NCBI RefSeq assembly: GCF_003334315.1
Contig: NZ_QOWR01000003.1
Source of the DNA: Escherichia coli
Lineage (GTDB): Bacteria > Pseudomonadota > Gammaproteobacteria > Enterobacterales > Enterobacteriaceae
Length of the DNA stretch: 64,000 bases
Direction: 5' to 3' (one strand)
Shown here: piece by piece, positions 1-64,000 of the stretch
How the letters are laid out: each line of letters starts with the position of its first letter
How positions within the stretch are numbered: the stretch's first letter is position 1
Made by a program: the position numbers and the translations under genes
Notes under the pieces: model-generated
Told to the model about the DNA's origin: nothing
Database searches by the model: none
Seen by the model: the letters and a program-made list of their open reading frames with translations, nothing else

Positions 1-355
1 AATCATGTTTGCCACGGCGCTTCACGCGTACGCAGAAGGTTTTGCCTTCCAGCTGATCGCGATACTGAACCAACGCTTTCTCGAAAATATCGTGCATGTC
101 GGTAAACGGCACGTCTTCGACTTCGAGAATATGGTGGATACCCGGAATACGGGTCAGAGCGTCGCGAATAGCCAGACGCTGGTTTTCATCTTTTGCGCGA
201 ACTTCGATGTTATCCCAGTGGCGGACGACAGCGAGCGTCTCATCATAGTGCTTTAAAACGTTACGAATGTTCCCGGTAAGGATTTTTATAAAGCGCAAGC
301 GCACAGATTGGCTTTTGATGGTGATTTCCGGGAACAATTTAATGATAAACTTCAT
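1..355 (-). CDS. thiI: tRNA 4-thiouridine synthase ThiI, N-terminal part; gene continues beyond window start
   Basis: Minus-strand ATG at 353-355; my translation of the reverse complement gives [38 protein letters not shown], matching ThiI N-terminus; divergent from xseB as in E. coli. Not in ORF track because it runs off the edge. Confidence 0.8.
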
Positions 356-560
356 GGCGGCAATGCTTCGTTGGCAAGCCTTAAGCGACTTGTATAGGGA
401 AAAATACAGCAGCCCACACCTGCGGCTGCATCCAGGCGCGGAAGTATACCACTAACATCGCTTTGCTGTGCACATCACCTTACCATTGCGCGTTATTTGC
501 TATTTGCCCTGAGTCCGTTACCATGACGGGGCGAAAAATATTGAGAGTCAGACATTCATT

Positions 561-803
561 ATGCCGAAGAAAAATGAGGCGCCCGCCAGCTTTGAAAAGG
601 CGCTGAGCGAGCTGGAACAGATTGTAACCCGTCTGGAAAGTGGCGACCTGCCGCTGGAAGAGGCGCTGAACGAGTTCGAACGCGGCGTGCAGCTGGCACG
701 TCAGGGGCAGGCCAAATTACAACAAGCCGAACAGCGCGTACAAATTCTGCTGTCTGACAATGAAGACGCCTCTCTAACCCCTTTTACACCGGACAATGAG
801 TAA
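561..803 (+). CDS. xseB: Exodeoxyribonuclease VII small subunit
   Basis: 80-aa [25 protein letters not shown]...; synteny xseB-ispA-dxs. Confidence 0.95.
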
Positions 804-1702
804 TGGACTTTCCGCAGCAACTCGAAGCCTGCGTTAAGCAGGCCAACCAGGCGCTGAGCCGTTTTATCGCCCCACTGCCCTTTCAGAACACTCCCGTGGT
901 CGAAACCATGCAGTATGGCGCATTATTAGGTGGTAAGCGCCTGCGACCTTTCCTGGTTTATGCCACCGGTCATATGTTCGGCGTTAGCACAAACACGCTG
1001 GACGCACCCGCTGCCGCCGTTGAGTGTATCCACGCTTACTCATTAATTCATGATGATTTACCGGCAATGGATGATGACGATCTGCGTCGCGGTTTGCCAA
1101 CCTGCCATGTGAAGTTTGGCGAAGCAAACGCGATTCTCGCTGGCGACGCTTTACAAACGCTGGCGTTCTCGATTTTAAGCGATGCCGATATGCCGGAAGT
1201 GTCGGACCGCGACAGAATTTCGATGATTTCTGAACTGGCGAGCGCCAGTGGTATTGCCGGAATGTGCGGTGGTCAGGCATTAGATTTAGACGCGGAAGGC
1301 AAACACGTACCTCTGGACGCGCTTGAGCGTATTCATCGTCATAAAACCGGCGCATTGATTCGCGCCGCCGTTCGCCTTGGTGCATTAAGCGCCGGAGATA
1401 AAGGACGTCGTGCTCTGCCGGTACTCGACAAGTATGCAGAGAGCATCGGCCTTGCCTTCCAGGTTCAGGATGACATCCTGGATGTGGTGGGAGATACTGC
1501 AACGTTGGGAAAACGCCAGGGTGCCGACCAGCAACTTGGTAAAAGTACCTACCCTGCACTTCTGGGTCTTGAGCAAGCCCGGAAGAAAGCCCGGGATCTG
1601 ATCGACGATGCCCGTCAGTCGCTGAAACAACTGGCTGAACAGTCACTCGATACCTCGGCACTGGAAGCGCTAGCGGACTACATCATCCAGCGTAATAAAT
1701 AA
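803..1702 (+). CDS. ispA: Farnesyl diphosphate synthase
   Basis: 299-aa ORF with polyprenyl synthase motifs LIHDDLPAMDDDDLRRG and FQVQDDILD; start overlaps xseB stop (ATGA-type coupling). Confidence 0.95.
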   Translation: MDFPQQLEACVKQANQALSRFIAPLPFQNTPVVETMQYGALLGGKRLRPFLVYATGHMFGVSTNTLDAPAAAVECIHAYSLIHDDLPAMDDDDLRRGLPTCHVKFGEANAILAGDALQTLAFSILSDADMPEVSDRDRISMISELASASGIAGMCGGQALDLDAEGKHVPLDALERIHRHKTGALIRAAVRLGALSAGDKGRRALPVLDKYAESIGLAFQVQDDILDVVGDTATLGKRQGADQQLGKSTYPALLGLEQARKKARDLIDDARQSLKQLAEQSLDTSALEALADYIIQRNK

Positions 1703-1726
1703 ACAATAAGTATTAATAGGCCCCTG

Positions 1727-3589
1727 ATGAGTTTTGATATTGCCAAATACCCGACCCTGGCACTGGTCGACTCCACCCAGGAGTTACGACTGTTGCCGAA
1801 AGAGAGTTTACCGAAACTCTGCGACGAACTGCGCCGCTATTTACTCGACAGCGTGAGCCGTTCCAGCGGGCACTTCGCCTCCGGGCTGGGCACGGTCGAA
1901 CTGACCGTGGCGCTGCACTATGTCTACAACACCCCGTTTGACCAATTGATTTGGGATGTGGGGCATCAGGCTTATCCGCATAAAATTTTGACCGGACGCC
2001 GCGACAAAATCGGCACCATCCGTCAGAAAGGCGGTCTGCACCCGTTCCCGTGGCGCGGCGAAAGCGAATATGACGTATTAAGCGTCGGGCATTCATCAAC
2101 CTCCATCAGTGCCGGAATTGGTATTGCGGTTGCTGCCGAGAAAGAAGGCAAAAATCGCCGCACCGTCTGTGTAATCGGCGATGGTGCGATTACCGCAGGC
2201 ATGGCGTTTGAAGCGATGAATCACGCGGGCGATATCCGTCCTGATATGCTGGTGGTTCTCAACGACAATGAAATGTCGATTTCCGAAAATGTCGGCGCGC
2301 TCAACAACCATCTGGCGCAGCTGCTTTCCGGTAAGCTTTACTCTTCACTGCGCGAAGGCGGGAAAAAAGTTTTCTCTGGCGTTCCGCCAATTAAAGAGCT
2401 GCTCAAACGCACCGAAGAACATATTAAAGGCATGGTAGTGCCTGGCACGTTGTTTGAAGAGCTGGGCTTTAACTACATCGGCCCGGTTGACGGTCACGAT
2501 GTGCTGGGGCTTATCACCACGCTTAAGAACATGCGCGACCTGAAAGGCCCGCAGTTCCTGCATATCATGACCAAAAAAGGTCGTGGTTATGAACCGGCAG
2601 AAAAAGACCCAATCACTTTCCACGCCGTGCCTAAATTTGATCCCTCCAGCGGTTGTTTGCCGAAAAGTAGCGGCGGTTTGCCGAGCTATTCAAAAATCTT
2701 TGGCGACTGGTTGTGCGAAACGGCAGCGAAAGACAACAAGCTGATGGCGATTACTCCGGCGATGCGTGAAGGTTCCGGCATGGTCGAGTTTTCACGTAAA
2801 TTCCCGGATCGCTACTTCGACGTGGCAATTGCCGAGCAACACGCGGTGACCTTTGCTGCGGGTCTGGCGATTGGTGGGTACAAACCCATTGTCGCGATTT
2901 ACTCCACTTTCCTGCAACGCGCCTATGATCAGGTGCTGCATGACGTGGCGATTCAAAAGCTTCCGGTCCTGTTCGCCATCGACCGCGCGGGCATTGTTGG
3001 TGCTGACGGTCAAACCCATCAGGGTGCTTTTGATCTCTCTTACCTGCGCTGCATACCGGAAATGGTCATTATGACCCCGAGCGATGAAAACGAATGTCGC
3101 CAGATGCTCTATACCGGCTATCACTATAACGATGGCCCGTCAGCGGTGCGCTACCCGCGTGGCAACGCGGTCGGCGTGGAACTGACGCCGCTGGAAAAAC
3201 TACCAATTGGCAAAGGCATTGTGAAGCGTCGTGGCGAGAAACTGGCGATCCTTAACTTTGGTACGCTGATGCCAGAAGCGGCGAAAGTCGCCGAATCGCT
3301 GAACGCCACGCTGGTCGATATGCGTTTTGTGAAACCGCTTGATGAAGCGTTAATTCTGGAAATGGCCGCCAGCCATGAAGCGCTGGTCACCGTAGAAGAA
3401 AACGCCATTATGGGCGGCGCAGGCAGCGGCGTGAACGAAGTGCTGATGGCCCATCGTAAACCAGTACCCGTGCTGAACATTGGCCTGCCGGACTTCTTTA
3501 TTCCGCAAGGAACTCAGGAAGAAATGCGCGCCGAACTCGGCCTCGATGCCGCTGGTATGGAAGCCAAAATCAAGGCCTGGCTGGCATAA
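1727..3589 (+). CDS. dxs: 1-deoxy-D-xylulose-5-phosphate synthase
   Basis: 620-aa [29 protein letters not shown]...; TPP-binding [18 protein letters not shown] motif. Confidence 0.97.
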
Positions 3590-3593
3590 TCCC

Positions 3594-3766
3594 TACTCCA
3601 CTCCTGCTATGCTTAAGAAATTATTCATAGACTCTAAATAATTCGAGTTGCAGGAAGGCGGCAAACGAGTGAAGCCCCAGGAGCTTACATAAGTAAGTGA
3701 CTGGGGTGAACGAATGCAGCCGCAGCACATGCAACTTGAAGTATGACGAGTATAGCAGGAGTGGCA
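3594..3766. repeat. ERIC/IRU-like intergenic repeat (large imperfect palindrome)
   Basis: Contains AAGCCCCAGGAGCTTACATAAGTAAGTGACTGGGGTGAACG core typical of ERIC; flanked by inverted arms CTACTCCACTCCTGCTAT (3593-3610) and ATAGCAGGAGTGGCAG (3752-3767); lies between dxs stop and yajO start. Confidence 0.7.
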
Positions 3767-3768
3767 GC

Positions 3769-4743
3769 ATGCAATACAACCCCTTAGGAAAAACCGACCT
3801 TCGCGTTTCCCGACTTTGCCTCGGCTGTATGACCTTTGGCGAGCCAGATCGCGGTAATCACGCATGGACACTGCCGGAAGAAAGCAGCCGTCCCATAATT
3901 AAACGTGCACTGGAAGGCGGCATAAATTTCTTTGATACCGCCAACAGTTATTCTGACGGCAGCAGCGAAGAGATCGTCGGTCGCGCACTGCGGGATTTCG
4001 CCCGTCGTGAAGACGTGGTCGTTGCGACCAAAGTGTTCCATCGCGTTGGTGATTTACCGGAAGGATTATCCCGTGCGCAAATTTTGCGCTCTATCGACGA
4101 CAGCCTGCGACGTCTCGGCATGGATTATGTCGATATCCTGCAAATTCATCGCTGGGATTACAACACGCCGATCGAAGAGACGCTGGAAGCCCTCAACGAC
4201 GTGGTAAAAGCCGGGAAAGCGCGTTATATCGGCGCGTCATCAATGCACGCTTCGCAGTTTGCTCAGGCACTGGAACTCCAAAAACAGCACGGCTGGGCGC
4301 AGTTTGTCAGTATGCAGGATCACTACAATCTGATTTATCGTGAAGAAGAGCGCGAGATGCTACCACTGTGTTATCAGGAGGGCGTGGCGGTAATTCCATG
4401 GAGCCCGCTGGCAAGGGGCCGTCTGACGCGTCCGTGGGGAGAAACTACCGCACGACTGGTGTCTGATGAGGTGGGGAAAAATCTCTATAAAGAAAGCGAT
4501 GAAAATGACGCGCAGATCGCAGAGCGGTTAACAGGCGTCAGTGAAGAACTGGGGGCGACACGAGCACAAGTTGCGCTGGCCTGGTTGTTGAATAAACCGG
4601 GCATTGCCGCACCGATTATCGGAACTTCGCGCGAAGAACAGCTTGATGAGCTATTGAACGCGGTGGATATCACTTTGAAGCCGGAACAGATTGCCGAACT
4701 GGAAACGCCGTATAAACCGCATCCTGTCGTAGGATTTAAATAA
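3769..4743 (+). CDS. yajO: Aldo-keto reductase family oxidoreductase YajO
   Basis: ORF track 3697..4743 trimmed to internal ATG at 3769 (MQYNPLGKTDLRVSRLCLGCMTFGEP...), 324 aa; upstream part of track ORF lies inside the ERIC repeat. Confidence 0.9.
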   Translation: MQYNPLGKTDLRVSRLCLGCMTFGEPDRGNHAWTLPEESSRPIIKRALEGGINFFDTANSYSDGSSEEIVGRALRDFARREDVVVATKVFHRVGDLPEGLSRAQILRSIDDSLRRLGMDYVDILQIHRWDYNTPIEETLEALNDVVKAGKARYIGASSMHASQFAQALELQKQHGWAQFVSMQDHYNLIYREEEREMLPLCYQEGVAVIPWSPLARGRLTRPWGETTARLVSDEVGKNLYKESDENDAQIAERLTGVSEELGATRAQVALAWLLNKPGIAAPIIGTSREEQLDELLNAVDITLKPEQIAELETPYKPHPVVGFK

Positions 4744-4751
4744 GAGTCCAG

Positions 4752-4784
4752 GCCTGATGAGACGTGACAAGCGTCACATCAGGC
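4752..4784. repeat. REP-like palindrome between convergent yajO and pgpA (likely bidirectional terminator)
   Basis: GCCTGATGAGACGTGACAAGCGTCACATCAGGC, near-perfect inverted repeat. Confidence 0.5.
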
Positions 4785-4796
4785 ATCGGTGCACAA

Positions 4797-5315
4797 CTAC
4801 GACAGAATACCCAGCGGCCAGTGATGACCGATAAAATACAGGATGCCTGCGGAAATCACCCCGGCGACAATATCGTCGATCATGATCCCCATGCCGCCAT
4901 GCACATTGCGATCAAACCAGCGGATCGGCCACGGCTTCCACATATCCAGAATACGGAAAATCACAAACCCGGCGGCAACCCACTGCCAGTCATTGGTCGG
5001 CAGCGCCATGAGCGTGATCCACATACCAATAAATTCGTCCCAGACAATGCTGCCATGATCGTGCACACCCATGTCTTTCGCCGTTTGATGACAAAGATAG
5101 ACGCCGATACAGATCCCCAGCATCACCACCAGCGAATAGAGCTGCCAGGGCAAAAAGGTCATCAGATACCAGAACGGAATCGCTGCCAGCGATCCCATCG
5201 TCCCAGGAATGATCGGGCTTAATCCACTTCCGAATCCGACAGCAAGCAGATGCCACGGATTACTCATCTTCAGGCGACTTTTCGCGACATCTTTATGGCG
5301 TGGCAAAATGGTCAT
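4797..5315 (-). CDS. pgpA: Phosphatidylglycerophosphatase A
   Basis: 172-aa [34 protein letters not shown]...; membrane protein. Confidence 0.95.
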
Positions 5316-6270
5316 ATCCTTTCCAGTCTAACGTGACAGGTTCGCCGTCACGAACAAAACAGAGTCCTTCTATATCGGCGGTCATTTGCCCGATACAGGT
5401 AAATGGTACGCCCAGATGTCCCAAAGCGACATCCAGCGCGCCACGGTTCAGTTCCGGCACCGTGAAACACAACTCGTAATCTTCGCCACCAGAGAGCGCC
5501 CAGCGCAGCGCCTGTTCCGGTTCAACGTGGCGAGAAAGTGCGTCAGAAAACGGCAGCAATGCCAGGCCAATACGTGCGCCGCAGTCGCTGGCTTTCACGA
5601 TATGCCCGAGATCGGAAATCAAACCGTCAGAGAGATCGATGGCTGAATTTGCCAGATCGCGCAGTGCCTGCCCCTGTAAAATACGCGGCGATGGACGGAG
5701 ATGACGTTTGATCAAGTAGTCCGCATCTTTAGCATCGGCAACCTGCAAACGGTTTTGCAAAATCGCCAGCCCGGCGGCGCTATCGCCCGGTGTACCGGTC
5801 ACATAGATCCAGTCACCCGGTTTCGCCCCAGAGCGCGTTAAGGCTCGTCCCATCGGAACAAAGCCGTGGATACCCAACGTCATTGATAATGGCCCACGCG
5901 TGGTATCGCCGCCAATGAGTTGCATATCGTAATAATTGAGAAGATCAAACAAACTGTCGCTGAAGGACTCAAGCCACGCTTCGTCTACGTCCGGTAAGGT
6001 TAATGCCAGCGTCAGCCAGGCCGGATCGGCCCCCATCGCTGCCAGATCGCTTAGGTTCACCGCCAGTGCTTTATAAGCCAGATCAGCAGGATCGATATCA
6101 GGGAGGAAGTGGTTGCCCGCCACCAGCGTATCAGTGCTGATCGCCAGGGTCTGTTTCTCGGGGATATTGAGAAGAGCGCAATCGTCGCCGATGCCCAGTT
6201 CGACATCAAGACGAGAACTTCTTACACGGTCAAAATAACGGGCAATCAGGGAGAACTCGCCACATGCCAT
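5293..6270 (-). CDS. thiL: Thiamine-monophosphate kinase
   Basis: 325-aa [19 protein letters not shown]...; 3' end overlaps pgpA start by 23 nt. Confidence 0.95.
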
Positions 6271-6347
6271 ACGTTATGCCTCAGCAGGTAAAAAAGAAAA
6301 GGCCGGCGATCATGGAACAGTCTTCCGTGAATCTACCGGCCTGGATA

Positions 6348-6767
6348 TTACTTTTTGTTAGGGCGAATCACAGGTGCTGCTTTATCGAGTACGCCGTTGA
6401 CGAACTTATGGCTGTCTTCTGCGCCGAACGATTTCGCCAGTTCGATCGCTTCGTTAATGGCCACTTTGTATGGCACATCGCTACGTTTAGACAGTTCGTA
6501 CAGCGCAATGCGCAGTACTGCTTTTTCTACCTGTCCCAGTTCTTCCAGCAGGCGGGACAGGTATGGCTTCATCAGTCCGTCGAGGTATGCGGTATTAGTC
6601 GCCACCCCGGCCAGCAGCTCACGGAAGTACAGGACGTCAACGTCTTTTACATCCTGTTCAGCCAGGAACTGGTATTCAACATCAGCGATGTCGTTCTGGG
6701 ACAACTGCCAGGAGTAGAGCGCCTGGACGGCACACTCACGAGCGCGGCGACGAGCAGCAGGTTTCAC
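6348..6767 (-). CDS. nusB: Transcription antitermination factor NusB
   Basis: 139-aa [37 protein letters not shown]... Confidence 0.97.
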
Positions 6768-6786
6768 GGATTTCCCCTTACTAATT

Positions 6787-7257
6787 TCAGGCCTTGATGG
6801 CTTTCAATACATTAATCATTTCAAGCGCGGTCAGTGCAGCTTCTGCACCTTTGTTGCCAGCTTTGGTGCCAGCACGTTCGATCGCTTGTTCAATGCTTTC
6901 AGTGGTCAGAACCCCAAAAGCAACCGGAATTTCGCTGTCCTGGGCAACATGCGCCAGGCCGTTGCTTGCACCACCAGCGACATATTCAAAATGGGCAGTG
7001 CCACCACGAATAACCGTACCCAGCGCAATCACCGCGTCGTATTTACCGGTTTTAGCCAGTGCACCCGCCGCCAGCGGCAGCTCATAGGCACCAGGCACCC
7101 AAACAACGGTAATGTTTTCATCTTTTACCTGACCGATACGTTTCAGTGCATCAATTGCACCTTCCAGCAGGCTGTCATTGATAAAGTTGTTGAAACGCGC
7201 GATGGTGATGGCGACGCGAGCGTCCGGGGTAGCAACGTTAGCTTCAATAATGTTCAT
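6787..7257 (-). CDS. ribE: 6,7-dimethyl-8-ribityllumazine synthase
   Basis: ORF track 6787..7353 trimmed to ATG at 7255-7257 ([27 protein letters not shown]...), 156 aa. Confidence 0.95.
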
Positions 7258-7345
7258 TTTCTTCCTTCGGGTTCGAGTATGGCCCCGCAGGGGGGCGGAT
7301 TTTAGCATAATATTTTGTGCGCTGCTTCCCTTTCGAGCCGGGAGA

Positions 7346-8449
7346 TCATGCACCCACTAAATGCAGGCAAACATCCGGGCCTACATGACGTATCTCTTTG
7401 AATTTAAATTGGGGGGCGTCGGCTAATTTCTCAAGCCCTGGCAGCGAGCATAATCCACGGGCGTCGCTGCCTAATAGTTTAGGTGCGATATAGACAATCA
7501 GCTCATCGACTAAACCCGCCTGCAGCAATGCGCCAGCGAGCGTTGGCCCCGCTTCCACCCAGATGCTGTTAATTTGCTGTTTACCCAGTTGCATCATCAG
7601 TACAACCAGATCCAGATGACCTTTATGCGCTGGAATCAGCAAGGTACGCACCGTTTCCGGCCACTCACGAGAATCTTCCTGCGTACGCGCGAACCAGGTT
7701 TCGCCGGGCTGCTGCACAATGCGATGTACCGGCGTCACGCGATTTTGGCTATCAATCACAATACGTATCGGCTGACGGAGATTTTGTTGCGGATAGAGCG
7801 CCTGAGTTTGTTCATCCAGTTCAGACCAACGCACCGTTAAGGCAGGATCATCCGCCAGCACCGTGGCGCTGCTGGTTAAAATGGCATGACTTTGCGCGCG
7901 CAGTAGTTGTACATCACGCCGCGCCTGGGGCGAAGTGATCCACTGGCTTTCGCCGCTCGCCATCGCCGTGCGACCATCAAGCGATGCGCCAAGTTTTAAC
8001 TGAATATAAGGAAAGCCGGTGCGCATCCGCTTGAGAAAGCCTTTATTCAATTGCTCGGCTTCACTCATCATCAGGCCGTGGCTGACGTCAATGCCAGCCT
8101 GTTGCAGACGGTAAAGTCCACGCCCAGCGACCTGCGGGTTAGGATCCTGCATCGAGGCAACCACGCGCGCTACGCCAGCGGCGATGAGTGCGTCACAGCA
8201 CGGTGGCGTACGACCATGATGGCTACAGGGTTCGAGTGTGACATAGGCGGTCGCACCTTTGGCTTTTTCACCCGCCATACGCAACGCGTGTACTTCGGCA
8301 TGTGGTTCACCCGCACGTTGGTGGTAACCTTCACCGACAATTTCGCCATCTTTGACAATGACGCACCCGACATTCGGGTTGGGATGCGTGGTAAAACGTC
8401 CTCGTTGCGCCAGCTTTAGCGCCCGCGCCATGTAATACTCGTCCTGCAC
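7346..8449 (-). CDS. ribD: Bifunctional riboflavin biosynthesis deaminase/reductase RibD
   Basis: 367-aa ORF with cytidine-deaminase zinc motif HAEVHAL...[11 protein letters not shown]. Confidence 0.95.
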
Positions 8450-8452
8450 GGC

Positions 8453-8938
<486 letters not shown>

Positions 8939-9052
8939 TTACCCTGAACTGACGATACAACAAAGGCGCAACGCTTTTGAGATAAAGGATCGATGCTTTC
9001 GCTGCTTTTACCCTCTACCATTAGGCTAATTGCGACGAGAAAGGGACGACCT

Positions 9053-9592
9053 ATGAATACTAACGTTTTTCGACTGCTCCTGCTGGGAAGCCTGTTCAGC
9101 CTTAGCGCCTGTGTGCAGCAAAGTGAAGTGCGACAGATGAAACACAGCGTCAGCACGCTGAACCAGGAGATGACGCAACTCAATCAAGAAACAGTCAAAA
9201 TCACTCAGCAAAACAGGCTGAATGCAAAATCCAGCAGTGGGGTTTACCTTCTGCCTGGAGCGAAAACACCGGCAAGACTGGAAAGCCAGATCGGTACTTT
9301 ACGTATGTCGCTGGTGAATATTACGCCTGATACAGATGGCACCACCCTGACGCTACGTATTCAGGGCGAGTCGAATGATCCCTTGCCCGCATTCAGCGGA
9401 ACTGTTGAATATGGGCAAATTCAGGGAACAATAGACAACTTTCAGGAAATCAATGTGCAGAATCAATTGATTAATGCCCCTGCCAGCGTCCTTGCCCCCA
9501 GCGATGTTGATATTCCGTTACAGTTAAAGGGGATTTCTGTGGATCAATTAGGCTTTGTACGTATCCACGACATTCAACCTGTTATGCATTAA
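9053..9592 (+). CDS. yajI: Lipoprotein YajI
   Basis: ORF track 8993..9592 trimmed to ATG 9053 (MNTNVFRLLLLGSLFSLSAC... lipobox LSAC), 179 aa. Confidence 0.85.
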   Translation: MNTNVFRLLLLGSLFSLSACVQQSEVRQMKHSVSTLNQEMTQLNQETVKITQQNRLNAKSSSGVYLLPGAKTPARLESQIGTLRMSLVNITPDTDGTTLTLRIQGESNDPLPAFSGTVEYGQIQGTIDNFQEINVQNQLINAPASVLAPSDVDIPLQLKGISVDQLGFVRIHDIQPVMH

Positions 9593-9719
9593 ACGTATTG
9601 CGGGGCAATTTTGTGCGTCCCGCAACATCTTTCCCCGTCATTTTGTTACTCCGCTTACATCACCCAGATTGATAGTAAAAGTTTGCAACAAGGGTGAAAG
9701 TCAGTACAATCCCTGCCCG

Positions 9720-9842
9720 AATGTGTGTAAACGTGAACGCAATCGATTACGTAAATGATAGAACTGTGAAACGAAACATATTTTTGTGAGCAATGATTTT
9801 TATAATAGGCTCCTCTGTATACGAAATATTTAGAAACGCAAT
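9720..9842 (+). promoter_or_regulatory. tsx promoter region with CRP-type TGTGA half-sites and TATAAT -10
   Basis: TGTGA at 9765-9769 and TGTGAG at 9786-9791, TATAAT at 9801-9806, about 85 nt upstream of tsx ATG; tsx is known to be CRP/CytR/DeoR controlled. Confidence 0.4.
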
Positions 9843-9890
9843 TTGCGCCTTTTTCACTCCCGCAAGGGATTTTCAAACAGTGGCATACAT

Positions 9891-10775
9891 ATGAAAAAAA
9901 CATTACTGGCAGCCGGTGCGGTACTGGCGCTCTCTTCGTCTTTTACTGTCAACGCAGCTGAAAACGACAAACCGCAGTATCTTTCCGACTGGTGGCACCA
10001 GAGCGTTAACGTTGTCGGAAGCTATCACACCCGTTTCGGACCGCAGATCCGCAACGATACCTACCTTGAGTACGAAGCATTCGCTAAAAAAGACTGGTTC
10101 GACTTCTATGGTTATGCGGATGCGCCGGTATTCTTCGGCGGTAACTCCGATGCAAAAGGTATCTGGAACCACGGTTCTCCGCTGTTTATGGAAATCGAAC
10201 CACGTTTCTCCATCGACAAGCTGACCAATACTGACCTTAGCTTCGGTCCGTTCAAAGAGTGGTACTTCGCGAACAACTACATTTACGACATGGGTCGTAA
10301 TAAAGATGGTCGCCAGAGCACCTGGTACATGGGTCTGGGTACCGATATCGACACTGGCCTGCCGATGAGCCTGTCCATGAACGTCTATGCGAAATACCAG
10401 TGGCAGAACTATGGCGCAGCGAACGAAAACGAGTGGGACGGTTACCGTTTCAAAATTAAATACTTTGTGCCGATTACCGATCTGTGGGGCGGTCAGCTGA
10501 GCTACATCGGCTTCACCAACTTCGACTGGGGTTCCGATTTAGGGGATGACAGCGGTAACGCAATCAACGGTATTAAGACCCGTACTAATAACTCTATCGC
10601 TTCCAGCCATATTCTGGCTCTGAACTACGATCACTGGCACTACTCTGTCGTAGCTCGTTACTGGCACGACGGTGGTCAGTGGAACGACGATGCAGAACTG
10701 AACTTCGGCAACGGCAACTTCAACGTTCGCTCTACCGGCTGGGGTGGTTACCTGGTAGTAGGTTACAACTTCTGA
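9891..10775 (+). CDS. tsx: Nucleoside-specific outer membrane channel Tsx
   Basis: ORF track 9843..10775 trimmed to ATG 9891 ([22 protein letters not shown] signal peptide), 294 aa, ends ...VVGYNF. Confidence 0.95.
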
Positions 10776-10785
10776 TTATGAAAAT

Positions 10786-10810
10786 GCCGGGATTTATTCC
10801 CGGCATTTCT
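10786..10810 (+). terminator. Rho-independent terminator of tsx
   Basis: GCCGGGA-TTTAT-TCCCGGC hairpin followed by ATTTCT, 11 nt after the tsx stop. Confidence 0.6.
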
Positions 10811-10848
10811 GATTGTTAACAACGTGTGCTTTGTTCATGCCGGATGCG

Positions 10849-10936
10849 GCGTAAACGCTTTGTCCGGCCAACAAAAGCACGTAAATTCAATATATTGCTG
10901 AAATAACGTAGGCCTGATAAGCGTAGCGCATCAGGC
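10849..10936. repeat. BIME (two REP units)
   Basis: GCCGGATGCGGCGTAAACGC...TGTCCGGCC and GTAGGCCTGATAAGCGTAGCGCATCAGGC. Confidence 0.7.
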
Positions 10937-10951
10937 AATTTTACGTTTTAA

Positions 10952-11299
10952 TCACTTCTTCTTGTTCATCATCGCTTTCAGGTCAGCGAATGGGTTGTAC
11001 TTCGCTTCACCGACATCTTTCTGCGCATCTTCCCCTGCGATAACGGTCGTACCATACTGATCCGCTTCGGTATATTTCGAATGCTCATGATCGTGGCAAT
11101 AGAGACACAACAATTCCCAGTTACTGCCATCTTCCGGGTTATTGGTATGGTCGTGATCAATGTGGTGAACGGTAAGTTCACGCAGGTTGGAATAAACAAA
11201 CTCGCGGGAACAGCGACCGCAGACCCACGGATAGATTTTTAATGCTTTTTCGCGATAGCCGCTTTCTAACCGCGCATAGTTTTTTGGGATGATAGCCAT
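10952..11299 (-). CDS. yajD: HNH-motif small protein YajD
   Basis: 115-aa ORF MAIIPKNYARLESGYREKALKIYPWVCGRCSREF...HHIDHDHTNN...CLYCHDHEH (Cys pairs plus His-Me finger-like motif). Confidence 0.9.
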   Translation of the reverse strand: MAIIPKNYARLESGYREKALKIYPWVCGRCSREFVYSNLRELTVHHIDHDHTNNPEDGSNWELLCLYCHDHEHSKYTEADQYGTTVIAGEDAQKDVGEAKYNPFADLKAMMNKKK

Positions 11300-11374
11300 G
11301 AAAAGTTACCTGGATGAAATGTAGGGTTACGCGCAGTTTCCCAAGATGCGGGGATTTTCGCAATCTCCATACAT

Positions 11375-11405
11375 CAAAAAAATCCCGATCTTCTGACCGG
11401 GATTT
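11375..11405 (-). terminator. Rho-independent terminator after secF
   Basis: Minus-strand hairpin AAATCCCGGTCAGAAGATCGGGATTT followed by T7 run. Confidence 0.6.
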
Positions 11406-11426
11406 TCAACATCAACGGGAACTTGA

Positions 11427-12398
11427 TTACGGCAGAATTGACGGCTGATCCGCCCCTTCTTTTTCCACTTTCTGCTGCAACATGTGTTCGCGCTTCATAC
11501 CCAGTTTCAGAGCCAACGCAGATGCCACATAGATGGAAGATGCAGTACCGATGGAAACACCGATAAGCATGGTCAGCGAGAAGCCTTCCAGTACCGGACC
11601 ACCGAAGAGGTACAGCATCAGGATAACCATCAAGGTAGTACCGGATGTGATCAAGGTACGGTGCAGCGTCTGGGTCAAGGACACGTTAAAGATTTCGTAA
11701 GGCGTACCGCGACGGATCTTGCGGAAGTTTTCACGAATACGGTCCGATACCACGATACTGTCGTTAAGCGAGTAACCGATAACCGACATCAACGATGCCA
11801 CAATGGTCAGGTCAATCTCGATATGGAATAACGACAAAATACCCAGCGTAATGATAACGTCGTGCGCCAGCGCAATAACCACCCCTGCCGCCAGTCGCCA
11901 CTCAAAGCGGAAACCTACGTACACGAGGATAGACAGCAGCGCTGCCATCAACGCCATCGCACCGGTTTGCGCAAGGTCTGCCCCCACGCTCGGACCGACG
12001 AACTCAATACGCTTCACTGCTGCATTCTGATTGGTGGATTCGTTAATCACCTTCAGAACCTGGCTGCCCAACACCTGACCGCCGGTTTCGCCTTCAGCAG
12101 GCGGCATACGGACCATGATGTCATGGCTGCTACCAAAGTTTTGCAGCATCGGCTCTTCAAAACCGGCTTTTTGCAATGCATCACGCATTACGTCAATTTC
12201 AGCCGGTTTTTCGAGCGTAATTTCAATAACCGTACCACCGGTGAAATCCAGCCCCCAGTTAAAGCCGCGCACGCCCATAATAACGATAGCAGCGATTAAC
12301 AGCAGACCAGAGATGCCGAAAGCCCAGTAGTCCCAGCGCATAAAGTCATAGACTTTACGGCCGTGGTTTAGTTGTTCAACAGTATATTCCTGTGCCAC
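11427..12398 (-). CDS. secF: Protein translocase subunit SecF
   Basis: ORF track 11427..12443 trimmed to in-frame GTG at 12396-12398 ([20 protein letters not shown]...) preceded by GAGGAG Shine-Dalgarno; 323 aa. Confidence 0.93.
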
Positions 12399-12408
12399 AT
12401 CGCACTCC

Positions 12409-14256
12409 TCAGATTGACAGCTTCTTGACGCGCTTGCCGCCATATAGCAGGTTTACGATGGCACGCGTACCGACAATCGCGGTAAACATCGACGTCGCCA
12501 CACCGATACCGGTAGTAATCGCGAACCCTTTAATTGCCCCGGTACCCACTGCGTACAGGATGATGACTTTAATCAGCGTGGTGATGTTCGCATCGAAGAT
12601 AGAACTGAATGCGCCACGATAACCTTCATCAATTGCCTGTTGAACAGTACGTCCGTTGCTCAACTCTTCTTTAATACGTTCGTTGATCAGTACGTTCGCA
12701 TCGACCGCCACCGCAAGGGTTAAGACGATACCCGCGATACCTGGCATACTCAGCGTTGCGCCTGGCAACAGCGACATAATGCCGACGATTAAGATCAAGT
12801 TGGCAATCAGAGCACTGGTCGCAATCAGACCAAACTTCTTATAGAAGATGATCATGAACAGAATAGAAACCAGCAGACCGGCAAGGCAAGCCTCCAGCCC
12901 CTGTTCAATGTTCTGCATACCCAGGGTTGGGCCAATGGTACGTTCTTCAACAATCTGAATCGGCGCGATCAACGCACCGGCACGCAGCAGCAGTGACAGC
13001 TGACGGGCTTCGTTCGGGTTGTTGATGCCGGTGATACGGAAGCTGTTACCCAGACGAGACTGGATGTTGGCGATGTTAATCACCTCTTCCTGTTTCACCA
13101 GAACCGCACGACCATTTGCATCTTTCTTACCGCTGTCTTTGTACTCCACAAACAGGGTTGCCATCGGTTTGCCGATGTTGTCCTTAGTGAAGTTAGACAT
13201 GATGTTACCACCAGCGCTATCGAGCGAGATGTTAACCTGCGGTTGGTTGTATTCGTCCTGGCTGGAAGTGGAGTCGGTGATATGGTCACCGGTCAGAATT
13301 ACGCGTTTGTACAGCACAACTGGCTGACCTTCGCGGGTCTGTTTCACTTCAGAGTCGCCCGGTACGCGACCGGATGCCGCAGCGGCCTGGTCAACGTTGG
13401 TGTTTACCAGACGGAATTCCAGCGTTGCCGTCGCACCCAGAATCTCTTTCGCACGCGCAGTGTCCTGAATACCTGGCAGTTCAACAACGATACGGTCAGC
13501 ACCCTGACGCTGAACCACCGGCTCCGCCACGCCAAGTTGGTTTACACGGTTACGCAGGATATTAATGTTCTGCTGCACCGCATATTCACGCGCTTCACTC
13601 AGACGAGCATCGCTCATTACCGCACGCAGCTGGTTGCTGCCCTGGCTGCTAATCACCAGGTCCGGATGGCGCTTGCTCAGATACGCAATGGCTTCATCAC
13701 GAGCTTTAGCATCGCGGAAAGTGATGCTCAGGCCGTAGTTGTTTTCTTTACGAACAGTGGTATACGGGATGCCCTTTTCGCGCAGGTCACTGCGTAGGCT
13801 ATCGATATTTTGTTCCTGGAGTTTGCCAAGCGCGGTGTCCATATCCACTTCCATCAGGAAGTGAACGCCGCCACGCAGGTCAAGGCCGAGCTTCATCGGC
13901 TCAGCGTGAATAGCTGCCAGCCAGCGCGGCGTTGCCGGGGCAAGGTTAAGCGCCACGACGTATTTGTCACCCATAACGCCCATTAATGCTTCACGAGCGC
14001 GCAACTGGGTGTCAGTGGAGTCGAAGCGCGCAAGAATAGCGCCCTCTTCCAGTGCCACAGACTTAGCAGTTATTTTTTCTTCTTGTAACGTTTTCTGGAC
14101 CTGGATCAGCGTTTGCTCACTGGCGGCGACTCCGCGCGCACCAGTGATCTGAACAGCCGGATCCTCACCAAACAGGTTGGGAAGCGCATACAGCAGACCG
14201 ATGACAATCACCACGATCAGCATGACGTACTTCCACAAAGGATAACGGTTTAACAC
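12409..14256 (-). CDS. secD: Protein translocase subunit SecD
   Basis: 615-aa [34 protein letters not shown]... Confidence 0.97.
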
Positions 14257-14283
14257 GGCAATTCCCTTAGGGAAAAATTTTAA

Positions 14284-14616
14284 TTACAGCGCCTTCATGG
14301 TGCCTTTCGGCAGGACGGCAGCTACGAAGTCACGTTTAATAACTACTTCAGTGGTGTCATTCAGCGCGATAGCAATGTAGCCGTTTTCCGCTACTTTGGT
14401 TACGCGACCAACCAGGCCACCGTTCGTCAGAACTTCATCACCTTTGGCAATGGAGTCCATCAGCTTTTTGTGTTCTTTGGTGCGCTTCTGCTGTGGACGC
14501 AGGATCATGAAATAGAAAATCAGACCGAATACCACCAGCATCAAAATCAAAGACATCGGGCTACCTTGCGCCGGTGCACCCGTTGCCGCTACCGCATCAG
14601 AAATAAAAAAGCTCAT
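14284..14616 (-). CDS. yajC: Sec translocon accessory subunit YajC
   Basis: ORF track 14284..14646 trimmed to ATG 14614-14616 (MSFFISDAVAATGAPAQGSPMSLILM...), 110 aa. Confidence 0.93.
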   Translation of the reverse strand: MSFFISDAVAATGAPAQGSPMSLILMLVVFGLIFYFMILRPQQKRTKEHKKLMDSIAKGDEVLTNGGLVGRVTKVAENGYIAIALNDTTEVVIKRDFVAAVLPKGTMKAL

Positions 14617-14638
14617 TAAATTTCCCTCATTATTAATA

Positions 14639-15781
<1,143 letters not shown>

Positions 15782-15821
15782 TCAGAAAAACAGTCCAACG
15801 TTTTAAACCAGCGCCGCGGAA

Positions 15822-16892
15822 TTACTCCCCGACGCGCTCATTAATTGCCTGCGGATTGTACGTGATAAACATCGCATCACCGTAACTAAAAAAGCGATAT
15901 TTCTCTTCTACCGCTGCTTTATAGGCGTTCATGGTGTGTTGATAACCGGCAAAGGCCGAAACCAGCATAATCAGCGTCGACTCTGGCAAGTGGAAGTTCG
16001 TCACCAGCGCATCGACCACTTTGTACTGGAAGCCCGGATAGATAAAGATTTGGGTATCGTCGAAGAACGGTTCAATGAGATCGTTTTTCGCTGCCTGAGC
16101 CGCGCTTTCCAGCGAACGTACTGAAGTGGTGCCAACCGCAATCACCCGGTTACCGCGCGCTTTCGCCGCCAGTACCGCGTCTACCACATCCTGCGGTACT
16201 TCAGCGTATTCCGAGTGCATGATGTGATCTTCAATGGTGTCGACGCGCACCGGCTGGAAGGTGCCCGCACCAACGTGCAACGTCACAAACGCCATCTCCA
16301 CGCCTTTGGCGCGCAATTTTTCCAGCAAAGGCTCGTCAAAATGCAGACCTGCGGTCGGGGCTGCAACCGCGCCCGGTTTTTCGCTATAAACGGTTTGATA
16401 AAGTTCGCGGTCAGCGTCTTCGTCCGGACGGTCGATATACGGCGGCAGCGGCATATGGCCGATGCTGTTGAGAATATCCAGCACCGAGCGTTCATCATTA
16501 AATTCGACTTCAAACAGTGCGCCGTGGCGCGCGGTCATTGTTGCGTTAATACTTTCGTCATCGCCCAGCAGCAGTTCTGCGCCAGGTTTTGGCGCTTTCG
16601 AGGCGCGAATATGCGCAAGAATGCGTTTGTCGTCGAGCATCCGTTCAACCAGCACTTCAATCTTGCCGCCGCTGGCTTTACGCCCAAACAGGCGCGCCGG
16701 GATCACGCGGGTATTATTAAAAACCAGAAGATCGCCGGGGTTGAGCTTATCAAGTAAATCGGTGAAAGTACCGTGCGTCAGCGCGCCCGTCGGCCCGTCC
16801 AGCGACAGTAAACGACAGCTACTGCGTTCAGGCATGGGATAGTGGGCAATCAGGGATTCGGGCAATTCAAAGGAGAAATCGGTAACGCGCAT
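15822..16892 (-). CDS. queA: S-adenosylmethionine:tRNA ribosyltransferase-isomerase
   Basis: 356-aa [32 protein letters not shown]... Confidence 0.97.
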
Positions 16893-16984
16893 GACACTGA
16901 CTCAGACTAAAATAAGAGGCGGGTAGTCTAGTGCCGGGGCGCTCTCCCTGCAACCTTTACCCCCTTTTGGATAGAATATAATCG

Positions 16985-17566
16985 ATGAATTTTTTAGCTC
17001 ACCTGCATTTAGCCCATCTCGCGGAAAGCTCGCTTTCCGGCAATTTACTGGCTGATTTCGTACGCGGAAATCCTGAAGAAAGTTTTCCGCCCGACGTCGT
17101 GGCTGGCATTCATATGCATCGACGTATCGACGTATTGACTGACAATCTGCCGGAAGTCCGCGAAGCACGGGAGTGGTTTCGTAGTGAAACGCGCCGCGTT
17201 GCGCCTATTACGCTGGATGTCATGTGGGATCACTTTCTTTCCCGCCACTGGTCGCAGCTGTCGCCGGACTTTCCGCTACAGGAATTTGTCTGTTATGCCC
17301 GCGAGCAAGTGATGACGATTTTGCCGAACTCACCGCCACGTTTTATCAATCTGAACAATTACTTGTGGTCAGAGCAGTGGCTGGTGCGCTATCGCGATAT
17401 GGATTTCATCCAGAACGTGTTAAACGGCATGGCAAGCCGCCGCCCACGTCTGGATGCCCTGCGTGACTCCTGGTACGATTTAGACGCTCATTATGACGCC
17501 CTCGAAACCCGCTTCTGGCAGTTTTATCCGCGGATGATGGCGCAGGCGTCACGCAAGGCGTTATAA
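16985..17566 (+). CDS. acpH: Acyl carrier protein phosphodiesterase
   Basis: 193-aa [35 protein letters not shown]... Confidence 0.93.
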
Positions 17567-17570
17567 AACG

Positions 17571-19385
17571 TTAGTTCATCCATACCGTAGCCGAAATGGC
17601 AGGCAAAGCCAGAATCCCGTCAGTCAGTTGCCCATGCCCTTCTTTGCATTGCCATTGCACGGCATTGAGAAACGGTGACGCGGGTAGCACCACTTCACAG
17701 GCCTCGCCACGGTTGATTGCCACCAGTACACGTTGCTGATTCAGCACGCGGACAAATACCACCACGTTATCTTCCGCATACAGCACCTGACAGCCGCCAT
17801 GACGTAGCGCCTGACTTTTCTTACGCAGCGCAATCATTCGCTGGTACAGCGCGAATAACGCCGTATCCTGCTTTTCCACCTGCCAGGGGAACGGTTTACG
17901 GCAAAACGGATCGTTTTTGCCATCCAGTCCTACTTCATCACCGTAATAAATGCACGGTACACCAGGCCAGGTGAACAGCCAGACCACCGCCAGCGGCAGG
18001 CGCGCAATATCCCGACCGAGCAGCGTTTTAAATCGCGCAGTATCGTGGCTGTCGAGCTGATTAAACATACGTAATTGTTGTTGATGAGAAAGCCCTGCGC
18101 GGTAATTATCCATCCAGGCCATACAGGTTTGGGCATCAATTTGCTGCGGATCGTAAGAGATATCGGTATTGGCAAGAAATCCCCACAACGGGAATGTGAA
18201 GCCACGATAGTTCATGGCGGCATCTTCCACATCGGCCTGTAACCATTGCCGTGCATCGCCAAAATGTTCGCCGACAATATACGCTTCCGGCTGGGTTTCT
18301 TTCGCCGCTTCGGTGATCCCGGCAACGTGCTGCATATTATTGCGCGCCCCACCCGCCTCCCCCAGCATATGCACCACATCCAGCCGCCAGCCGTCCATAT
18401 TCCACGGCGCTTTCAGCCAGTGGCGGACAATACTGTCTTCCCCGCGATAAATTTCATTCACCAGACTTTCCGACTGATAATCCAGCTTCGGCAAGCTGGC
18501 ATAGCCAAGCCAGTCGAGCGCCGTGCCATCATCACTAAACGAGTACCAGTCGCGCCAGGGCGATTCGGGGTTGTGACAAGCACCACCCGTGCCACGATTA
18601 TGCCTGTCAAACCAGGCATGGGAATCGCCACTGTGGTTAAACACGCCGTCCAGCACCAGCCGCATTCCCAGCTGCTGCGTATTGTGTCGCAAACGCAGCA
18701 ACGCCCCATCACCGCCAAACTGCGGATCGACATGGCGATAATCCTCGGTATCGTATTTATGTACGCTGGGAGCTTTAAACACCGGATTGAGATACAGCGC
18801 TGTCACGCCAAGCTTTTTCAGATACGGCAGTTTTTCGCTTATCCCGTCCAGATCGCCGCCATAGAACGTTGATCCGCCCGCCTGCGCCGTGACCGGTTCA
18901 TCCCAGTCACGCAAGATGATCTCTTGTCCGGCTGCATGATGGTAATAGACATGATCCTGTTCAGCTTCACGAGGAAGACTACGCGCAAAACGATCAGGGA
19001 AGATCTGATAAAAAATCTGATCCGCAGCCCATTGTGGGCCGATATCCGGTACATCGACGGCAAACTGCTCCAGTCGTGCCGGCGGCATTCGGCTGAAGCC
19101 CTGCGGTGTAAACCAACGCTGGCGATCGTGCCACAGCAGTTTGAAACTGTAACGCCGCCGGGGTTGTCCGCTGGAGAGATCAATCGCCGCACGCCATGCG
19201 GTGACGCCAGGCTGCGGCTGACTGCGCTGCTTATGCATCGGTACTGACATTTCTTCGTTATCGTGTTCTGTACGCAGCATAATGCGCTGCGGTGGGTCTT
19301 CGCCCGTCAGCCACAGTGTAATGAGCAGTTGATCTTTGCTTTGTTTAACAAATGGGGGCACCGGCAGGTGCCATGCATTTAACAT
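17571..19385 (-). CDS. malZ: Maltodextrin glucosidase
   Basis: ORF track 605 aa ([18 protein letters not shown]...); start placed at second Met to give 604 aa; GH13 alpha-amylase family motifs. Confidence 0.94.
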
Positions 19386-19543
19386 CATAATTCCCCTGTG
19401 ATGAAAATCTGATCACCTTGCCATAGCCTAATGCAGGATCACTCATCATCTGAAGGATATTTGGGGGAGGAGGACGGGGGCGGATAACTTTCGGAATAGC
19501 CGGATCAGGATTTCCTCCTGAACCGGCTTACAGAACGCAAGGA

Positions 19544-20917
19544 TTACTGGTTTTCAGCCAGCTGACGATCGTGGCGGCGTTTAAACATCCAGCCAATCAA
19601 CAGCACAACAATCCACGCGAAACCGACATACAGCGAGATACGCGTATCCGGGTGATAACCAATCAACCCGATAATAAAGAGCAGGAAAATCAGCCCGCCG
19701 ATGGTCGTTGCTACCCCACCCGGCACTTTAAATTTCAGCGCCTTAACTTCTTCTGGCGGCAAACGGCGACGGAAGGCAATTTGCGACAGCAGGATCATAA
19801 TCCACACCCACACCGTGGCGAAGGTTGCCAGCGAAGCGATCACCAGGAAGACGTTTTCCGGCATGATGTAGTTCAGATACACCGCAAACAGCAGCGCGGT
19901 AGTCATCACCAGCACCGTAACCCACGGAATACCGCGACGCGACGTTTTGCTGAAAATTTTCGGCGCGCTGCCCTGCTCTGCCATACCGTGGAGCATACGG
20001 CCTACGCCAAATACATCACTGTTAATTGCCGACAGCGAAGCAGTCAGCACAACAAAGTTAAGAATGCTGGCGGCAAAGGTAATGCCCATATGCTGGAACG
20101 TCAGCACGAACGGGCTACCGGCAGTGCCAACCTGATTCCACGGGTAGATAGACATAATGACGAACAGCGTACCGACGTAGAACACCAGAATACGCATCGG
20201 CACGGAGTTAATCGCACGCGGTATCGATTTCTCAGGATCTTTCGCTTCACCGGCGGTAATCCCGATAATTTCGATCCCACCGTAAGCAAACATCACCATT
20301 TGCAACGACATTACCATGCCAAGCCAGCCGTTACTGAAGAAGCCGCCGTTGCTCCACAGGTTATGAATACCGGTCGGTTGCCCGCCGTTGCCAATCCCCC
20401 AGATGATGATGCCGAAACCGGCGACAATCATGATGATGATGGTGGCGACTTTAAAGAACGAGAACCAGAATTCCAGCTCACCGAATACCTTCACGCTCAT
20501 CAGGTTTACGGCGCAAATGATCAGCACCACGCTCAGTACCCAAATCCAGTGCGGCACCGTCGGGAACCAGACACCCATATAGATACCAAAAGCGGTCACA
20601 TCGGCGATGGCGACAATAAGGATTTCAAAGCAGTAGGTCCAGCCGGTAATGTAACCTGCCAGCGGGCCGAGGTTTTCCTGCGCATAACGCGAGAAAGAGC
20701 TGGCGGCCGGGTTATGTACCGACATTTCCCCCAGCGCACGCATAATGATATACGCCGCGATACCACCGATAATATAGGCCAACAACACGCTCGGACCGGC
20801 CATTTTGATGGCGTCTGCCGAACCGTAAAACAGCCCGGTGCCAATTGCTGAACCCAGTGCCATAAAGCGTATGTGGCGGGTACTTAGCCCACGCTTTAGC
20901 TTGTTCTTACTTTCCAT
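19544..20917 (-). CDS. proY: Proline-specific permease ProY (APC family)
   Basis: ORF track 458 aa ([34 protein letters not shown]...); start at second Met. Confidence 0.93.
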
Positions 20918-20992
20918 CAATTCCTAACCCATCAACACAATAAAAAACCACGGGGCATCGCAGCCCCGTGGTTAAAACAAATGTTCAGTGAT

Positions 20993-22312
20993 TTAGTGAG
21001 CGCTGGAGGTCACCTGACGACCTGCCGCGCGATCCCAGATAATGGCCAGAACCACCATCACCACTGTTGGCATTAACCACGCCAGACCTTGTTCGGCCAG
21101 CGGTAAACGCTGCGCCCAGGACGGTAAGATATCGCTGAATGCAGATGCTTTGATCCCGTCGAGAATACCAAAAAGCAGGCTGATAAACATCGGCGGAGCA
21201 ATCACGCGGGACGAATTATGCCACCATGAGCGTGTAAAACTTAATACAACCAGTGCGATACACGGCGGATAAATAGCGGTCAGCACCGGTACGGAGATCT
21301 GGATCAGCTGGCTTAAGCCGAGGTTAGAAACCACCATCGAGAAGCCGCCGAGGATAAACACCAGCGTACGATAAGAGAGCGGTACGTACTGGGCAAAGAA
21401 TTCTGCACAAGCACAGGTAAGGCCAACTGCCGTTACCAGGCAGGCGATGAAGATTAACGCCGCCAGCAGGAAGCTACCGCCGCCGCCAAAGGTGTGCTGA
21501 ACGTAAGCATGCAGAATAGCAGCGCCGTTTGCAGACTGATCGACCAGCGACGCGCTGTCTGACCCCAGACGGAACAGCGCCAGGTACAGCAGAGTCAGAC
21601 CAACACCCGCCATCAGGCCAGCCCAGACGGTATAACGGGTCAGCAGACGCGCTTCGGTAACGCCACGAGAACGCGCCGCGTTAACAATAACGATACCAAA
21701 CACCATTGCGCCCAGCGTATCCATGGTCAGATAGCCGTTAACGAAGCCGTTAGAAAACGCAGCGTTTTGATAAGCCTCAGTCGCCGTGCTGATAGAACCC
21801 GCCGGCCAGACAATCGCGGCAACAGACAGGATGACCAGCGCGATAATTTTCAGCGGCGCAAGGAAGTTGCCCACGGTATCCAGCAGCTTGCCCGGATAGA
21901 GCGAAACCAGAATAACGATAGCGAAATAGACCAGGCTGTAGATAAACAGCGGCAGCGCGGAATCACCCGTCAGCGGCGCAATCCCCACTTCAAAAGAAAC
22001 GGTAGCTGTACGCGGCGTAGCGAAAAGCGGCCCCACCGCTAGGTAACAAACCGTTGCCAGCAGTACGCCAGCGACTTTACCGATTGGCGTGCTGAGGCTG
22101 TCAACACCGCCGCCAACTTTTGCCAGCGCCACTACCGTTAATACCGGCAGGCCAACGGCAGTAATGAGGAAGCCGAATGCCGCAGTCCAGACGTGTTCGC
22201 CTGCCTGTAAGCCGACCATTGGAGGGAAAATAATGTTACCTGCGCCGACGAACAACGCAAATGTCATAAAGCCCAGAGCGATGATATCGCGCGATCTTAA
22301 TTGATGGGTCAT
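20993..22312 (-). CDS. brnQ: Branched-chain amino acid transport system II carrier
   Basis: 439-aa [34 protein letters not shown]... Confidence 0.95.
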
Positions 22313-22661
22313 AAATCATACTGCCTGTGGATGTGGTGTTGTAACGTTAAATTTTTGTGCCAATCCCTGGGGATGATACAGCGGTATATTTAAACAATTT
22401 TAGCGGGAAATACTCCCAACCAGGCGCGGCGAAGAATAGTTTTTCGATTTACCGCGTTAATGCAGTCAGTATGACAGCACCTGAAGCGCAATTTAAACGC
22501 TTATAACGTTTTAAAGCAAGGAGGGATCTAAAAACCAGAGGTATATAGCGATAAGAAATCACCAACCAGTATAAAACACTATTTCCGTGAAAAAGACATG
22601 GCTAATCATGCGAACAAAAAACCACCAACCGTTGTAAAATCTAACGCCCATATTTTGACTG

Positions 22662-22691
22662 CAAAGAAAATAAGCCAGCATCGGCTGGCTT
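22662..22691 (-). terminator. Putative rho-independent terminator of phoBR
   Basis: Hairpin AAGCCAGC-ATCG-GCTGGCTT then T-rich run on minus strand just downstream of phoR stop. Confidence 0.5.
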
Positions 22692-22718
22692 ATGGCAATA
22701 AAAGATGACAAAGGCGGA

Positions 22719-24014
22719 TTAATCGCTGTTTTTGGCAATTAAACGTTCCGGGATAACAAAACTGAAACGTGTTCCTTTTCCTACTGTACTCTCAATATTC
22801 AGGCGACTTTCGTGATGATTCACCGCATGTTTCACGATCGCTAACCCTAATCCGCTACCGCCGGTTTGCCGGGAACGCGCTTTATCAACGCGATAAAAAC
22901 GCTCGGTCAGGCGCGGAATATGCTCCGGTGCAATGCCCGGTCCGTTATCTTCAATGCTAAATTCGGCACCGTGCGGCACTCGCTGCCAGCGTACGGTGAT
23001 ATGCGTACCTTCCGGCGTATGATTCACGGCGTTATAGACCAGGTTCGAAATCGCACTGCGTAGCTGATCTTCGTTGCCAGACACCTTGAGGCCGTTATCT
23101 ATCTCAAAGGTAAATGTCTGTTTTTTCTGACTCAGAGTCTGAGCCTCGCGCTCAACAACGCGCAGCATCATCGGCACATCAACCTTTTCATTGAGCAAAT
23201 GCGTCGGTGCGGCTTCTATTTTCGACAGCGTCAGTAATTGCTTCACCAGCCCTTCCATCCGCTGGGTCTGCTCGCGCATGGTGTGCAACGCTTTTTCACG
23301 TACCGCGCCTTCCAGCGGTTGCTCATCCATCATCTCCAGGTAACCCTGTAACACGGTCAATGGCGTACGTAACTCATGGCTCACGTTGGCAAAAAAGTTA
23401 CGCCGCGCCCCTTCCAGTTGATGCATTTGCGTGACATCACGCGCCACCATCAGTAACTGTTTGTGGGTATAAGGCATGACGCGAATTTCCAGATGCCGCC
23501 CGGTGTTGAGCACCAGATTGAGCGGGCGAGAAAAATCACGCGTTTTCAAATATTGCGTAAACTCCGGGTAACGCAGCAGGTTAAGGATGTTCTGCCCGTT
23601 ATCTTCCGGCCAGCGCAAACCAAGAATCTGTTGCGCCAGACCGTTACACCAGAAAATACCGCCCTCTTCCGTGGTCAGCACCACTGCGTCGGGCAGCGAC
23701 TCCGCGCCGCTACGAAAGCGTTTAATCAGATTGCCCAGTTCACGGCGGCGTTTTTTATTTCGCAGCTGCATCTGGTGTAAGCCGTATAGTAGCGGCTCCC
23801 AGCTACCACGCCCCGGTGGCGGGGTCATACTACGATCCACCCACAGCCACCATGAAAGGCGCAATAAATTCCAGAAATGCCAGATAAGCAGTCCCGTTAC
23901 CGATGCCAGCAAAAACCAGGGCAGGTAACCAAAAAATGCACCCAGGATGAAAGCCGGGAGGCAGCAAAGTAGCAGCTCCAGCACCAGCCTTTTCCACGAC
24001 AGCCGTTCCAGCAC
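22719..24014 (-). CDS. phoR: Phosphate regulon sensor histidine kinase PhoR
   Basis: 431-aa [30 protein letters not shown]...; H-box [11 protein letters not shown]. Confidence 0.97.
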
Positions 24015-24071
24015 GTAAGATACTCCAGTTAAGAAATCATAAGCCCTGCTCTGCGTCCGATGAACAAGGCG

Positions 24072-24761
24072 TTAAAAGCGGGTTGAAAAACGATATCCTG
24101 TACCGCGCACGGTCTGCACCATGCGGTCATGCCCGCCGGGCTCCAGTGCTTTACGCAGGCGACGAATGTGGACATCGACCGTGCGGTCTTCCACATACAC
24201 GTTAGTTCCCCAGACGTGGTTTAACAGCTGCTCGCGGCTGTACACGCGCTCAGGATGCGTCATAAAAAAGTGCAGCAGTTTAAATTCTGTCGGCCCCATC
24301 TCCAGTGGCTCTTCGCCCGCCATCACCCGGTGAGATGTCGGGTCGAGGCTTAGCCCCTGCATCTCAATCACCTCTTCCACCGCCATTGGCGAAATACGGC
24401 GCATTACCGCTTTGATTCGCGCCACCAGCTCCTTCGGCGAAAACGGCTTGGTGATATAGTCATCCGCGCCGGTTTCAAGGCCGCGCACGCGATCTTCTTC
24501 TTCCCCTCTGGCGGTCAACATCACCACTGGAATATCCCGGGTCATCGACTCGCGCTTGAGGTGTTTGATGAACTGGATACCGGAGCCGCCAGGTAACATC
24601 CAGTCAAGGAGAATTAAATCCGGCCAGGGTTCATTCAGTTGATTCACAGCACTGTCATAATCTTCCGCTTCGACCGGCTGAAAGCCATTTTGTTCGAGCA
24701 CGAAGCAGACCATTTCGCGAATTGGAGCTTCATCTTCTACGACCAGAATACGTCTCGCCAT
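24072..24761 (-). CDS. phoB: Phosphate regulon response regulator PhoB
   Basis: 229-aa [42 protein letters not shown]... Confidence 0.97.
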
Positions 24762-24814
24762 GATTTGCCCTGTTGTAATAAATAGGTTGCGATCATTAAT
24801 GCGACGTCATTATG

Positions 24815-24842
24815 CGTCAGATTTATGACAGATTTATGAAAA
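24815..24842 (-). promoter_or_regulatory. Pho box of the phoB promoter
   Basis: Reverse complement reads TTTTCATAAATCTGTCATAAATCTGACG (tandem CTGTCAT-type repeats) about 55-80 nt upstream of phoB ATG. Confidence 0.7.
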
Positions 24843-24950
24843 GCTCGTCGCACATATCTTCAGGTTATTGATTTCCGTGGCGCAGAAAAAAGCAAATGGC
24901 ACATCTGTTTGGGTATAATCGCGCCCATGCTTTTTCGCCAGGGAACCGTT

Positions 24951-26153
24951 ATGCGCATCCTTCACACCTCAGACTGGCATCTCGGCCAGAACTTCTACAG
25001 TAAAAGCCGCGAAGCTGAACATCAGGCTTTTCTTGACTGGCTGCTGGAAACAGCACAAACCCATCAGGTGGATGCGATTATTGTTGCTGGTGATGTTTTC
25101 GATACCGGCTCGCCGCCCAGTTACGCCCGCACGTTATACAACCGTTTTGTTGTCAATTTACAGCAAACTGGCTGTCATCTGGTGGTACTGGCAGGAAACC
25201 ATGACTCGGTCGCCACGCTGAATGAATCGCGCGATATCATGGCGTTCCTCAATACGACCGTGGTCGCCAGCGCCGGACATGCGCCGCAAATCTTGCCTCG
25301 TCGCGACGGGACGCCAGGCGCAGTGCTGTGCCCCATTCCGTTTTTACGTCCGCGTGACATTATTACCAGCCAGGCGGGGCTTAACGGTATTGAAAAACAG
25401 CAGCATTTACTGACAGCGATTACCGATTATTACCAACAACACTATGCCGATGCCTGCAAACTGCGCGGCGATCAGCCTCTGCCCATCATCGCCACGGGAC
25501 ATTTAACGACCGTGGGGGCCAGTAAAAGTGACGCCGTGCGTGACATTTATATTGGCACGCTGGACGCGTTTCCGGCACAAAACTTTCCACCAGTCGACTA
25601 CATCGCGCTCGGGCATATTCACCGCGCACAGATTATTGGCGGCATGGAACATGTTCGCTATTGCGGCTCCCCCATTCCACTGAGTTTTGATGAATGCGGT
25701 AAGAGTAAATATGTCCATCTGGTGACATTTTCAAACGGCAAATTAGAGAGCGTGGAAAACCTGAACGTACCGGTAACGCAACCCATGGCAGTGCTGAAAG
25801 GCGATCTGGCGTCGATTACCGCACAGCTGGAACAGTGGCGCGATGTATCGCAGGAGCCACCTGTCTGGCTGGATATCGAAATCACTACTGATGAGTATCT
25901 GCATGATATTCAGCGCAAAATCCAGGCATTAACCGAATCATTGCCTGTCGAAGTATTGCTGGTACGTCGGAGTCGTGAACAGCGCGAGCGTGTGTTAGCC
26001 AGCCAACAGCGTGAAACCCTCAGCGAACTCAGCGTCGAAGAGGTGTTCAATCGCCGTCTGGCACTGGAAGAACTGGATGAATCGCAGCAGCAACGTCTGC
26101 AGCATCTTTTCACCACGACGTTGCATACCCTCGCCGGAGAACACGAAGCATGA
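24951..26153 (+). CDS. sbcD: Nuclease SbcCD subunit D
   Basis: ORF track 24909..26153 trimmed to ATG 24951 ([20 protein letters not shown]...), 400 aa, calcineurin-like phosphoesterase. Confidence 0.95.
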
Positions 26154-29100
26154 AAATTCTCAGCCTGCGCCTGAAAAACCTGAACTCATTAAAAGGCGAA
26201 TGGAAGATTGATTTCACCCGCGAGCCGTTCGCCAGCAACGGGCTGTTTGCTATTACCGGCCCAACAGGTGCGGGGAAAACCACCCTGCTGGACGCCATTT
26301 GTCTGGCGCTGTATCACGAAACTCCGCGTCTCTCTAACGTTTCACAATCGCAAAATGATCTCATGACCCGCGATACCGCCGAATGTCTGGCGGAGGTGGA
26401 GTTTGAAGTGAAAGGTGAAGCGTACCGTGCATTCTGGAGCCAGAATCGGGCGCGTAACCAACCCGACGGTAATTTGCAGGTGCCACGCGTAGAGCTGGCG
26501 CGCTGCGCCGACGGCAAAATTCTCGCCGACAAAGTGAAAGATAAGCTGGAACTGACAGCGACGTTAACCGGGCTGGATTACGGGCGCTTCACCCGTTCGA
26601 TGCTGCTTTCGCAGGGGCAATTTGCTGCCTTCCTGAATGCCAAACCCAAAGAACGCGCGGAATTGCTCGAGGAGTTAACCGGCACTGAAATCTACGGGCA
26701 AATCTCGGCGATGGTTTTTGAGCAGCACAAATCGGCCCGCACAGAGCTGGAGAAGCTGCAAGCGCAGGCCAGCGGCGTCACGTTGCTCACGCCGGAACAA
26801 GTGCAATCGCTGACAGCGAGTTTGCAGGTACTTACTGACGAAGAAAAACAGTTAATTACCGCGCAGCAGCAAGAACAACAATCGCTAAACTGGTTAACGC
26901 GTCAGGACGAATTGCAGCAAGAAGCCAGCCGCCGTCAGCAGGCCTTGCAACAGGCGTTAGCCGAAGAAGAAAAAGCGCAACCTCAACTGGCGGCGCTTAG
27001 TCTGGCACAACCGGCACGAAATCTTCGTCCACACTGGGAACGCATCGCAGAACACAGCGCGGCGCTGGCGCATATTCGCCAGCAGATTGAAGAAGTAAAT
27101 ACTCGCTTACAGAGCACAATGGCGCTTCGCGCGAGCATTCGCCACCACGCGGCGAAGCAGTCAGCAGAATTACAGCAGCAGCAACAAAGCCTGAATACCT
27201 GGTTACAGGAACACGACCGCTTCCGTCAGTGGAACAACGAACCGGCGGGTTGGCGTGCGCAGTTCTCCCAACAAACCAGCGATCGCGAGCATCTGCGGCA
27301 ATGGCAGCAACAGTTAACCCATGCTGAGCAAAAACTTAATGCGCTTGCGGCGATCACGTTGACGTTAACCGCCGATGAAGTTGCTACCGCCCTGGCGCAA
27401 CATGCTGAGCAACGCCCACTGCGTCAGCACCTGGTCGCGCTGCATGGACAGATTGTTCCCCAACAAAAACGTCTGGCGCAGTTACAGGTCGCTATCCAGA
27501 ATGTCACGCAAGAACAGACGCAACGTAACGCCGCACTTAACGAAATGCGCCAGCGTTATAAAGAAAAGACGCAGCAACTTGCCGATGTGAAAACCATTTG
27601 CGAGCAGGAAGCGCGCATCAAAACGCTGGAAGCTCAACGTGCACAGTTACAGGCGGGTCAGCCTTGCCCACTTTGTGGTTCCACCAGCCACCCGGCGGTC
27701 GAGGCGTATCAGGCGCTGGAGCCTGGCGTTAATCAGTCTCGATTACTGGCGCTGGAAAACGAAGTTAAAAAGCTCGGTGAAGAAGGTGCGACGCTACGTG
27801 GGCAACTGGACGCCATAACAAAGCAGCTTCAGCGTGATGAAAACGAAGCGCAAAGCCTCCGACAAGATGAGCAAGCACTTACTCAACAATGGCAAGCCGT
27901 CACGGCCAGCCTCAATATCACCTTGCAGCCACTGGACGATATTCAACCGTGGCTGGATGCACAAGATGAGCACGAACGCCAGCTGCGGTTACTCAGCCAA
28001 CGGCATGAATTACAAGGGCAGATTGCCGCGCATAATCAGCAAATTATCCAGTATCAACAGCAAATTGAACAACGCCAGCAACTACTTTTAACGACATTGA
28101 CGGGTTATGCACTGACATTGCCACAGGAAGATGAAGAAGAGAGCTGGTTGGCGACACGTCAGCAAGAAGCGCAGAGCTGGCAGCAACGCCAGAACGAATT
28201 AACCGCGCTGCAAAACCGTATTCAGCAGCTGACGCCGATTCTGGAAACGTTGCCGCAAAGTGATGAACTCCCGCACTGCGAAGAAACTGTGGTATTGGAA
28301 AACTGGCGGCAGGTACATGAACAATGTCTCGCATTACACAGCCAGCAGCAGACGTTACAGCAACAGGATGTTCTGGCGGCGCAAAGTCTGCAAAAAGCCC
28401 AGGCGCAGTTTGACACCGCGCTACAGGCCAGCGTCTTTGACGATCAGCAGGCGTTCCTTGCGGCGCTAATGGATGAACAAACACTAACGCAGCTGGAACA
28501 GCTCAAGCAGAATCTGGAAAACCAGCGCCGTCAGGCGCAAACTCTGGTCACTCAGACAGCAGAAACGCTGGCACAGCATCAACAACACCGACCTGACGAC
28601 GGGTTGGCTCTCACTGTGACGGTGGAGCAGATTCAGCAAGAGTTAGCGCAAACTCACCAAAAGTTGCGTGAAAACACCACGAGTCAAGGCGAGATTCGCC
28701 AGCAGCTGAAGCAGGATGCAGATAACCGTCAGCAACAACAAACCTTAATGCAGCAAATTGCTCAAATGACGCAGCAGGTTGAGGACTGGGGATATCTGAA
28801 TTCGCTAATAGGTTCCAAAGAGGGCGATAAATTCCGCAAGTTTGCCCAGGGGCTGACGCTGGATAATTTAGTCCATCTCGCTAATCAGCAACTTACCCGG
28901 CTGCACGGGCGCTATCTGTTACAGCGCAAAGCCAGCGAGGCGCTGGAAGTCGAGGTTGTTGATACCTGGCAGGCAGATGCGGTACGCGATACCCGTACCC
29001 TTTCCGGCGGCGAAAGTTTCCTCGTTAGTCTGGCGCTGGCGCTGGCGCTTTCGGATCTGGTCAGCCATAAAACACGTATTGACTCGCTGTTCCTTGATGA

Positions 29101-29296
29101 AGGTTTTGGCACGCTGGATAGCGAAACGCTGGATACCGCCCTTGATGCGCTGGATGCCCTGAACGCCAGTGGCAAAACCATCGGTGTGATTAGCCACGTA
29201 GAAGCGATGAAAGAGCGTATTCCGGTGCAGATCAAAGTGAAAAAGATCAACGGCCTGGGCTACAGCAAACTGGAAAGTACGTTTGCAGTGAAATAA
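26150..29296 (+). CDS. sbcC: Nuclease SbcCD subunit C (SMC-like ATPase)
   Basis: 1048-aa ORF, Walker [10 protein letters not shown] at N-terminus, long coiled-coil with CPLCGS zinc hook, C-terminal signature [19 protein letters not shown]; start overlaps sbcD stop. Confidence 0.97.
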
Positions 29297-29421
29297 CTAT
29301 TCAGCAGGATAATGAATACAGAGGGGCGAATTATCTCTTGGCCTTGCTGGTCGTTATCCTGCAAGCTATCACTTTATTGGCTACGGTGATTGGTAGCCGT
29401 TCTGGTGGTTGTGATGGTGGT

Positions 29422-30606
29422 ATGAAAAAAGTCATTTTATCTTTGGCTCTGGGCACGTTTGGTTTGGGGATGGCCGAATTTGGCATTATGGGCGTGCTCA
29501 CGGAGCTGGCGCATAACGTAGGAATTTCGATTCCTGCCGCCGGGCATATGATCTCGTATTATGCACTGGGGGTGGTGGTCGGTGCGCCAATCATCGCACT
29601 CTTTTCCAGCCGCTACTCACTCAAACATATCTTGTTGTTTCTGGTGGCGTTGTGCGTCATTGGCAACGCCATGTTCACGCTCTCTTCGTCTTACCTGATG
29701 CTCGCCATTGGTCGGCTGGTATCCGGCTTTCCGCATGGCGCATTTTTTGGCGTCGGAGCGATCGTGTTATCAAAAATTATCAAACCCGGAAAAGTCACCG
29801 CCGCCGTGGCGGGGATGGTTTCCGGGATGACAGTCGCCAATTTGCTGGGCATTCCGCTGGGAACGTATTTAAGTCAGGAATTTAGCTGGCGTTACACCTT
29901 TTTATTGATCGCTGTTTTTAATATTGCGGTGATGGCATCGGTCTATTTTTGGGTGCCAGATATTCGCGACGAGGCGAAAGGAAATCTGCGCGAACAATTT
30001 CACTTTTTGCGCAGCCCGGCCCCGTGGTTAATTTTCGCCGCCACGATGTTTGGCAACGCAGGTGTGTTTGCCTGGTTCAGCTACGTAAAGCCATACATGA
30101 TGTTTATTTCCGGTTTTTCGGAAACGGCGATGACCTTTATTATGATGTTAGTTGGGCTAGGGATGGTGCTGGGAAATATGCTAAGTGGCAGGATTTCAGG
30201 ACGTTATTCACCACTGCGCATTGCAGCAGTGACTGACTTTATAATTGTACTGGCACTGCTGATGCTCTTTTTCTGCGGCGGCATGAAAACAACGTCGCTT
30301 ATTTTTGCTTTTATTTGTTGCGCGGGATTATTTGCCCTTTCAGCACCGCTACAAATATTGTTACTACAAAACGCCAAAGGCGGAGAGTTATTAGGTGCCG
30401 CAGGTGGGCAAATAGCGTTTAACCTCGGTAGCGCCGTCGGCGCATATTGCGGAGGTATGATGCTGACGCTGGGGCTGGCATATAATTACGTGGCGCTGCC
30501 TGCCGCCCTGCTTTCATTTGCTGCGATGTCGTCGTTGCTGCTGTATGGTCGCTATAAGCGCCAGCAAGCGGCGGATACTCCGGTGCTGGCGAAACCACTG
30601 GGGTAG
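29422..30606 (+). CDS. araJ: MFS transporter AraJ
   Basis: ORF track 29338..30606 trimmed to ATG 29422 (MKKVILSLALGTFGLGMAEFGIMGVL...), 394 aa. Confidence 0.9.
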   Translation: MKKVILSLALGTFGLGMAEFGIMGVLTELAHNVGISIPAAGHMISYYALGVVVGAPIIALFSSRYSLKHILLFLVALCVIGNAMFTLSSSYLMLAIGRLVSGFPHGAFFGVGAIVLSKIIKPGKVTAAVAGMVSGMTVANLLGIPLGTYLSQEFSWRYTFLLIAVFNIAVMASVYFWVPDIRDEAKGNLREQFHFLRSPAPWLIFAATMFGNAGVFAWFSYVKPYMMFISGFSETAMTFIMMLVGLGMVLGNMLSGRISGRYSPLRIAAVTDFIIVLALLMLFFCGGMKTTSLIFAFICCAGLFALSAPLQILLLQNAKGGELLGAAGGQIAFNLGSAVGAYCGGMMLTLGLAYNYVALPAALLSFAAMSSLLLYGRYKRQQAADTPVLAKPLG

Positions 30607-30633
30607 GTTATAGTCTCGGTGCTCATTACTTAT

Positions 30634-30725
30634 TGCCGGATGCGGCGTGAACGCCTTATCCGCCCTACGCGGTTCTGGCACATTTTGCAGGCCTGATAAG
30701 ACGCGGCAAGCGTCGCATCAGGCAT
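30634..30725. repeat. BIME (REP units) between convergent araJ and mak
   Basis: GCCGGATGCGGCGTGAACGCCTTATCCG... and GGCCTGATAAGACGCGGCAAGCGTCGCATCAGGC. Confidence 0.7.
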
Positions 30726-30748
30726 GATGCGCCAATTGCCTACGTTTT

Positions 30749-31657
30749 TTACTCTTGTGGCCATAACCACGCAGCGCCGCGTACGCCGCTGGAATCACCG
30801 TGCTTCGCCTTACGCACCGGCGTTTCACATTCGCCGCCGAAGACAAATTGTTTAATCAACTGCCCAACCGTTTGATATAAACGGTCTACATTGCTCATCC
30901 CGCCCCCCAGGACAATCACATCCGGATCGAGAATATTCACGACATGTGCCAGCGATTTTGCCAGCCGCAGCTCGTAGCGACGCAATGCCAGTTCCGCTAC
31001 CGGATCGCTTTCTTCAACCAGGCGGATAATTTCACTGCCTTTCAGCGCATGTCCGCTCAAACGACGATAATCCATCGCGAATCCCGTGCCCGAAATAAAG
31101 GTTTCAATACAACCTTGTTTACCGCAATAACAAGGGACTTCCTCGCGATAACGCAGTTCGTCTTCGTCCATCCACGGTAGCGGATTGTGTCCCCACTCAC
31201 CTGCCGTGCCATTGCCGCCGATATGCGCCCGCCCATTGAATGCCACGCCCGCGCCGCATCCCGTGCCGATAATCACGGCAAATACCGTCTGCGCTCCCGC
31301 TGCCGCGCCATCTACTGCTTCTGAAACCGCCAGACAGTTAGCGTCATTTGCCAGCCGCACTTCCCGCTGCAACCTCGCGCTTAAGTCTTTATCGAATGGC
31401 TGACCGTTGAGCCAGGTTGAATTGGCATTCTTCACCACACCGGTGTAAGGCGAAATTGAGCCAGGAATGCCCATACCTACCGTTCCGCGCTGCCCCGTCG
31501 CCTGCTCCGCCATATCAACCAACGTGGCGATCGTTTCAATAGTCTGCCGGTAATCATCACGCGGCGTGGGCAGACGATGGCGGTACAACTGCTCCCCTGC
31601 ATCGCCCAGTGCAATCACTTCAGTTTTGGTGCCGCCTAAATCGATACCTATACGCAC
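30749..31657 (-). CDS. mak: Fructokinase/manno(fructo)kinase Mak (ROK family)
   Basis: ORF track 30749..31795 trimmed to in-frame GTG at 31655-31657 ([15 protein letters not shown]...) preceded by AAGGAGAG Shine-Dalgarno; 302 aa. Confidence 0.9.
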
Positions 31658-31781
31658 GGTACTCTCCTTATTTTTTTCAATATCAATAGCGTAGAGACGG
31701 ACAACCGGATTGGCAATGCAAGGCCGCCGACAATTCGTTATCATGCCCGCTAAATTTAACGACAAGGCCGTGGAAATTATC

Positions 31782-32693
31782 ATGCTGTGGTTCAAAAATT
31801 TAATGGTTTACCGTCTTAGCCGCGAGATTTCGCTGCGTGCAGAAGAGATGGAAAAACAGCTAGCCTCGATGGCATTTACCCCATGCGGCAGCCAGGACAT
31901 GGCGAAGATGGGCTGGGTTCCTCCGATGGGATCGCACAGCGATGCGTTAACGCACGTTGCCAATGGTCAAATTGTTATCTGCGCGCGCAAAGAAGAAAAA
32001 ATCCTCCCGTCTCCGGTGATTAAACAGGCGCTGGAAGCGAAAATCGCCAAACTGGAAGCGGAACAGGCGCGTAAGCTGAAGAAAACCGAAAAAGATTCGC
32101 TGAAAGACGAAGTGCTGCACTCTCTGCTGCCGCGTGCTTTCAGCCGTTTTAGCCAGACAATGATGTGGATCGACACGGTTAACGGTTTGATTATGGTGGA
32201 CTGCGCCAGTGCCAAAAAAGCGGAAGATACGCTGGCATTACTGCGTAAAAGCCTGGGGTCGTTACCGGTTGTACCATTGAGCATGGAAAACCCGATTGAA
32301 CTGACGCTGACCGAATGGGTACGTTCCGGTAGTGCGGCACAGGGCTTCCAGCTGCTTGATGAAGCCGAGCTGAAATCGTTGCTGGAAGATGGCGGCGTGA
32401 TCCGCGCGAAGAAACAAGATCTGACCAGCGAAGAGATCACCAATCACATTGAAGCCGGAAAAGTGGTGACTAAACTGGCGCTCGACTGGCAGCAGCGCAT
32501 TCAGTTTGTGATGTGCGACGATGGTTCGCTCAAGCGTCTGAAGTTCTGCGACGAGCTGCGCGATCAAAACGAAGATATCGACCGTGAAGATTTCGCCCAG
32601 CGTTTTGATGCCGATTTCATCCTGATGACTGGTGAACTGGTAGCGTTAATTCAAAACCTGATTGAAGGATTAGGTGGCGAAGCACAACGTTAA
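31782..32693 (+). CDS. rdgC: Recombination-associated protein RdgC
   Basis: ORF track 31710..32693 trimmed to ATG 31782 ([28 protein letters not shown]...), 303 aa. Confidence 0.93.
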
Positions 32694-32712
32694 TTGCTGA
32701 TTTTCCTTTAAT

Positions 32713-32745
32713 GCCGGATGCGACGCCTGCCGCGTCTTATCCGGC
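32713..32745. repeat. REP element downstream of rdgC
   Basis: GCCGGATGCGACGCCTGCCGCGTCTTATCCGGC. Confidence 0.6.
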
Positions 32746-32850
32746 GTACGAAGCCACACCAGGCATATAATTATTCGCTACGGCGAGCAATAATTTTTAG
32801 CGCAGCAATATTATGCGTTTTACGCTGTAACTTGCTCCATGGACGTTGTG

Positions 32851-33132
32851 TCATTGTTTTTCCTCAAGCCGGTGACGCGCTTCACTGCGAATTTTCCGCG
32901 TTGCCCCGGTTTTCACTAAATCACGTAACAGCGAAAGATCGGGTTGTTCGACAAATAAGAGTAATGATGGATCCTCTTTTAACCACGCCGTTTTCACATC
33001 GGCAGCCAGCTGTGGATTATTAATAGCCAGCGACCGATCCTGAGGCTCAGTCAATGTCGTTAACAACAACGCCGGGGTATGTGCGTTGCGCAATGCCGTT
33101 TGGCGTAAATGATCATTGCGACTTTGCAGCAA
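32851..33132 (-). CDS. Hypothetical small protein at the position of the K-12 ykiA locus (start uncertain, TTG in ORF track)
   Basis: 93-aa ORF between rdgC and ppnP; no recognisable motif; position corresponds to an uncharacterised K-12 gene (from memory). Confidence 0.3.
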   Translation of the reverse strand: MLQSRNDHLRQTALRNAHTPALLLTTLTEPQDRSLAINNPQLAADVKTAWLKEDPSLLLFVEQPDLSLLRDLVKTGATRKIRSEARHRLEEKQ

Positions 33133-33339
33133 TGCACGCCACCATTCATCATCTGATTTATCTTTTATCGTAGCCAGTTCCGCAACAATATCTGGAGATC
33201 TTCACTGATATTTATATCAACCTTGATAAATTATGAATATATCGGAAATTGAAAAAATCGCAGCAAAGGAAATATTATTATGGGTTAAAGAAAGGATATT
33301 TCAGAAAAATGCCCTCCCGTTCAAGGGGAAGGCGAGGAA

Positions 33340-33624
33340 TTACAGATAGCGGCACAGATAAGAGGTGGGTTCGGCAACTTGCAGATGAAACTCACTGTGA
33401 CCGGGAACATTAAACACCGAACCGGCTTCATACACTTGCCAGTCGGTCGCGTCAGGCAGTAACACATTCAGCGCGCCACTGATTACCGTCATCTCTTCCG
33501 GCTCAGCGGTGCTGAAGGTGTATTCGCCTTCAACCATAACACCCACGCTGGCGCGACCAGTGCTGCTGCTGGAAAAGCCGATCGATTTCACTTTGCCGGA
33601 AAAGTACTCATTACTTTGAAGCAT
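33340..33624 (-). CDS. ppnP: Pyrimidine/purine nucleoside phosphorylase PpnP (YaiE)
   Basis: 94-aa [40 protein letters not shown]... Confidence 0.93.
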
Positions 33625-33695
33625 AAACTGGCCCTGTCTGGTAGTTGAACATCTACTTCACTATAGGGGCCAGAGGCGCTGGCTGTCACGCAAAA

Positions 33696-34373
33696 TTACA
33701 CCAGTAATTCCGCAGCCAGCCGTGCAATCAATACGTTAGAGAGCAAGACAGGAACATCGAGCTGTTTTTGCAGTAAATCGCGATGACGCTGGTTAAATCC
33801 CAAACAATCCAGCATGATGACATCAGCCCCTTTTGCCAGTAATTCTTTCCCGGCATCAATGATTTTTTGTTCTGAATCATGAATGGGGTTACCCAATGAA
33901 AATACCGGCGGTTTCTGCAAAATTTGCCATTTTTGCGCCTGAACGGTCAGCAACTCCTCAACCGGTACGATAACCCCTACCTGATGATCTTCAACAATAG
34001 AGGAAACCAGCGGTGGCAATATCCGCGACGGCTCAAGAAAGATCGTATTACGCGCAGTCATACTACTAATGTTTGCCGTACTCATTAATATAATGACGTC
34101 GTAGCCCTGATTATCGAGCACTTCAACCACACCTTGCAGGTCACGCTCTACTTTGCGACGCGAAACATGGGCCAGATGGTTGTCATTTAATAATGTGAGA
34201 ATTGTGTCTTCGCCTGCTTCTGGCGCGTACTCCGCCATCACTTCTTCGCGGCTTAACTTCCCCAGCAGGCTATGATGGGAAATATTATCTTCGTCAATGT
34301 ATTCTGTCAGGAGCGGCAAAACTTCCTGCATAGGTACAATGCCGATGGTTAGAATCGCCAACGACGCACTCAT
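33696..34373 (-). CDS. aroM: AroM family protein
   Basis: 225-aa [33 protein letters not shown]... Confidence 0.92.
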
Positions 34374-34630
34374 TGTTCTTCCACCTTACTTTTATTTCGT
34401 CGTTAATTACCGGGCAAGTGTTAAGCACCACTGCTGACACTTACTTGTGCTACAAATGACAAAAAGCGTAGCAGCAGACGTGCACGGCATAATGTAAAGA
34501 TTCCAAATGATTCCAGTAATGGATTGTTATTGTTTAATATTCTAATTATTTGAAAAACATGAATTATGAAAAATGTGACGCAGATCCCTTGTAGTGGCAC
34601 TCAGAATCCCTTCCGAGCAGTCTGATGCGG

Positions 34631-34831
<201 letters not shown>

Positions 34832-34871
34832 TTATTTCACGGGATGAACGTTAAGTATAGGCGCTCGAAAA

Positions 34872-35396
34872 TCAACAATTGATCGTCTGTGCCAGGGCGC
34901 TGCGAATTTCAGAAATCACCTGGCTGGGTTCGTTTGTTGCGTCGATGATAATATGCGCAACTTCGCGATATAGCGCATCGCGTTCTTCCAGCACTTCCTG
35001 AACTTCTTCGCTCAGCGGTTTTCCCGTTAAGGTTGGCCGTAAATCTTCTTCCGGTGCAGCTTGCAGTCGGTTAACCAGGACTGATACTGGCGCACACAAA
35101 TAAACCACGATCCCGTTATTTTGCATGAAGTGACGATTAAATTCCGTCAGAATAATGCCGCCGCCTGTAGCGATAACGGTGGATGGCGCAGTTACCGCTT
35201 CCAGCGCCGCCGTTTCTCTGGCGCGAAATCCCGCCCACTCTTCCCTTTCGACGATCTCCGCGACCGTCATATTGAGCTGTGATTGCAACCACTGATCGGT
35301 ATCGACAAACCGACGGTTAAGCGAATCGGCAAGGGCCATTCCGACCGTTGTTTTACCACAGCCCCGAGGCCCGATCAGAAAAAGAGGTTGTGTCAT
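34872..35396 (-). CDS. aroL: Shikimate kinase II
   Basis: 174-aa [29 protein letters not shown]... (Walker A). Confidence 0.95.
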
Positions 35397-35459
35397 CGTG
35401 GGTTTTCCCCAATAGGTCGCAATGCGGCGAAAGCCGGTGTCATGAGAATAGCGATCATA

Positions 35460-35577
35460 CCATCAAACTAGTACAATTTCGATTGTAAAGGAAAAATTCC
35501 ACTTAAAGTGAAAATCTCAATACACCCCTTACTATACCAATAAATATTCAAGAATGAAGTGTAAATAATAAATTACA
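35460..35577 (-). promoter_or_regulatory. aroL control region: TyrR boxes and TrpR-like operator
   Basis: Strong TyrR box TGTAAATAATAAATTACA at 35560-35577, weaker TGTAAAGGAAAAATTCCAC at 35484-35502, ACTAGTAC (TrpR core) at 35467-35474; aroL is known TyrR/TrpR regulated. Confidence 0.55.
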
Positions 35578-36037
35578 TTTGGCCGCGACTACGTTGCACT
35601 TCCAGCCACCATTTCTCCAGCTCCGCAGCAAAGGCCTGGCGGTCACGTTGTGAAAGACTATCTGGTCCGCCGGTCTGGATCCCACTGGCACGTAAGGTAT
35701 CCATAAAATCGCGCATCGTCAGGCGCTCACGAATGGTCGCTGGCGTGTAACGTTCGCCGCGCGGATTAATCGCCGCAGCGCCTTTCTCGATGGCTTCAGC
35801 AGCCAAAGGTATATCTGCGGTGATCACCAAATCGCCCGCTTCACACTGCCGGACAATTTCGTTATCGGCAACGTCGAAACCTGCCGCGACGCGCAGCGTA
35901 CGAATAAATCGCGATGGCGGCACGCGTAAACTCTGGTTTGCTACCAGTACCAGCGGCATCTGCATACGTTCCGCCGCGCGATACAAAATCTCTTTAATTA
36001 CATTGGGACACGCGTCGGCATCCACCCAAATTGTCAT
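35573..36037 (-). CDS. yaiI: UPF0178 protein YaiI
   Basis: ORF track 35573..36157 trimmed to ATG 36035-36037 ([31 protein letters not shown]...), 152 aa. Confidence 0.9.
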
Positions 36038-36156
36038 AAAGTCATCCTTTGTTGGGTAATCCTCTATTGTGTCGCGCTTTTGCCTTCCGGCATAGTTCTG
36101 TTTATGCTTCTGCCAGCGATTATCAAAACAATGAATTTCACGGCAGGAGTGAGGCA

Positions 36157-36966
36157 ATGGAAAAGAAAATCGGTTTTATTGGCTGCGGCAATATGGGAAA
36201 AGCCATTCTCGGCGGTCTGATTGCCAGCGGTCAGGTGCTTCCAGGGCAAATCTGGGTATATACCCCCTCCCCGGATAAAGTCGCCGCCCTGCATGACCAG
36301 TTCGGCATCAACGCCGCAGAATCGGCGCAAGAAGTGGCGCAAATCGCCGACATCATTTTTGCTGCCGTTAAACCTGGCATCATGATTAAAGTGCTTAGCG
36401 AAATCACCTCCAGCCTGAATAAAGACTCTCTGGTCGTTTCTATTGCTGCAGGTGTCACGCTCGACCAACTTGCCCGCGCGCTGGGCCATGACCGGAAAAT
36501 TATCCGCGCCATGCCGAACACTCCCGCGCTGGTTAATGCCGGGATGACCTCCGTAACGCCAAACGCGCTGGTAACCCCAGAAGATACCGCTGATGTGCTG
36601 AATATTTTCCGCTGCTTTGGCGAAGCGGAAGTGATTGCTGAGCCGATGATCCACCCGGTGGTCGGTGTGAGCGGTTCTTCGCCAGCCTACGTATTTATGT
36701 TTATCGAAGCGATGGCCGACGCCGCCGTGCTGGGCGGGATGCCACGCGCCCAGGCGTATAAATTTGCCGCTCAGGCAGTAATGGGTTCCGCAAAAATGGT
36801 GCTGGAAACGGGAGAACATCCGGGGGCACTGAAAGATATGGTCTGCTCACCGGGAGGCACCACCATTGAAGCGGTACGCGTACTGGAAGAGAAAGGCTTC
36901 CGTGCCGCAGTGATCGAAGCGATGACGAAGTGTATGGAAAAATCAGAAAAACTCAGCAAATCCTGA
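36157..36966 (+). CDS. proC: Pyrroline-5-carboxylate reductase
   Basis: ORF track 36049..36966 trimmed to ATG 36157 ([21 protein letters not shown]...), 269 aa. Confidence 0.95.
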
Positions 36967-36974
36967 TGACTTTC

Positions 36975-37015
36975 GCCGGACGTCAGGCCGCCACTTCGGT
37001 GCGGTTACGTCCGGC
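36975..37015. terminator. Bidirectional terminator hairpin between proC and dgcC
   Basis: GCCGGACGT...ACGTCCGGC inverted repeat followed by TTTCTTT on plus strand; overlaps the 3' end of dgcC. Confidence 0.5.
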
Positions 37016-38098
37016 TTTCTTTGCTTTGTAAAGCGCCAAATCTGCCGATTTCAACCACTCACGATAGTGACTCATTTGTGGGTTCAGCGGCGCAACCCCC
37101 ACACTAATCCGTAAAGTTACCTGTGGCGTATTCGGCAAACGTAATGTATTTAGCCCTTCATGCACTCGTAACATGGCGGTAATAGCGCTCTCAGCTGGCG
37201 TACCGGACATGATTACTGCAAACTCATCGCCGCCAAACCGACCAATCACATCGCTACCGCGCAGGGTAATTTGTAACTGTCGGGTAAGCGCCACTATCGC
37301 TTCATCGCCCACATCATGGCCCCAGGTATCGTTGATGCTCTTGAAATGGTCGATATCGATAATCAGTAACGTTGCATCGCGATTATGCCGCCGACAGTTA
37401 TCAAATTCATTGCGTAACATAGTTTCCCAATGACGTCGGTTATACACGCCCGTCATGCCGTCGCGGGTACTCATGACCTGCAACCTGCGTTTATGTTCCG
37501 CCAGTTTGGTTGCCGTCTGGTAGCTGACCCAGCCAAACAGCAGAGGATAAATGACAATAATGGGAAGGGAGAGCCACCATTCCAGCGGCGCATTATTGAA
37601 CGACACGGTAATGCCCGTCAGCTCGAGGGTGACAAGGCAGGAAACCACCATCAACACCAGACCCGCGACAAACAGACGGGGGCCGCCTGCCCCCATCAAA
37701 TTCAGACACATAATCATCAACATCGCGGTGGAAGGCAGCACGTTTACGCCCATTACGCCTACCCACATTCCCGCTAATACTGCATCGGTTTTTAAGTTGT
37801 AAATTTCCCGGCTAAGCGGATCGACGGCCCTGCTCGCTATCTGCCAGGCTAAATGCGGCCAGACGAACGCCCAGCCGACCAACACCAGCCACCACCAGCC
37901 CGGCGGCGGGTGCGAAACCAGCGTTGAAGCAATCGGTAAGAACATGCCAGCCAGGCCAACCGCACGGGGTAGTCTGACGCGACGGGCGAAGCGCAGCCCG
38001 GACCGCTGATGTTCGTTTTGAGGAGTTAAAGGAGGTTCCTCCCCATGCGCCGCCGCTTTTTTGAAAAAGTTTTCATCATTCATTATTTTTGGGAACAT
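36983..38098 (-). CDS. dgcC: Diguanylate cyclase DgcC (AdrA/YaiC)
   Basis: 371-aa ORF; N-terminal MASE2-type membrane domain and C-terminal GGDEF domain (RFGGDEF). Confidence 0.93.
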   Translation of the reverse strand: MFPKIMNDENFFKKAAAHGEEPPLTPQNEHQRSGLRFARRVRLPRAVGLAGMFLPIASTLVSHPPPGWWWLVLVGWAFVWPHLAWQIASRAVDPLSREIYNLKTDAVLAGMWVGVMGVNVLPSTAMLMIMCLNLMGAGGPRLFVAGLVLMVVSCLVTLELTGITVSFNNAPLEWWLSLPIIVIYPLLFGWVSYQTATKLAEHKRRLQVMSTRDGMTGVYNRRHWETMLRNEFDNCRRHNRDATLLIIDIDHFKSINDTWGHDVGDEAIVALTRQLQITLRGSDVIGRFGGDEFAVIMSGTPAESAITAMLRVHEGLNTLRLPNTPQVTLRISVGVAPLNPQMSHYREWLKSADLALYKAKKAGRNRTEVAA

Positions 38099-38199
38099 TC
38101 AGAAACAATTTTCCCAAATTATAGAGACGGGGCTAAAGGCAGAAGTATGAAATTTCGGGTGAGCCACTTTCGTAGCTCACCCGTTAGCACTATCAGGTA

Positions 38200-38520
38200 T
38201 CAGGCGGCTTTCTTGAGGCAGGCACTCATAAACTTATTACGATCATCACCTTTCAGAGATTGTTGCGTTGCTTGATTATTACATTCGCGCATCTTTTGCT
38301 GCTGTGGCGTCAAACTTTTTTCACCAGGCGCAGACTTGCTGTTCTTCAGGCAATCACTCATGTAGGTCTTACGAGCATCCCCTTTCAACGCCTGCGCCGT
38401 CGCCTGCTGATTACAGGAGGTCATACGCTGTTGTTGCGGGGTTAAGGTTCTCTCGGCAGCGCCGACGGTGGTTAAAAAAACCAGTCCGAAAAGCAAGGTA
38501 ACCAGTAATGTTATTTTCAT
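38200..38520 (-). CDS. psiF: Phosphate starvation-inducible protein PsiF
   Basis: ORF track 38200..38538 trimmed to ATG 38518-38520 (MKITLLVTLLFGLVFLTTVGA...), 106 aa, internal duplication TPQQQ(R/K)M..CN.QAT.Q.LKGD. Confidence 0.9.
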   Translation of the reverse strand: MKITLLVTLLFGLVFLTTVGAAERTLTPQQQRMTSCNQQATAQALKGDARKTYMSDCLKNSKSAPGEKSLTPQQQKMRECNNQATQQSLKGDDRNKFMSACLKKAA

Positions 38521-38638
38521 AGCACCATCCCTCTTCATGTTTTAACCATGAGCGTTTGCGCCCGTGATCTGCCATTAAGTCTGGTTGCTAACAGCAAAAA
38601 AACCACCCGACAGCGAAAATTCACCGCCGGGCGCGGTT

Positions 38639-40054
38639 TTATTTCAGCCCCAGGGCGGCTTTCATGGTGTAGAAGAGATCGGTCTGGTCGGTCAGTCCAA
38701 CGACATTGGCGGCATGTGGGCCATACGCCGCAATACGCAGCTGACTACCGGTATGTTCTTGTGAATCCTCTTCGGAGTTCCCGTAACTCATCACCATCAC
38801 TGCGCCATCTTTGGTATTTAGCGCCTGGGTGAGGCCCGGCGCTTTGGTGTCCGGCGCAACAATCTGGCTGGCGTGGGCGTGATCAGCGGTGACTATGACC
38901 AGCGTGTTGCCATCCTTTTTAGCGAATTCCAGCGCCCGTTGTACGGCTTCGTCGAGATCGACCGTCTCGCCAATTTGCCCACAAGGATTCGCAGCGTGAT
39001 CCTGTTTATCGATTGATGCACCTTCAACTTGCAGGAAAAAGCCTTTCTCATTTTTACTCAACAATTCAATGGCTTTATCAGTCATCTGCGCCAGGGTCGG
39101 TACGCTGTCATTACGTTGCGGATTAGGCGTACAGGTAACTGCGGGCTTGTCGATATTGCCGTGGTACGTTGCTTTCGGTCCTTGCCAGCGCACTGGCATA
39201 TTGCCGTCAGCAAACAGTCCTAGCAGGGGTTTTTGCTGGTTCGCTTCCGTCACCGCATTCAGTGAGGCAGCATCGCTCACCAACTGATAACCACGCGCCT
39301 GTGCCTGTTCACGCAGCGTTTTTCCCTGCCATTCACCGGCGGTTGCCGTTTCAGCAAAGGTTTTTGCGCCGCCGCCAAGCGTAACATCGGCACGAGCGTT
39401 AAGCAGCTGTTCGGTAATCGATCCTCTCCCGCCTTTTTCTAGCGCGTTACCCGGACATTTTTCACTGGTCGCGCTCGGACCGTAGCATTTGCGCGAGGTC
39501 ACATGTGCCACCAGCGCAGCGGGCGTGGCATCCTGCAACTCTGCGGTAGAAACGTTACCGGTCGCCAGACCTGCGGCTTTTGCCATTTCCAGAATCGTTG
39601 GGTGATCTTTTTCGTGAATATCGACGCCCAGCGCGCCGTTATAGGTTTTGACACCGGTTGACCAGGCGGTTGCTGATGCAGCCGAGTCGGTGACGTAGTC
39701 CGGTTTGCCGGTTTTTTTATTCAGCGCATAGTGAGTGTATTGCCCGGTAAGCGGTAAGGCATCGATACCTTTAAAAAAGCCGCCCGCACCTTCGGCATAA
39801 TTACGTGCGGCAGTAATTTCCGAATCCCCCATCCCATCGCCAATCAGCAAAATAATATTTTTTGCAGGTTTATCGCTAAGAGAATCACGCAGAGCGGCGG
39901 TCTGATCACCCGTTAAGCGGCGAGCACCGCCGGGTGCAGTAATATCGCCCTGAGCAGCCCGGTTTTCCAGAACAGGCATTTCTGGTGTCCGGGCTTTTGT
40001 CACAGGGGTAAACAGTAACGGTAAGAGTGCCAGTGCAATAGTGCTTTGTTTCAC
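38639..40054 (-). CDS. phoA: Alkaline phosphatase
   Basis: ORF track 38639..40123 trimmed to GTG 40052-40054 ([22 protein letters not shown] signal peptide), 471 aa; GGAGA Shine-Dalgarno upstream. Confidence 0.95.
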
Positions 40055-40114
40055 TTTATTTTCTCCATGTACAAATACATTAAAAAATAAAAACAAAGCG
40101 ACTATAAGTCTCGG

Positions 40115-40134
40115 CCGTGACAACTTTATGACAG
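40115..40134 (-). promoter_or_regulatory. Pho box of the phoA promoter
   Basis: Reverse complement reads CTGTCATAAAGTTGTCACGG, about 60 nt upstream of phoA start. Confidence 0.65.
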
Positions 40135-40154
40135 CTGTTGAAAAGATTAACTTT

Positions 40155-40415
40155 TTACTGACGAGGATGCTTCAATAACTTCTTTACGTAATCGCGCAGC
40201 AGCTCCGTATCGTCGTCAGGAATGCTGGCATCGGGCTTTACCTCGTACAGCGCCCCCTCTACCTGATCAATCAACCGCTGTTGGTCATTTTGCGCCATAT
40301 TGCGAAGCATTGCAGTGACGATAATCTCCAAAGCTTCTACCTGCGCACACAGTTCTTTCGACTCTTCTTCTTTTTGGGCAAGCTTAAATAACAACTCAGC
40401 AATGAGATTTTTCAT
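40155..40415 (-). CDS. iraP: Anti-adapter protein IraP
   Basis: 86-aa [43 protein letters not shown]... Confidence 0.93.
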
Positions 40416-40877
40416 GTCTGTATTTCCTTATCCAAAGTATGGAGAAGTTAACATTATGTTTCACAACTTCATAGTGTCTGGAAGTATTATTTTTATGACA
40501 AAGGAAATACTTTGCGCAAATATTTTTTGTTTGATTACCAGCGAAACGTTTCTCTTATTTAAATAACTACCCACACAAAATATAGGCTTTTAATTATCAA
40601 CCTTTATTATAAATAAAAGTTATGAAATATATTCTCTTCGTTAACTTATAATTAAGAGAAAAAAACTCACCGCATGGCCATTTAAGCCAGGAATAAATTA
40701 GCTTCCCGTTCATCATTTTTGTGATCTTGCGCACATCTTTGAGATAACGCACTTTCTTCACCAGTACGTTGCACGCTTTGTCAGCAGAAGATTGCAACAA
40801 TCTTTCAGAAGGCCGCGAATCCCCCGTTTTGTCGTGGTAATGTATGCACTTTGTGTTAGACGGGATAGGTTTTTAAG

Positions 40878-41972
40878 ATGGAAAAACTGCGGGTAGGAAT
40901 CGTTTTTGGTGGTAAATCAGCGGAACATGAAGTGTCTCTGCAATCGGCAAAAAACATTGTCGATGCCATTGATAAAAGTCGCTTCGACGTTGTGCTGCTG
41001 GGCATTGATAAACAAGGGCAATGGCACGTCAGCGATGCCAGCAATTATCTGCTAAATGCAGACGATCCTGCCCATATTGCGTTGCGCCCTTCGGCGACCA
41101 GCCTTGCGCAGGTGCCAGGTAAACATGAGCATCAGCTTATCGACGCGCAAAACGGTCAGCCGTTGCCGACGGTGGATGTCATTTTCCCGATTGTCCACGG
41201 TACGCTGGGCGAAGATGGTTCCTTGCAGGGAATGCTGCGGGTCGCCAATTTACCGTTTGTAGGTTCTGATGTTCTGGCTTCAGCAGCCTGTATGGATAAA
41301 GATGTCACCAAACGTCTGCTACGCGATGCCGGGCTGAACATTGCGCCATTTATTACCCTGACGCGCGCTAATCGTCACAACATCAGTTTTGCCGAAGTGG
41401 AGTCTAAACTGGGGTTACCACTGTTTGTAAAACCGGCTAATCAGGGCTCTTCTGTTGGTGTCAGCAAAGTAACCAGTGAAGAACAGTACGCAATTGCCGT
41501 CGATCTGGCGTTCGAGTTCGATCATAAAGTGATCGTTGAGCAAGGGATCAAAGGTCGTGAGATCGAATGCGCAGTTCTGGGCAACGACAATCCGCAAGCC
41601 AGCACCTGTGGCGAGATCGTACTCACCAGCGATTTCTATGCCTACGACACCAAGTACATTGACGAAGATGGCGCGAAAGTGGTAGTTCCGGCAGCCATTG
41701 CACCAGAGATCAACGATAAGATCCGGGCGATTGCCGTTCAGGCTTATCAGACGTTGGGATGCGCAGGCATGGCGCGTGTAGACGTGTTTTTAACCCCAGA
41801 GAACGAAGTGGTGATCAACGAGATCAACACACTGCCTGGCTTCACCAACATCAGTATGTATCCGAAGCTGTGGCAAGCCAGCGGTCTGGGTTACACCGAT
41901 CTGATCACACGTTTGATTGAGCTGGCGCTGGAGCGTCACGCTGCGGATAACGCATTGAAAACCACAATGTAA
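40878..41972 (+). CDS. ddlA: D-alanine--D-alanine ligase A
   Basis: 364-aa [53 protein letters not shown]... Confidence 0.97.
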
Positions 41973-41995
41973 TATTTTAACGCCCGATAATATTC

Positions 41996-42208
41996 TTATT
42001 GGGCGTTTTCAGTTTCTTCATCGCGACGACGAATAATCAACCCCGCCAGCCAGAAACTAATCACCCACGTCACCAGACCGACGGCATAGGTCTGCCAACC
42101 TTTTGCTTCAAATCCCAGTAACCCCACCACGCCATTAAGAATGAATATAAGGCCAATGGCGAACGCATAGTAGTGCCAGTCACGGCGGATTTTTACAGGC
42201 AGATTCAT
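41996..42208 (-). CDS. yaiZ: Small inner-membrane protein YaiZ
   Basis: ORF track 41996..42340 trimmed to ATG 42206-42208 (MNLPVKIRRDWHYYAFAIGLIFILNGVVGLLGF...), 70 aa, two predicted TM helices. Confidence 0.8.
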   Translation of the reverse strand: MNLPVKIRRDWHYYAFAIGLIFILNGVVGLLGFEAKGWQTYAVGLVTWVISFWLAGLIIRRRDEETENAQ

Positions 42209-42467
42209 GGCAGCTCCGTTAACGAAAAACAACATCCTTGCATATTCTGTAACAACCGTCTGTGGTGTAGACAACATTTTCGTAATTGTTAATAAATTTA
42301 ACTTAAGGTTGCCATTTTGTGACTCACAACGAAGATTCACGCTTCGGGAATATTCCCAACATCAATTTACCATGATTCTGATATTGACAATCTAAATGAC
42401 CTGTCAGACTTGCCATAAGCCGCTGGTATCACACCAGAAGAGAAGCAGATGACTTCCGGAGGTTTTT

Positions 42468-42776
42468 ATGGCTGATTTCACCCTGTCAAAATCGCTGTTT
42501 AGCGGAAAATATCGCAATGCCTCTTCAACGCCTGGCAACATTGCCTATGCGTTGTTTGTGCTGTTTTGCTTTTGGGCTGGGGCGCAATTGCTGAACCTGT
42601 TAGTGCATGCGCCCGGCGTCTATGAGCGTTTAATGCAGGTCCAGGAAACAGGTCGCCCACGGGTGGAAATTGGTTTAGGTGTCGGCACCATTTTCGGGCT
42701 GATCCCGTTTTTAGTAGGCTGCCTCATTTTTGCAGTGGTGGCGCTATGGCTGCACTGGCGACATCGCCGCCAGTAA
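42468..42776 (+). CDS. yaiY: Inner-membrane protein YaiY
   Basis: 102-aa [45 protein letters not shown]... Confidence 0.9.
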
Positions 42777-42834
42777 GATTTACGTTGCCAGATACGGCCT
42801 AAAACGCCTTATCTGGCATGACATTCCTGTTTGA

Positions 42835-43929
42835 TCACTGTTTCATACAACGCGCCCGCCGTTCGTCTACGCGCTTCGCAAACCAGGCCGTAGTCAGGTT
42901 GCGGGTGATTTTCGGGCTTTCCAGTTGAATGCCAGGCAACATTTCGCGGGGTAGTGATTTACCCGTTTTCGCTTCGGCAAGTTGATAAACTTTCTTGTAC
43001 AGCGCCGTCTCCTCAAAAGAGAAGCTGTCACCTTTCTCTAACTGACGGCGAATTTCGCTGTCGCTCATCCCCAGTTTTCCCGCCAGTTTGCGCGTTGCCA
43101 GTTCGGTTTTCCCGGGTTCTTTACTGTCGTAACGAATTAAATCACCGTCCAGTGCCAGCTTCACGCCGCTGGCCTTACTGACTGCGTTCTGAAACGCGGC
43201 ATTACGGCTGGCGTACCAGCCAGCGTTAAAATCAGCAAAGCGGTATATCGGTGCGCTATAGCTGGCGGGATAATTCAGTAAATGGTAAGTACCAAACCAC
43301 AACCCGCCGCGGCGACTGAAGACTTCCTGACGAACTGTACCGTCCATTTTCCACGGATACCCTTTGGTATGCTGTTCGGCAAAAGCAATGCTGACCTGCA
43401 TCGGCCCACCGGTGCGCACCGGATTAAGCGAACCAAACAGCGTCTGCCCCATTGGTACCATGCTGATCAGATCGTCAAAAATCGCGCTCAATTGCTTTTC
43501 TGTACGCACCGAATCTAACCGTTCGCTATAACTTTTGCCGTTTGGCGATTTGATTTTTAGCGCGGTATGAACCAGAAAAGCAGGAATGTGCATCCGTTCA
43601 GCACGACGGTCAATCTCTTGCCAGGCGATCTTGCTTAAGCCCGGAACGGCCGGATCTGCCTGATAATTTGACTCCTGCTGCGCCACCGCCAGCACCGAGC
43701 AGACGTTTTCCAGCGTCGGTGCCAGCCCCTGACTTTCAAAGGTGGTGGCGAGATCTTTCGCCCAGGCATCGCGGTCTTTCACGCTCGCAGGCATCTTCTG
43801 CCGCACGACGCTCGCCACATCTATCGCTTTTTCGCCCTTTTTCAACGGTTGCGGAGCCTGACTACTACACCCCGCTAAAACCAGAACCGCCAACAATGAC
43901 AGCGAAGATAGAGGATTGACGCGCGACAT
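42835..43929 (-). CDS. yaiW: Lipoprotein YaiW
   Basis: 364-aa ORF MSRVNPLSSLSLLAVLVLAGCSSQ (lipobox LAGC); immediately downstream of sbmA on same strand. Confidence 0.93.
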   Translation of the reverse strand: MSRVNPLSSLSLLAVLVLAGCSSQAPQPLKKGEKAIDVASVVRQKMPASVKDRDAWAKDLATTFESQGLAPTLENVCSVLAVAQQESNYQADPAVPGLSKIAWQEIDRRAERMHIPAFLVHTALKIKSPNGKSYSERLDSVRTEKQLSAIFDDLISMVPMGQTLFGSLNPVRTGGPMQVSIAFAEQHTKGYPWKMDGTVRQEVFSRRGGLWFGTYHLLNYPASYSAPIYRFADFNAGWYASRNAAFQNAVSKASGVKLALDGDLIRYDSKEPGKTELATRKLAGKLGMSDSEIRRQLEKGDSFSFEETALYKKVYQLAEAKTGKSLPREMLPGIQLESPKITRNLTTAWFAKRVDERRARCMKQ

Positions 43930-43941
43930 TACTTCTCCTTT

Positions 43942-45162
43942 TTAGCTCAAGGTATGGGTTACTTCCTGAATTTTGTCACCATCCAGTTCATGTTCAAAGC
44001 TGCGCAGACGTTTGTAGATAGACATCAACTCAACCAGTGTGGTCCATGAGTTAATCAGGTACTGGAAAGCACCGCGAACCTGACCAAAAACGTTGGTAAT
44101 CTGCGTCATCAGGCCGAGCGTAATCGTACCGGCAACAATTGACGGAAACAGCAAGAACAAACCGAAAACGTTATCGACCTGCAAATAGAGAATGCGGGCG
44201 ATGTTGAAATACATATAGTGAAAATAGAGGCGGAAATAGTTTTTCCGCACGGCGCTAAACAGCTCGCGTACCGTAGGCGGCGTCGCACGCGTGGCATCGT
44301 CTTCACCATAAACCAGCTCTTTACGGTAGGCGGCCTCTACTCGCTGGTTTTTAAACTCCAGCCCCGGCAGTTTGATCCCTACCACTGCCAGCAATCCGGT
44401 CCCCATCAGCGACCAGACGATAGCGGCAATCACCAGACCATACGGAATGTGCCCGATAATCGGCAGCTCCGGCACATGCGTGGAGAGCGTTACCAGCACC
44501 GGCAGGAAGGCGATCAACGTCATGATGGCGTTGATAAAACTGACGCCCATATTCTCCAGCGTTGAAGCAAAACGCATGGTGTCTTCCTGCACACGCTGTG
44601 CGGCCCCTTCGATATGACGCAGTTGTTGCCAGTTCGCCATGTAATATTCGTTCATCGCCGTACGCCAGCGGAACACGTAGTGACTGACAAAGAAGTTGTT
44701 CAGCACACTGATCACCACAGCGATCAGCGCAATCCCCAGAAAGACGCCCACTTCGCGGTAAAATTGTTCGATAGTGACTTTATGCGGCGAACTTAGCGCG
44801 GTTTGAATCAGATCATAGAACGGTGCATACCAGGCGTTGACGGCGACCCCGACTTCCACCAAAAACCAGGTGACGAAGATGATCAGTGCAGTACCGAGTA
44901 TTGACCAGTATTGCCAACGGTGCGGGCTGTAGATAAACCAGAAAAATGCAAAAAGTCCTACGCAAACAATGTAGTAAGCGTAAAAAATCAGGAAATCCAA
45001 CGACCAGAAACGCGCGGCGCTAATCGGGATCTGCCCGGAAGCGCCAGTGATACGCGCCACCCAGTCTCCCCCACCGGCTTGCCAGAAGATAACGGCAATC
45101 AATGCCCAAACAAAGGCCGAGAGAAAAAACGCTCCCGGCTTTGGGAAAAAAGACTTAAACAT
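43942..45162 (-). CDS. sbmA: Peptide antibiotic transporter SbmA
   Basis: ORF track 43942..45168 trimmed to ATG 45160-45162 ([31 protein letters not shown]...), 406 aa. Confidence 0.95.
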
Positions 45163-45513
45163 ATGCACTCCTGCTAACTTCTTATCGTTTTAACAACTGC
45201 TGTGTATTAACCGCATGACCACTACAAAGCGTCAGCCAAATGAAACCGCCCATTGTGACCCATAGCAAGGTGCTTAGTTCGCCAGCCTGACCATAAGAAT
45301 TGTTTCGACGGATTTCACAAACCAAAGATTGTTTACATAAGCGGATTAACACGCGCAGGATCACAAATGCAGGCATTGGTGAGCAGGAAAAAGATCGTGT
45401 TTACGCGCCGTTACGTTTTTAACACTATTATTGCACTAATTCGCCCTTTGCAATCCATCAATGAGTAGTATAAATACGCTCAGTTACCTTCATTCAATTT
45501 ATGGACACCACCG

Positions 45514-46671
45514 TTGAAACGTAGTCTGCTTTTTTCTGCCGTGCTGTGTGCGGCGTCATTGACCTCCGTCCATGCGGCGCAGCCGATCACTGAACCGGAG
45601 TTTGCCTCTGATATTGTCGATCGTTATGCCGATCATATTTTTTACGGCAGCGGTGCCACGGGGATGGCGCTGGTTGTTATCGACGGTAACCAGCGCGTCT
45701 TTCGTAGTTATGGCGAAACGCGACCTGGTAATAACGTTCGCCCGCAGCTGGATTCGGTCGTGCGTATTGCTTCCCTCACCAAACTAATGACCAGTGAAAT
45801 GCTGGTGAAATTGCTCGACCAGGGGACCGTAAAGTTAAACGATCCGCTAAGTAAATATGCTCCGCCAGGCGCACGCGTGCCGACCTACAATGGGACGCCC
45901 ATTACCCTAGTGAATCTGGCAACCCATACCAGCGCCCTGCCCCGTGAACAGCCCGGTGGCGCGGCACATCGTCCGGTGTTTGTCTGGCCAACGCGCGAGC
46001 AACGCTGGAAATACCTTTCTACGGCGAAGCTGAAAGCCGCGCCAGGCAGTCAGGCGGCGTACTCTAACCTTGCGTTCGACCTGCTGGCAGATGCACTGGC
46101 GAATGCGTCCGGCAAGCCTTATACCCAGTTGTTTGAAGAGCAGATTACCCGTCCATTGGGGATGAAAGACACCACCTACACCCCCTCACCGGATCAGTGC
46201 CGCCGTTTAATGGTTGCTGAGCGCGGTGCCAGTCCGTGCAATAACACGCTGGCGGCAATTGGCAGCGGCGGCGTCTATTCCACGCCTGGCGATATGATGC
46301 GCTGGATGCAGCAGTATTTGTCATCTGATTTTTATCAGCGCAGTAACCAGGCAGATCGCATGCAGACGTTGATTTATCCGCGCGCGCAGTTTACGAAAGT
46401 GATTGGCATGGATGTCCCCGGCAAAGCGGATGCGCTTGGTTTAGGCTGGGTATATATGGCCCCGAAAGAGGGTCGTCCGGGGATTATTCAGAAGACAGGC
46501 GGTGGTGGCGGTTTCATTACCTATATGGCGATGATCCCGCAGAAGAATATTGGCGCGTTTGTGGTGGTCACTCGTTCGCCGTTGACGCGCTTTAAAAATA
46601 TGAGCGATGGCATCAATGATCTGGTGACCGAGCTAAGCGGGAATAAACCGTTGGTTATCCCCGCATCCTGA
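45514..46671 (+). CDS. ampH: D-alanyl-D-alanine carboxypeptidase/endopeptidase AmpH (class C beta-lactamase fold)
   Basis: 385-aa ORF with signal peptide and SLTK (S-x-x-K) active-site motif. Confidence 0.95.
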   Translation: MKRSLLFSAVLCAASLTSVHAAQPITEPEFASDIVDRYADHIFYGSGATGMALVVIDGNQRVFRSYGETRPGNNVRPQLDSVVRIASLTKLMTSEMLVKLLDQGTVKLNDPLSKYAPPGARVPTYNGTPITLVNLATHTSALPREQPGGAAHRPVFVWPTREQRWKYLSTAKLKAAPGSQAAYSNLAFDLLADALANASGKPYTQLFEEQITRPLGMKDTTYTPSPDQCRRLMVAERGASPCNNTLAAIGSGGVYSTPGDMMRWMQQYLSSDFYQRSNQADRMQTLIYPRAQFTKVIGMDVPGKADALGLGWVYMAPKEGRPGIIQKTGGGGGFITYMAMIPQKNIGAFVVVTRSPLTRFKNMSDGINDLVTELSGNKPLVIPAS

Positions 46672-50346
<3,675 letters not shown>

Positions 50347-50868
50347 TTGTCATCCCTCCTCAGGGACGTAATAAGTTGATCCATCAATTATCAATGCATA
50401 GAAAACATATTATGTTTCGCGCTAACGATTATGCTGTGTTACAGACGAATGGTTCAATTATTCTTTCCCCTAAGTCCGAATGTGGACATATATAATTTAT
50501 GGAGAAAAACACGCATCGAATTGATAAAAACACCATATTTCAATATGTTGCAGATGATGTTATTTTTGATACATACGCGTCACAAATATCACGGACACAA
50601 ACCAGATAAATATCCTATCAATATGCAACAAAGTTTTAATTATTCAATTTATAGCAGGGCAACCAAACTCCCAAAATAATAACCAAGAGCTATTAATAAA
50701 GATTAAAAATATTTTCAGTGAATATGAAATTATTGCTATTTCTATTACAACGATGTCCTGGTCTCTCTTTCATTCTCTTCTTGTCAACATCGCGACAACT
50801 TTCGTAAAACACTCCTGCCCCGCTTCAGGTATACTGTGCACCTTAATTCCACAAACATCAGGCAGACC

Positions 50869-51843
50869 ATGACAGACTTAATCCAACGCCCTCGTCGCCT
50901 GCGCAAATCTCCTGCGCTGCGCGCTATGTTTGAAGAGACAACACTTAGCCTTAACGACCTGGTGTTGCCGATCTTTGTTGAAGAAGAAATTGACGACTAC
51001 AAAGCCGTTGAAGCCATGCCAGGCGTGATGCGCATTCCAGAGAAACATCTGGCACGCGAAATTGAACGCATCGCCAACGCCGGTATTCGTTCCGTGATGA
51101 CTTTCGGCATCTCTCACCATACCGATGAAACCGGCAGCGACGCCTGGCGGGAAGATGGACTGGTGGCGCGTATGTCGCGCATCTGCAAGCAGACTGTGCC
51201 AGAAATGATCGTCATGTCAGACACTTGTTTCTGTGAATACACTTCTCACGGTCACTGCGGTGTGCTGTGCGAGCATGGCGTCGACAACGACGCGACTCTG
51301 GAAAATTTAGGCAAGCAAGCCGTGGTTGCAGCTGCTGCAGGCGCAGACTTCATCGCCCCTTCCGCCGCGATGGACGGCCAGGTACAGGCGATTCGTCAGG
51401 CGCTGGACGCTGCAGGCTTTAAAGATACGGCGATTATGTCGTATTCGACCAAGTTCGCCTCTTCCTTTTATGGCCCGTTCCGTGAAGCTGCCGGAAGCGC
51501 ATTAAAAGGCGACCGCAAAAGCTATCAGATGAACCCAATGAACCGTCGCGAGGCGATTCGTGAATCACTGCTGGATGAAGCCCAGGGCGCAGACTGCCTG
51601 ATGGTTAAACCTGCTGGAGCGTACCTCGACATCGTGCGTGAGCTGCGTGAACGTACTGAATTGCCGATTGGCGCGTATCAGGTGAGCGGTGAGTACGCGA
51701 TGATTAAGTTCGCCGCGCTGGCGGGTGCTATAGATGAAGAGAAAGTCGTGCTCGAAAGCTTAGGTTCAATTAAGCGTGCGGGTGCGGATCTGATTTTCAG
51801 CTACTTTGCGCTGGATTTGGCTGAGAAGAAGATTCTGCGTTAA
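50869..51843 (+). CDS. hemB: Delta-aminolevulinic acid dehydratase (porphobilinogen synthase)
   Basis: ORF track 50836..51843 trimmed to ATG 50869 ([26 protein letters not shown]...), 324 aa. Confidence 0.95.
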
Positions 51844-51849
51844 TTTTTT

Positions 51850-51935
51850 TCCTCTCAGAAAGGGGGAGTTAACCTGTTGAAAGTACGGTGAACGCCCCCT
51901 CACCCTAACCCTCTCCCCAAGGGGGCGAGGGAACC
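51850..51935. repeat. GC-rich imperfect palindromic intergenic element (boxC-like)
   Basis: CCTCTCAGAAAGGGGGAG and GCCCCCTCACCCTAACCCTCTCCCCAAGGGGGCGAGGGAACC between convergent hemB and tauD. Confidence 0.35.
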
Positions 51936-51948
51936 GTCCGCACTCGTA

Positions 51949-52800
51949 TCACCCCGCCCGATAAAACGGTTTATCCCCAAGAATCGTCGCCCGATGCATA
52001 ATCCGCCGCTGTGGCAGGTAATCGGCATTGGCATAGTGCTGAGTCACGCGGTTATCCCAAATCGCAATATCATTCGGTTGCCAGCGCCAACGCACCTGAA
52101 ACTCCGGTTTAGTGATATGGGCGAATAAAAAGCCTAACAAGGCTTCGCTCTCTTTCTCGCTGACATCGACAATTCGCGTAGTAAAGCCTTCATTCACAAA
52201 CAGCGCCTGTTTACCGCTCACCGGATGCGTTCGCACCACCGGATGTAGCAACGGAGGATTTTTCGCGACCGCCTCGCGCCAGCGTTGATGTTCCTCCTCG
52301 GTTTTGCGGTATTTGTATTCCGGGAACGATTTACGGAAATCATGCTCCGCACGCAGCCCGCTCAGCAGCTGGCGGAAGGGAACAGAGAGCGCCTCATAGG
52401 CCGCAATACCGCTGGTCCAGAGCGTATCACCGCCGGTCGAAGGTAATTCTTTAGCTGCCAGAATCGCCCCTGCGGGTGGCGTTTCAATAAATGTCACATC
52501 GGTATGCCAGTTGTCGTTATCTGGCGGATTATCGTTATGGGTATCCAGCACGATGATCTCGTCAACCCCTTCGGCATGAGGGTAAACAGGGTGAATATGC
52601 AGTTCGCCAAAACGCTGGGCCAGCGCGCGTTGCTGCTGCGGCGTAATGGCTTGATCGCGCAGAAACACCACCTGATGGCGCAGCACCGCATGGTAAAGCT
52701 GTTCAAACTGATTATCGCTTAACGGGCGCGTCAGGTCGGCACCCGAAATTTGTGCGCCGATATACGGCCCCAGCGGGGTAATGCTCAGACGTTCACTCAT
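51949..52800 (-). CDS. tauD: Taurine dioxygenase
   Basis: 283-aa [43 protein letters not shown]... Confidence 0.97.
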
Positions 52801-53624
52801 TGTACTTCTCCATGCCAGGGCGTCAGACGGCGCTGTAACGCGCGCAAACCCAGTTCTAAAAGAAAGGCGATAATCGCAATCACCGCGATTCCCGCCAGCA
52901 CCACGTCAGTCGCGAGAAATTCACCCGCTGACTGAACCATAAATCCTAAACCGCGCGTCGCGGCAATCAGCTCCGCCGCTACCAGCGTAGACCAGCCCAC
53001 ACCCAGACCAATGCGTAATCCGGTGAGGATTTCCGGCAGCGCGCCGGGCAAAATGACAAACCACAGCACCTGCGCACGGCTGGCACCCAGCGACTGGGCG
53101 GCACGAATGCGAACCTGCTGCGCGCTTTTCACCCCCGCCAGCGCCGACATCGCCACCGGTGCAAAAATCGCTAAATAGATCAGTAAGATCTTCGAGGTTT
53201 CACCAATACCAAACCAGATCACCATCAGCGGCAAATAAGCCAGCGGCGGCACCGGACGATAAAGTTCGATTACCGGATCCAGAATGCCGCGCACCGTCGG
53301 GCTTAGCCCCATGGCGATCCCGACCGGAATACCGATCACCACCGCCGCGAGTAGCGCCAGCACAATGCGCGTCAGGCTGGCTGCCAGATGCTGCCACAGC
53401 GTGGCGTCCATAAATCCCTGCGGTCCGGCAATGGTGAGCAGTTTTGCCAGTACTTGTTGCGGCGGCGGCAAAAACAGCGGGCTAATCAGTTGCAGCGCCG
53501 CCACCGTCCACCATACAGTGAGTAAAACCGCTAACGTGCCAATGCTTAAGGTCACCTGACGCGAGAGCGGCCAGCGCCATTTCAGCCGCCGCGAATGCAG
53601 TTTTTCATTAATGAGCACACTCAT
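52797..53624 (-). CDS. tauC: Taurine ABC transporter permease
   Basis: 275-aa [32 protein letters not shown]...; 4-nt overlap with tauD. Confidence 0.97.
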
Positions 53625-54388
53625 GAGAACGCCTCCCGTTGCTCAAATACGCGGCTTAAAACATATTCGTGCATGGCGATGAATTGTGGATCGGACTTGA
53701 TGCTGCGGCTCGACTCTCCCGCAACAAAGCGGCGAGCAAAGTTGAGCGGCAGCCGCTCCAGCACACGGCCAGGGCCGGATGAAAGCAGAACCAGTTCAGT
53801 CGCCATAAACACCGCTTCTTCTATATCGTGGGTAATCAACAGCACCTGCTTGCCCGTCTCCTGCCAGAGTTTCAGCAGCAGAGTTTGCATCTGGTCGCGG
53901 GTGAAGGCGTCCAGCGCACCAAACGGTTCGTCGAGTAATAACAGCTGGGGATTCGCCGCCAGCGCGCGGGCAATCCCCACCCGCTGACGTTGACCACCGG
54001 AAAGCTGCCAGATGTAGCGTTTTTCTGCGCCTTCCAGCCCCACTTTTTTCAGCATCTGGTGCGCGATTTCCAGTCGCTGCATTTTCTCTATACCTGCCAA
54101 TTGCAGGCCGAACGCCACGTTGTCCTGTACATTGCGCCACGGTAGCAGCCCTTCATTCTGAAAAACCACCCCGCGCTCTGCTCCCGGTCCCTCAATACGC
54201 TTACCCGCCAGTTGAATGCTGCCATGCTGATAAGGCACAAAACCGGCAATCAGATTCAGCAGGGTGGTTTTACCGCAGCCGGACGGCCCCAGCACCACCA
54301 GTAGCTCGCCGCTTTCCAGCGTCAGGTTGATATCTTCCAGTGCCGGTTTGCCGCCATAATCGGCATAGAGATGAGAGATTTGCAGCAT
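53621..54388 (-). CDS. tauB: Taurine ABC transporter ATP-binding protein
   Basis: 255-aa ORF, Walker [10 protein letters not shown], signature LSGGQRQR. Confidence 0.97.
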
Positions 54389-54400
54389 CTGCGCCTCCTT

Positions 54401-64000: not shown

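Follow-up and report, generated by a model that had tools for sequence, protein, structure and literature searches.

The dxs-yajO spacer and its repeat

The window analyzed in this study, a stretch of 64,000 nucleotides of Escherichia coli DNA (GCF_003334315.1 NZ_QOWR01000003.1), is identical to E. coli K-12. It includes the essential gene dxs, which encodes the enzyme that controls flux in the synthesis of isoprenoid, thiamine and PLP precursors, and, immediately downstream, the non-essential gene yajO, which encodes an alternative DXP-forming enzyme. The spacer between the two genes measures 179 nt, from the dxs stop codon TAA (3587-3589) to the yajO ATG at 3769, and has no annotation in NC_000913.3. 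The features of the spacer and of the yajO start are as follows, in window positions.

3598-3609, plus strand: left arm of a host hairpin, CCACTCCTGCTA, holding the anti-Shine-Dalgarno CTCCT; found in the empty allele and in 80 species
3628-3629, either strand: left of the two TA copies in the target-site duplication, placed by alignment of filled and empty alleles; TA also flanks other ERIC copies
3630-3752, plus strand: ERIC body, GACTCT...CGAGTA, 123 bp, in the orientation of the published consensus
3668-3711, plus strand: central core of the ERIC with the primer sites
3697-3768, plus strand: 24 spurious N-terminal codons added to the yajO frame, from a GTG inside the ERIC
3753-3764, plus strand: right arm of the host hairpin, TAGCAGGAGTGG, made up of the right TA (3753-3754) and sequence with the yajO Shine-Dalgarno (SD) AGGAG (3757-3761)
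3769-4743, plus strand: yajO coding sequence, 324 aa, from the RefSeq start; 3769 is also a strong sense RNA 3' end

Positions 3628-3754 are a full-length ERIC/IRU element. The initial annotation, made from the sequence alone, had reported an ERIC core in this spacer, and that core, CCCCAGGAGCTTACATAAGTAAGTGACTGGGG, is present as an exact and sole match in the 64 kb, at 3675-3706; with up to three mismatches allowed, there were no further matches in the 64 kb and none in 100 shuffles. Alignment to the ERIC consensus, one of the checks proposed with the annotation, gave strong similarity, as 42 of the 44 positions of the centre agreed with the consensus formed by the complement of primer ERIC1R and by primer ERIC2 (21/22 and 21/22 matches, respectively; the primer sequences were taken from the literature, where 246 papers carry both). 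The ERIC arms form an inverted repeat (3628-3652 / 3730-3754), and folding of the RNA from 3585 to 3785, proposed as a further check, predicted a single long hairpin with an MFE of -80.4 kcal/mol (z = -7.9), a stability that was reached by none of 200 dinucleotide shuffles.

ERICs have been described as 127-bp miniature inverted-repeat elements that have terminal inverted repeats, carry TA at each terminus and duplicate their target (PMC2229807). Every defining feature of ERIC/IRU membership that was tested was found at this locus, namely the core, the size and palindrome, the TA termini, multiple copies, an intergenic and transcribed location, and mobility. The element thus shares its size, palindrome, core and termini with the published family (Sharples & Lloyd 1990; Hulton et al. 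1991; review PMC2229807), and likewise its intergenic yet transcribed position, its several copies per genome and its presence/absence polymorphism; the dxs stop precedes it, the yajO start follows it, and both sense and antisense RNA ends map inside it. Other ERIC places in E. coli showed 91-94% identity to window positions 3621/3627-3754, so that the dxs-yajO copy is about 6-9% diverged from the others, with no defining difference from the family. At megablast sensitivity, E. coli genomes had 2-11 such places (median 6), and about 19-21 copies have been reported in K-12.

Comparison with the copies at pgk-fbaA, yafP-rtcB and ybhJ-ybhI delimited the element, as the similarity among copies starts at TA followed by TACTCTAAAT and stops at GACGAGTA followed by TA. 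The termini read TA-GACTC...GAGTA-TA in K-12 and TA-TACTC...GAGTA-TA in the other copies. The left end is therefore GACTCT here and TACTCT elsewhere, a G standing where the others have T, at position three of this end (TAGACTCT versus TATACTCT). Rfam holds no ERIC family as such; the ERIC gave a full-length, sub-threshold match to the Vibrio antisense RNA V_AS5 (52.5 bits against a gathering score of 96), whose alignment displays ERIC blocks and which is an ERIC-like Vibrio family, and V. cholerae is known to carry ERICs. These elements have been used in strain typing for 35 years, and the ERIC itself is an ordinary, catalogued and already known kind of small mobile repeat.

The longest open reading frame of yajO does start within the repeat, as had been noticed from the sequence, at the GTG at 3697, and runs to 4743 (348 aa). 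RefSeq places the start at 3769, and the ATG with its MQYN... N-terminus is common to 80 species, most of them without the repeat; the 24 additional codons are therefore an artefact of the repeat.

Insertion polymorphism and the host hairpin

The statement in the initial annotation that ERIC insertions vary among strains held at this site, where the comparison of spacers among E. coli strains that had been proposed with it revealed filled and empty alleles. The empty spacer measures 54 nt against 179 nt in K-12, and the difference is a clean 125-bp block, which the alignment resolves into the 123-bp body and one TA (125 = 123 + 2), the body having TA at either side. Among 5426 complete E. coli genomes, 2844 had the filled junction (about 52%) and 2489 the empty one (46%). 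Filled strains include K-12, C600, B derivatives, O111:H8 and O128:H27, and empty strains include O157:H7, 536 and NC101. A longer form, with a 78-bp insert within the ERIC, was found in about 119 genomes and in the E. albertii type strain.

The element sits at a TA on the 3' edge of the host loop, directly 5' of the right arm. Filled alleles differ at their right junction, with TATAGCAGG (K-12), TATGGCAGG and TATAGCGGG amongst the variants. Empty sites of Escherichia have TG in place of the expected TA target, which may be due to mutation, recombination or precise excision. Two Phytobacter species and 'Kosakonia sp. S29' also have ERIC-like elements, at the identical position and in the identical orientation, and a related MAG has an internally deleted remnant. 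The Phytobacter and 'Kosakonia sp. S29' elements may form a subfamily with the core CATAGACACCTATG. Their cores are further from those of E. coli than the E. coli copies are from one another, so that an insertion independent of the E. coli one, into the same TA, is the simpler reading of these sequences.

Inverted arms around the repeat, as claimed in the initial annotation, are real, but they are of two kinds. In addition to the ERIC arms, an outer pair (3598-3613 / 3749-3764, 16 nt, 94% complementary) brackets the element, and the comparative data indicate that this pair is an old host hairpin conserved across the Enterobacteriaceae and is no part of the ERIC, which is a later insertion, still polymorphic in E. 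coli. The interval 3594-3766 given for the repeat accordingly spans both the ERIC and the host arms, the ERIC proper occupying only 3628-3754. The empty allele reads CCACTCCTGCTA-(18 nt)-TGGCAGGAGTGG, with both arms unchanged in the absence of the ERIC.

These observations bear on a different reading of the outer arms, in which they would be the extra terminal inverted repeats of an enlarged ERIC variant, about 170 bp long. The arms are indeed contiguous with the ERIC ends and prolong its stem, but both are present in the empty allele, they occur in all 80 species surveyed, which are mostly ERIC-less, and the other copies lose their similarity exactly at the TA-TACTC and GAGTA-TA boundaries. 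The empty allele, the species survey and the boundaries of the other copies refute a longer element, to which we give practically no chance.

The survey, with one genome taken per species, covered 80 Enterobacteriaceae loci. The gene dxs lies immediately 5' of yajO in all of them, and in 75 of the 80 the spacer measures 54-75 nt. Every one of the 80 spacers is predicted to form the same hairpin, with energies of -19 to -41 kcal/mol. When the arms were aligned in register, 87% of cells were standard pairs and five pairs showed double changes, with the three outer stem pairs alternating among C-G, U-A, G-C, A-U and G-U in a compensatory manner. Covariation exceeded that of all column shuffles (0/500) and the paired cells exceeded those of all slid registers, figures to be read with the caveat that the sequences are related. 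Rfam gave no match to the hairpin in four ERIC-less loci.

In the host stem, the anti-SD CUCCU pairs with the yajO SD AGGAG. Folding predicted an unpaired probability of 0.00 for the SD, in filled and empty alleles alike, in RNA with the left arm, whether this RNA reads through from dxs or starts at 3597, and a partly open SD (0.2-0.97) in RNAs beginning at 3620, 3675 or 3728. Because the ERIC is self-complementary, it lengthens the host stem and does not break it; with the ERIC forming its own fold, closure of the host arms remains possible, and the yajO ribosome-binding site is predicted to stay buried in RNA with the left arm. As modelled, the host structure is a conserved, SD-sequestering and previously unannotated hairpin.

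Other roles for the conserved sequence were considered and rejected. A leader peptide initiated at the conserved AUG (3610) and a frame reading through the dxs stop codon both lack an SD, and neither frame is conserved across species. An operator for a dimeric protein was rejected for the palindrome, since the spacing of the arms ranges from about 18 to 35 nt among species.

Antisense transcription at the insertion junction

Published K-12 data place several RNA and protein-binding features at the site. Genome coordinates (g) were converted to window positions (w) with w = 441128 - g for U00096.2 and w = 441904 - g for U00096.3, and the conversions were verified on gene ends. All of these functional data come from K-12-type strains with the ERIC, so that the contributions of the ERIC and of the host hairpin alone are not separable in them. 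The features on the minus strand, or assigned to neither strand, are as follows.

3531-3742, minus strand: antisense RNA of 212 nt, spanning the ERIC, the left arm and the dxs 3' end, with a longer form to about 3177
3549-3735, neither strand: S-43, a p19-captured, RNase III-derived dsRNA cluster (437,393-437,579; PMC7373196 Table 2)
3659-3799, neither strand: sigma-S RNA polymerase ChIP-seq peak (437,329-437,469; Peano et al. 2015, PMC4447067), assigned to yajO
3749-3757, minus strand: junction motif TGCTATACT, an extended -10 and sigma-S-type -10 (CTATACT); candidate promoter

A primary (triphosphate) antisense 5' end maps to 3742, where Cappable-seq identified a transcription start site (TSS) at 437,386(+) with a score of 38.7. 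The same position is listed as an antisense TSS of Thomason, together with a Conway transcription unit at 437,387-437,951 (564 nt), in Table S1e of Huang et al. (PMC7373196). Term-seq placed an antisense 3' end at 3531 (438,373(+); Adams et al. 2021), and the two ends together define the 212-nt RNA.

The start at 3742 lies exactly 7 nt downstream of TGCTATACT, in which TG occupies -15/-14, C -13 and TATACT -12 to -7, and which contains the sigma-S -10 consensus CTATACT (PMC5650638). The motif is a hybrid made up of host TGC (3757-3755), the TA (3754-3753) and the ERIC terminus TACT (3752-3749); the empty allele has TGCCATGAA at the junction position. The spacing suggests that TGCTATACT is the promoter of the antisense RNA, in which case the antisense promoter would be ERIC-dependent. 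The perfect -10 of K-12 is not general, since about half of a spread sample of filled alleles were one base off K-12 at the junction (TGCCATACT or CCGCTATACT).

Binding of sigma factors in the region is compatible with this assignment in position. The sigma-S ChIP peak is centred at about 3729, some 30 bp from the antisense promoter candidate and some 130 bp from the sense-strand sigma-S-like motif at 3606-3616 that is described below, and its assignment to yajO is re-interpreted here; the supplement of Peano et al. has no yajO entry. Binding of sigma D and S (D+S) has also been reported for the region (Cho et al. 2014).

Antisense reads amounted to 52.8 RPM over dxs (sense, 71.1) against 5.0 over ispA, 1.4 over xseB and 5.0 over yajO (of the tables of Huang et al., the first gives dsRNA reads per gene and Table S1c total RNA). 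Cluster S-43 ranks fourth amongst the K-12 dsRNA clusters that overlap coding genes, and its discoverers explained it by a new antisense RNA with a start downstream of dxs, with no mention of the ERIC (Huang et al. 2020, PMC7373196); that RNA is re-interpreted here as a transcript that starts at the right junction of the repeat. Within the conserved core, p19-captured reads of this locus are inseparable from those of other ERIC copies, and the dsRNA might in principle arise from ERIC RNA folding on itself, or pairing in trans with oppositely oriented copies elsewhere, in place of a local antisense transcript. The ERIC stem is long, and E. coli has several copies that are 91-94% identical. S-43, however, reaches into unique sequence at 3549-3627, including 41 nt of dxs; imperfect intramolecular stems are not reported by the p19 method according to its authors (PMC7373196); and independent methods detect the local antisense TSS and antisense reads. 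A self-folding or trans-pairing origin of the cluster is therefore improbable.

Taken together, the locus is in our judgment very probably a nested pair, in which an ERIC with its TA duplication (3628-3754) lies within a conserved, SD-sequestering dxs-yajO stem-loop and its junction with the host sequence would provide the promoter for antisense transcription.

The ERIC could be a neutral passenger that landed in a tolerant hairpin loop, left the host stem intact and has no effect on fitness or on Dxs and YajO, with the antisense RNA and dsRNA amounting to noise. Several observations fit this view. The filled/empty split is near 50/50, with neither state visibly favoured, which is compatible with neutrality; several junction variants coexist; predicted SD occlusion is equal in filled and empty alleles; yajO is non-essential; and 75 of the 80 species keep the host hairpin without an ERIC. 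On the other side, antisense reads over dxs reach 74% of sense reads, compared with 3-9% over the neighbouring genes, and S-43 ranks fourth; both show consequences that are molecular, though not consequences for fitness. We regard neutrality as a real contender whose chances fall somewhat short of even. The initial annotation had also stated that such insertions can affect the mRNA stability of flanking genes; consequences at the RNA level are documented at this site by the published K-12 data, and any effect on the levels of Dxs or YajO is putative.

Sense RNA ends and the expression of yajO

Three sense-strand features complete the description of the locus.

3582-3590, plus strand: TGGCATAAT, an extended -10-like sequence overlapping the dxs stop; candidate promoter for a start at 3597, 7 nt after its hexamer
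3606-3616, plus strand: GCTATGCTTAA, which matches the sigma-S -10 consensus KCTAYRCTTAA (PMC5650638) exactly, the sole such match in the window; predicted start at about 3620
3675 and 3728, plus strand: two 5' ends within the ERIC that Cho et al. (2014, Table S6) listed as starts of yajO

Sense RNA has a strong 3' end at 3769, 3 nt beyond the base of the hairpin (Term-seq 438,135(-), score 38,352). Its Rho score of 2.89 is significant and its intrinsic-terminator score of 1.03 is low, and a search of 3400-3900 yielded no intrinsic terminator. A region of Rho termination has been mapped to 438,058(-), which corresponds to 3846, and a fusion of the yajO 5' UTR and ORF to lacZ was up more than 2-fold in the rhoR66S mutant (Adams et al. 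2021), an indirect hint that the stem may restrain yajO translation. The fusion carrying the 'entire 5' UTR' of yajO begins with TCCACTCC..., i.e., at 3597 (Adams et al. 2021), and a sense TSS at 3597 is implied by this choice. TGGCATAAT may act as the promoter for this start; its CATAAT is found in about 25 of the 80 species, and the TGGCATAAT motif is not widely conserved.

A scan for consensus promoters reported neither of the two extended -10 motifs, because the scan requires a -35. Its sole result was a hybrid site, TTAAGA-18-AATAAT, at 3613-3642(+), which has no supporting RNA 5' end.

The 5' ends at 3675 (437,453(-), 151 reads) and 3728 (437,400(-), 178 reads) were reported with D+S binding, and neither has an upstream sigma-70 or sigma-S motif, the motif column for them being without D or S (Cho et al. 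2014). These two ends may well be processing products. In stationary phase, deletion of rpoS lowered yajO expression about 2.8-fold and raised that of dxs, ispA and xseB (Cho et al. 2014).

These ends can be accommodated in a common mechanism. RNA with the left arm, arising by read-through from dxs or from the 3597 start, would keep the yajO ribosome-binding site sequestered, and the resulting poor loading of ribosomes would lead to Rho termination about 80 nt into yajO. The buried ribosome-binding site is thus our suggested cause of a Rho dependence that is itself observed. The composite hairpin (-80 kcal/mol) would stop 3' trimming and so account for the 3769 end and for a protected dxs 3' end. 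RNAs without the left arm, through starts or cuts at 3620, 3675 and 3728, would be the translated ones, with an open ribosome-binding site. On the minus strand, the junction motif TGCTATACT would direct the start at 3742, giving an antisense RNA over the ERIC and the dxs 3' end, and the pairing of this RNA with the sense RNA would lead to cleavage by RNase III.

Parts of this mechanism have counterparts in known systems. REP/BIME elements are 3' stabilisers of upstream mRNA, in which 3' ends accumulate at a stable intercistronic hairpin; the present case differs in that the repeat belongs to another family, the base of the stem is largely host sequence and termination downstream is Rho-dependent. 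Fold-back inhibition of the IS10 transposase, reportedly described by Davis, Simons and Kleckner in 1985, is said to work through incoming transcripts that pair an upstream segment with the ribosome-binding site, so that read-through RNA goes untranslated. The likeness lies in the pairing of an upstream segment of read-through RNA with the ribosome-binding site; unlike in IS10, the gene concerned is a host metabolic gene and no transposase, and the bypass of the anti-SD by an internal promoter is putative here. The Correia/NEMIS elements of Neisseria (PMC2229807, PMC3184786) are likewise TA-ended miniature elements that can bring promoter elements and whose RNA is processed, but they are an unrelated sequence family in other hosts, and at dxs-yajO the -10 is a hybrid of host sequence, TA and terminus and is oriented antisense. 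In the accounts of De Gregorio et al. (2005) given in PMC2229807, PMC3184786 and PMC2267715, the ERICs of Yersinia are RNA stability determinants, and they act by an orientation-dependent mechanism in which ribosomes unmask an RNase E site. As in those accounts, the dxs-yajO ERIC is co-transcribed between two genes of one unit, forms an RNA hairpin and would be expected to shift the balance of upstream and downstream RNA. Unlike the Yersinia elements as they are described there, it is nested in a host SD stem, and the events documented for it comprise termination by Rho, a 3' end at the base of the hairpin and transcription in antisense.

The left arm may in addition hold a promoter of yajO itself. 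TGCTATGCT is present in 79 of the 80 species and the exact sigma-S consensus in 69, with the adjacent loop being unalignable, whereas on the opposite strand the mirror-image position resembles a -10 in no more than six species. As the motif is conserved while its mirror image is not, it is constrained beyond the needs of pairing. In a reading built on this pattern, the conserved TGCTATGCTTAA would be yajO's own sigma-S promoter, starting at about 3620, and the hairpin a fold-back insulator that leaves dxs-derived RNA with the anti-SD untranslated and lets loop-started RNA without the anti-SD be translated; in K-12, the ERIC would then lie in the 5' UTR. The exactness of the match, its conservation against that of its pairing partner, the sigma-S dependence of yajO with regulation opposite to that of dxs, ispA and xseB, and the predicted opening of the SD in RNA from 3620 all speak for such a promoter. 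The mapped ends do not: a 5' end near 3620 is listed neither by Cho et al. (2014), who gave 3675 and 3728, nor in the quoted Thomason LB2.0 list, the fusion of Adams et al. (2021) began at 3597, and the centre of the sigma-S ChIP peak is some 130 bp distant. We consider a sense sigma-S promoter possible, at clearly less than even odds.

The nested arrangement offers a natural experiment beside the essential gene dxs, in that about half of sequenced E. coli are filled and about half are cleanly empty, and K-12 already has published single-base read-outs in the form of the antisense TSS, the dsRNA cluster, the 3' end and the Rho dependence. A comparison of isogenic filled and empty strains would tell whether and how an ERIC alters gene expression. 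To the known repeat, the present analysis adds its correct anatomy, a tie to three published and hitherto unconnected observations, and this filled/empty test system; the putative junction promoter and the host hairpin are of modest interest. Across the Enterobacteriaceae, the analysis also flags an unannotated SD-sequestering hairpin and a sigma-S-like motif 5' of yajO.

The strongest functional role that could be given to the insertion is that of a switch, a speculative proposal that we consider unlikely. An ERIC with the K-12-type junction, which is found in about a quarter to half of E. coli, would complete the mirror image of a conserved promoter-like palindrome of the host and so act as a stationary-phase sigma-S antisense promoter. 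The antisense RNA and RNase III would then cut back the dxs mRNA at its 3' end and switch on YajO, with the cut severing the anti-SD arm from the yajO message and generating the 5' ends at 3675 and 3728. If this is true, ERIC-less strains would be without the switch and would have the conserved sense motif alone.

Target dinucleotide and insertions at the same site

The dinucleotides bordering the ERIC in the dxs-yajO spacer, and the elements that adjoin the same TA in other genera, were located as follows.

Window 3628-3629 and 3753-3754: TA flanks of the ERIC; counterpart in the empty allele at comparison locus L001:592-593
L028:1312-1503, and loci L033, L040 and L041: ERIC-like elements at the same TA

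At Escherichia empty sites (L001:592-593), TG was found where the TA-duplication model expects TA, and about half of the sampled filled alleles carry the same G to the right of the ERIC. Possible explanations for this pattern are recombination, parallel mutation, or that the ERIC was precisely excised from an allele of the TA-ERIC-TG type.

Two Phytobacter species and 'Kosakonia sp. S29' carry ERIC-like elements at the same TA adjoining the right arm, in identical orientation. The cores of these elements (CATAGACACCTATG) are unlike those of E. coli ERICs, which suggests that one target site was hit independently. At the dxs-yajO site of the metagenome-assembled genome UBA3516, the ERIC is reduced to its two ends.

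Longer form and related sequences elsewhere

In a longer form of the dxs-yajO ERIC, the element is interrupted by a 78-bp insert, which forms three small hairpins when folded. The E. albertii type strain has this form, as do approximately 119 E. coli genomes.

After window 3713: insertion point of the 78-bp insert, seen at L002:675-752 and also in L005 (E. albertii) and L092

An insert 92% similar to this one was identified at a different locus in approximately 523 genomes, such as UTI89. ERIC-related places are rarely carried by plasmids (22/30,781); the 439-kb E. coli plasmid NZ_CP114132.1 has an exact 36-nt match (28476-28511; matches H40/H70) to window 3721-3756, which is the ERIC right arm. 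Additionally, the Rfam family V_AS5 (Vibrio antisense RNA AS5) aligned with the ERIC end to end (window 3627-3750; E = 5e-11, below the gathering score), and the family itself looks like a Vibrio ERIC transcript.

Promoter-like and other sequences around yajO

Counting its TA duplication, an ERIC typically terminates in TATACT when either strand is read inward, so that two -10-like hexamers facing inward arrive with each insertion. The left inward hexamer of the dxs-yajO copy is TAGACT.

Window 3749-3754 (-), and both ends of loci L085, L086 and L088: inward TATACT ends
Window 3613-3642 (+): promoter-like match TTAAGA-18-AATAAT
Window 3590-3597, and the corresponding segment of L004-L083: C/U-rich tract
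L074:2579-2658 (Klebsiella grimontii) and L020:2509-2545 (Salmonella diarizonae): sub-threshold naRNA4 matches

The promoter-like match agrees at 9/12 positions and bridges the host loop and the ERIC left end, with no mapped 5' end in its support. Most species have a C/U-rich tract of 8-20 nt (e.g., TCCCTCCCCTTTCC) between the dxs stop codon and the hairpin. naRNA4 is a REP-like, nucleoid-associated RNA; in both K. grimontii and S. diarizonae its match is positioned downstream of yajO.

Follow-up and report, generated by a model that had tools for sequence, protein, structure and literature searches.

The HNH (His-Me finger) nucleases share a beta-beta-alpha-metal fold, with a histidine at the end of the first strand, a structural asparagine and metal-binding His/Asn in the helix. 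Their generic sequence signature comprises an HH pair, an Asn and a CxxCH..EH motif. Among the described systems closest to the protein analyzed here are the minimal nicking HNHs from Geobacter (Gme HNH, PDB 4H9D) and from phage GVE2 (PDB 5H0O). In E. coli McrA (PDB 6GHC), the enzyme is targeted by a large N-terminal domain that reads modified DNA. Human ZRANB3 (PDB 5MKW) is a eukaryotic fork-remodelling enzyme of 1079 residues, and Legionella DotN/IcmJ (PDB 5X1H) is a secretion-system adaptor of 200 residues. At the sequence level, the best relative in the PDB is T4 endonuclease VII (PDB 1E7D/1EN7), with an E-value of 0.008.

The window analyzed is a stretch of 64,000 nucleotides of Escherichia coli DNA (contig NZ_QOWR01000003.1 of assembly GCF_003334315.1). 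The object studied in it is already known and annotated: it is the E. coli core gene yajD (Table 1). The identification by itself is thus a re-identification, correct but ordinary. YajD is among the most conserved uncharacterized proteins of the Gammaproteobacteria, a strict core gene whose dN/dS is about 0.02 and whose nuclease active site is complete. The new leads are a conserved C-terminal motif of the docking type and recurrent, operon-like yajD-arfB pairs, and both allow specific experiments on function.

The yajD gene and its flanks

The first-pass annotation, made from the letters of the window, had named the protein YajD, with 115 amino acids, and had given no strand. In the ORF listing, the 115-residue frame starts with ATG and lies on the minus strand, with the stop codon counted in the end coordinate; the translation is MAIIPKNYARLESGYREKALKIYPWVCGRCSREFVYSNLRELTVHHIDHDHTNNPEDGSNWELLCLYCHDHEHSKYTEADQYGTTVIAGEDAQKDVGEAKYNPFADLKAMMNKKK. 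Many complete E. coli chromosomes are 100% identical to the region and carry the gene as yajD, "HNH nuclease YajD" (WP_000974813.1), an entry that the protein also matches at 100% identity. The NCBIfam equivalog NF008448, "YajD family HNH nuclease," scores 210.3 bits (cutoff 87), residues 2–113 aligning with positions 2–113 of the 113 in the model. Name and length are borne out by the RefSeq annotation, the identity and the family score. Of the 5426 complete E. coli genomes, 5425 have the gene, each in a single copy and each time under the name yajD. Because of the Pfam and NCBIfam matches, the DNA identity, the single-copy presence, the relatives at 594 or more places and the low dN/dS (see below for the last two), the frame can be taken as a genuine gene, as opposed to an ORF arisen by chance.

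In E. coli chromosomes, yajD sits between the convergent tsx and secF, upstream on the same strand, in a block queA-tgt-yajC-secD-secF-yajD. The secF stop codon (TAA, 11427–11429) is 127 nt away from yajD. The gene had been described as following the secDF terminator with its own spacer, and this spacer does contain a terminator hairpin with its U run (Table 1). The secF terminator is overlooked by a simple terminator scanner and is seen in the RNA fold; the minus-strand fold of 11300–11430 has −40.1 kcal/mol and z = −3.3. No sigma-70 promoter reaches the scanner threshold in the 127-nt spacer and, by eye, there are weak candidates only. On the secF side, the mechanically called ORF (11427–12443, minus strand) extends 45 nt further upstream than the RefSeq form (338 vs. 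323 amino acids) and overlaps the end of secD; the shorter form is the RefSeq one.

On the other side of the gene, tsx and yajD share a hairpin with a stem of 11–12 bp and U/T runs on both strands. The scan places a terminator-like site at 10782–10808 on the plus strand and, in the minus-strand fold, the stem is followed by UUUUCAU. The two REP-type palindromes have matches to naRNA4 and ES036 in Rfam, both below threshold, and queries that include this flank hit E. coli genomes at more than 120,000 dispersed places. For a yajD terminator, there is in vitro validation (PMC12207403), which may concern the hairpin shared with tsx or one of the REP hairpins. The gene is transcribed and carries an internal pause site suppressed by NusG, as seen by RNET-seq (PMC10268239).

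Table 1. Coordinates of the features discussed. Positions without a prefix are those of the window; a prefix designates a separate yajD locus.
Feature	Coordinates	Strand	Details
yajD coding sequence	10952..11299	-	115 codons + TGA stop 10952-10954; only long ORF in frame
N-terminal helix	11231..11278	-	residues 8-23; conserved Y15, R16, L20, K21; conserved P24, W25 after the helix
HNH (beta-beta-alpha-metal) domain	11075..11221	-	residues 27-75; Pfam PF01844 + AlphaFold model
Variable, probably disordered linker	11000..11074	-	residues 76-100; pLDDT 54-72
Conserved C-terminal peptide	10955..10999	-	residues 101-115, Y101-N-P-F-A-D-L-K-A-M-M-N-K-K-K115
Likely ribosome-binding site AGGT	11308..11311	-	8 nt before ATG; read from the sequence
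secF intrinsic terminator	11371..11407	-	13-bp G+C-rich stem, hairpin 11378-11407, then seven U
Hairpin common to convergent tsx (+) and yajD (-)	10781..10809	both	candidate bidirectional terminator
Two REP-type palindromes (BIME-like pair), yajD 3' untranslated region	10839-10868, 10912-10936		stable hairpins, fold z = -6.2
yajD then arfB	L003:6001-6842	same strand	4-nt overlap
yajD then arfB	L097:3501-4350	same strand	22 nt
yajD then arfB	L176:2986-3819	same strand	3 nt
arfB then yajD	L132:2481-3375	same strand	79 nt
arfB then yajD	L134:2475-3402	same strand	82 nt
arfB-rhlE-yajD	L129:1169-3366	same strand	gaps 27 and 14 nt
DEAD-box helicase gene beside yajD	L126:2199-3671		
DEAD-box helicase gene beside yajD	L171:3430-4854		
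DEAD-box helicase gene beside yajD	L155:3453-3881		
DEAD-box helicase gene (rhlE) beside yajD	L129:1625-2977		
DEAD-box helicase gene beside yajD	L052:4505-5647		

The HNH core

The assignment to the HNH/His-Me finger proteins, for which the first-pass annotation had proposed a search against HNH profiles, is directly supported: Pfam PF01844 (HNH) matches over its full model (residues 27–75 against positions 1–47 of 47, E = 1.5e-12, 47.9 bits), and NF008448 agrees. The motifs quoted there are all present, namely C27-G-R-C30, C65-L-Y-C68-H69 and H45-H-I-D-H-D-H-T-N-N54. In the AlphaFold model, which is built on 56 diverse homologs, two strands (42–46 and 61–65) and a helix (66–82) form the beta-beta-alpha-metal topology of the superfamily, preceded by an N-terminal helix predicted at residues 8–22. 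The pLDDT is 82–90 for residues 20–75 and low for the last 35 residues. The solved folds nearest to this predicted one are HNH domains (ZRANB3, GVE2, McrA and Cas9).

The predicted zinc ligands are C27, C30, C65 and C68, and the catalytic candidates are H45, H46, N60, H69 and H73. The histidine ending the first strand (H46), the structural asparagine (N60) and the metal histidines of the helix (H69 and H73) are 90%–100% conserved, and the generic HNH signature is intact together with the four zinc cysteines. The loop D48-H-D-H-T-N-N-P-E-D-G-S-N-W-E62 follows the pattern D-H-D-H-x-N-N-P-x-D-G-S-N-W-E, which is specific to the YajD family. Membership in that family is apparent from the whole-protein score, above the curated cutoff, and from the presence of both this signature loop and the C-terminal motif, two criteria defined in the present analysis. 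In ten long homologs searched for a second recognizable domain (a Rosetta-stone fusion), none is found.

A conserved peptide at the C-terminus

The linker that follows the core varies in length and in sequence among homologs and has the highest dN/dS of the protein (0.10). After it comes a conserved peptide, in which nearly all members of the family end. Among the 322 family proteins whose C-terminal sequence is long enough, 253 have the motif T-[HY]-x-P-F-[AEG]-x-L-x-x-[LM]-[LM]-K-K, and its end is usually four residues from the C-terminus. Many of the motif-negative proteins in this set seem to be cut short or shifted in frame, or have a close variant that the pattern misses. Within the peptide, conservation in the 56 homologs reaches 90% or more at F104 and L107. 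We know of no annotation for this C-terminal motif of the YajD family. A short conserved peptide borne on a flexible linker, in a protein devoid of a targeting domain, looks in sequence like the layout of a docking motif. Two known motifs were considered for its identity, the bacterial beta-clamp motif and an FtsZ-like C-terminal peptide. Read from the sequence, the pattern misfits the QL[SD]LF of the clamp motif, and neither identity is claimed.

Conservation and selection

A search of 1.8 billion representatives yields 640 clusters at 50% identity (E ≤ 1e-3), and a scan in which each species is represented by a single genome confirms relatives at 594 places at least. The family reaches at least the Myxococcota. 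In the 56 homologs, which go down to 39% identity, L42, H46, N54, G58, W61, L64, C65, C68 and H73 are invariant, and H45, D48, H51, P55, D57, S59, N60, E62, H69 and E72 are conserved at 90% or more. A set of 121 homologs with less than 70% identity gives the same picture. When the gene is compared with 15 Enterobacterales orthologs, dN/dS comes to about 0.02 for the whole and 0.009 for the core, values that are approximate since dS is saturated. Such strong purifying selection, with saturated synonymous divergence, is consistent with a long vertical descent.

In several database clusters from E. coli contigs (P0076, P0089 and P0090), the first 70–85 YajD residues are joined to the ORF in the +1 frame of the same DNA, ending in ...SQGKMRRKMSVKRSTTHSLT. 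These joins, at 10978–11199 on the minus strand, reflect either a frameshift in the yajD allele or a sequencing error.

Genomic context across genera

The adjacency to secDF is true for E. coli but does not extend to the family as a whole. Among 80 species genome loci (Enterobacterales, Vibrionales, Alteromonadales and a few others), a secDF-yajD or tsx-yajD unit is kept only in Escherichia, Pseudocitrobacter and Kluyvera, and such a conserved unit was rejected. No neighbor family occurs in a consistent position throughout these loci. One generic neighbor family, putatively ABC-type ATPase-like from its opening residues, is found in 17 of them at variable distance. Mostly, yajD stands alone, with median gaps to its neighbors of 146 and 112 nt. 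The similarity in DNA between loci reaches no further than the two ends of the coding sequence (start and stop codon), and there are neither common flanks nor repeats. In Enterobacter asburiae (L009:5167-7933), the gene adjoins ORFs that, by the look of the sequence, resemble paaY/paaX/paaK of phenylacetate catabolism. In Pantoea, yajD is on large plasmids of 160–930 kb (61 records; e.g., H31-H36), and it is plasmid-borne in some other genera too. Within the Enterobacterales, yajD is not syntenic, yet the protein identity to E. coli remains 93%–96%. A mobile cassette was considered and set aside, with similarity stopping at the ORF ends, one copy per E. coli genome and no phage copies. Its behavior is that of a housekeeping gene shuffled around, not that of a mobile or defense element.

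In one lineage only (L100:798-4285), the gene for a YajD homolog converges on that of a DEAD/Helicase_C/MZB helicase (TIGR03817-like, below cutoff), and a gene with an RNase_H_2 domain comes next. This arrangement resembles the MrfA/MrfB repair pair. The distant representatives P0249, P0137 and P0144 lie on contigs too short to show their neighbors, and the context of P0394 is partial.

Proposed activity of YajD

In the reading that we favor, with a probability of roughly 0.6, YajD is a metal-dependent HNH nuclease, probably a nicking one, with no targeting domain and with its C-terminal peptide as the means of recruitment. The analysis shows which gene this is, its fold class, how conserved its catalytic and zinc residues are, its strong purifying selection and its tail motif; the activity, the nicking and the recruitment are inferred. 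A structural zinc on C27, C30, C65 and C68 would pin the two strands to the helix. At the end of the first strand, H46 is the likely general base, N60 would brace the loop, and H45, H69 and H73 appear placed to hold the catalytic divalent metal. By analogy with other minimal HNHs, we infer that YajD would cut a phosphodiester bond and most probably nick one strand of a nucleic acid. The substrate may be DNA, the default for the HNH family. The conserved tail (P-F-A-D-L-K-x-M/L-M/L-K-K), on its flexible linker, would dock the protein on a partner or surface that supplies the specificity.

The substrate and role of YajD had been called largely uncharacterized, which holds for the searchable literature on yajD, where no biochemical report of YajD nuclease activity was found. 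In Salmonella, the yajD single mutant has no phenotype, and the yajD cbpA and yajD ychN double mutants are sensitive to H2O2 (PMC3878590). That sensitivity is the only phenotype that we found for yajD, and it fits, weakly, a role in DNA damage.

The yajD-arfB pairs and the alternative readings

ArfB is an alternative ribosome-rescue peptidyl-tRNA hydrolase. In a Chromatiales-like branch, yajD overlaps by 4 nt a gene of 148 residues with an RF-1 domain, and such RF-1-domain neighbors are ArfB according to the NCBIfam equivalog (176–195 bits, cutoff 100). The neighbors of yajD were examined in 89 non-enteric loci by stop-to-stop ORF clustering. There, arfB is the only specific neighbor that recurs. 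The arfB-paired YajDs come from five or more separate lineages, in each of which the nearest relatives are without the pairing, and both gene orders occur, always on the same strand (Table 1). Since adjacency to one given single-copy gene is expected by chance, in our estimate, at only about 0.03–0.1 loci in this sample, the association is unlikely to be accidental. Genes for DEAD-box RNA helicases (RhlE1, RhlE-like, DbpA) are directly beside yajD in five loci, three of them convergent, one co-directional and one divergent.

These neighbors speak for a role in translation quality control. YajD would then be an RNA-directed, ribosome-associated endonuclease cutting mRNA on or near stalled ribosomes; the cuts would yield truncated-mRNA complexes for release by ArfB, and the tail would dock on the ribosome or on a rescue factor. 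We consider this role unlikely. The arfB pairing is missing from all 80 genome loci (Enterobacterales, Vibrionales and Alteromonadales), E. coli included, and from most metagenomic loci, arfB being within 3 kb of yajD in only 4 of 80. The three convergent helicase neighbors are not co-transcribed with yajD, and DEAD-box genes are multi-copy. Every characterized PF01844 enzyme known to us cuts DNA, and the literature search found no paper linking an HNH protein or YajD with ArfB. In its boldest form, YajD would be the missing endonuclease of ribosome rescue or RNA surveillance, docked by its tail, cutting mRNA at stalled ribosomes and feeding ArfB. This would explain the tight same-strand yajD-arfB pairs, sometimes with rhlE, in at least five lineages and, if true, it would give the HNH family its first nuclease with a physiological role on RNA or the ribosome; we regard it as distinctly improbable.

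The HNH fold can also serve as a protein-binding scaffold, as in DotN/IcmJ, and YajD could accordingly be a catalytically silent, zinc-binding adaptor. A pure scaffold is expected to keep the four cysteines only. In YajD, H45, H46, N60, H69 and H73 are invariant or nearly so in distant homologs, within a core under the very low dN/dS given above. An adaptor is quite unlikely because the catalytic histidines are constrained.

Lastly, a selfish or defense HNH (free-standing homing endonuclease, phage remnant or anti-phage effector) could account for a chromosomal place that differs by genus, for the DNA similarity ending with the ORF, for the plasmid locations, and for weak domain-level matches to ZorE (PADLOC, E = 4e-7), phage HNH families (PHROGs) and IscB (20 bits vs. 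a cutoff of 175), but it is highly improbable given that these matches cover the HNH core only, with ZorE and IscB far below family level, that E. coli genomes hold a single copy under very strong purifying selection of the kind that goes with long vertical descent, that the E. coli neighbors are tsx and secF with no defense partner genes nearby, and that no full-length relative exists in 50,697 phage records (best, 51% coverage at 51% identity) or in IMG/VR.

Comparison with known HNH proteins

The favored reading, a nuclease guided by its tail, can be set against the systems described at the outset. YajD belongs neither to the defense HNHs (ZorE, Cap5, retron HNH) and IscB/Cas9 nor to the phage and homing HNHs. 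Besides T4 endonuclease VII, the PDB sequence searches, started from the sequence alone or from a profile, return only spurious matches to C2H2 zinc fingers. The minimal nicking enzymes Gme HNH and GVE2 HNH have 18%–19% identity to YajD and no sequence-level match to it in the PDB; neither has the C-terminal PFADL..LLKK tail or the YajD-specific DHDHxNNPxDGSNWE loop, and GVE2 HNH, unlike YajD, is a phage protein. The N-terminal domain that targets McrA has no counterpart in YajD. With ZRANB3, the parallel is a lead only. DotN differs from YajD, in which every catalytic histidine is retained under strong constraint. With the Recombination endonuclease VII profile (PF02945), there is no significant match (E = 3, 8.3 bits). 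The match to T4 endonuclease VII itself is only a local motif alignment, in which H-x-D-H-D-H and C-x-x-C-(N/H)-x-x-E pair position by position with H46, D48, H49, H51, C65, C68, H69 and E72 of YajD.

Follow-up and report, generated by a model that had tools for sequence, protein, structure and literature searches.

The phoB-sbcD locus

The window analysed here is a stretch of 64,000 nucleotides from Escherichia coli (RefSeq assembly GCF_003334315.1, contig NZ_QOWR01000003.1). It contains the regulatory genes phoB and phoR and, divergent from them, the nuclease genes sbcD and sbcC (Table 1). Both the list of open reading frames and the RefSeq annotation of the matching E. coli chromosome place the spacer between phoB and sbcD at exactly 24762-24950, which bears out the divergent arrangement around a 189-bp spacer that the first-pass annotation had described. 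PhoB scores 540 bits against the NCBIfam equivalog NF007546 (cutoff 471) and SbcD 639.5 bits against the equivalog NF008206 (cutoff 450). The start of sbcC overlaps the stop of sbcD by 4 nt; the two genes are therefore one operon. In a sequence comparison, 24000-25300 was 100% identical to E. coli NZ_CP104618, and the spacer region was found in 5425 of 5426 complete E. coli genomes.

Table 1. Features of the phoB-sbcD locus and of the phoA promoter, with positions in the window
Feature	Position	Strand	Basis
phoR	22719-24014	-	ORF list; RefSeq annotation
phoB CDS, 229 aa, Pho regulon response regulator	24072-24761	-	ORF; RefSeq; NCBIfam NF007546
Intragenic PhoB site ATTCACAGCACTGTCATA, inside phoB CDS, points toward sbcD	24642-24659	+	Fitzgerald 2023 ChIP-seq
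phoB -10 hexamer CATAAT	24809-24814	-	Sequence; geometry; invariant in 4 genera
10-bp spacer AAATCTGACG, start of a third 11-bp-phased degenerate repeat CTGACGC	24815-24824	-	Sequence; match 24814-24831, 2 mismatches
Canonical 18-bp Pho box TTTTCATAAATCTGTCAT	24825-24842	-	Consensus search; published ChIP peaks; conservation
Unconserved 71-bp filler between Pho box and sbcD core promoter	24843-24913		No conserved columns in 4-genus alignment; length varies
Predicted sbcDC promoter -10 hexamer TATAAT	24914-24919	+	Sequence; conservation
Predicted short sbcD 5' UTR with T-run and ribosome-binding site AGGGAA (24940-24945)	24927-24950	+	Sequence; conserved T-run at about +5 to +7, conserved G
sbcD CDS, 400 aa, Mre11-type nuclease subunit	24951-26153	+	ORF; RefSeq; NCBIfam NF008206
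sbcC CDS, 1048 aa	26150-29296	+	ORF list; RefSeq annotation
phoA promoter: Pho box CTGTCATAAAGTTGTCAC (40117-40134), spacer GGCCGAGACT, -10 TATAGT (40101-40106), GTG start (40054)	40054-40134	-	

In E. coli, the open frame of sbcD extends upstream as far as a TTG (24909), and the predicted transcription start site coincides with an in-frame ATG (24927). Both codons were considered as alternative starts of sbcD and rejected because neither is conserved in relatives. The annotated start stands, and the upstream ATG and TTG look incidental. A terminator-like hairpin at 24910-24927 was discarded as spurious; it overlaps the -10 hexamer of sbcD and is not conserved. At the gathering threshold, Rfam yielded no RNA family within or near the phoB-sbcD spacer.

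Two observations were made elsewhere in the window. The only Rfam family found in it is naRNA4 (nucleoid-associated noncoding RNA 4), with matches at 61781-61858 (minus strand, 79.6 bits) and 63887-63962 (plus strand, 62.8 bits; gathering threshold 59.5). Furthermore, the gap between araJ and mak (about 30628-30725) carries a repeat of ~100 bp in one copy fewer than NZ_CP104618, a length difference of 104 bp by which the coordinates of the two sequences are offset past about 30.7 kb. This repeat is 82% similar to 61727-61922, which overlaps the first naRNA4 match, and the two sequences seem to differ in the copy number of a REP-type element.

The Pho box and the phoB promoter

To locate Pho boxes, we searched the whole 64-kb window for the consensus CTGTCATAWAWCTGTCAY with at most 3 mismatches, using 100 shuffles as control. 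We found 3 matches where 0.17 were expected, a number that none of the 100 shuffles reached. Two of them overlap each other upstream of phoB (24825-24842 and 24814-24831) and the third lies upstream of phoA (40117-40134). The search confirmed the place of the Pho box, which had been put at 24815-24842 (minus strand, TTTTCATAAATCTGTCATAAATCTGACG), with the canonical box at 24825-24842. Read from 24842 down to 24825, this box is TTTTCAT-AAAT-CTGTCAT and has 2 mismatches to the consensus; an 11-bp period separates its two cores, TTTTCAT and CTGTCAT. It shows two 11-bp direct repeats, each made of a 7-bp CTGTCAT-like core and an A/T-rich 4-bp segment.

Read on to 24809, the minus strand is TTTTCATAAAT CTGTCATAAAT CTGACG CATAAT. 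There are only three phased cores in E. coli, and the third, CTGACGC, agrees with the core at 4 of 7 positions and extends into the -10 hexamer. The description as a tandem Pho box is loose: a Pho-box site is present as claimed, but it consists of one canonical 18-mer and a degenerate third repeat, and two full boxes are absent. A tandem arrangement, taken as at least two full 18-bp boxes and at least four phased repeats, was not found in E. coli. Multiple Pho boxes occur in the promoters of pstS and ugpB.

Between the 18-bp box and the -10 hexamer of phoB there are exactly 10 bp, as at phoA, and a -35 hexamer is absent. The Pho box is on the strand of phoB and occupies the place of the -35, 10 bp upstream of the -10. 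From this geometry we predict a phoB start site at ~24802 (minus strand, range 24800-24803) and a 5' UTR of roughly 40 nt. A sigma-70 scan of 24500-25200 that required both hexamers returned no promoter. This result is uninformative because neither promoter in the spacer has a -35, and it fits an activator-dependent phoB promoter without a -35 next to an sbcD promoter that also lacks one.

A separate predicted core promoter for sbcDC

On the opposite strand, a perfect -10 hexamer, TATAAT, is found 31 nt before the ATG of sbcD and 71 bp beyond the Pho box. No -35 is recognisable for sbcDC in E. coli, and a profile of relatives anchored at the -10 has no conserved -35 position. Conserved in this profile are only the ribosome-binding site, a T-run in the short leader and single bases at -15 (G), -13 (T) and -6 (C). 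For sbcD, we predict a start at about 24926-24927 (plus strand). Most likely, sbcDC is read from a weak promoter having only a -10. A reverse-oriented PhoB-dependent sbcD promoter was also considered and rejected: after the Pho box, the sbcD-facing strand has just CATATC (3 of 6 positions), which is not conserved.

The two core promoters are placed back-to-back without overlap, and their predicted starts, at ~24802 (minus strand) and ~24926 (plus strand), are divergent and separated by ~124 bp. The centre of the Pho box is 117.5 bp from the ATG of sbcD, the same value as in Yang 2012 (PMC3465305), and at about -93 from the predicted sbcD start, with the box facing phoB. The first-pass annotation had proposed that the nuclease operon and the phosphate regulator share promoter space. 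The two genes indeed have a common intergenic region, but their core promoters are separate and the distance between the box and the -10 of sbcD is not conserved. A shared operator, taken as a box at a conserved functional distance to both core promoters, was not found; the box is 71 bp away from the sbcD -10 in E. coli and 68-193 bp away in relatives.

Conservation of the spacer among relatives

To compare the spacer across species, we scanned for PhoB proteins in one genome per species and obtained 80 loci, a very broad sample. Among these, divergent sbcD upstream of phoB was found only in Enterobacter sp., Citrobacter and Photorhabdus. The other loci, among them those of Arsenophonus, Vibrio, Pseudoalteromonas, Shewanella and Pseudomonas, lack it. 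In Vibrio, Pseudoalteromonas, Shewanella, Marinobacter, Zhongshania and others, which have no sbcD within 2.5 kb, a Pho-box match is nevertheless present 60-100 bp upstream of phoB. Such upstream matches, with 1-4 mismatches, were seen in many gammaproteobacteria and in one betaproteobacterial MAG; shuffled sequences rarely produce them. Since the box is found upstream of phoB where no sbcD is adjacent, we conclude that it travels with phoB and not with sbcD.

We aligned the spacer from 4 enterobacterial genera, whose loci were retrieved via the PhoB protein and hence independently of the motif. The alignment contains just two conserved islands. The first, TTCATAAATyTGTCAyAAAwCTGACGCATAATG, comprises the Pho box, the adjoining spacer and the -10 of phoB, and the second, GATTATA, is the sbcD -10 on the opposite strand. 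Both the Pho box and the phoB CATAAT are invariant in the 4 genera.

Because the PhoB scan gave only three sbcD-adjacent loci, too few for footprinting, we further scanned metagenome contigs with the Pho-box 33-mer of the first island and retrieved 120 loci. This set is unbiased for features of sbcD and covers box-bearing lineages only. Divergent sbcD was present at every locus with enough flank, with an SbcD identity of 61-100%. Of 90 distinct spacers, 89 have a TATA[AC]T near sbcD, and in 77 it is 30-34 nt from the ATG (shuffles: mean 0.39, maximum 2). The Pho box, in contrast, lies at 28 different distances from the sbcD -10 in these spacers, from 68 to 193 bp, without helical phasing (Rayleigh p ~0.30 at 10.5 bp). 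The predicted sbcD core promoter is anchored to sbcD, and the stretch up to the Pho box can vary freely. Such changes in spacing would be incompatible with a regulator that must contact RNA polymerase at sbcD.

Part of the length variation is visible as an insertion. At four loci (L090, L178, L129 and L089), a dispersed intergenic repeat of ~120-130 bp lies between the Pho box and the sbcD -10, with its end abutting the TATAAT. In E. coli genomes, the ~130-bp element is multicopy, unannotated and intergenic, with a median of 2 matching places per genome (maximum 5) at ~72% identity. We take the repeat to resemble ERIC/IRU.

In addition, many Enterobacterales relatives (loci L086, L145, L197, L137, L159 and others) carry extra Pho-box-like repeats on the sbcD side, 20 and 40 bp upstream of the primary box. 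The repeat nnGTCATnnnnnnGTCAT starts 20 bp upstream. At this offset the mean mismatch count dips to 9.4 (background about 12.7), with at most 5 mismatches in 9-11 of 43 non-redundant sequences. The half-site GTGTCATAAA starts 40 bp upstream. The period of 20 bp rather than 22 bp between boxes is unusual, and the extra repeats are putative PhoB sites. In E. coli, the 18-mers at -20 and -40 are degenerate and no second Pho box was found there.

The conserved pair could also have been selected for a functional link between phoBR and sbcDC, e.g. a shared non-PhoB regulator or coordinated chromosomal positioning. The divergent pair is kept at every Enterobacterales-type locus with enough flank, down to 61% SbcD identity, as such a link would lead one to expect. 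Yet the pair is absent in Vibrio, Shewanella, Pseudoalteromonas and Pseudomonas (outside the order) and in Arsenophonus, the conserved elements of the spacer are only the two separate core promoters, and synteny this deep is common via vertical inheritance alone. We thus consider selection for a functional link extremely unlikely. The adjacency of phoB and sbcDC is very probably inherited synteny within the Enterobacterales and not a regulatory module.

Published PhoB binding and sbcDC expression

Whether sbcDC responds to phosphate status had been described as not obvious from the sequence; this response has already been tested in print. PhoB binding at the locus is shown by published ChIP data. 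Fitzgerald 2023 (PMC10294691) reports a PhoB ChIP-seq peak assigned to sbcD/phoB (score 11) on the sequence TTTCATAAATCTGTCATA, Choudhary 2020 (PMC7657598) reports binding by ChIP-exo, and Yang 2012 (PMC3465305) reports a ChIP-chip peak on this Pho box. The Pho box of the window, TTTTCATAAATCTGTCAT, is identical to the sequence under the ChIP-seq and ChIP-chip peaks (PMC10294691, PMC3465305).

Expression is reported differently by these studies. In the RNA-seq data of Fitzgerald 2023 (PMC10294691), phoB RNA falls from 32,731 in the wild type to 34 in ΔphoB, i.e. about 1000-fold, and sbcD is at 274 in the wild type vs 271 in ΔphoB. In that study sbcD stands outside the genes accepted into the regulon (PMC10294691), and no mention of sbcD or sbcC was found in the searched supplements of that study. 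Choudhary 2020 (PMC7657598) found sbcD and sbcC not differentially expressed and filed them under "hypothetically functional binding" solely owing to their listing in RegulonDB. This listing under PhoB traces to Yang 2012 (PMC3465305), where with PhoB active sbcD had a log2 change of -0.64 (p = 0.049) and sbcC of -0.68 (p = 0.044), a ~1.6-fold decrease. Yang 2012 (PMC3465305) also observed a significant difference between wild type and ΔphoB with a luciferase reporter on a pGL3 plasmid. Fitzgerald 2023 thus sees sbcD unchanged and Choudhary 2020 no differential expression, whereas Yang 2012 sees a marginal decrease and a reporter difference. Each of these studies covers one growth condition.

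When we mapped the primers of Yang 2012 to the window, the reporter insert was found to be 24452-24950. The insert includes the complete phoB promoter, which faces the other way, as well as 310 bp of phoB with a second, intragenic PhoB site (24642-24659). The construct is multicopy and open to indirect effects. The intragenic site is the one detected in Fitzgerald 2023 (PMC10294691) at K-12 coordinate 417245 with a score of 5. It points toward sbcD, and there is no plausible -10 (TTCGAC) 10 bp downstream of it, which agrees with the view that intragenic PhoB sites are transcriptionally inert (PMC10294691).

These data allow for a weak effect, in which PhoB at the box, perhaps together with the intragenic site, would repress sbcDC in phosphate starvation and make it a minor member of the Pho regulon. 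Such repression would account for the ~1.6-fold lower sbcD and sbcC signals with PhoB active (p = 0.049 and 0.044) and for the different activities of the luciferase fusion in wild type and ΔphoB (PMC3465305), and PhoB occupies the spacer in three independent ChIP data sets. Against this reading, sbcD was at 274 vs 271 in RNA-seq and not differentially expressed in Choudhary 2020, and the array effect is right at the significance threshold. Furthermore, the reporter is a multicopy plasmid bearing a strongly induced opposite-facing phoB promoter, and the box is at about -93 from the predicted sbcD start, at a spacing that is not conserved. We therefore regard weak repression as unlikely. That PhoB occupancy has a small, condition-dependent negative effect on sbcDC, linking the processing of hairpins and DNA ends to phosphate status, is a slightly more doubtful suggestion. 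If true, this effect could be stronger in relatives with the -20 and -40 repeats, which reach toward the -35 position of sbcD, than in E. coli with its single box, and it would escape single-condition RNA-seq in E. coli K-12.

Alternatively, the coupling might be indirect, with strong phoB transcription shifting negative supercoiling or the availability of RNA polymerase and so modulating the sbcD promoter. The predicted starts are merely ~124 bp apart and divergent, and the sbcD promoter has a GC-rich discriminator, CGCGCCC. GC-rich discriminators are often associated with sensitivity to supercoiling. Nevertheless, RNA from the phoB locus drops from 32,731 to 34 in ΔphoB, about 1000-fold, while sbcD stays steady (274 vs 271), which argues against coupling by supercoiling or divergent transcription, and the length of the spacer varies freely among relatives. 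Such coupling is thus very unlikely.

Apart from the studies above, a literature search on the regulation of sbcDC (PhoB, RpoS, phosphate starvation, promoter) returned nothing useful. Expression of sbcDC is reportedly dependent on starvation and RpoS.

Two probably independent promoters in one spacer

We conclude that the spacer very probably contains two independent back-to-back promoters, with the Pho box serving phoB only and sbcDC read from its own -10. PhoB~P dimers bind head-to-tail on direct repeats and recruit region 4 of sigma-70 in place of a -35. This mode of recruitment needs a box beside the -10 and in one orientation. The box is so placed for phoB and not for sbcD, because it lies at about -93 from the predicted sbcD start and the wrong way round.

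In the mechanism that we propose, a phosphorylated PhoB dimer would bind the 18-bp Pho box at 24825-24842 on the minus strand. The box would stand in for the -35, 10 bp upstream of CATAAT, so that sigma-70 RNA polymerase would be recruited, and low phosphate would lead to positive autoregulation of phoBR. Transcription of sbcDC would start from its own weak promoter, with TATAAT at 24914-24919 on the plus strand, ~31 nt before the ATG, and no -35. PhoB at the box, ~93 bp upstream of the predicted sbcD start and facing phoB, would have no detectable effect on sbcDC. We infer the exact start sites and the contact with sigma-70, the latter from the established PhoB literature.

Of the earlier interpretation, the anatomy stands, whereas the suggested regulatory sharing is unsupported by the published data and the comparative sequence analysis. 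The finding that the first-pass annotation named as speaking against it, a PhoB-independent sbcD promoter at a distance from the Pho box, is largely what emerges, with published sbcD RNA unchanged and the promoter position predicted. The residual uncertainty concerns the marginal result of Yang 2012 and the predicted position of the sbcD start.

The locus is the textbook phoB autoregulatory promoter of E. coli beside a separate sbcDC promoter, which is already known and ordinary. The evidence behind database entries that count sbcDC among the PhoB targets is a marginal array result together with a plasmid reporter. Both the better RNA-seq data and the comparison of relatives point to a Pho box that serves only phoB. 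More generally, a ChIP peak in a divergent spacer is not automatically assignable to both genes.

Comparison with known PhoB-regulated promoters

Lastly, we compared the locus to known PhoB-regulated promoters. The phoBR promoter of E. coli K-12 is the same locus and nothing material differs: it has the same 18-bp box, the 10-bp distance, the same -10 and no -35. As in K-12, there is one canonical box here, whereas the promoters of pstS and ugpB contain several.

Example 1: the phoA promoter, which is located in the same window, follows the same logic as phoB in the 10 bp between box and -10 and in its orientation. It is bound and strongly regulated by PhoB (PMC10294691). In contrast to phoB, there is no divergent gene in the spacer; the upstream neighbour iraP is co-directional, with its stop codon just upstream.

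Example 2: cusR/cusC represents the divergent PhoB targets with true regulation in both directions. As at sbcD/phoB, one PhoB-bound site lies between divergent genes and is listed with the gene pair in the ChIP tables (PMC10294691). Here, cusC depends on PhoB (208 vs 50, flagged significant; PMC10294691). Thus, cusC responds to PhoB at the cusR/cusC site, whereas at sbcD/phoB it is phoB alone that responds, with sbcD at 274 vs 271.

Follow-up and report, generated by a model that had tools for sequence, protein, structure and literature searches.

The interval between rdgC and ppnP was analysed in a window of 64,000 nucleotides, by which we mean the whole stretch of Escherichia coli DNA under study. 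The window is K-12-like, with 3 differences from MG1655 over 851 positions, and matches strain CP53, whose RefSeq annotation was mapped onto it, at 100% identity. Between the two flanking genes lie a single REP unit, the 27-codon gene ykiD, the pseudogene ykiA, an AT-rich upstream region that carries the ykiA promoter, the ppnP terminator and, on the opposite strand, an open frame of 38 codons (Table 1). The scars of two deletions were located in ykiD and at the 5' edge of ykiA.

Table 1. Features of the rdgC-ppnP interval and its flanks, in window coordinates.
Feature	Position	Strand	Basis
rdgC CDS, left flank, outside the decayed cassette	31782..32693	+	CP53 RefSeq annotation, ORF list
Single REP unit between convergent rdgC and ykiD	32711..32752		Palindrome, consensus pattern, fold, match to another REP copy
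ykiD (b4732), 27 aa, MTQRPWSKLQRKTHNIAALKIIARRSE	32771..32854	-	CP53 and K-12 annotation; immunoblot (PMC6001520); SF0329 comparison
Deletion 1 scar, in ykiD	32823..32832	-	Overlapping BLAST segments against the O157-type locus L003, junction sequences
ykiA pseudogene (b0392), remnant of a DUF2773 gene	32851..33192	-	CP53 and K-12 annotation, alignment to the intact gene
Deletion 2 scar, at the ykiA 5' edge	33181..33198	-	BLAST and junction sequences
AT-rich (26% GC) upstream region kept from the cassette: 5' UTR and ykiA promoter	33199..33310	-	Homology, PMC3950696, promoter scan
Plus-strand ORF, 38 codons and stop	33233..33349	+	ORF list; judged a chance open frame
ppnP intrinsic terminator	33301..33333	-	Terminator scan, fold
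ppnP (yaiE) CDS, right flank	33340..33624	-	ORF list, CP53 and K-12 annotation

The REP element that the initial annotation had placed in the interval was confirmed. Its core is an imperfect palindrome at 32713-32745 with an inverted repeat of 14-nt arms (GCCGGATGCGACGC / GCGTCTTATCCGGC); the REP consensus pattern matched once (0 matches expected by chance), a looser version of it found four copies in the 64-kb window (again 0 expected), and the RNA fold reached -29.3 kcal/mol with z = -5. A sub-threshold match to the REP-derived family naRNA4 was the only Rfam match across the interval. The element is extragenic, between the stop codons of rdgC (32693) and ykiD (32771), matches the REP of the araJ-mak spacer over 42 nt and is also present downstream of the intact cassette described below in O157 (locus L003). 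It therefore combines the two features by which membership of the REP family was judged, namely a consensus palindrome of ~35 nt and an extragenic position with repetition in the same genome.

The ykiA pseudogene retains only the 3'-terminal 113 codons of a DUF2773 gene that is 759 codons long, and these encode the end of an alpha-solenoid; the start and ~646 codons have been deleted. It has no start codon of its own and is flagged "incomplete; missing N-terminus" in RefSeq; it is thus not the complete ORF with start, signal, beta and solenoid regions that defines a full DUF2773 protein. In the intact protein, the Pfam model DUF2773 (PF10971) aligns to residues 679-759 (E = 1.5e-39), which are kept in the window: the Pfam "domain" marks the boundary of the K-12 pseudogene fragment and not a structural unit. 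A 93-aa minus-strand ORF with a TTG start had been pointed out at the position of an uncharacterised K-12 gene. The ORF is indeed present (32851-33132), the gene is ykiA, inside which the ORF lies, and its UniProt entry reads "Putative pseudogene YkiA". The accompanying remark that it carries no motifs was not quite right, as Pfam DUF2773 models that stretch; scans of the ykiA fragment with NCBIfam, PHROGs and PADLOC gave no match.

The start codon of ykiD overlaps the ykiA stop codon (ATGA). ykiD is the only ORF of the interval with direct protein evidence and was missed by the initial annotation: chromosomally SPA-tagged YkiD has been detected by immunoblot in rich medium (PMC6001520, Table 1), and a retapamulin initiation signal in BL21 is listed for it (PMC11188072 Table S4). 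Alignment to SF0329 proteins, together with the junction sequence, identified YkiD as a fusion of residues 1-11 and 136-151 of a 151-aa SF0329 parent. From this parent the gene has retained the Shine-Dalgarno sequence (GAGGA, 6-7 nt ahead of the start codon) as well as the ATGA overlap with the upstream stop, and its product lacks 124 of the 151 parental residues, including nearly all invariant SF0329 positions (these span 7-149). YkiD, for which the scans with NCBIfam, PHROGs and PADLOC gave no match, derives from the SF0329 family but is not a structural member of it as defined by NF049912 / PF25753.

Intact counterparts of both remnants were found between ppnP and rdgC in FORC_044 (O157-type), in PT62 and in a divergent E. 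coli allele of 90% identity. The 759-aa product of gene 1 of this cassette combines a signal-peptide-like N-terminus with a beta-rich domain and a long HEAT/ARM-like alpha-solenoid; DUF2773 covers no more than the final 81 residues of this product. Gene 2, which is translationally coupled to gene 1, encodes an SF0329-family protein of 149-151 aa. With a predicted model of the 759-aa protein (pLDDT 71, pTM 0.34), Foldseek returned only generic HEAT/ARM solenoids at TM 0.2-0.3. A PDB sequence search with SF0329 gave nothing significant, the NCBIfam, PHROGs and PADLOC scans of both intact proteins matched only SF0329's own family model, and a literature search on SF0329, DUF2773 and the Pfam accessions returned nothing relevant. 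Among 5.8 billion proteins, those of the full-length DUF2773 family fell into no more than 6 clusters, of which the named ones are Escherichia, and the only distant full-length homologue (49% identity) sits at another locus. The 151-aa SF0329 protein is 55-83% identical to aligned homologues from several other bacterial phyla. The intact cassette thus pairs a secreted-looking solenoid protein with a member of a family that is highly conserved across phyla. Its GC content is 42-45%, against 51-52% in rdgC and ppnP, and it was probably acquired horizontally. Full-length gene 1 occurs at the same site in Escherichia sp. E4930 as well as in the 90%-identity allele, and E4930 has undergone an independent in-frame collapse of SF0329 that kept the same C-terminal tail (RRKTHNIAALKII.RRSE).

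Comparison with the intact cassette resolved both scars. The scar of deletion 1 is a microhomology of 10 nt that reads AGTTACAGCG on the coding strand and has its partner, AGTTACGGCG, at the far end; the deletion took out 372 nt (124 codons) of the SF0329 gene in frame. At deletion 2, a segment of 17-18 nt, CTCCAGATATTGTTGCG, is identical to codons ~357-362 of the intact gene, with the 5' UTR, cut off 3 nt short of the missing ATG, on one side and codon ~647 on the other; the ykiA remnant is therefore a three-piece mosaic. The 5' junction of deletion 2 is common to all K-12-type genomes examined and to an SF0329-only form (L004). Among 5426 complete E. coli genomes, the K-12-type interval was present in 4542 (~84%), the full SF0329 gene in 921 and the whole cassette, at a coverage of at least 80%, in 444. 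Further alleles have lost ykiA wholly (L004) or, through IS1, everything beyond ykiD (L005). The counts allow a few dozen genomes with a transitional form, in which the ykiA remnant would accompany a full-length SF0329 gene; the one candidate examined, H86, turned out to hold the fully intact cassette.

The AT-rich stretch that had been described is real and lies upstream of ykiA, although it is about 150 bp long rather than 200 bp (GC 0.26-0.31 over 33150-33300, against ~0.51 in the flanks). It shares 96.8% identity with the sequence that precedes the intact gene in O157. [quoted passage not shown] Our promoter scan returned candidate -10 boxes (CATAAT) at 33282-33277 and 33235-33230. The ppnP terminator next to this region consists of a hairpin (GCCTTCCC-CTTGAAC-GGGAGGGC) followed by ATTTTTCTGA, was placed at 33333-33311 by the terminator scan, folds at -15 kcal/mol (z = -2.6) and varies at 1 of 29 sites among 12 sequences. 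Neither this terminator nor the published promoter appeared in the initial annotation.

Taken together, the rdgC-ppnP interval is very probably the decayed remnant of a low-GC, two-gene cassette that is still intact in O157:H7 and some other lineages. The initial annotation, which had rightly called the interval poorly characterised, missed that the whole of it derives from a larger cassette preserved in O157-type strains. Homology, the deletion junctions, the population frequencies and the relaxed substitution pattern given below firmly support this reading; the activity of the ykiA promoter (PMC3950696) and the existence of the YkiD protein (PMC6001520) are taken from the literature. On the line of descent to K-12 and most E. 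coli, one deletion took away the start codon and ~646 codons of gene 1, which left the ykiA pseudogene, and the other, an in-frame loss of 372 nt between the 10-nt repeats, reduced gene 2 to ykiD with its 27 codons. The cassette upstream region with its BglJ-RcsB-activated promoter and the SF0329 ribosome-binding site survived both, so that the relic is still transcribed and YkiD made at detectable levels.

An alternative explanation is that the relics have been kept for a function, either as a YkiD microprotein corresponding roughly to the last SF0329 helix or as a truncated YkiA solenoid, for which an internal start codon, for instance the TTG at 33132, would be used. The detection of YkiD in rich medium (PMC6001520) and the inducible promoter retained at the locus (PMC3950696) speak for it, as do the prevalence of the K-12-type allele (84% of genomes) and the ykiA frame, which was open in 9 of 9 K-12-type genomes sampled (P ~0.07 for the absence of a stop in 51 substitutions) and which showed no indels other than a 3-nt in-frame deletion and, at its very 5' edge, a single inserted nucleotide. 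The collapse of SF0329 in E4930 could likewise hint at selection: two independent in-frame collapses that kept the start, the ribosome-binding site and the C-terminal helix under a BglJ-RcsB-inducible promoter mean that YkiD may be functional. However, in-frame retention has a prior of one in three for each deletion event, ykiA has neither an ATG nor a conserved start, YkiD is missing most of its parent including nearly all invariant positions, and the L004 and L005 alleles have dispensed with ykiA or with everything beyond ykiD.

The substitution pattern also argues against a kept function. We counted 17 synonymous and 34 non-synonymous substitutions in ykiA (crude dN/dS 0.62) and 3 and 7, respectively, in ykiD (crude dN/dS 0.64 in a divergent nine-genome sample, plus a shift of the stop codon), against 0.05 for ppnP in the same genomes; these values are crude, come from about a dozen genomes that were picked to be divergent, and use counts that take no account of phylogeny. 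YkiD varied by R11H, T13K, L19Q, K20N/R, R25C and a stop one codon earlier. In favour of constraint, Fesenko et al. reported dN = 0 for the YkiD cluster (PMC11188072); that cluster was assembled by protein similarity, and our sample, which is more divergent, shows the 7 non-synonymous changes given above. ykiA is under relaxed constraint; since crude ratios of 0.6-0.8 fall below 1, some weak constraint is possible. A literature search for functional data on YkiD returned none. We consider retention for a function unlikely, and YkiD and the ykiA fragment presumably have none. Equally improbable, in our estimate, is the more specific proposal that the YkiD terminal helix (KTHNIAALKII.RRSE) is kept as a functional microprotein and that SF0329 is an unrecognised immunity-type family whose E. 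coli copy is being lost.

The 38-codon plus-strand ORF calls for a separate decision. The initial annotation had read here a possible ORF of 37 aa; the frame exists, but it has 38 codons, and the peptide written out at the time itself has 38 letters. It could encode a genuine small protein, antisense to the ykiA promoter and transcribed, for example, by read-through from rdgC or from a local promoter. The frame was open in 13 of 13 E. coli sequences compared, it has been listed as a hypothetical protein in some older genome annotations, and it is catalogued by Fesenko et al. in their 2024 preprint (NC_000913.3 408454-408568, minus strand; cluster Escherichia_59708 with 1845 members; PMC11188072), with 31 elongating-ribosome reads covering 86% of it in MG1655 (PMC11188072 Table S4). 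The same table, however, gives a dN/dS of 1.057 for the cluster and has empty initiation-site (RET/Onc112) columns, the evidence coming from the elongating-footprint dataset only, and no Shine-Dalgarno-like sequence was found in the 20 nt before the ATG. Among 11 E. coli, synonymous changes numbered 3 and non-synonymous ones 10 (crude dN/dS 0.77), with radical replacements such as A10P/E, K19Y, V18G/A, K25I and G32R, against 6 and 1 in ppnP of the same genomes (0.05); the body of the ORF is also more variable than ppnP (12 of 78 against 3 of 86 nucleotide sites). Escherichia sp. E4930, the nearest outgroup, does not have the frame open: codon 20 is a stop, and a frameshifting indel is present as well.

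Within the 38-codon ORF, codons 27-34 are complementary to the ppnP terminator hairpin, and the 3' third of the ORF is fixed by this hairpin on the other strand; the frame also shares 10 nt with the end of ppnP, including its stop codon. A promoter-like match on the plus strand was seen only inside the ORF. No family match was obtained in NCBIfam, PHROGs or PADLOC and no homologues were found outside E. coli, and the supplement of Stringer et al. contains neither this ORF nor the 93-aa one. Neither purifying selection nor initiation signals, the two marks by which a small protein was judged, are thus seen, and AT-rich DNA with few plus-strand stop codons favours a chance frame of 38 codons. 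We therefore judged that the ORF is open by chance, in DNA that serves as promoter and terminator, and is not a gene; that it encodes a small protein is very unlikely. The initial annotation had held the coding status of this ORF and of the 93-aa ORF uncertain and had proposed conservation and dN/dS as a check. The doubt was justified, and the check decides against a gene in both cases, given the broken frame in E4930 and the ratios of 0.77 and 1.057 for the former, and, for the latter, a ratio of 0.62 and its nature as the C-terminal 15% of a 759-aa gene that has lost its start and first ~646 codons.

That the short K-12 form is ancestral, with O157-type strains having gained DNA by insertion into pre-existing small genes, is exceedingly improbable despite the far greater frequency of the short form (4542 against 444-921 genomes): the long genes are complete and coherent, with a 759-aa protein that has a signal sequence and a continuous repeat architecture, YkiD matches SF0329 at its two ends only, at the junctions lie a mosaic scar and microhomology typical of deletions, E4930 and the 90%-identity allele carry full-length gene 1 at the same site, and the conservation of full-length SF0329 across its family already effectively refutes this reading.

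With the decayed-cassette reading retained, the finding is an ordinary one, in that the features are real but known and mostly non-coding. The REP, the ykiA pseudogene and ykiD were already annotated, the ykiA promoter and the YkiD protein published, and the 38-codon ORF catalogued. The modest new point is the origin of YkiD as a deletion relic; neither YkiD as an in-frame deletion derivative of SF0329 nor ykiA as a three-piece mosaic was stated in the searchable papers. An experimentally "validated" small protein is here an in-frame deletion relic of a 151-aa protein, a caution against inferring a dedicated small-protein gene from the detection of a tagged product.

Like other E. coli REPs, the element of this interval has a consensus palindrome (GCCGGATGCG...CGTCTTATCCGGC), lies extragenically between convergent genes and has several copies in the window, although it is a single unit, unlike a BIME-type cluster. 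The 38-codon ORF is itself one entry of the catalogue of neutrally evolving intergenic small ORFs of Enterobacteriaceae (PMC11188072) and does not differ from it. The wider SF0329 family recalls the orphan immunity arrays of polymorphic toxin systems: in other phyla, homologues sit in same-strand arrays of small genes, next to Imm10, a DarG-like macro domain, SUKH-3, SMI1_KNR4/SUKH_6 and sometimes an integrase (L018, L021/L022, L025), neighbours that may hint at interbacterial immunity. In contrast to such arrays, the link is one of association, seen in about half of eight contexts; other homologues lie beside housekeeping genes or a BREX/TerB island, L019, L024 and E. coli have no such array, and, unlike in polymorphic toxin systems, no toxin partner was identified, the E. 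coli partner being a solenoid protein without a recognisable toxin domain. Compared with ykiA (b0392) and ykiD (b4732) of K-12, positions, strand, lengths, the 4-nt ATGA overlap and the YkiD peptide are all the same, with no structural difference and with only the 3 SNPs in 851 nt separating the sequences. The intact O157:H7-type pair (for example WP_120795310.1 and WP_001303823.1) occupies the same chromosomal site as the K-12 remnant and shares with it the upstream region, the 3' end and the REP.

The 851 nt at 32600-33450 in this window, a K-12-like E. coli chromosome, were 100% identical to strain CP53, found a match in 5425 of 5426 complete E. coli genomes and differed from MG1655 at three positions (window 32641, 33285 and 33436). 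The initial annotation had described the spacer between rdgC and ppnP (32694-33339) as an interval of uncertain coding; its features are real, but they are already annotated and largely explained. RefSeq places two features there in both the identical strain CP53 and MG1655, ykiA (flagged as incomplete, its N-terminus missing) and ykiD, with the ATG of ykiD and the stop codon of ykiA sharing ATGA. We recovered the 93-aa ORF with a TTG start noted initially, which corresponds exactly to "Putative pseudogene: putative uncharacterized protein YkiA" in UniProt. YkiD had been missed, though it is the sole ORF of the interval with direct protein evidence; chromosomally SPA-tagged YkiD was detected by immunoblot (VanOrsdel et al. 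2018; PMC6001520, Table 1). The REP element was also present, and REP-pattern copies numbered four in the 64-kb window with this one included, the chance expectation being none. The three other REP-consensus copies lie at 30638-30661, 61731-61754 and 61831-61854; one of the three is in the araJ-mak spacer, and those near 61.8 kb, 100 nt apart, may form a BIME-like pair.

Features of the rdgC-ppnP interval and of the intact cassette (window coordinates unless a locus is named)
Feature	Coordinates	Strand	Source or remark
rdgC	ends 32693	plus	left flank of interval 32694-33339
REP palindrome	32713-32745
ykiD (b4732), 27-aa protein	32771-32854	minus	RefSeq of CP53 and MG1655
ykiA (b0392), pseudogene	32851-33192	minus	RefSeq of CP53 and MG1655
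93-aa TTG ORF	32851-33132	minus	initial annotation
AT-rich stretch	~33150-33300		GC 0.26-0.31
Candidate -10 elements (two CATAAT boxes)	33282-33277, 33235-33230	minus	promoter scan, sequence
38-codon ORF	33233-33349	plus	initial annotation
ppnP intrinsic terminator	hairpin 33333 to 33311, then T-tract		ppnP-proximal end of AT-rich stretch
ppnP	33340-33624	minus	right flank of interval 32694-33339
Cassette gene 1 (O157:H7-type)		minus	759-aa "DUF2773 domain-containing protein"
Cassette gene 2 (O157:H7-type)		minus	149-aa "SF0329 family protein"
Intact O157-type DUF2773 gene	L003 (intact O157-type locus) 3125-5404

At the same site, O157:H7-type genomes carry an intact, overlapping gene pair on the minus strand (the cassette), which is also intact in strain PT62; a further E. 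coli assembly has it as an allele of 90% identity whose SF0329 protein is 151 aa long. Alignment of the window to the O157-type locus gave three collinear blocks with two deletions between them. In the first, the SF0329 gene lost the 372 nt (124 codons) that separated two imperfect repeats, AGTTACAGCG and AGTTACGGCG. Comparison of YkiD (MTQRPWSKLQRKTHNIAALKIIARRSE) with the 151-aa SF0329 protein of Shigella/E. coli (MTQRPWSKLQR-E...QLQR-KTHNIAALKIIARRSE) identifies YkiD as SF0329 residues 1-11 joined in frame to residues 136-151, and ykiD has kept both the ATGA overlap and, 6-7 nt ahead of its ATG, the Shine-Dalgarno sequence (GAGGA) of the parent gene. Through the second deletion, gene 1 lost its start codon and about 646 codons. 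The resulting scar is a mosaic, in which the 5' UTR stops 3 nt short of the lost ATG and is followed by 17-18 nt (CTCCAGATATTGTTGCG) identical to codons ~357-362, then by codon ~647 onward. This junction was common to every K-12-type genome examined and to L004, a third structural form in which the rest of ykiA is gone and the SF0329 gene is full-length but frameshifted. In a fourth form, ykiD is directly followed by an IS1 element; at L005 2672-3653 (strain CUWW10) it is an IS1X2 that links ykiD to iraP/phoA, apparently the outcome of a deletion or rearrangement mediated by IS1 that took out ykiA, ppnP and neighbouring genes. Among the 5426 complete E. coli genomes, the K-12-type interval was found at a coverage of at least 80% in 4542, the full-length SF0329 gene in 921 and the whole cassette in 444. 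The GC content of the cassette (42-45%, versus 51-52% for rdgC and ppnP) is consistent with a foreign origin, as we infer it.

Selection on the relics was compared across nine K-12-type genomes picked for divergence. As indicative counts that ignore phylogeny, the ykiA frame had 17 synonymous and 34 non-synonymous substitutions (crude dN/dS 0.62), ykiD had 3 and 7 (0.64) and the last 68 codons of ppnP had 6 and 1 (0.05). The frame of the 93-aa ORF region is open, as first noted; the ykiA and ykiD counts fit relaxed constraint, with weak residual constraint possible. The ykiD stop lies one codon earlier in three of the nine genomes. No stop codon was gained in the ykiA frame over the 51 substitutions in these genomes, which is not significant because the chance of this is about 0.07. 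A published table gives dN = 0 for the YkiD cluster (PMC11188072 Table S4), versus our seven non-synonymous changes, a difference that we attribute to the published cluster being defined by protein similarity. Variable sites among the nine genomes made up ~15% of the ykiA remnant, ~1% of the rdgC end and ~3% of the ppnP end, and variable synonymous sites were 17/80 in the remnant versus 6/48 and 1/40 in the flanks; relaxed selection plus recombination or old allelic lineages may account for the high diversity of the remnant.

The AT-rich stretch was present as described. Because 33198-33450 is 96.8% identical to the O157 region upstream of the intact gene plus ppnP, this DNA represents the 5' UTR and promoter region that belong to the cassette itself. 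Salscheider et al. 2014 (PMC3950696) report that the cloned ppnP-ykiA spacer drives lacZ expression, that its transcription start was mapped with 5'-RACE and that BglJ-RcsB activates transcription via a site whose centre lies 79 bp upstream of this start. The ppnP terminator folds with -15 kcal/mol (z = -2.6).

The plus-strand ORF proposed within this stretch exists, with 38 codons instead of 37, and runs antisense across promoter and terminator. Some older E. coli annotations list it as a hypothetical protein, and an intergenic small-ORF survey contains it (NC_000913.3 408454-408568, minus, 1845-member cluster) with 31 elongating-ribosome reads, the initiation-site datasets being without an entry (PMC11188072 Table S4). 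Its conservation and dN/dS speak against a gene. Across 11 diverse E. coli sequences we counted 3 synonymous and 10 non-synonymous nucleotide changes at 21 synonymous and 93 non-synonymous sites (crude dN/dS 0.77), and the survey gives dN 0.0436, dS 0.0413 and dN/dS 1.057 (PMC11188072 Table S4). Replacements include the radical S4P, A10P/E, V18G, K19Y, I22T, K25I and G32R, together with V18A (MG1655) and K31M (another allele); the T/C difference at 33285 between the window and MG1655 sets residue 18 to V or A. In Escherichia sp. E4930 (87% identity), the nearest outgroup with the locus, the frame has a stop at codon 20 and a frame-shifting indel. Variable sites were 12/78 in the ORF body, 3/86 in the adjoining ppnP coding sequence and 1/29 in the terminator; codons 27-34 (ALPFKGKA) are the complement of the terminator hairpin, and the ORF overlaps the ppnP stop codon end by 10 nt. 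No Shine-Dalgarno-like sequence was seen before its ATG in the window, family-model searches gave no match, and the annotations searched did not call it outside E. coli. We conclude that this is a chance open frame, not a gene.

As for the intact cassette, the full-length gene 1 protein is nearly restricted to Escherichia (six clusters among 5.8 billion proteins), its best match outside Escherichia-like sequences having 49% identity and lying at a different locus. This only distant full-length homologue found (L006 5001-7241, Logan assembly SRR28530750) has sprT, endA and rsmE on one flank, with an MFS transporter and metK on the opposite flank; there is no adjacent SF0329 gene, and therefore the cassette genes are not obligatorily linked. 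Of the 759 residues, Pfam DUF2773 (81 positions) covers 679-759 only; the K-12 pseudogene fragment was therefore evidently the basis for this "domain", which appears not to be a structural unit. The AlphaFold model of the protein (pLDDT 71, shallow alignment) predicts a hydrophobic helix at the N-terminus that has an A-x-A site and is putatively a signal helix, a beta-rich domain at ~65-176 and an alpha-solenoid from ~240 to the end; Foldseek with this model returned nothing beyond generic HEAT/ARM proteins. Eight genomic contexts were examined for SF0329 homologues; in about half of them the homologues lay in same-strand small-gene arrays, and the remainder were uninformative. The arrays contain immunity families (Imm10, DarG-like macro domain, SUKH-3, SMI1_KNR4/SUKH_6), and some adjoin an integrase; this association may serve as a lead, not a demonstration. 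E4930 (GCA_004745115.1; L007 7277-7342) has the DUF2773 gene intact at 759 aa and, directly after it, a 21-codon mini-ORF (MRLRRKTHNIAALKIIIRRSE) whose start shares ATGA with the DUF2773 stop codon. This mini-ORF is an independent collapse of SF0329, in frame at another junction and with the same tail as K-12 YkiD.

Neither the derivation of YkiD nor the mosaic ykiA scar was found in the searchable literature. Besides a REP element and a terminator, the interval holds a fragment of a pseudogene, a small relic protein and an inducible promoter that has been retained. The only new element is that YkiD is traced explicitly to a deletion in an SF0329 gene and the ykiA scar to a mosaic.

Follow-up and report, generated by a model that had tools for sequence, protein, structure and literature searches.

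The interval studied here lies between yaiI and aroL in the window, by which we mean the whole 64,000-nucleotide stretch of Escherichia coli DNA that was analysed. Both genes are on the minus strand, and the TyrR and TrpR motifs upstream of aroL are therefore to be read on that strand; yaiA and aroM also lie on the minus strand in the window. The identities of aroL and yaiI, proposed in a first-pass annotation from the sequence alone, were confirmed by annotation. The 1.6 kb around the aroL operator matched 5426/5426 complete E. coli genomes, many at 100% identity, with proC, yaiI, aroL and yaiA as the genes annotated in the matches, and the gene order proC< yaiI> aroL> yaiA> aroM> was constant at every locus with genes called. 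The K-12 coordinates of yaiI and aroL are 405764-406222 and 406405-406929, respectively. The features of the interval, with distances given relative to the start of the curated promoter aroLp (P1) or of a candidate second promoter (P2), are as follows.

35573..36037, minus strand: yaiI (DUF188) coding sequence, long allele of 154 codons, from open reading frame and annotation
35560..35577, minus strand: TyrR box 3, TGTAATTTATTATTTACA, one mismatch, G-N14-C kept, centre -45.5 and span -54..-37 from P1
35531..35539, minus strand: P1 extended -10 element, TGGTATAGT, from the sequence, with TGnTATAGT in 28/28 genomes
35523, minus strand: P1 transcription start (G) with a 127-nt leader, from Kim 2012, Cappable-seq and Mendoza-Vargas
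35507..35524, minus strand: TyrR box 2 (weak), TGTATTGAGATTTTCACT, four mismatches, G-N14-C kept, centre +8.5 and span -1..+17 from P1
35484..35501, minus strand: TyrR box 1, TGGAATTTTTCCTTTACA, two mismatches, centre +31.5 and span +23..+40 from P1, centre -46.5 from P2
35454..35482, minus strand: P2 candidate from a promoter scan, TCGAAA (35482..35477), 17-nt spacer and extended -10 element TGGTATGAT (35462..35454)
35457..35474, minus strand: TrpR operator, GTACTAGTTTGATGGTAT, left half perfect, span +50..+67 and centre +58.5 from P1, span -28..-11 and centre -19.5 from P2
35446, minus strand: P2 transcription start with a 50-nt leader, from Cappable-seq (405579 in U00096.2)
34872..35396, minus strand: aroL (shikimate kinase II) coding sequence, the regulated gene, from open reading frame and annotation

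The aroL promoter-operator of K-12 (Lawley and Pittard 1994; DeFeyter et al. 1986; Heatwole and Somerville 1992) is the same locus: its motif arms, its two -10 elements and its TrpR site are all identical to those of the window, and it has the same start site as that assigned here. Five substitutions separate the window strain from K-12 in 251 aligned bases: a T-to-C change falls in the N6 spacer of box 1, and the other four are in yaiI, where one converts the stop codon TAA to CAA and three are silent. We consider it close to certain that the interval serves as promoter and operator of the aroL-yaiA-aroM transcription unit, with TyrR boxes bracketing P1 and a TrpR operator. This control region is already known and long studied, and its overlap with yaiI is an allele-specific accident. 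TyrR and TrpR repress aroL, TyrR with tyrosine and TrpR with tryptophan (PMC5343134; PMC3473263); aroLM belongs to the TyrR regulon of Enterobacterales only and to the TrpR regulon of a few close relatives (PMC5343134). The region is an instance of textbook combinatorial repression in aromatic amino acid biosynthesis that, beyond annotation, matters little; strains engineered for production of shikimate or aromatics routinely have it deleted or rewired. What is now set for this strain are the exact coordinates of the three TyrR boxes, the TrpR site and the start sites. A full-text literature search for the box and operator sequences gave no match, and the best hit of an Rfam scan of the region was ssnA, a sub-threshold chance match at 14 bits against a gathering score of 37.

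TyrR boxes were scanned with the consensus TGTAAA-N6-TTTACA, an 18-bp palindrome. The two matches that the first-pass annotation had placed upstream of aroL are boxes 3 and 1, found where it had put them with one and two mismatches; box 2 (35524..35507) is a third box, absent from that annotation. The G at position 2 and the C at position 17 are kept in all three boxes, and across genomes the G and C of G-N14-C are invariant in boxes 3 and 1; these positions of the TyrR box are held essential. The centres of box 2 (35515.5) and box 1 (35492.5) lie 23 bp apart, which is the spacing of a weak/strong pair. Comparison with published aroL operators, suggested earlier as a check, returned the same sites: a position-weight-matrix scan lists these three TyrR sites and the TrpR site for aroL, with GGTGTATTGAGATTTTCACT as the site for box 2 (PMC2760140, supplement 6). 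Genomic SELEX likewise lists AroL as a TyrR target (PMC5791370), and knock-down of tyrR derepresses aroL (bioRxiv 10.64898/2025.12.20.695731). Elsewhere in the window there are two more matches to the TyrR consensus with two mismatches each, at 27094-27111 (AGTAAATACTCGCTTACA) and 58339-58356 (TGTAGAACGTAATTTACC), a number that chance predicts.

Transcription from P1 is assigned on the basis of three datasets, all of which place the primary 5' end 7-8 nt downstream of a TGn-TATAAT-like element; the sequence holds no good -35 hexamer for P1. Kim 2012 gives an aroL start at 405502 (U00096.2) with 136 reads and a 127-nt 5' UTR, the listed upstream sequence ending in ...TGGTATAGTAAGGGGTG; aroL lies at 405629..406153 in that dataset, giving an offset of +776 to current K-12 coordinates. 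Cappable-seq reports aroL starts at 405502 and 405579 (U00096.2), and Mendoza-Vargas 2009 lists a start at -127 as the 'Known' sigma 70 promoter aroLp with the -10 element GGTATAGT (PMC2760140, supplement 3). With aroLp mapped to 35523, the centre of box 3 therefore falls at -45.5, that of box 2 at +8.5, that of box 1 at +31.5 and that of the TrpR operator at +58.5. The literature found on the aroL promoter consists of engineering and CRISPRa papers that use the single unnumbered name aroLp, which implies one curated promoter.

The TrpR operator consensus is a dyad of two CTAG-containing half-sites, GTACTAGTT-AACTAGTAC. In the window, the left half is a perfect GTACTAGTT and the right half, TGATGGTAT, matches 4/9 positions. 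The core reads ACTAGTAC on the plus strand at 35467-35474, equivalent to GTACTAGT on the aroL strand (35474..35467), so the TrpR-like core noted upstream of aroL in the earlier annotation holds up, and a TrpR matrix site has been published there: AATTGTACTAGTTTGATGGTATGA scores 16.32, against 20-21 for trp (PMC2760140). The CTAG is kept in the yaiI-aroL spacer of Salmonella (PMC5337935). A single-cell CRISPRi and reporter study from 2025 detected no effect of trpR knock-down on aroL (bioRxiv 10.64898/2025.12.20.695731), and the TrpR contribution may therefore be small or condition-dependent. Among E. coli promoters, mtr shares with aroL the combination of TyrR boxes and a TrpR operator, but there TyrR activates and TrpR is the dominant repressor, whereas TyrR is the dominant repressor at aroL (bioRxiv 10.64898/2025.12.20.695731).

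We examined conservation in aroL upstream regions gathered from six Escherichia lineages, 18 Citrobacter and Winslowiella, with further loci obtained via protein homologues (a Salmonella-like locus encoding a 181-aa AroL, Intestinirhabdus, Enterobacter, Kosakonia, Lelliottia and Phytobacter). A set of 28 sequences comprised Escherichia, Citrobacter, Salmonella-like and Intestinirhabdus loci. Box 3, TGnTATAGT, box 1 and TGnTATGAT occur in every one of the 28, and GTACTAG in 27/28; boxes 3 and 1 are spaced 74-76 bp apart, and box 3 lies a constant 38 nt from the TG of P1. Majority-base frequency was highest in the arms of box 3 (0.99, with 11/12 columns invariant, the best-conserved block), followed by P2 TGnTATGAT (0.98), the left half of the TrpR operator (0.97), P1 TGnTATAGT (0.96) and the arms of box 1 (0.92); it was 0.86 in the 3' coding sequence of yaiI, 0.60 in the arms of box 2 and 0.58-0.77 in the spacer between motifs. 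These conserved blocks in a drifting spacer indicate that the motifs are under selection, box 2 much less so. Beyond Escherichia and the C. amalonaticus group, box 2 shows poor conservation, and box 1 of the Salmonella-like locus is a perfect TGTAAATTATTATTTACA. Only one of the 28 sequences, that of C. sedlakii, is without the GTACTAGT half-site; it reads CTACGCATT and keeps GGTGGTATGAT. The Enterobacter and Phytobacter loci are also without the GTACTAGT site, in agreement with a TrpR regulon confined to a few close relatives (PMC5343134).

In Enterobacter, Lelliottia, Kosakonia (two loci) and Phytobacter, the distal part of the spacer differs (loci L045, L048, L046/L050 and L049, respectively), and the place of box 3, P1 and box 2 is taken by an adjacent pair of TyrR-like boxes (AGTAAAGTTAAC...TGCAATGATTTCTTTACA) with a spacing of 23 bp. 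The aroL start mapped in K. pneumoniae (Kim 2012) lies directly after such an adjacent TyrR-like pair.

Transcription from P1 proceeds via the extended -10 element TGGTATAGT from the start at 35523, with the three TyrR boxes bracketing the promoter: box 3 abuts the -35 region, the weak box 2 covers the start site and box 1 lies downstream. On the basis of the literature, TyrR dimers are expected to occupy the strong boxes. With tyrosine and ATP, the TyrR hexamer would also engage the weaker box, bridging box 3 to boxes 1 and 2, and the bridged hexamer would enclose the promoter and keep RNA polymerase out. TrpR with tryptophan would add a smaller measure of repression from the TrpR operator, and the 5-nt overlap between box 3 and the end of yaiI, a product of the stop-codon substitution in this lineage, would carry no regulatory meaning. 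Lawley and Pittard are said to have described in 1994 (J Bacteriol 176:6921) an aroL region with three TyrR boxes and one TrpR site, in which boxes 1 and 3 are reportedly essential, box 2 dispensable and helical phasing required. The poor conservation of box 2 (0.60), the high conservation of boxes 1 and 3 and the fixed spacing fit that account. RNA polymerase is blocked at aroLM by hexameric TyrR, tyrosine being the ligand that converts TyrR to the hexamer (PMC10170061). The aroF-tyrA operator is similar in that it has three TyrR boxes, an adjacent strong and weak pair plus a distal box, and in that a tyrosine-dependent TyrR hexamer excludes RNA polymerase (PMC10170061). It differs in layout, since at aroL the adjacent pair follows the start and the single strong box precedes the -35 region. 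The aroF operator is not known to contain a TrpR site.

The second start, at 35446, lies inside the operator array; it is outside the classical model and counts against it. An alternative that would supplement the main explanation is that box 1 and the TrpR operator act first and foremost as operators of P2 (TGGTATGAT, start 35446), a reading that we regard as a serious possibility but not the favoured one. TrpR bound over -28..-11 would occlude the -10 region of P2, and box 1 at -46.5 would mirror box 3 at -45.5 from P1. The TrpR effect reported at aroL would then reflect P2 becoming visible only once P1 is shut; Heatwole and Somerville reportedly found in 1992 that TrpR affects aroL only in tyrR+ cells. 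At trp and aroH, the TrpR operator overlaps the core promoter, the usual promoter-occluding position. The aroL site takes this position relative to the candidate P2 (-28..-11); relative to the curated P1, in contrast to trp and aroH, it lies at +58.5, and its right half-site is degenerate (4/9).

Several observations point to P2 as a promoter. The sole hit of the promoter scan within the yaiI-aroL spacer was TCGAAA-17-TATGAT preceded by TG (35482..35454), the TGGTATGAT element of which is conserved and overlapped by the TrpR operator. A start for this element was predicted at about 406354 (K-12) before any look-up, and the Cappable-seq start at 406355, which is window position 35446, agreed within 1 nt. 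This start (405579 in U00096.2) has a relative read score of 7.35, against 4.74 for P1, and a triphosphate enrichment of 3.87. Mendoza-Vargas 2009 independently lists a 'New' start at -53 (window 35449, 3 nt off) with the hexamers CAATCGAAA-17-GGTATGAT (PMC2760140), and either mapped 5' end (35446 or 35449) is 7-8 nt downstream of the TGn-TATAAT-like element. The same P2 hexamers were chosen by Shimada 2014 under an RpoD holoenzyme SELEX peak that is spacer-wide (PMC3946193).

Conservation lends further weight to P2. TGnTATnAT is kept in 28/28 genomes as well as in Kosakonia and Lelliottia, where the box, GTACTAGT and -10 module is equidistant from the ATG in a locus with a different upstream region. 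Across genera the -10 element reads TG(G/A)TAT(G/C/T)AT, varying only in the base after TG and in the fourth base of the hexamer, where a -10 element tolerates change. The right TrpR half-site never shifts toward CTAG, and C. sedlakii is without ACTAGT but with GGTGGTATGAT. The distance from box to TG is also alike, being 38 nt at P1 and 39 nt at P2.

Against this, the P2 start is absent from Kim 2012, which has 136 reads at P1; read numbers for P2 are low, and Cappable-seq calls some 16,000 weak starts. Contacts with TrpR alone could explain the conservation of GATGGTAT, the start base is a pyrimidine, and the trpR knock-down had no detectable effect on aroL (bioRxiv 10.64898/2025.12.20.695731). 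More tentatively still, aroL may have a pair of extended -10 promoters in tandem, 77 bp apart and each served by a TyrR box centred near -46; the TrpR site would then be the operator of P2 and not a +58 site for P1. In such an arrangement, box 1, the TrpR site and P2 would together form the module with the widest conservation in the region, extending to Kosakonia and Lelliottia. If true, tandem promoters would explain why a TrpR effect was reported only when TyrR shuts P1, and a conserved second start under the TrpR operator could revise the view of how TrpR acts at aroL. Authors using curated databases write of an unnumbered aroLp, and P2 therefore appears uncharacterised, though it is present in supplementary lists. 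An origin of the box 3-P1 and box 1-P2 segments by tandem duplication was considered and rejected: the inter-motif segments resemble each other at chance level (2614/5000 shuffles reach the score), so the two modules are alike in motifs only and give no evidence of duplication.

The first-pass annotation held that the best TyrR box overlaps the last codons of yaiI. An overlap is real, but this wording slightly overstates it, as the shared segment is only 5 nt, made up of the stop codon TAA (35575..35573) and two bases of the final Met codon. The window yaiI ends ...CGC GGC CAA ATG TAA where K-12 reads ...CGT GGC TAA A TGTAAT, so that the K-12 stop ends 1 nt before box 3. The TAA-to-CAA change adds two codons (Gln-Met) to the window yaiI (35581..35573; K-12 locus L001:2218-2226), and the overlap of yaiI with box 3 is therefore due to this substitution in the lineage. 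The exact 49-nt window junction was found in 979/5427 E. coli records. An identical strain is annotated with a yaiI of 465 nt and K-12 with one of 459 nt; all five sampled genomes that differ at the junction (O157:H7, ST131 and three others) have the 459-nt form. In other species the yaiI stop lies at varying short distances upstream of an unchanged box 3. Judging from these comparisons, box 3 is the constrained element, with the yaiI overlap a strain-specific and incidental accident.

This bears on the proposal that TyrR at box 3 modulates read-through from yaiI into aroL and that the overlap is functionally meaningful, which we consider improbable. A search of 35300..35750 for a terminator between the two genes, in the form of a GC-rich hairpin and T run, found none, and read-through from yaiI is therefore plausible. 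It could also matter, as the yaiI start (404966 in U00096.2) has a Cappable-seq score of 6.45, similar to those of the aroL starts, and a TyrR hexamer on three boxes would be a plausible roadblock. However, the overlap is confined to a minority allele, and yaiI terminates 1 nt short of the box in K-12, O157:H7, ST131 and the other strains sampled, which tells against the overlap as a designed feature. The distance from stop to box varies among species while the box is invariant, and a DNA-bound repressor cannot sense codons. The SMRT-Cappable-seq supplements, consulted for junction transcripts, make no mention of aroL, yaiI or yaiA.

A final alternative holds that chance alone produced the motif matches in an AT-rich spacer. 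Single-motif counts are within expectation for 64 kb: one TyrR match with one mismatch or fewer was found against 0.18 expected (15/100 shuffles reach it), four with two mismatches or fewer against 2.4, and one GTACTAGT (35474..35467) against 0.46, so that single motif counts are not significant alone. Two TyrR boxes within 120 bp, in comparison, arose in 34/5000 permutation shuffles, and two TyrR boxes with a nearby GTACTAGT in 0/5000; the motif cluster, unlike the single motifs, is significant, and conservation is decisive. With this clustering, with the motifs being the most conserved blocks across genera and with aroL a documented target of TyrR and TrpR, the chance reading is already refuted and retains practically no probability.

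Other observations concern the spacer and the genes around it. The yaiI-aroL spacer (35397..35572) is marked by Shimada 2014 with an H-NS binding site and an RpoD holoenzyme site (PMC3946193). Kim 2012 lists a weak antisense start (4 reads) at window position 35485 on the plus strand, inside box 1 and directed toward yaiI; its -10 element would be TACAAT at 35472-35477, flanking the TrpR half-site. In the aroL leader, a short GC hairpin at about 35431..35416 keeps its place from genus to genus, 12-15 nt before the ribosome-binding site, in the forms TCGC-cgcatt-GCGA in E. coli, CCGC-N6-GCGG in Citrobacter and an 8-bp stem in Kosakonia. As a conserved structure this hairpin was too weak to claim, having four consensus pairs and a covariation term of -0.05. 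For GcvB on the CA-rich aroL start region, the published assay gave mild activation independent of R1 and no firm base-pairing.

Finally, yaiA has a start of its own at window position 34847 on the minus strand, with a Cappable-seq relative read score of 719, about 100 times those of the aroL starts. This start falls in the aroL-yaiA spacer, 25 nt before yaiA; its -10 element is TATACT at 34859..34854, and the promoter elements lie inside the 3' end of aroL. With a start of this strength, yaiA is mostly transcribed alone and not from the aroL promoter. Kim 2012 reports a different, weak yaiA start with a 58-nt leader.

Follow-up and report, generated by a model that had tools for sequence, protein, structure and literature searches.

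PsiF, an exported repeat protein encoded behind phoA in Escherichia coli, and a candidate promoter at the phoA terminator

We analysed a 64,000-nucleotide stretch of Escherichia coli DNA (contig NZ_QOWR01000003.1, here called the window) and found that its positions 38,200 to 40,415 hold the known iraP/phoA-psiF region, a textbook locus that is already annotated and published as a PhoB-activated phoA-psiF operon. psiF encodes a real exported protein whose expression probably does not depend on the phoA promoter alone, and the T-tract of the phoA terminator together with a conserved box behind it forms a candidate sigma-S-type promoter belonging to psiF itself. We are confident in the account as a whole, in which the known locus and its activation by PhoB are combined with a leaky terminator, repression by CpxQ, an exported PsiF and a putative psiF promoter.

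The window is chromosomal E. coli DNA. In a sequence search, many E. coli chromosomes carried the region with 100% identity, it was matched in 5426 of 5426 complete genomes, and the RefSeq gene order is adrA, psiF, phoA, iraP, ddlA. All features named in the initial annotation were found in place, base for base, on the minus strand, as are all features given here. The identities proposed for iraP, phoA and psiF were also right, as indicated by NCBIfam matches above the cut-offs and by the RefSeq annotation. The iraP (yaiB) open reading frame (40155..40415) encodes the 86-residue anti-adaptor protein IraP (137 bits against the full-length equivalog NF007598, cut-off 78), is identical to K-12 IraP at the protein level and lies directly upstream of phoA as claimed. 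Compared with the K-12 phoA-psiF unit (b0383-b0384) and its upstream iraP (b0382), the genes, their order, the Pho box, the spacer length and the PsiF and IraP protein sequences are the same. The DNA is 98% identical across the region with allelic differences only, namely four amino-acid substitutions in PhoA and two terminator-stem changes after which the bases still pair as G-U wobbles. Rfam, searched at permissive thresholds over positions 37900-40900, returned no RNA family.

Periplasmic alkaline phosphatase is encoded by phoA (38639..40054, 471 residues). Its GTG start and signal peptide, both noted initially, are borne out by the open reading frame, the 21-residue signal peptide being encoded at 39992-40054, and the protein matches the equivalog NF007810 over its full length (residues 1-471, 897 bits, cut-off 540) in agreement with RefSeq. 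Pho boxes were taken as 18 bp elements with two direct TGTCA-type repeats 11 bp apart, standing in place of a -35 element. The Pho box reported for phoA-psiF is present as an exact copy of CTGTCATAAAGTTGTCAC at 40117..40134, starting 20 nt past the iraP stop codon; 0.04 matches would be expected by chance even with up to three mismatches allowed, and the half-site score is 12/12 in E. coli relatives. In K-12, this sequence is where PhoB was localised upstream of phoA by ChIP-seq, and PhoB binding, positive regulation and PhoB-dependent expression of phoA-psiF have been published for that strain, where the site is identical and deletion of phoB lowered phoA about 200-fold and psiF about 43-fold (PMC10294691). 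A -10 hexamer, TATAGT (40101..40106), can be read from the sequence 10 nt downstream of the Pho box and is kept in Citrobacter and partly in phoA-less relatives. Under phosphate limitation, PhoB would bind the Pho box and activate the phoA promoter.

The spacer between phoA and psiF (38521-38638) measures exactly 118 nt, the length first given. Calling the two genes an operon is true and at the same time incomplete, as the spacer contains a terminator with a putative second, psiF-proximal promoter behind it. Inspection of the spacer for a terminator, suggested in the initial annotation, revealed a conserved intrinsic terminator of phoA (38596..38633) composed of a hairpin (38604-38633) and a U7 tract (38596-38602). 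In MG1655 the U-tract corresponds to 403,199-403,205. The terminator scan reported a 13-pair stem with 8 G-C pairs followed by T7, the spacer folds with -47.8 kcal/mol (z -3.9) and compensatory changes are seen at 5 of 9 stem pairs among 22 sequences. A hairpin and T run follow the phoA stop codon in every phoA-containing genome examined, and strong versions of the hairpin are confined to genomes that have retained phoA (mean -18 kcal/mol versus -8 to -9 kcal/mol where phoA has been lost).

Transcription through phoA would meet this structure right after the stop codon, with a substantial share of transcripts expected to read on into psiF. Published DESeq2 counts are 310,112 in wild type and 1,548 in the phoB deletion for phoA, and 32,618 and 755 for psiF (PMC10294691). 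Divided by gene length, these counts give psiF/phoA RNA ratios per kb of 0.46 in wild type and 2.15 in the deletion, values in which read-through, any second promoter and RNA stability are mixed and short genes are counted less reliably. The RNA-seq data imply that the terminator passes roughly half of the phoA transcripts. This arrangement is similar to the general class of operons whose distal gene is uncoupled by a leaky terminator and a promoter inside the operon: a hairpin and U-tract separate two cistrons, and psiF, as the distal gene, is less abundant at the RNA level and is regulated differently. It differs in that the internal promoter is a putative one here, and its -35 region would overlap the terminator T-tract. 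We met no description of such dual use of a T-tract, as part of a terminator and as a -35 region, for the phoA-psiF locus.

The second element of the candidate promoter is the box C-CAGACT-TAA (38575..38584), which was recognized by sequence comparison as a possible sigma-S-type -10 with a predicted transcription start near 38570-38572. The MG1655 counterparts are 403,218-403,223 for CAGACT and about 403,229-403,231 for the predicted start. As criterion for a sigma-S promoter we used a -10 in which positions -11 and -7 are A and T, accompanied by the sigma-S hallmarks of C at -13 and a downstream TAA. The A and T of CAGACT are invariant in 28 of 28 aligned sequences, in one of which (Entomohabitans) the hexamer is followed by TAT and not by TTA; agreement with the -10 consensus is limited to 3-4 of 6 positions and the -35 is poor. 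The distance from the T-tract to the CAnnnTTA box is fixed at 11-13 nt in all Enterobacteriaceae loci examined, whether phoA is present or absent. In Erwiniaceae the box is likewise found, about 40 nt before the ATG, while Pantoea WMus005 carries CAGAAT followed by AA. Because T-tract and box persist across Enterobacteriaceae, including genomes that have lost both phoA and the hairpin, they may constitute a promoter of psiF itself, probably read by sigma-S, that would allow phoA-independent expression in stationary phase. IraP stabilises sigma-S in phosphate starvation, and the candidate promoter would thus connect phosphate starvation to psiF by a second path, via IraP and sigma-S.

Published gene-level expression data link psiF to RpoS and stationary phase. 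A table of RpoS-controlled genes in strain EDL933 gives psiF a value of 73 and, according to the accompanying text, wild type expresses psiF more highly than rpoS mutants do; the main text of that paper mentions neither phoA nor pstS. In O157 Sakai, psiF goes up at stationary phase without phoA, and psiF is listed as a member of the Crl regulon. The RpoS dependence of psiF could be indirect.

In a plain single-promoter operon, all psiF expression would instead come from transcripts that start at the PhoB-dependent phoA promoter and read through. The hairpin would then either terminate leakily or stabilise the 3' end of a processed phoA message, and the T-tract with CAnnnTTA would not be a promoter but act in the psiF leader RNA, for instance as a site for Hfq or an RNase. 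Such an arrangement would account for the strong decrease of psiF in the phoB deletion, no nearby PhoB site other than that of phoA being reported, and for RegulonDB-derived tables that give phoA-psiF as the only transcription unit for psiF. The Cappable-seq supplementary data contain no start position in the spacer, and the box, a weak -10 match, was not called by a simple sigma-70 consensus scan. However, psiF and its upstream box are kept in genomes without phoA or a recognisable Pho box (for example Salmonella and Pluralibacter), where psiF needs some source of transcription, the psiF/phoA ratio rises without PhoB, and RpoS- and stationary-phase-linked expression of psiF is seen without phoA. 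We therefore consider exclusive read-through rather unlikely and favor a promoter of psiF's own.

The psiF gene (38200..38520) encodes a protein of 106 residues. A longer open reading frame of 112 residues starting from ATG 38538 is also listed; the conserved ribosome-binding site and start favor 38520. The ribosome-binding site and start codon (38517..38537) coincide with a pairing site for CpxQ, where AGGGATGGTG (38523-38532) can form ten consecutive base pairs with CpxQ CACCATCCCT. The duplex has a calculated energy of -28.7 kcal/mol, equalled or bettered by 19 of 8526 background windows (top 0.2%), and GGATGGTGC at the ribosome-binding site is kept across genera in the alignment. Repression of PsiF by CpxQ was validated by immunoblot in a recent preprint (bioRxiv 10.1101/2025.09.11.675593). 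With translation starting from ATG 38520, this envelope-stress sRNA would occupy the ribosome-binding site and lower the amount of PsiF protein. psiF is in this respect similar to known CpxQ targets, envelope-protein mRNAs repressed at the ribosome-binding site, with a 10-bp seed on the Shine-Dalgarno sequence and validated repression, although the psiF case is at preprint level and its pairing was computed for E. coli. A small hairpin is predicted further upstream in the leader (38544..38569) within an insertion of about 27 nt that is found only in Escherichia (E. coli, E. albertii) among the aligned sequences. Behind the psiF stop codon, a predicted hairpin (38156..38183; -25.8 kcal/mol, z -4.7) probably serves as the psiF terminator; its U-tract is weak and it was not called by the terminator scan. 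It also occurs in Salmonella and Enterobacter with changed stem bases, and in the window the conserved adrA/dgcC promoter region (TCTATAAT) follows it closely.

PsiF scores 234.5 bits against NF008560 (cut-off 165). The internal duplication with a cysteine motif that had been noticed in PsiF corresponds to two Pfam PsiF_repeat units (PF07769) at residues 27-59 (E 7e-18) and 71-103 (E 1.6e-15). When delimited as residues 25-59 (38344-38448) and 69-103 (38212-38316), the two repeats have 23 of 35 residues in common. The repeat is conserved: the family comprises 1204 clusters at 50% identity (E <= 0.001) whose members carry 1 to 5 repeats, 259 of 276 repeat units share the same spacing between their two cysteines, and all four cysteines of PsiF are invariant among 65 sequences. 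Expression is documented by the detection of intact PsiF in E. coli colonies (PMC9196203) and of PsiF-3xFLAG on immunoblots (bioRxiv 10.1101/2025.09.11.675593). The mass data further support the claim that PsiF is secreted, since the observed value of 9443.49 Da (PMC9196203) fits cleavage after Ala21, the end of the signal peptide (residues 1-21, 38458-38520), with 9443.57 Da computed for residues 22-106 carrying two disulfides. The published b50 value corresponds to residues 22-71 minus 2 H (PMC9196203).

Structure prediction with AlphaFold2, as had been proposed, yielded two helical hairpins with pLDDT values of 86-95 in the repeats. Taken together with the published intact-mass data, which it fits, the model suggests that the repeats fold as helix-turn-helix hairpins, each locked by a single disulfide, with Cys36-Cys57 and Cys80-Cys101 closing one hairpin each after export and removal of the signal peptide. 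Disulfide-stapled helical hairpins are also known from CHCH-domain and small Tim proteins. This is a structural analogy only, with no sequence relationship: those proteins contain twin CX3C or CX9C motifs whereas PsiF is a bacterial, periplasmic protein of tandem repeats that would have a single disulfide (C-x20-C) per hairpin.

A functional tie between phoA and psiF had been implied. PsiF could act as an accessory factor of alkaline phosphatase, assisting folding or disulfide formation, delivering Zn or Mg or handling released phosphate, which would explain co-transcription. The two genes are adjacent and co-induced in Escherichia, Citrobacter, Kosakonia, Leclercia, Lelliottia, Kluyvera and others, and both proteins are periplasmic and disulfide-bonded. 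Both genes also appeared in an overexpression screen for H2O2 resistance, a weak point in favor as they were among many genes; we discarded the screen as a functional lead because it is too unspecific. Comparative evidence leaves the tie weak, as the loss of phoA in many Enterobacteriaceae has left psiF in place. phoA is absent and psiF intact in Salmonella, the E. cloacae complex, Pluralibacter, Superficieibacter, Siccibacter, Buttiauxella, Pantoea and Erwinia, and at least 13 of the Enterobacterales genomes examined retain an intact psiF under purifying selection without phoA (dN/dS 0.02-0.07 where computable). The Pho box has decayed in Salmonella and is retained in E. cloacae. A role of PsiF as PhoA helper thus appears unlikely from these sequences, because phoA has been lost repeatedly while psiF has stayed under strong purifying selection. 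The wider family also speaks against an accessory factor, in its size and range of repeat numbers as well as in its gene neighborhoods. In Yersiniaceae psiF lies between galTKM (galM) and gpmA. No phoA was found near psiF in Yersiniaceae, Pseudomonas or Bordetella (within 5 kb in the latter two), and no E. coli-type Pho box scoring at least 10/12 was present upstream of psiF in these three groups. Outside Enterobacteriaceae, psiF neighborhoods showed no conserved partner, neighbors in Pseudomonas, Bordetella and Budvicia being unrelated or unassigned. All told, we regard service to alkaline phosphatase as very improbable.

The function of PsiF had been called unexplained, and no assignment was found in the literature and databases searched. 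Pfam, a sequence search of solved structures and Foldseek gave no fold or sequence relative of known function, with nothing meaningful among the solved structures and, among the Foldseek matches listed for AFDB50, essentially only PsiF-named or PsiF-repeat proteins plus two oddly named rows at 45-55% identity. Distant kinship with the helical periplasmic chaperones CpxP, Spy and ZraP (LTXXQ) is hardly credible: both PsiF repeats open with LTPQQ, the LTPQQQ(R/K)M stretch is presumably similar to the motif of these proteins, which are likewise helical, periplasmic and stress-induced, and CpxQ, the repressor of psiF, is cut from cpxP mRNA, but hhalign returned a probability of 0.13% and Pfam no LTXXQ match, so that membership was rejected. 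Papers on Herbaspirillum and Yersinia ruckeri contain psiF in gene lists only. The 40 matches to 'psiF' in PMC12239559 were a false lead, all of them being 'PsifA', the sifA promoter.

In its general properties, PsiF is similar to the small sigma-S-dependent periplasmic proteins YbgS, YgiW, YahO and OsmY. Like them it is small, secreted and induced in stationary phase, and they were found beside PsiF in native mass spectrometry of colonies and in RpoS arrays. They are unrelated to PsiF in sequence and fold, and the Pho input is additional in PsiF. We tentatively infer, with low confidence, that PsiF is a non-enzymatic periplasmic stress protein that acts by binding, for example, client proteins or anionic envelope or solute ligands, independently of alkaline phosphatase, and that its phosphate-starvation label largely reflects its position behind phoA. 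A more specific version is considerably more speculative, and we think it improbable in this full form. Here, the repeat of this basic protein (pI 9.7) would be a periplasmic binding module, a disulfide-locked hairpin with an invariant Gln-Gln/Asn/Arg face for phosphate-containing or other anionic ligands or for unfolded envelope proteins during starvation. psiF would primarily be a sigma-S and CpxQ envelope-stress gene whose own promoter reuses the T-tract of the phoA terminator, with Pho membership a lineage-specific by-product of its place behind phoA.

As first described, the finding re-identified a textbook locus and by itself changes nothing, and the value that remains is modest. psiF is nevertheless a conserved and well-expressed E. 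coli gene, and the comparisons narrow the search for its function, pointing to phoA-independent control by stationary phase and envelope stress. The analysis further offers a structural model of two disulfide-stapled hairpins and defined bases that can be mutated in the terminator, the CAGACT box and the CpxQ site. Should one element indeed serve both terminator and promoter, it would illustrate in compact form how the downstream gene of an operon retains regulation of its own.

Many E. coli chromosomes match the 38100-40600 region with 100% identity, and 5426/5426 complete E. coli genomes contain it. For an identical strain, RefSeq annotates the gene order ddlA(+), a 67-aa hypothetical ORF, iraP, phoA, psiF, adrA/dgcC and proC(+). 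By ORF listing and direct reading, iraP (40155-40415), phoA (38639-40054, GTG start preceded by GGAG) and psiF (38200-38520) were placed on the minus strand, with exactly 118 nt between phoA and psiF (spacer 38521-38638, minus strand). All three proteins scored well over the cut-offs of their NCBIfam equivalog models. Compared with K-12, the DNA is 98% identical, PsiF and IraP are unchanged and PhoA carries 4 residue differences. An alternative 112-aa psiF ORF begins at 38538; other genera keep only the 38520 ATG with its ribosome-binding site. The 67-aa ORF (40597-40800, minus strand) lies in the A+T-rich iraP-ddlA intergenic region; it is a "hypothetical protein" in RefSeq strains (WP_001300163.1), is absent from the annotation of the K-12 record and found no match in an NCBIfam search. 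In E. coli FLI21 (NZ_CP139808.1, locus L089), an IS5-family insertion sits between iraP and phoA, with the annotated iraP truncated and parted from the phoA promoter region.

The Pho box CTGTCATAAAGTTGTCAC (40117-40134) begins 20 nt past the iraP stop codon, is followed 10 nt downstream by a TATAGT hexamer and occurs once in the window, where 0.04 occurrences are expected by chance. Since in K-12 the identical box, upstream of phoA, is bound by PhoB in ChIP-seq (PMC10294691) and Fitzgerald et al. reported positive regulation of phoA-psiF by PhoB (PMC10294691), the phoA-psiF operon with a Pho box beside iraP, as described in the initial annotation, is accurate and already known.

The initial annotation also suggested inspecting the spacer for a terminator, and one was found. 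The phoA stop codon is followed immediately by a G+C-rich hairpin of 13 pairs (38604-38633, minus strand) and then by a run of seven T (38596-38602, minus strand); for the whole 118-nt spacer, the predicted folding energy is -47.8 kcal/mol (z -3.9). A hairpin with T run occupies the same place in every phoA-containing relative examined, with differing stem sequences, and compensatory double changes affect 5/9 consensus pairs in a 22-sequence alignment. Together, these results indicate a genuine, conserved intrinsic terminator in the spacer. An Rfam search of the region returned no known RNA family. Relative to K-12 (L088:2170-2200), the window's stem carries two transitions, A to G in the left arm and C to T in the right arm. 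Because both turn Watson-Crick pairs (G-C and A-U) into G-U wobbles, this allele is slightly weaker, with pairing kept. A terminator-like score is also obtained on the plus strand (38623-38637; hairpin and TTTATTT) as a result of an A-run on the 5' side of the hairpin; no convergent gene is present to use it.

DESeq2-normalised counts, without length normalisation (PMC10294691), were 310,112 for phoA and 32,618 for psiF in the wild type (psiF/phoA per kb 0.46) and 1,548 and 755 in the phoB deletion (2.15). Under phosphate limitation psiF is thus overwhelmingly PhoB-dependent, with a PhoB-independent baseline relatively higher than that of phoA. Either the phoA terminator is leaky or psiF has an additional transcript source.

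Across Enterobacteriaceae the iraP-[phoA]-psiF-[adrA]-proC neighbourhood is conserved, with phoA often missing. It is deleted in the E. cloacae complex, one Leclercia and Superficieibacter, where a Pho box (11-12/12) and traces of the leader and start of phoA persist 200-300 nt upstream of psiF. At six of the compared loci (L004:4700-5000, L026, L030, L031, L033, L039), the former phoA promoter is now directed straight at psiF. Salmonella retains a decayed, still recognisable Pho box and -10 element. In Salmonella enterica, the iraP-psiF spacer (L003:4700-4765) additionally contains an inverted repeat of 23 bp without mismatches, CATAGCCGCTTCGTTTTTATTTT ... AAAATAAAAACGAAGCGGCTATG, around a 19-nt loop; the left arm shows homology to the -10 and leader region of E. 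coli phoA, and the decayed Pho box lies just upstream. Other genomes have no Pho box at all. In all of these genomes psiF is intact with four Cys, and dN/dS values of 0.02-0.07 were obtained for it at unsaturated synonymous sites. Yersiniaceae carry psiF between galM and gpmA; in Pseudomonas and Bordetella its surroundings are unrelated and lack a Pho box. Because psiF is kept without phoA or a Pho box, these comparisons argue that PsiF is not a dedicated PhoA partner and that Pho control of psiF is lineage-specific.

Across 28 Enterobacteriaceae, alignment of the 160 nt preceding psiF revealed a constant order of elements: hairpin, GGTGG and T5-8, 11-13 variable nt, a (C)CA-n-n-n-T-TA box, a variable stretch and a conserved AAGGATGGTGCTATG. 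In E. coli the box is CCAGACTTA (38575-38584, minus strand) and reads C(-13) CAGACT TAA, with an invariant A at -11 and T at -7; both C at -13 and TAA belong to the features of sigma-S promoters. Pantoea and Erwinia likewise have the box, about 40 nt before the ATG. The hairpin typically folds at -16 to -24 kcal/mol where phoA is present and has decayed where phoA is lost (means -9.4 and -7.5 kcal/mol), the T-tract and its spacing to the box being kept in both cases. Since only the hairpin decays, it behaves as the terminator of phoA, and the T-tract and box as an element that psiF itself needs. We therefore infer a psiF-proximal candidate promoter that shares the terminator T-tract; a simple consensus scan of the spacer called no promoter at the box. 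In O157 EDL933, psiF is among the RpoS-controlled genes (value 73), with higher expression in the wild type than in rpoS mutants, and phoA and pstS are absent from the main text of that study. In O157 Sakai, psiF is up at stationary phase without phoA, and a Crl regulon listing includes psiF. Such published data are consistent with a psiF promoter that is sigma-S-linked and independent of phoA. If the candidate promoter is right, phosphate starvation would reach psiF by two routes, through PhoB via the phoA promoter and through IraP, which stabilises sigma-S, via the candidate promoter. The psiF leader further carries a ca. 27-nt insertion, with a small predicted hairpin, only in E. coli and E. 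albertii (38544-38569, minus strand); Citrobacter and Salmonella have different, longer insertions at the same place.

Contacts between psiF RNA and the envelope-stress sRNA CpxQ close to the Shine-Dalgarno sequence were reported in a 2025 preprint, with PsiF-3xFLAG up in a cpxQ deletion and down on CpxQ overexpression (10.1101/2025.09.11.675593). Using the CpxQ sequence of the K-12 record, we found CACCATCCCT to be perfectly complementary to AGGGATGGTG (38523-38532). Pairing with the single-stranded portion of CpxQ yields a duplex of -28.7 kcal/mol, a value attained by only 19/8526 background windows. Conservation of GGATGGTGC exceeds what a Shine-Dalgarno sequence needs, owing to CpxQ pairing. 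The psiF ribosome-binding site is thus an sRNA target. At the other end of the gene, a hairpin (38156-38183, minus strand) is kept in Salmonella and Enterobacter, where its stem bases differ, and the conserved TCTATAATTTGGGAAAAT downstream of it (38110-38125) is probably the adrA/dgcC promoter. Read-through from psiF to adrA is possible because the U-tract of this hairpin is weak.

The secreted protein with a Cys-containing internal duplication proposed initially is borne out. PsiF comprises two Pfam PsiF_repeat units, and its family (1204 clusters at 50% identity) has 1 to 5 repeats per member in 147 representatives, with the consensus T-x-Q-Q-x-K-M-x-x-C-N-x-x-A-x-x-x-x-L-K-G-x-x-R-K-x-F-M-S-x-C-L-K and a constant Cys-Cys distance in 259/276 units. 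Structure prediction, also suggested at the outset, was carried out using AlphaFold2 with a 65-sequence alignment; each repeat was modelled as a helix-turn-helix hairpin (helices 28-42 and 47-60, 72-86 and 91-103; pLDDT 86-95 within repeats). Because linker confidence is low and pTM is 0.37, the model does not fix how the two hairpins are placed relative to each other. A conserved Gly midway between the two Cys of a repeat brings them face to face, and by helical periodicity the conserved residues fall on the inner face of each helix, so that much of the conservation is structural. Native MS gave a monoisotopic PsiF mass of 9443.4898 Da (PMC9196203), which corresponds to residues 22-106 with two disulfides (9443.5741 Da calculated), and the theoretical b50 of that study, 5450.6551, equals residues 22-71 minus 2 H. 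These matches imply that the signal peptide is removed after Ala21 and that Cys36 and Cys57 are bonded within their repeat. The calculated mass in the supplement summary table of the same study, 9518.64 Da, equals reduced residues 21-106 and lies 75 Da over the measured mass, a discrepancy removed by cleavage after Ala21 and two disulfides (9443.57 calculated, 9443.49 observed). Mature PsiF is a basic protein (pI 9.7) with a high content of Gln, Asn and Lys. Sequence and structure searches found no PsiF relatives of known function. The LTPQQ start of each repeat resembles the LTXXQ motif of CpxP and Spy; profile comparison for such a relationship was negative. Our best guess, held with low confidence, is that PsiF acts independently of PhoA as a non-enzymatic stress or binding protein of the periplasm.

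In conclusion, our analysis adds to a known locus a documented terminator, a candidate internal promoter sharing its T-tract, a CpxQ site and a structural model of PsiF with experimental mass support.

Follow-up and report, generated by a model that had tools for sequence, protein, structure and literature searches.

The iraP–ddlA spacer of Escherichia coli: a divergent promoter region probably assembled by gene loss, with a candidate RbsR-type operator

Why are the divergent genes iraP and ddlA of Escherichia coli separated by 462 bp of strikingly AT-rich DNA, and does this DNA hold a gene of its own? The question arises from a preliminary description of the 64,000-nucleotide stretch analysed here (the window, to whose positions all coordinates refer unless K-12 is named), in which the spacer was considered long for housekeeping genes, was said to contain the promoters of both neighbours and was put forward as a candidate site for an unannotated regulatory RNA. 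In the window, iraP is an 86-aa open reading frame (ORF) on the minus strand (40155-40415) and ddlA a 364-aa ORF on the plus strand (40878-41972), both names being given by the RefSeq annotation of identical E. coli DNA. The neighbourhood reads phoA-iraP / ddlA-yaiZ and is reversed relative to K-12.

The limits of the divergent intergenic region, 40416-40877, proved exact according to the ORFs and the annotation, and its AT-richness is borne out by a GC content of 34.4%, falling to 28.1% over the iraP-proximal 285 bp (40416-40700); the corresponding values are 51.1% in the window, 46% in iraP and 51% in ddlA. Of all 462-bp segments of the 64 kb, only 1.1% are equally AT-rich. The spacer is the reverse complement of K-12 400924-401385, with a sole difference at 40567, and was found in 5423 of 5426 complete E. 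coli genomes at an identity of at least 90% (at least 95% in all but 20). As a whole, the region belongs to the ordinary class of divergent promoter regions, and the analysis leads with good confidence to the view that it is a composite transcriptional control region without a gene of its own, made of non-coding pieces joined after the loss of two genes.

Origin of the spacer and of its CRP site

Both iraP and ddlA were located in each of 80 species-level loci. A distance of 451-465 bp between them was peculiar to Escherichia; in three species of Citrobacter it was about 600 bp, and it reached 1.6-1.8 kb or about 2.4 kb (up to 2.5 kb) in genera such as Salmonella, Enterobacter, Leclercia, Kosakonia and Cedecea. 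Two intervening genes, both on the iraP strand, were recognised: one encodes a 227-aa Extensin-like_C protein (Pfam PF06904, E = 1e-53), the other a 403-aa MdtG-like transporter of the major facilitator superfamily (MFS; NCBIfam NF007372, 543 bits, just below the equivalog cut-off). The mdtG-like MFS gene was present in about 66 of the 80 Enterobacteriaceae species, about 55 of which carried the Extensin-like_C gene too, and the usual order in the family is ddlA, the divergently oriented Extensin-like_C gene, the mdtG-like MFS gene and iraP.

Compared with other genera by sensitive blastn, the E. coli spacer splits into three parts. The ddlA-proximal part of about 82 bp (40877-40796) aligns with nearly every genus, the homology ending at about 40796, and an iraP-proximal part of 80-230 bp (from 40415 to about 40494-40650) likewise aligns with other genera; the middle part, about 145 bp long, matches Escherichia only, plus, in part, the short-spacer Citrobacter. 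No coding remnants of the Extensin-like_C or MFS genes were detected by blastx in the spacers of Escherichia and the short-spacer Citrobacter, where chance matches had E > 0.3. One weak blastx match that might have passed for such a remnant was traced to the DNA block around the CRP site described below and does not reflect protein homology.

Relatives carry both genes, the flanking blocks are retained and coding remnants are absent, and the spacer is therefore best read as the sum of the non-coding flanks. By synteny it appears to be a scar of gene loss, devoid of coding remnants: in Salmonella and Enterobacter, the ddlA / Extensin-like_C / MFS / iraP locus has orthologues of the ddlA promoter, of the MFS promoter block and of the iraP upstream region, and it retains both coding sequences that Escherichia lacks. 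The length remarked upon in the preliminary description thus finds its explanation in the loss of two genes between ddlA and iraP and the fusion of what flanked them.

In the scheme that follows from these comparisons, Escherichia would have lost the Extensin-like_C and MFS genes, and three non-coding pieces would have been joined. The ddlA-proximal piece would hold a housekeeping extended -10 promoter, as its conservation suggests; the next would be the former MFS promoter with its strong CRP site, orphaned about 270 nt upstream of the iraP ATG; and the last would be an AT-rich iraP upstream region of about 215 bp, with two sigma-70 promoters and an RbsR-type operator, through which RbsR or a factor of like specificity may modulate iraP transcription and so the stability of RpoS.

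The low GC content (28% over 285 bp) also invites the reading that the AT-rich DNA was horizontally acquired and is silenced by H-NS. This is hardly credible here: the AT-rich part corresponds to the ancestral iraP upstream region, aligned at the same position in Salmonella, Citrobacter and Enterobacter; it shows no mobile-element features, and it is present in essentially all E. coli.

The middle piece of the spacer holds the putative orphaned promoter block of the mdtG-like MFS gene, recognised on the minus strand at 40695-40738 by synteny, conservation and published CRP binding. It contains the sole CRP-like site of the spacer, TGTGCGCAAGATCACA (40735-40720, minus strand), with 1 mismatch in 10 core bases, followed on the same strand by a conserved 19-nt spacer, AAAATGATGAACGGGAAGC, and a -10-like hexamer TAATTT (40700-40695), which stands in the register of TAAAAT or TAAAAC in other genera. 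Its predicted start lies near 40688 and is directed toward iraP. In Salmonella, Citrobacter, Enterobacter, Lelliottia and Leclercia, TGTGA-N6-TCACA occurs directly after the stop codon of the Extensin-like_C gene and upstream of the MFS gene, and the E. coli site is followed, in the same register as in those genera, by the conserved TCACAAAaATGATGAaCGGGAAG and then by a TAnnnT hexamer. Across about 38 species, the CRP site and a 27-nt block are found 110-125 bp upstream of the MFS ATG.

CRP binds the TGTGCGCAAGATCACA site in vitro with an estimated Kd of 1.2 nM, as reported among the 'novel CRP sites' of a 2026 Footprint-seq preprint (PMC12871828). According to the synteny, this strong site would be the relic promoter of a lost MFS gene, and this evolutionary origin is one of the two candidate findings that are new here, the other being iraP as a possible member of the RbsR regulon. 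Mean pairwise identity within Escherichia is 0.91 for the block, 0.93 for the working core promoters and 0.62-0.75 for the flanks of the block, a pattern indicating that the orphan block is still constrained in this genus. It resembles class II CRP-dependent promoters in its TGTGA-N6-TCACA-type site, 19-nt spacer, TAnnnT hexamer and high in vitro affinity for CRP, and differs from them in that the mdtG-like MFS gene it once would have served is gone in Escherichia and no transcript is seen in glucose-grown cells.

Search for RNA and protein genes in the spacer

No test that could be applied gave any sign of a small RNA (sRNA) gene or a protein gene in the spacer, and a false lead is thereby removed. 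For an RNA, Rfam gave no match inside 40416-40861 at E <= 10; the matches at this threshold were chance eukaryotic ones (three microRNA, one lncRNA), all at or outside the edges of the gap. The terminator scan returned no terminator-like site in the gap, and the portion of the Term-seq data of Adams et al. that was searched has no 3' end between the ddlA terminator at K-12 399790 and phoA at 401850. Published Cappable-seq data from mid-log cells in M9-glucose contain no transcription start site (TSS) on the iraP strand between 40483 and 40877, all 5' ends of that strand lying within 23-67 nt of the start codon of iraP. Although recently described sRNAs such as rbsZ are included in the curated K-12 record, it has no feature in the gap. 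The supplements of SMRT-Cappable-seq and of Romero et al. have no entry for iraP or ddlA.

A sliding fold scan of the spacer yielded a single low-z region, an AT-rich hairpin TTCTCTT-N15-AAGAGAA on the minus strand (40632-40660) with a fold z of -3.3 in E. coli. Its region aligns with that of the Salmonella MFS gene terminator, and the hairpin is probably a decayed relic. It was rejected as a working terminator: the z value is suggestive, but conservation is absent, the hairpin not being kept among Escherichia (alifold energy about -0.3). One strain carries IS1 inserted at about 40635, within the hairpin.

These elements bear on the idea that the AT-rich spacer encodes a small regulatory RNA transcribed from a promoter of its own and ended by its own terminator. 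The length and AT-richness of the spacer speak for it, as does the fact that the promoter-like block with the CRP site aims into the spacer and meets the hairpin about 30-55 nt further on, which on paper makes a promoter-hairpin cassette. We nevertheless regard such an RNA as quite improbable: beyond the silence of Rfam, of the terminator scan and of the 3' ends, the iraP-strand 5' ends of Cappable-seq lie solely beside iraP, the hairpin is not conserved among Escherichia and tolerates an IS1 insertion, and nothing is listed in the curated K-12 record. What the iraP-ddlA spacer shares with intergenic sRNA genes under CRP control, for example spf (Spot 42), is limited to a CRP site in AT-rich intergenic DNA; the Rfam match, terminator, 3' end and conserved structure expected of such a gene were not found in the data covered. 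The regulatory RNA of the preliminary description was accordingly abandoned, neither published start sites nor conservation of structure among Escherichia having lent it support.

A protein gene is an even poorer fit. Two ORFs with TTG starts overlap the spacer, one of 67 aa on the minus strand (40597-40800), annotated by PGAP as 'hypothetical protein' WP_001300163.1, and one of 88 aa on the plus strand (40300-40566), antisense to the 5' end of iraP; they were judged a spurious call and non-coding, respectively. That WP_001300163.1 is a genuine small-protein gene might be argued from the fact that most RefSeq E. coli genomes annotate it as a CDS and that its ORF is intact in the window. This is very unlikely. 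Besides the TTG start, the frame is broken by indels of 1-2 bp and in-frame stops in all six other Escherichia lineages (L003-L008), and in some E. coli PGAP itself flags the ORF as frameshifted or as having an internal stop. The sole conserved patch of the ORF coincides with the DNA block of the CRP site, no NCBIfam family matched it at E <= 0.01, and it is absent from the curated K-12 record. The 88-aa ORF, which has no NCBIfam family either, shows stops or frame changes in five of the six other Escherichia lineages, remaining open in L007. The earlier judgement that both ORFs are non-coding therefore holds, given that sister Escherichia, and some E. coli too, have broken frames, and the 'hypothetical protein' carried through thousands of RefSeq E. 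coli genomes is a mis-annotation.

Promoters of ddlA and iraP

What the spacer does contain is a divergent sigma-70 promoter region, with mapped 5' ends for iraP, hexamers at the right distance from them under purifying selection, and a start for ddlA that is inferred. The promoters of both genes do lie inside the gap, as had been expected.

On the ddlA side, conservation points to a core promoter on the plus strand with an extended -10 element, TGgTAATGT (40835-40843). In 74 Enterobacteriaceae sequences, the T, G, T, A and final T of this element (string cGTGgTAatgT, 40834-40843) are 100% conserved, and the element is invariant within Escherichia. From the usual spacing, transcription of ddlA is predicted to start near 40850, with a leader of about 28 nt. 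Immediately upstream on the same strand, a conserved block (40796-40834), including AACAATnTnTCAGAAGGC (40796-40813), shows column conservation of 78-97% in the 74 sequences; in other genera, nothing but this block stands between ddlA and the divergent Extensin-like_C gene.

For iraP, Cappable-seq positions in K-12 were converted to the window (v3 = v2 + 776; window position = 441801 - v3) and the conversion was checked against the iraP ATG. Only three plus-strand starts, this being the iraP strand in K-12, fall within v2 398889-400650, namely 400543 (relative read score 298), 400561 (3.3) and 400587 (168), corresponding to 40482, 40464 and 40438 in the window, or 67, 49 and 23 nt from the ATG. 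The distal promoter, P2 (minus strand, 40482-40494), has its -10 region, ATAAAAATAAT, at 40494-40486 and its start at 40482 (U00096.2 400543), giving a 67-nt leader; across 81 sequences, conservation of the A, T and A at 40490-40488 amounts to 95-100%, and the discriminator is AT-rich. The proximal promoter, P1 (minus strand, 40438-40453), has an extended -10 element TGtTAACTT (40453-40445) and a 23-nt leader, its start at 40438 lying exactly 7 nt past the hexamer. In the same 81 sequences, the TG (40453-40452) is 98% conserved, and within TAACTT (40450-40445) the T reaches 95%, the A 98% and the final T 98%. A Shine-Dalgarno sequence AAGGA follows at 40425-40429 on the minus strand, with its G-G-A 100% conserved in all 81 sequences.

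Activation of the iraP promoter by ppGpp and DksA is on record in the literature summarised in a later article (Bougdour and Gottesman, 2007; Girard et al., 2018, as cited in PMC10948607). It concerns the same gene and region, to which the mapped starts and their AT-rich surroundings at 40438-40494 belong; the literature text that was searched does not associate the operator discussed below, or the CRP block, with iraP.

Several other candidates in the iraP upstream region were considered. A consensus scan reported neither of the promoters with mapped starts (-10 region at 40494-40486, extended -10 at 40453-40445), and its sole minus-strand promoter, CAGACA-16-CATAAT, was rejected, there being no TSS at the predicted position of about 40446. 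An in-silico NagC site at 40562-40584, predicted by FITBAR (PMC3098098), contains the K-12 difference at 40567 and was set aside as unconserved even within Escherichia. Inspection of the conserved blocks by eye revealed no convincing Pho box or PhoP box. Further upstream, about 200 nt from the iraP ATG, a CATAACTTT motif on the minus strand (40615-40624) is invariant in seven Escherichia and common to Salmonella and Citrobacter.

The orphan CRP block is separated from the inferred ddlA start by about 122 bp and from the distal start of iraP by 245 bp, in each case too far for ordinary CRP activation. It might act as a promoter in its own right, captured by iraP after the gene loss, and give rise to a third, cAMP-dependent iraP transcript with a leader of about 270 nt. 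Consistent with such a capture, the CRP site binds at 1.2 nM (PMC12871828), the spacing from site to hexamer equals that in genera retaining the MFS gene, the -10-like hexamer retains -12T, -11A and -7T, the block is about as conserved within Escherichia as the working promoters, and no terminator stands between the block and iraP. Against it, no 5' end was seen at the block by Cappable-seq in M9-glucose, though cAMP is low in this condition; the left half-site is TGTGC instead of TGTGA; the hexamer is degenerate (GAATTT) in two Escherichia lineages; and within such a leader a 10-nt anti-Shine-Dalgarno complement (40501-40510) could block translation. On balance, activity of the captured promoter is possible but doubtful. 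A literature search found no paper linking CRP to iraP, and the region is not mentioned in the text of the ChIP compendium of Lally et al.

A candidate RbsR-type operator upstream of iraP

The result that looks forward is a candidate operator of the RbsR type (LacI family) at 40538-40557 (centre 40547.5), reading TAAGAGAAACGTTTCGCTGG on the iraP strand and recognised by its match to the rbsD operator and by its conservation. No element upstream of the iraP core promoters is more highly conserved than its palindrome, GAGAAACGTTTCGC / GAGAAACGTTTCGCTG (40553-40538). The number of identities with the K-12 rbsD operator, TCAGCGAAACGTTTCGCTGA (rbs palindrome, GCGAAACGTTTCGC), is 13 in the 14-position core and 17 in the 20 positions that include the flanks, leaving 1 and 3 mismatches, and one half-site is perfect. 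A binomial estimate puts the chance of 17 or more matches in 20 at about 3e-5 for the spacer, with about 0.3 occurrences expected per whole E. coli genome. When 98 kb of E. coli DNA were scanned for 14-mers with at most two mismatches, only the rbs operator and the iraP site were recovered.

Conservation extends well beyond E. coli. About 58 of the 80 species, from more than 15 genera, have a site with at most three core mismatches between -123 and -140 relative to the iraP ATG, and in 81 sequences the operator columns are 77-92% conserved as against 20-40% in the flanks. The operator is invariant in Escherichia and unchanged in divergent E. coli strains, and between genera it is the left half-site that varies, with GAG, GAA or GCA before AAAC.

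The centre of the operator lies 132 nt from the ATG and 65.5 bp upstream of the distal iraP start. Being outside the core promoter, this position fits activation better than repression. The likeness to rbsD is one of sequence and not of location: at rbsD the operator is found about 10 bp before the start codon, a placement that agrees with repression. A position of the -65.5 type is more typical of activation, as with Cra, and RbsR is annotated in K-12 as a dual regulator. These features suggest that the operator may be bound by RbsR, or by a factor with its specificity, and that iraP transcription, and hence the stability of RpoS, may be modulated in this way.

In Salmonella, rbsR and iraP mutants both have lower RpoS protein and both grow fast on succinate (Succ+), as reported by Wenner et al. 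(2024; PMC10965054). RbsR did not act through rpoS transcription there, and the route was proposed to be indirect, the authors favouring one via rbsD over-expression (PMC10965054). A more specific reading of the operator is that ribose-free RbsR directly stimulates iraP through it and thereby stabilises RpoS, a sugar-to-sigma-factor link that would be conserved across the Enterobacteriaceae. We advance this tentatively, as a reasonable possibility and somewhat less than a probable one. Direct activation of iraP by RbsR, if true, would explain simply the low-RpoS and succinate phenotype of the Salmonella rbsR mutant (PMC10965054). A literature search found no paper describing an RbsR site at iraP.

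The palindrome may instead be bound by another LacI-family factor (Cra, PurR or a further one) or by none at all, which is conceivable but unlikely. The operators of RbsR, Cra and PurR share the core AAACGTTT, and this, together with the degenerate left half-site, lends the alternative some weight; moreover, genomic SELEX of RbsR reported only five peaks. The right half-site and its flank, AGCGAAAC, agree with the rbs operator at every position and argue for RbsR. So do the discriminating positions, which read TGAAAC in Cra sites and GCAAAC in PurR sites. Upstream of purHD, add and udk, which are reportedly RbsR targets, nothing comes nearer to the operator than 4-5 mismatches in 14.

Should RbsR or a factor of its specificity act at the operator, ribose or nucleoside status would become a new input to the RpoS proteolysis circuit. 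The captured CRP promoter could add a second layer as a cAMP-dependent upstream promoter of iraP, a suggestion less likely than the RbsR link itself.

Inverted repeat and conserved motif upstream of iraP

A perfect 10-nt inverted repeat was found in the iraP–ddlA spacer (window positions 40416-40877), where the upstream arm GTATTTCCTT (40501-40510) complements the iraP Shine-Dalgarno region AAGGAAATAC (40420-40429); a further pair accompanies it at 40433-40440 and 40507-40514. By a rough estimate, ~0.15 such 10-nt repeats would be expected in the spacer by chance. The upstream arm lies 5' of both iraP starts mapped by Cappable-seq (40482 and 40438), and GTATTTCCTT could act as an anti-Shine-Dalgarno element only within a longer iraP transcript. 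Such a transcript could be supplied, for instance, by read-through from the MFS gene (the mdtG-like transporter gene between ddlA and iraP in other genera) or by the orphan CRP promoter, the former promoter of that gene (40695-40738, minus strand). On the minus strand, which runs toward the spacer and iraP, Adams et al. list, among their Rho-termination sites, a bicyclomycin-sensitive site antisense to ddlA at ~41460 (K-12 position 400341, plus strand).

Farther from the gene, ~200 nt upstream of iraP, the motif CATAACTTTnAnTTAT(G) (40615-40624) is kept in Escherichia, Salmonella and Citrobacter, with equivalents at loci L017 and L009-L012; the Salmonella and Citrobacter version forms the inverted repeat CATAA-N7-TTATG.

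Remnants of the MFS-gene promoter

The CRP site and the -10-like hexamer are separated by a 19-nt spacer, AAAtATGATGAaCGGGAAG (40701-40719), that is shared with the MFS-upstream block of loci L012-L054. This spacer is conserved far above what a class II promoter needs, and it may contain the site of a second factor. Read as codons, AAAtATGATGAaCGGGAAG starts with ATG ATG, but no Shine-Dalgarno sequence accompanies it and the frames downstream are not conserved.

Both genes that lie between ddlA and iraP in most Enterobacteriaceae are also absent from Citrobacter sp. NCU1, Awk 4 and R56 (L009, L010 and L011, respectively), whose spacers measure ~595-605 bp. Each of these three species retains a CRP site that matches the consensus fully or nearly so (0-1 core mismatch), and what they keep of the old MFS leader and terminator region is ~150 bp longer than in E. 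coli. Their spacers represent either a separate loss event or an intermediate stage. In Citrobacter amalonaticus S646 (L012), a GC-rich element of ~100 bp containing CCCCTTCGGGGCCAGCGCAAGCGCTGTTCAAAACGACTACGCGTTTTGT occurs twice, at ~1450-1590 and ~2700-2860 of the locus, one copy in the ddlA-side spacer and the other directly upstream of the regulatory region of iraP. The element resembles a small repetitive or mobile sequence.

Variation and base composition of the spacer

The only spacer difference from K-12 falls at 40567, within the published in-silico NagC site (40562-40584), where the plus strand carries C in the window and T in K-12. The further E. coli strains compared, L084-L086, share the T of K-12. 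In one clinical isolate, E. coli Ec-U7, an IS1A copy (L087, 1789-2486), inserted at ~40635, separates the orphan CRP block from the iraP upstream region; this part of the spacer therefore tolerates disruption. Equally AT-rich sequence (GC ≤ 34.4% over 462 bp) occurs elsewhere in the 64-kb window only at 50249-50870 and 55259-56090.

A second RbsR-like site at rbsD

Upstream of K-12 rbsD, a second, weaker RbsR-like site, GTAAAACGTTTCGA (L083, 3244-3257), precedes the main rbs operator by ~80 bp and a TGATCACA motif, a putative CRP half-site, by ~8 bp. GTAAAACGTTTCGA is similar to the Enterobacter variants (GAAAAACGTTTCGC) of the RbsR-type iraP site (40538-40557).

Follow-up and report, generated by a model that had tools for sequence, protein, structure and literature searches.

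Is the long, AT-rich DNA that separates a divergently transcribed autotransporter gene from hemB in Escherichia coli a control region through which H-NS keeps a surface protein silent? We addressed this question in a 64,000-nucleotide stretch of contig NZ_QOWR01000003.1 (called the window here), in which an earlier note, made from the letters alone, had singled out a 522-bp span at 50347-50868. This span was found to be the exact gap between two start codons, the minus-strand ATG of the autotransporter gene at 50346 and the plus-strand ATG of hemB at 50869. The product of the autotransporter gene (47383-50346, minus strand) is a protein of 987 aa in which Pfam recognised a Pertactin domain (PF03212, passenger) and an Autotransporter domain (PF03797, beta-barrel), and the barrel is similar to those of Vag8 and BrkA. 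A pertactin-like passenger joined to a barrel, encoded by a gene between hemB and iprA, identifies the protein as a type Va autotransporter. On the other side of the spacer, hemB (50869-51843, plus strand) encodes porphobilinogen synthase (324 aa).

The genes of the window run in the order sbmA, ampH, iprA, autotransporter, hemB and tauDCBA, as they do in K-12 and CFT073, and the 522-bp region was found in 5423 of the 5426 complete E. coli genomes, with identities of 82-100%. The spacer of strain CP53 was 100% identical and its annotation was the same as that of the window. The counterpart of the autotransporter gene in K-12 is yaiT, a pseudogene disrupted by IS3, and in Salmonella the gene is named yaiU or seaB. 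We take its name in UPEC to be upaC; UpaC (c0478) is presumably encoded by the gene that adjoins hemB in CFT073, an assignment that fits in position, size and accession (AAN78956.1). A preprint on SeaB (10.64898/2026.01.14.699485) describes seaB, annotated as yaiU or yaiT, as always adjoining hemB and lying upstream of iprA. In the flanking DNA, a small protein gene of 19 codons (57 nt), ytiB (b4767), lies antisense within the first yaiT fragment of K-12 (positions 5593-5649 of that locus, L003). About 65 bp of the convergent spacer between hemB and tauD (51848-51947) are missing from CFT073 and Ecol_732, and the same spacer is of nearly equal length in K-12 (106 bp). These extra ~65 bp are GC-rich and carry an inverted repeat (51861-51874 and 51887-51900); they probably represent either a repeat element or a terminator that acts in both directions.

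The description of the spacer as AT-rich was borne out by its GC content, which was 0.349 compared to 0.511 for the whole window. DNA as AT-rich as this makes up the lowest 1.0% of the 522-bp segments in the 64 kb, and only two other tracts, at 40117-41006 and 55199-56184, reached a GC of 0.37 or less. The remaining intergenic regions of the window had GC contents of 0.40-0.58. The A/T run that had been cited as an example, ATATATAATTTAT, was located at 50488-50500. TpA steps had a frequency of 0.103 over the 300 bp starting at 50488, twice the window average of 0.047 and within the top 1.3% of 300-bp segments. The 5' part of the autotransporter coding sequence was AT-rich too (GC 0.35-0.41), and A+T is well above average over the promoter and the few hundred bp that surround it, as is the case for H-NS-silenced promoters. 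The tract at 55199-56184, which lies upstream of tauA and has GC values down to 0.23, exceeds the spacer between hemB and the autotransporter gene in AT-richness.

A long spacer could exist simply because it harbours an unannotated gene, be it a small protein or a small RNA. AT-rich spacers do sometimes encode sRNAs, and the program-made list of open reading frames contains an 82-aa ORF with an ATG start at 50431-50679 on the plus strand, which the earlier note had considered unconvincing. We agree with that assessment. The ORF falls in the least conserved stretch of the spacer and is missing from several E. coli, including CFT073 and SCPM-O-B-8794, from Escherichia sp. MOD1-EC7003, and from all other genera. 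None of the ORFs of 40 aa or more recurred across 31 orthologous spacers, and the spacer ORFs had no match in NCBIfam; both the 82-aa ORF and a 63-aa ORF, unconserved and without a family match, were therefore rejected as genes. An upstream ORF in the 5'UTR (ATGGATCAAC...) was rejected since its ATG is missing in several genera, and an N-terminal extension of the autotransporter was rejected on account of an in-frame TGA two codons 5' of the ATG. Searching the spacer against Rfam at permissive E-values returned only three snoRNA matches at chance level (E = 1.8-5.1), none of them near threshold. A terminator scan of the spacer revealed no terminator-like site, no tandem repeats were found in it, and its direct and inverted repeats were short and resembled those expected by chance in AT-rich DNA. 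The interior of the spacer also carries no annotated feature in CP53, K-12 (where it is 523 bp long, NC_000913.3 389,728-390,250) or CFT073 (525 bp). A hidden gene is therefore a most improbable explanation of the spacer.

A scan with one genome per species yielded 35 related loci, in 28 of which hemB lay divergently upstream of the autotransporter gene, and 31 spacer sequences were used for alignment and for a conservation profile. The layout was shared by at least 10 enterobacterial genera, and the genera with the hemB layout include Escherichia, Citrobacter, Pseudocitrobacter, Enterobacter, Leclercia, Lelliottia, Kosakonia, Phytobacter and Huaxiibacter. Spacers across these genera measured 439-594 bp, with GC contents of 0.31-0.36 compared to 0.48-0.57 for the entire loci. 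The 31-spacer alignment divided the spacer into five parts, namely the autotransporter 5'UTR, its promoter, a palindrome, an AT-rich centre and a block next to hemB. This anatomy and its conservation are direct observations of the present work, which adds to what is published a cross-genus map of the parts that are conserved in sequence, as against a centre that is conserved in composition only. One further locus (L022), a 2-kb contig in a metagenome-assembled genome of Segatella copri, carried a fragment of an enterobacterial autotransporter with 75% identity, and is most likely a binning contaminant.

A consensus scan predicted a sigma-70 promoter for the autotransporter gene at 50428-50457 on the minus strand, with TTGAAC as the -35 hexamer (50457 to 50452), CATAAT as the -10 hexamer (50433 to 50428) and 18 nt between them, a spacing within the 16-18 nt of sigma-70 promoters. 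Three promoter-like sites were present in the spacer, compared to 2.7 expected from shuffled sequences. Both hexamers and the 18-nt spacing of TTGAAC-18-CATAAT were identical in 31 of 31 spacers, and in Salmonella, and the distance from the -10 element to the autotransporter ATG ranged from 69 to 85 nt. We infer a reasonably good, fairly strong promoter of predicted sigma-70 type. From the invariant placement of its two hexamers, transcription would therefore start near 50421 (predicted range 50420-50423, minus strand), giving a predicted 5'UTR of ~75 nt rather than 522 nt. The earlier note had spoken of an unusually long leader. The spacer is indeed long, but with a predicted 5'UTR of only ~75 nt the term upstream region fits it better, and the AT-rich part, most of which precedes the predicted promoter, is not transcribed leader. 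A promoter lying so near the ATG does not by itself refute silencing, because the refutation set out in the earlier note also required that H-NS occupancy be absent.

We next consider whether the length of the spacer could instead serve mainly hemB, for example by accommodating a distal hemB promoter followed by a long regulatory leader. A plus-strand promoter-like site, TTGATA-17-TATGTT at 50521-50549, would suit such an arrangement, but it lies in non-conserved sequence and is one of three such sites, a number in line with the 2.7 expected from shuffling. Towards hemB, conservation was limited to the last ~74 bp (50795-50868, plus strand), a block with GC 0.41-0.54 across genera that contains the conserved motif CAACTTTCGTAAAACA (50796-50811), a -10-like TATACT (50830-50835) and a conserved TTCCACAAACATCAGGCAGACC that reaches the hemB ATG, all on the plus strand. 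These elements suggest that the 74-bp block is the hemB promoter; transcription of hemB is predicted to begin near 50842 (plus strand). Informative in this regard was Buttiauxella izardii (locus L014, 3300-4000), where the orthologous autotransporter gene does not adjoin hemB. Upstream of it the DNA is nevertheless still AT-rich (500 bp with GC 0.296) and includes a promoter-like site with TTGAAC, and both the 5'UTR and the stem of a hairpin in it are retained. Since Buttiauxella retains the tract without hemB as a neighbour, the AT-rich tract goes with the autotransporter gene and not with hemB. We consider it very unlikely that the long spacer is chiefly for hemB; the best explanation is that roughly the last 74 bp suffice for hemB and that the rest of the spacer belongs to the autotransporter gene.

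The AT-rich centre (50488-50794; GC 0.30) is the part that we propose as a platform for H-NS nucleation and spreading. In the 31 spacers it measured 231-375 bp with a GC of 0.22-0.32 (mean 0.28), and its sequence could not be aligned between genera. It was hypervariable even within E. coli, where the window and CFT073 were 63-78% identical in the centre and ~99% identical in hemB. Three matches to the H-NS motif TCGATAAATT were found at no more than two mismatches, where ~0.7 was expected from the density in the window, which is a modest signal; the best H-NS-like match was TCCATAAATT (50494-50503, minus strand). Modelled curvature peaked at ~20 degrees per turn at 50510-50527, within the top 1% of the window, again a modest value and one obtained with a homemade wedge model.

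The weakness of these motif and curvature signals, together with the lack of sequence conservation between genera and the low identity within E. coli, is what would be seen if the centre were neutral filler that had drifted to high A+T by mutational bias and played no part in H-NS silencing, with the promoter, the palindrome and the 5'UTR, all conserved, as the only means of control. Mutational bias could indeed account for part of the A+T content of DNA that is free of constraint. Drift alone, however, sits poorly with a centre of 231-375 bp that at least 10 genera have retained against the deletion bias of bacteria, and with a GC content far below the 0.40-0.58 of other intergenic regions in the window. 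In addition, most of the EMSA probe bound by H-NS in Salmonella is made up of the centre and the core promoter. That composition and length persist in at least 10 genera without conservation of sequence speaks against pure neutral filler, and we regard a centre without any role in silencing as unlikely. We infer that the centre serves as an H-NS platform in this strain.

The claim that the autotransporter promoter is of the H-NS-silenced type had been drawn from composition, and is now backed by published experiments on the orthologous region of Salmonella. H-NS binds the yaiU promoter of Salmonella enterica serovar Typhimurium in EMSA, ITC and ChIP-qPCR, with ITC Kd values of 0.29-0.46 uM across the four promoters tested, and c-di-GMP lowers H-NS binding at the yaiU promoter (PMC10657408). 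The authors of that study refer to yaiU as a gene whose repression by H-NS had been reported before. Their primer yaiU-ChIP-R, TTGTCATCCCTCCTCAGGGAC, has the exact sequence of 50347-50367 of the window. Mapped onto an S. enterica locus, the EMSA probe spans 2626-2926 and the ChIP amplicon spans 2702-3000, and these correspond, by position, to ~50421-50721 and ~50347-50645 of the window, respectively. For E. coli, PMC5012682 names UpaC, with reference to Allsopp 2012, as one of the H-NS-repressed autotransporters of UPEC, and a genomic SELEX study of K-12 placed an H-NS site in the yaiU-yaiV spacer, which is at the opposite end of the gene. Our literature search returned no paper that joined yaiT with H-NS or yaiT with UpaC. 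Silencing by H-NS at this locus is thus already published, and is ordinary. Taken together, we consider it probable (about 0.8) that the spacer controls both of the divergent genes that flank it, and that the autotransporter promoter within it is silenced by H-NS from the AT-rich centre. The binding itself was demonstrated on the Salmonella orthologue, from which it would extend to the window by analogy.

Silencing may then proceed as follows. The predicted sigma-70 promoter, ~75 nt from the ATG, is flanked upstream by ~300 bp of 70% A+T and downstream by the AT-rich 5' coding sequence. H-NS would nucleate on the AT-rich, TpA-rich and locally curved centre and then spread or bridge over the promoter, leaving the adhesin gene silent in laboratory conditions. 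Relief would come from reduced binding of H-NS, as brought about by c-di-GMP in Salmonella, or from an anti-silencer. hemB would escape silencing because its promoter block of 74 bp is situated past the AT-rich tract and has a normal GC content.

How far the analogy reaches can be judged by comparing the loci. Salmonella yaiU (seaB) is alike in the order hemB, autotransporter, iprA, ampH and sbmA, and its spacer of 512 bp with GC 0.344 is close to the 522 bp and 0.349 of the window. It shares the TTGAAC-18-CATAAT promoter, the palindrome GTCCGAATCCGGAC, the 5'UTR and the hairpin. It differs in belonging to another genus, in an AT-rich centre that cannot be aligned, and in having prpE beyond hemB where the window has tauD; moreover, it is in Salmonella that binding of H-NS and its relief by c-di-GMP were measured. 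The gene beside hemB in CFT073 belongs to the same species and encodes a protein of 995 aa with 86% amino-acid identity to that of the window. Its spacer (525 bp, GC 0.331) has the same promoter-proximal 150 bp and hemB-proximal blocks, but the central ~200 bp are only ~63-78% identical and the passenger domain is another allele. UpaG, UpaH and F9 fimbriae are also surface adhesins silenced in vitro by H-NS on AT-rich upstream DNA. Unlike these loci, which are mostly strain-specific or island-borne, the locus of the window occupies a fixed position in the core genome, and its promoter, palindrome and 5'UTR are conserved across genera.

Alleles of the autotransporter (47383-50346; loci L004, L005, L019, L020 and L042) were out of step with the species tree, the protein of the window being 87.7% identical to that of S. 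enterica, 86.0% to that of E. coli CFT073 and 71.5% to that of E. coli SCPM-O-B-8794. The SCPM-O-B-8794 allele was in turn 83.9% identical to the allele of Citrobacter braakii. hemB tracked the species, with 99.4-100% identity within E. coli. The signal peptide MHSWKKKLVVSQLALACTLAITSQANA was common to E. coli, E. whittamii and Salmonella and showed one substitution in C. braakii. These patterns suggest the exchange of passenger-domain alleles between genera, or a very old polymorphism. Divergence within E. coli at 50497-50700 was far above what neutral divergence allows, given flanking hemB genes that are ~99% identical, and ~41% of complete E. coli genomes carried spacer alleles that were only 80-90% identical overall. 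The CFT073-type centre was similar to the centres of E. whittamii and the cryptic clades.

The predicted 5'UTR (~75 nt; 50347-50421, minus strand) was highly conserved. The ~60 nt next to the ATG (50347 to ~50405) were near-invariant among genera, with identities of 0.99-0.88 over 50347-50396 in the 31 sequences. Folding predicted a hairpin, CGUCCCU-GAGG-AGGGAUG, at 50351-50368 (minus strand; -10.9 kcal/mol, z = -3.15), whose stem is predicted to pair the AGGGA of the Shine-Dalgarno region, that is, half of the Shine-Dalgarno AGGAGG. Among 17 distinct sequences, 96.6% of the alignment cells in the stem were paired; no two-sided covariation was seen in these sequences, and three of the seven pairs never vary. 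In Buttiauxella the loop is changed from GAGG to UGGG. An RNA thermometer was rejected, as the same structure and the same pairing probability of the Shine-Dalgarno region were predicted from 20 to 45 C, and the fold of the complete 5'UTR was no better than that of shuffled sequences (z = -1.3). The 5'UTR also contains a conserved palindrome, TTGAT-CC-ATCAA (TTGATCCATCAA; 50376-50387), within the minus-strand block TGCATTGATAATTGATGGATCAAC. It is not an RNA hairpin, because its 2-nt loop is too small, and it could be a candidate site for protein binding or RNA pairing. By-eye inspection of the 5'UTR for Fur, FNR and NsrR sites found weak resemblance only.

A second conserved palindrome, of the form GTCCG-N4-CGGAC in most genera and GTCCGAATGTGGAC here, lies at 50474-50487, its centre preceding the predicted transcription start by ~60 bp. 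Across the 31 spacers its arms are kept, the N4 is free and changes in the arms are non-compensatory, a pattern more readily explained by protein binding than by an RNA stem. It was the sole match at no more than one mismatch within the 64-kb window. We regard it as a candidate transcription-factor site.

These features raise the possibility that the main switch is not H-NS alone but a dedicated transcription factor at the -60 palindrome, in the position of a class-I activator or an anti-silencer, with the invariant 5'UTR (the TTGAT repeats and the Shine-Dalgarno hairpin) adding post-transcriptional control. Such a regulator would complement the H-NS explanation and does not exclude H-NS. It would account for the pattern of conservation and the uniqueness of the palindrome, for a 5'UTR that is 88-99% conserved compared to protein identities of 55-88%, and for the stability of the hairpin. 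On the other hand, no similar palindrome was found near iprA, the neighbouring gene for a CRP-family regulator, or elsewhere in the window; to name IprA as the factor would be pure speculation. The hairpin, without two-sided covariation and with no melting predicted between 20 and 45 C, and a full 5'UTR fold no better than shuffles, also argue against the post-transcriptional part. We therefore see a dedicated regulator as a plausible addition that falls short of even odds. More tentative still is the idea of a genus-spanning control module for the adhesin, in which the 14-bp palindrome at -60 would act in activation or anti-silencing, the near-invariant 5'UTR with its TTGAT repeats and hairpin at the ribosome-binding site would act post-transcriptionally, and the centre would be selected for its composition and length and not for its sequence. 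The palindrome and the 5'UTR are minor leads that go past the published picture.

Silencing of the autotransporter promoter by H-NS would explain why UpaC, YaiT and SeaB are unseen in laboratory cultures, and the gene may be switched on in the host. The cross-genus map of the spacer provides targets for finding the signal or factor that activates this widely conserved adhesin.
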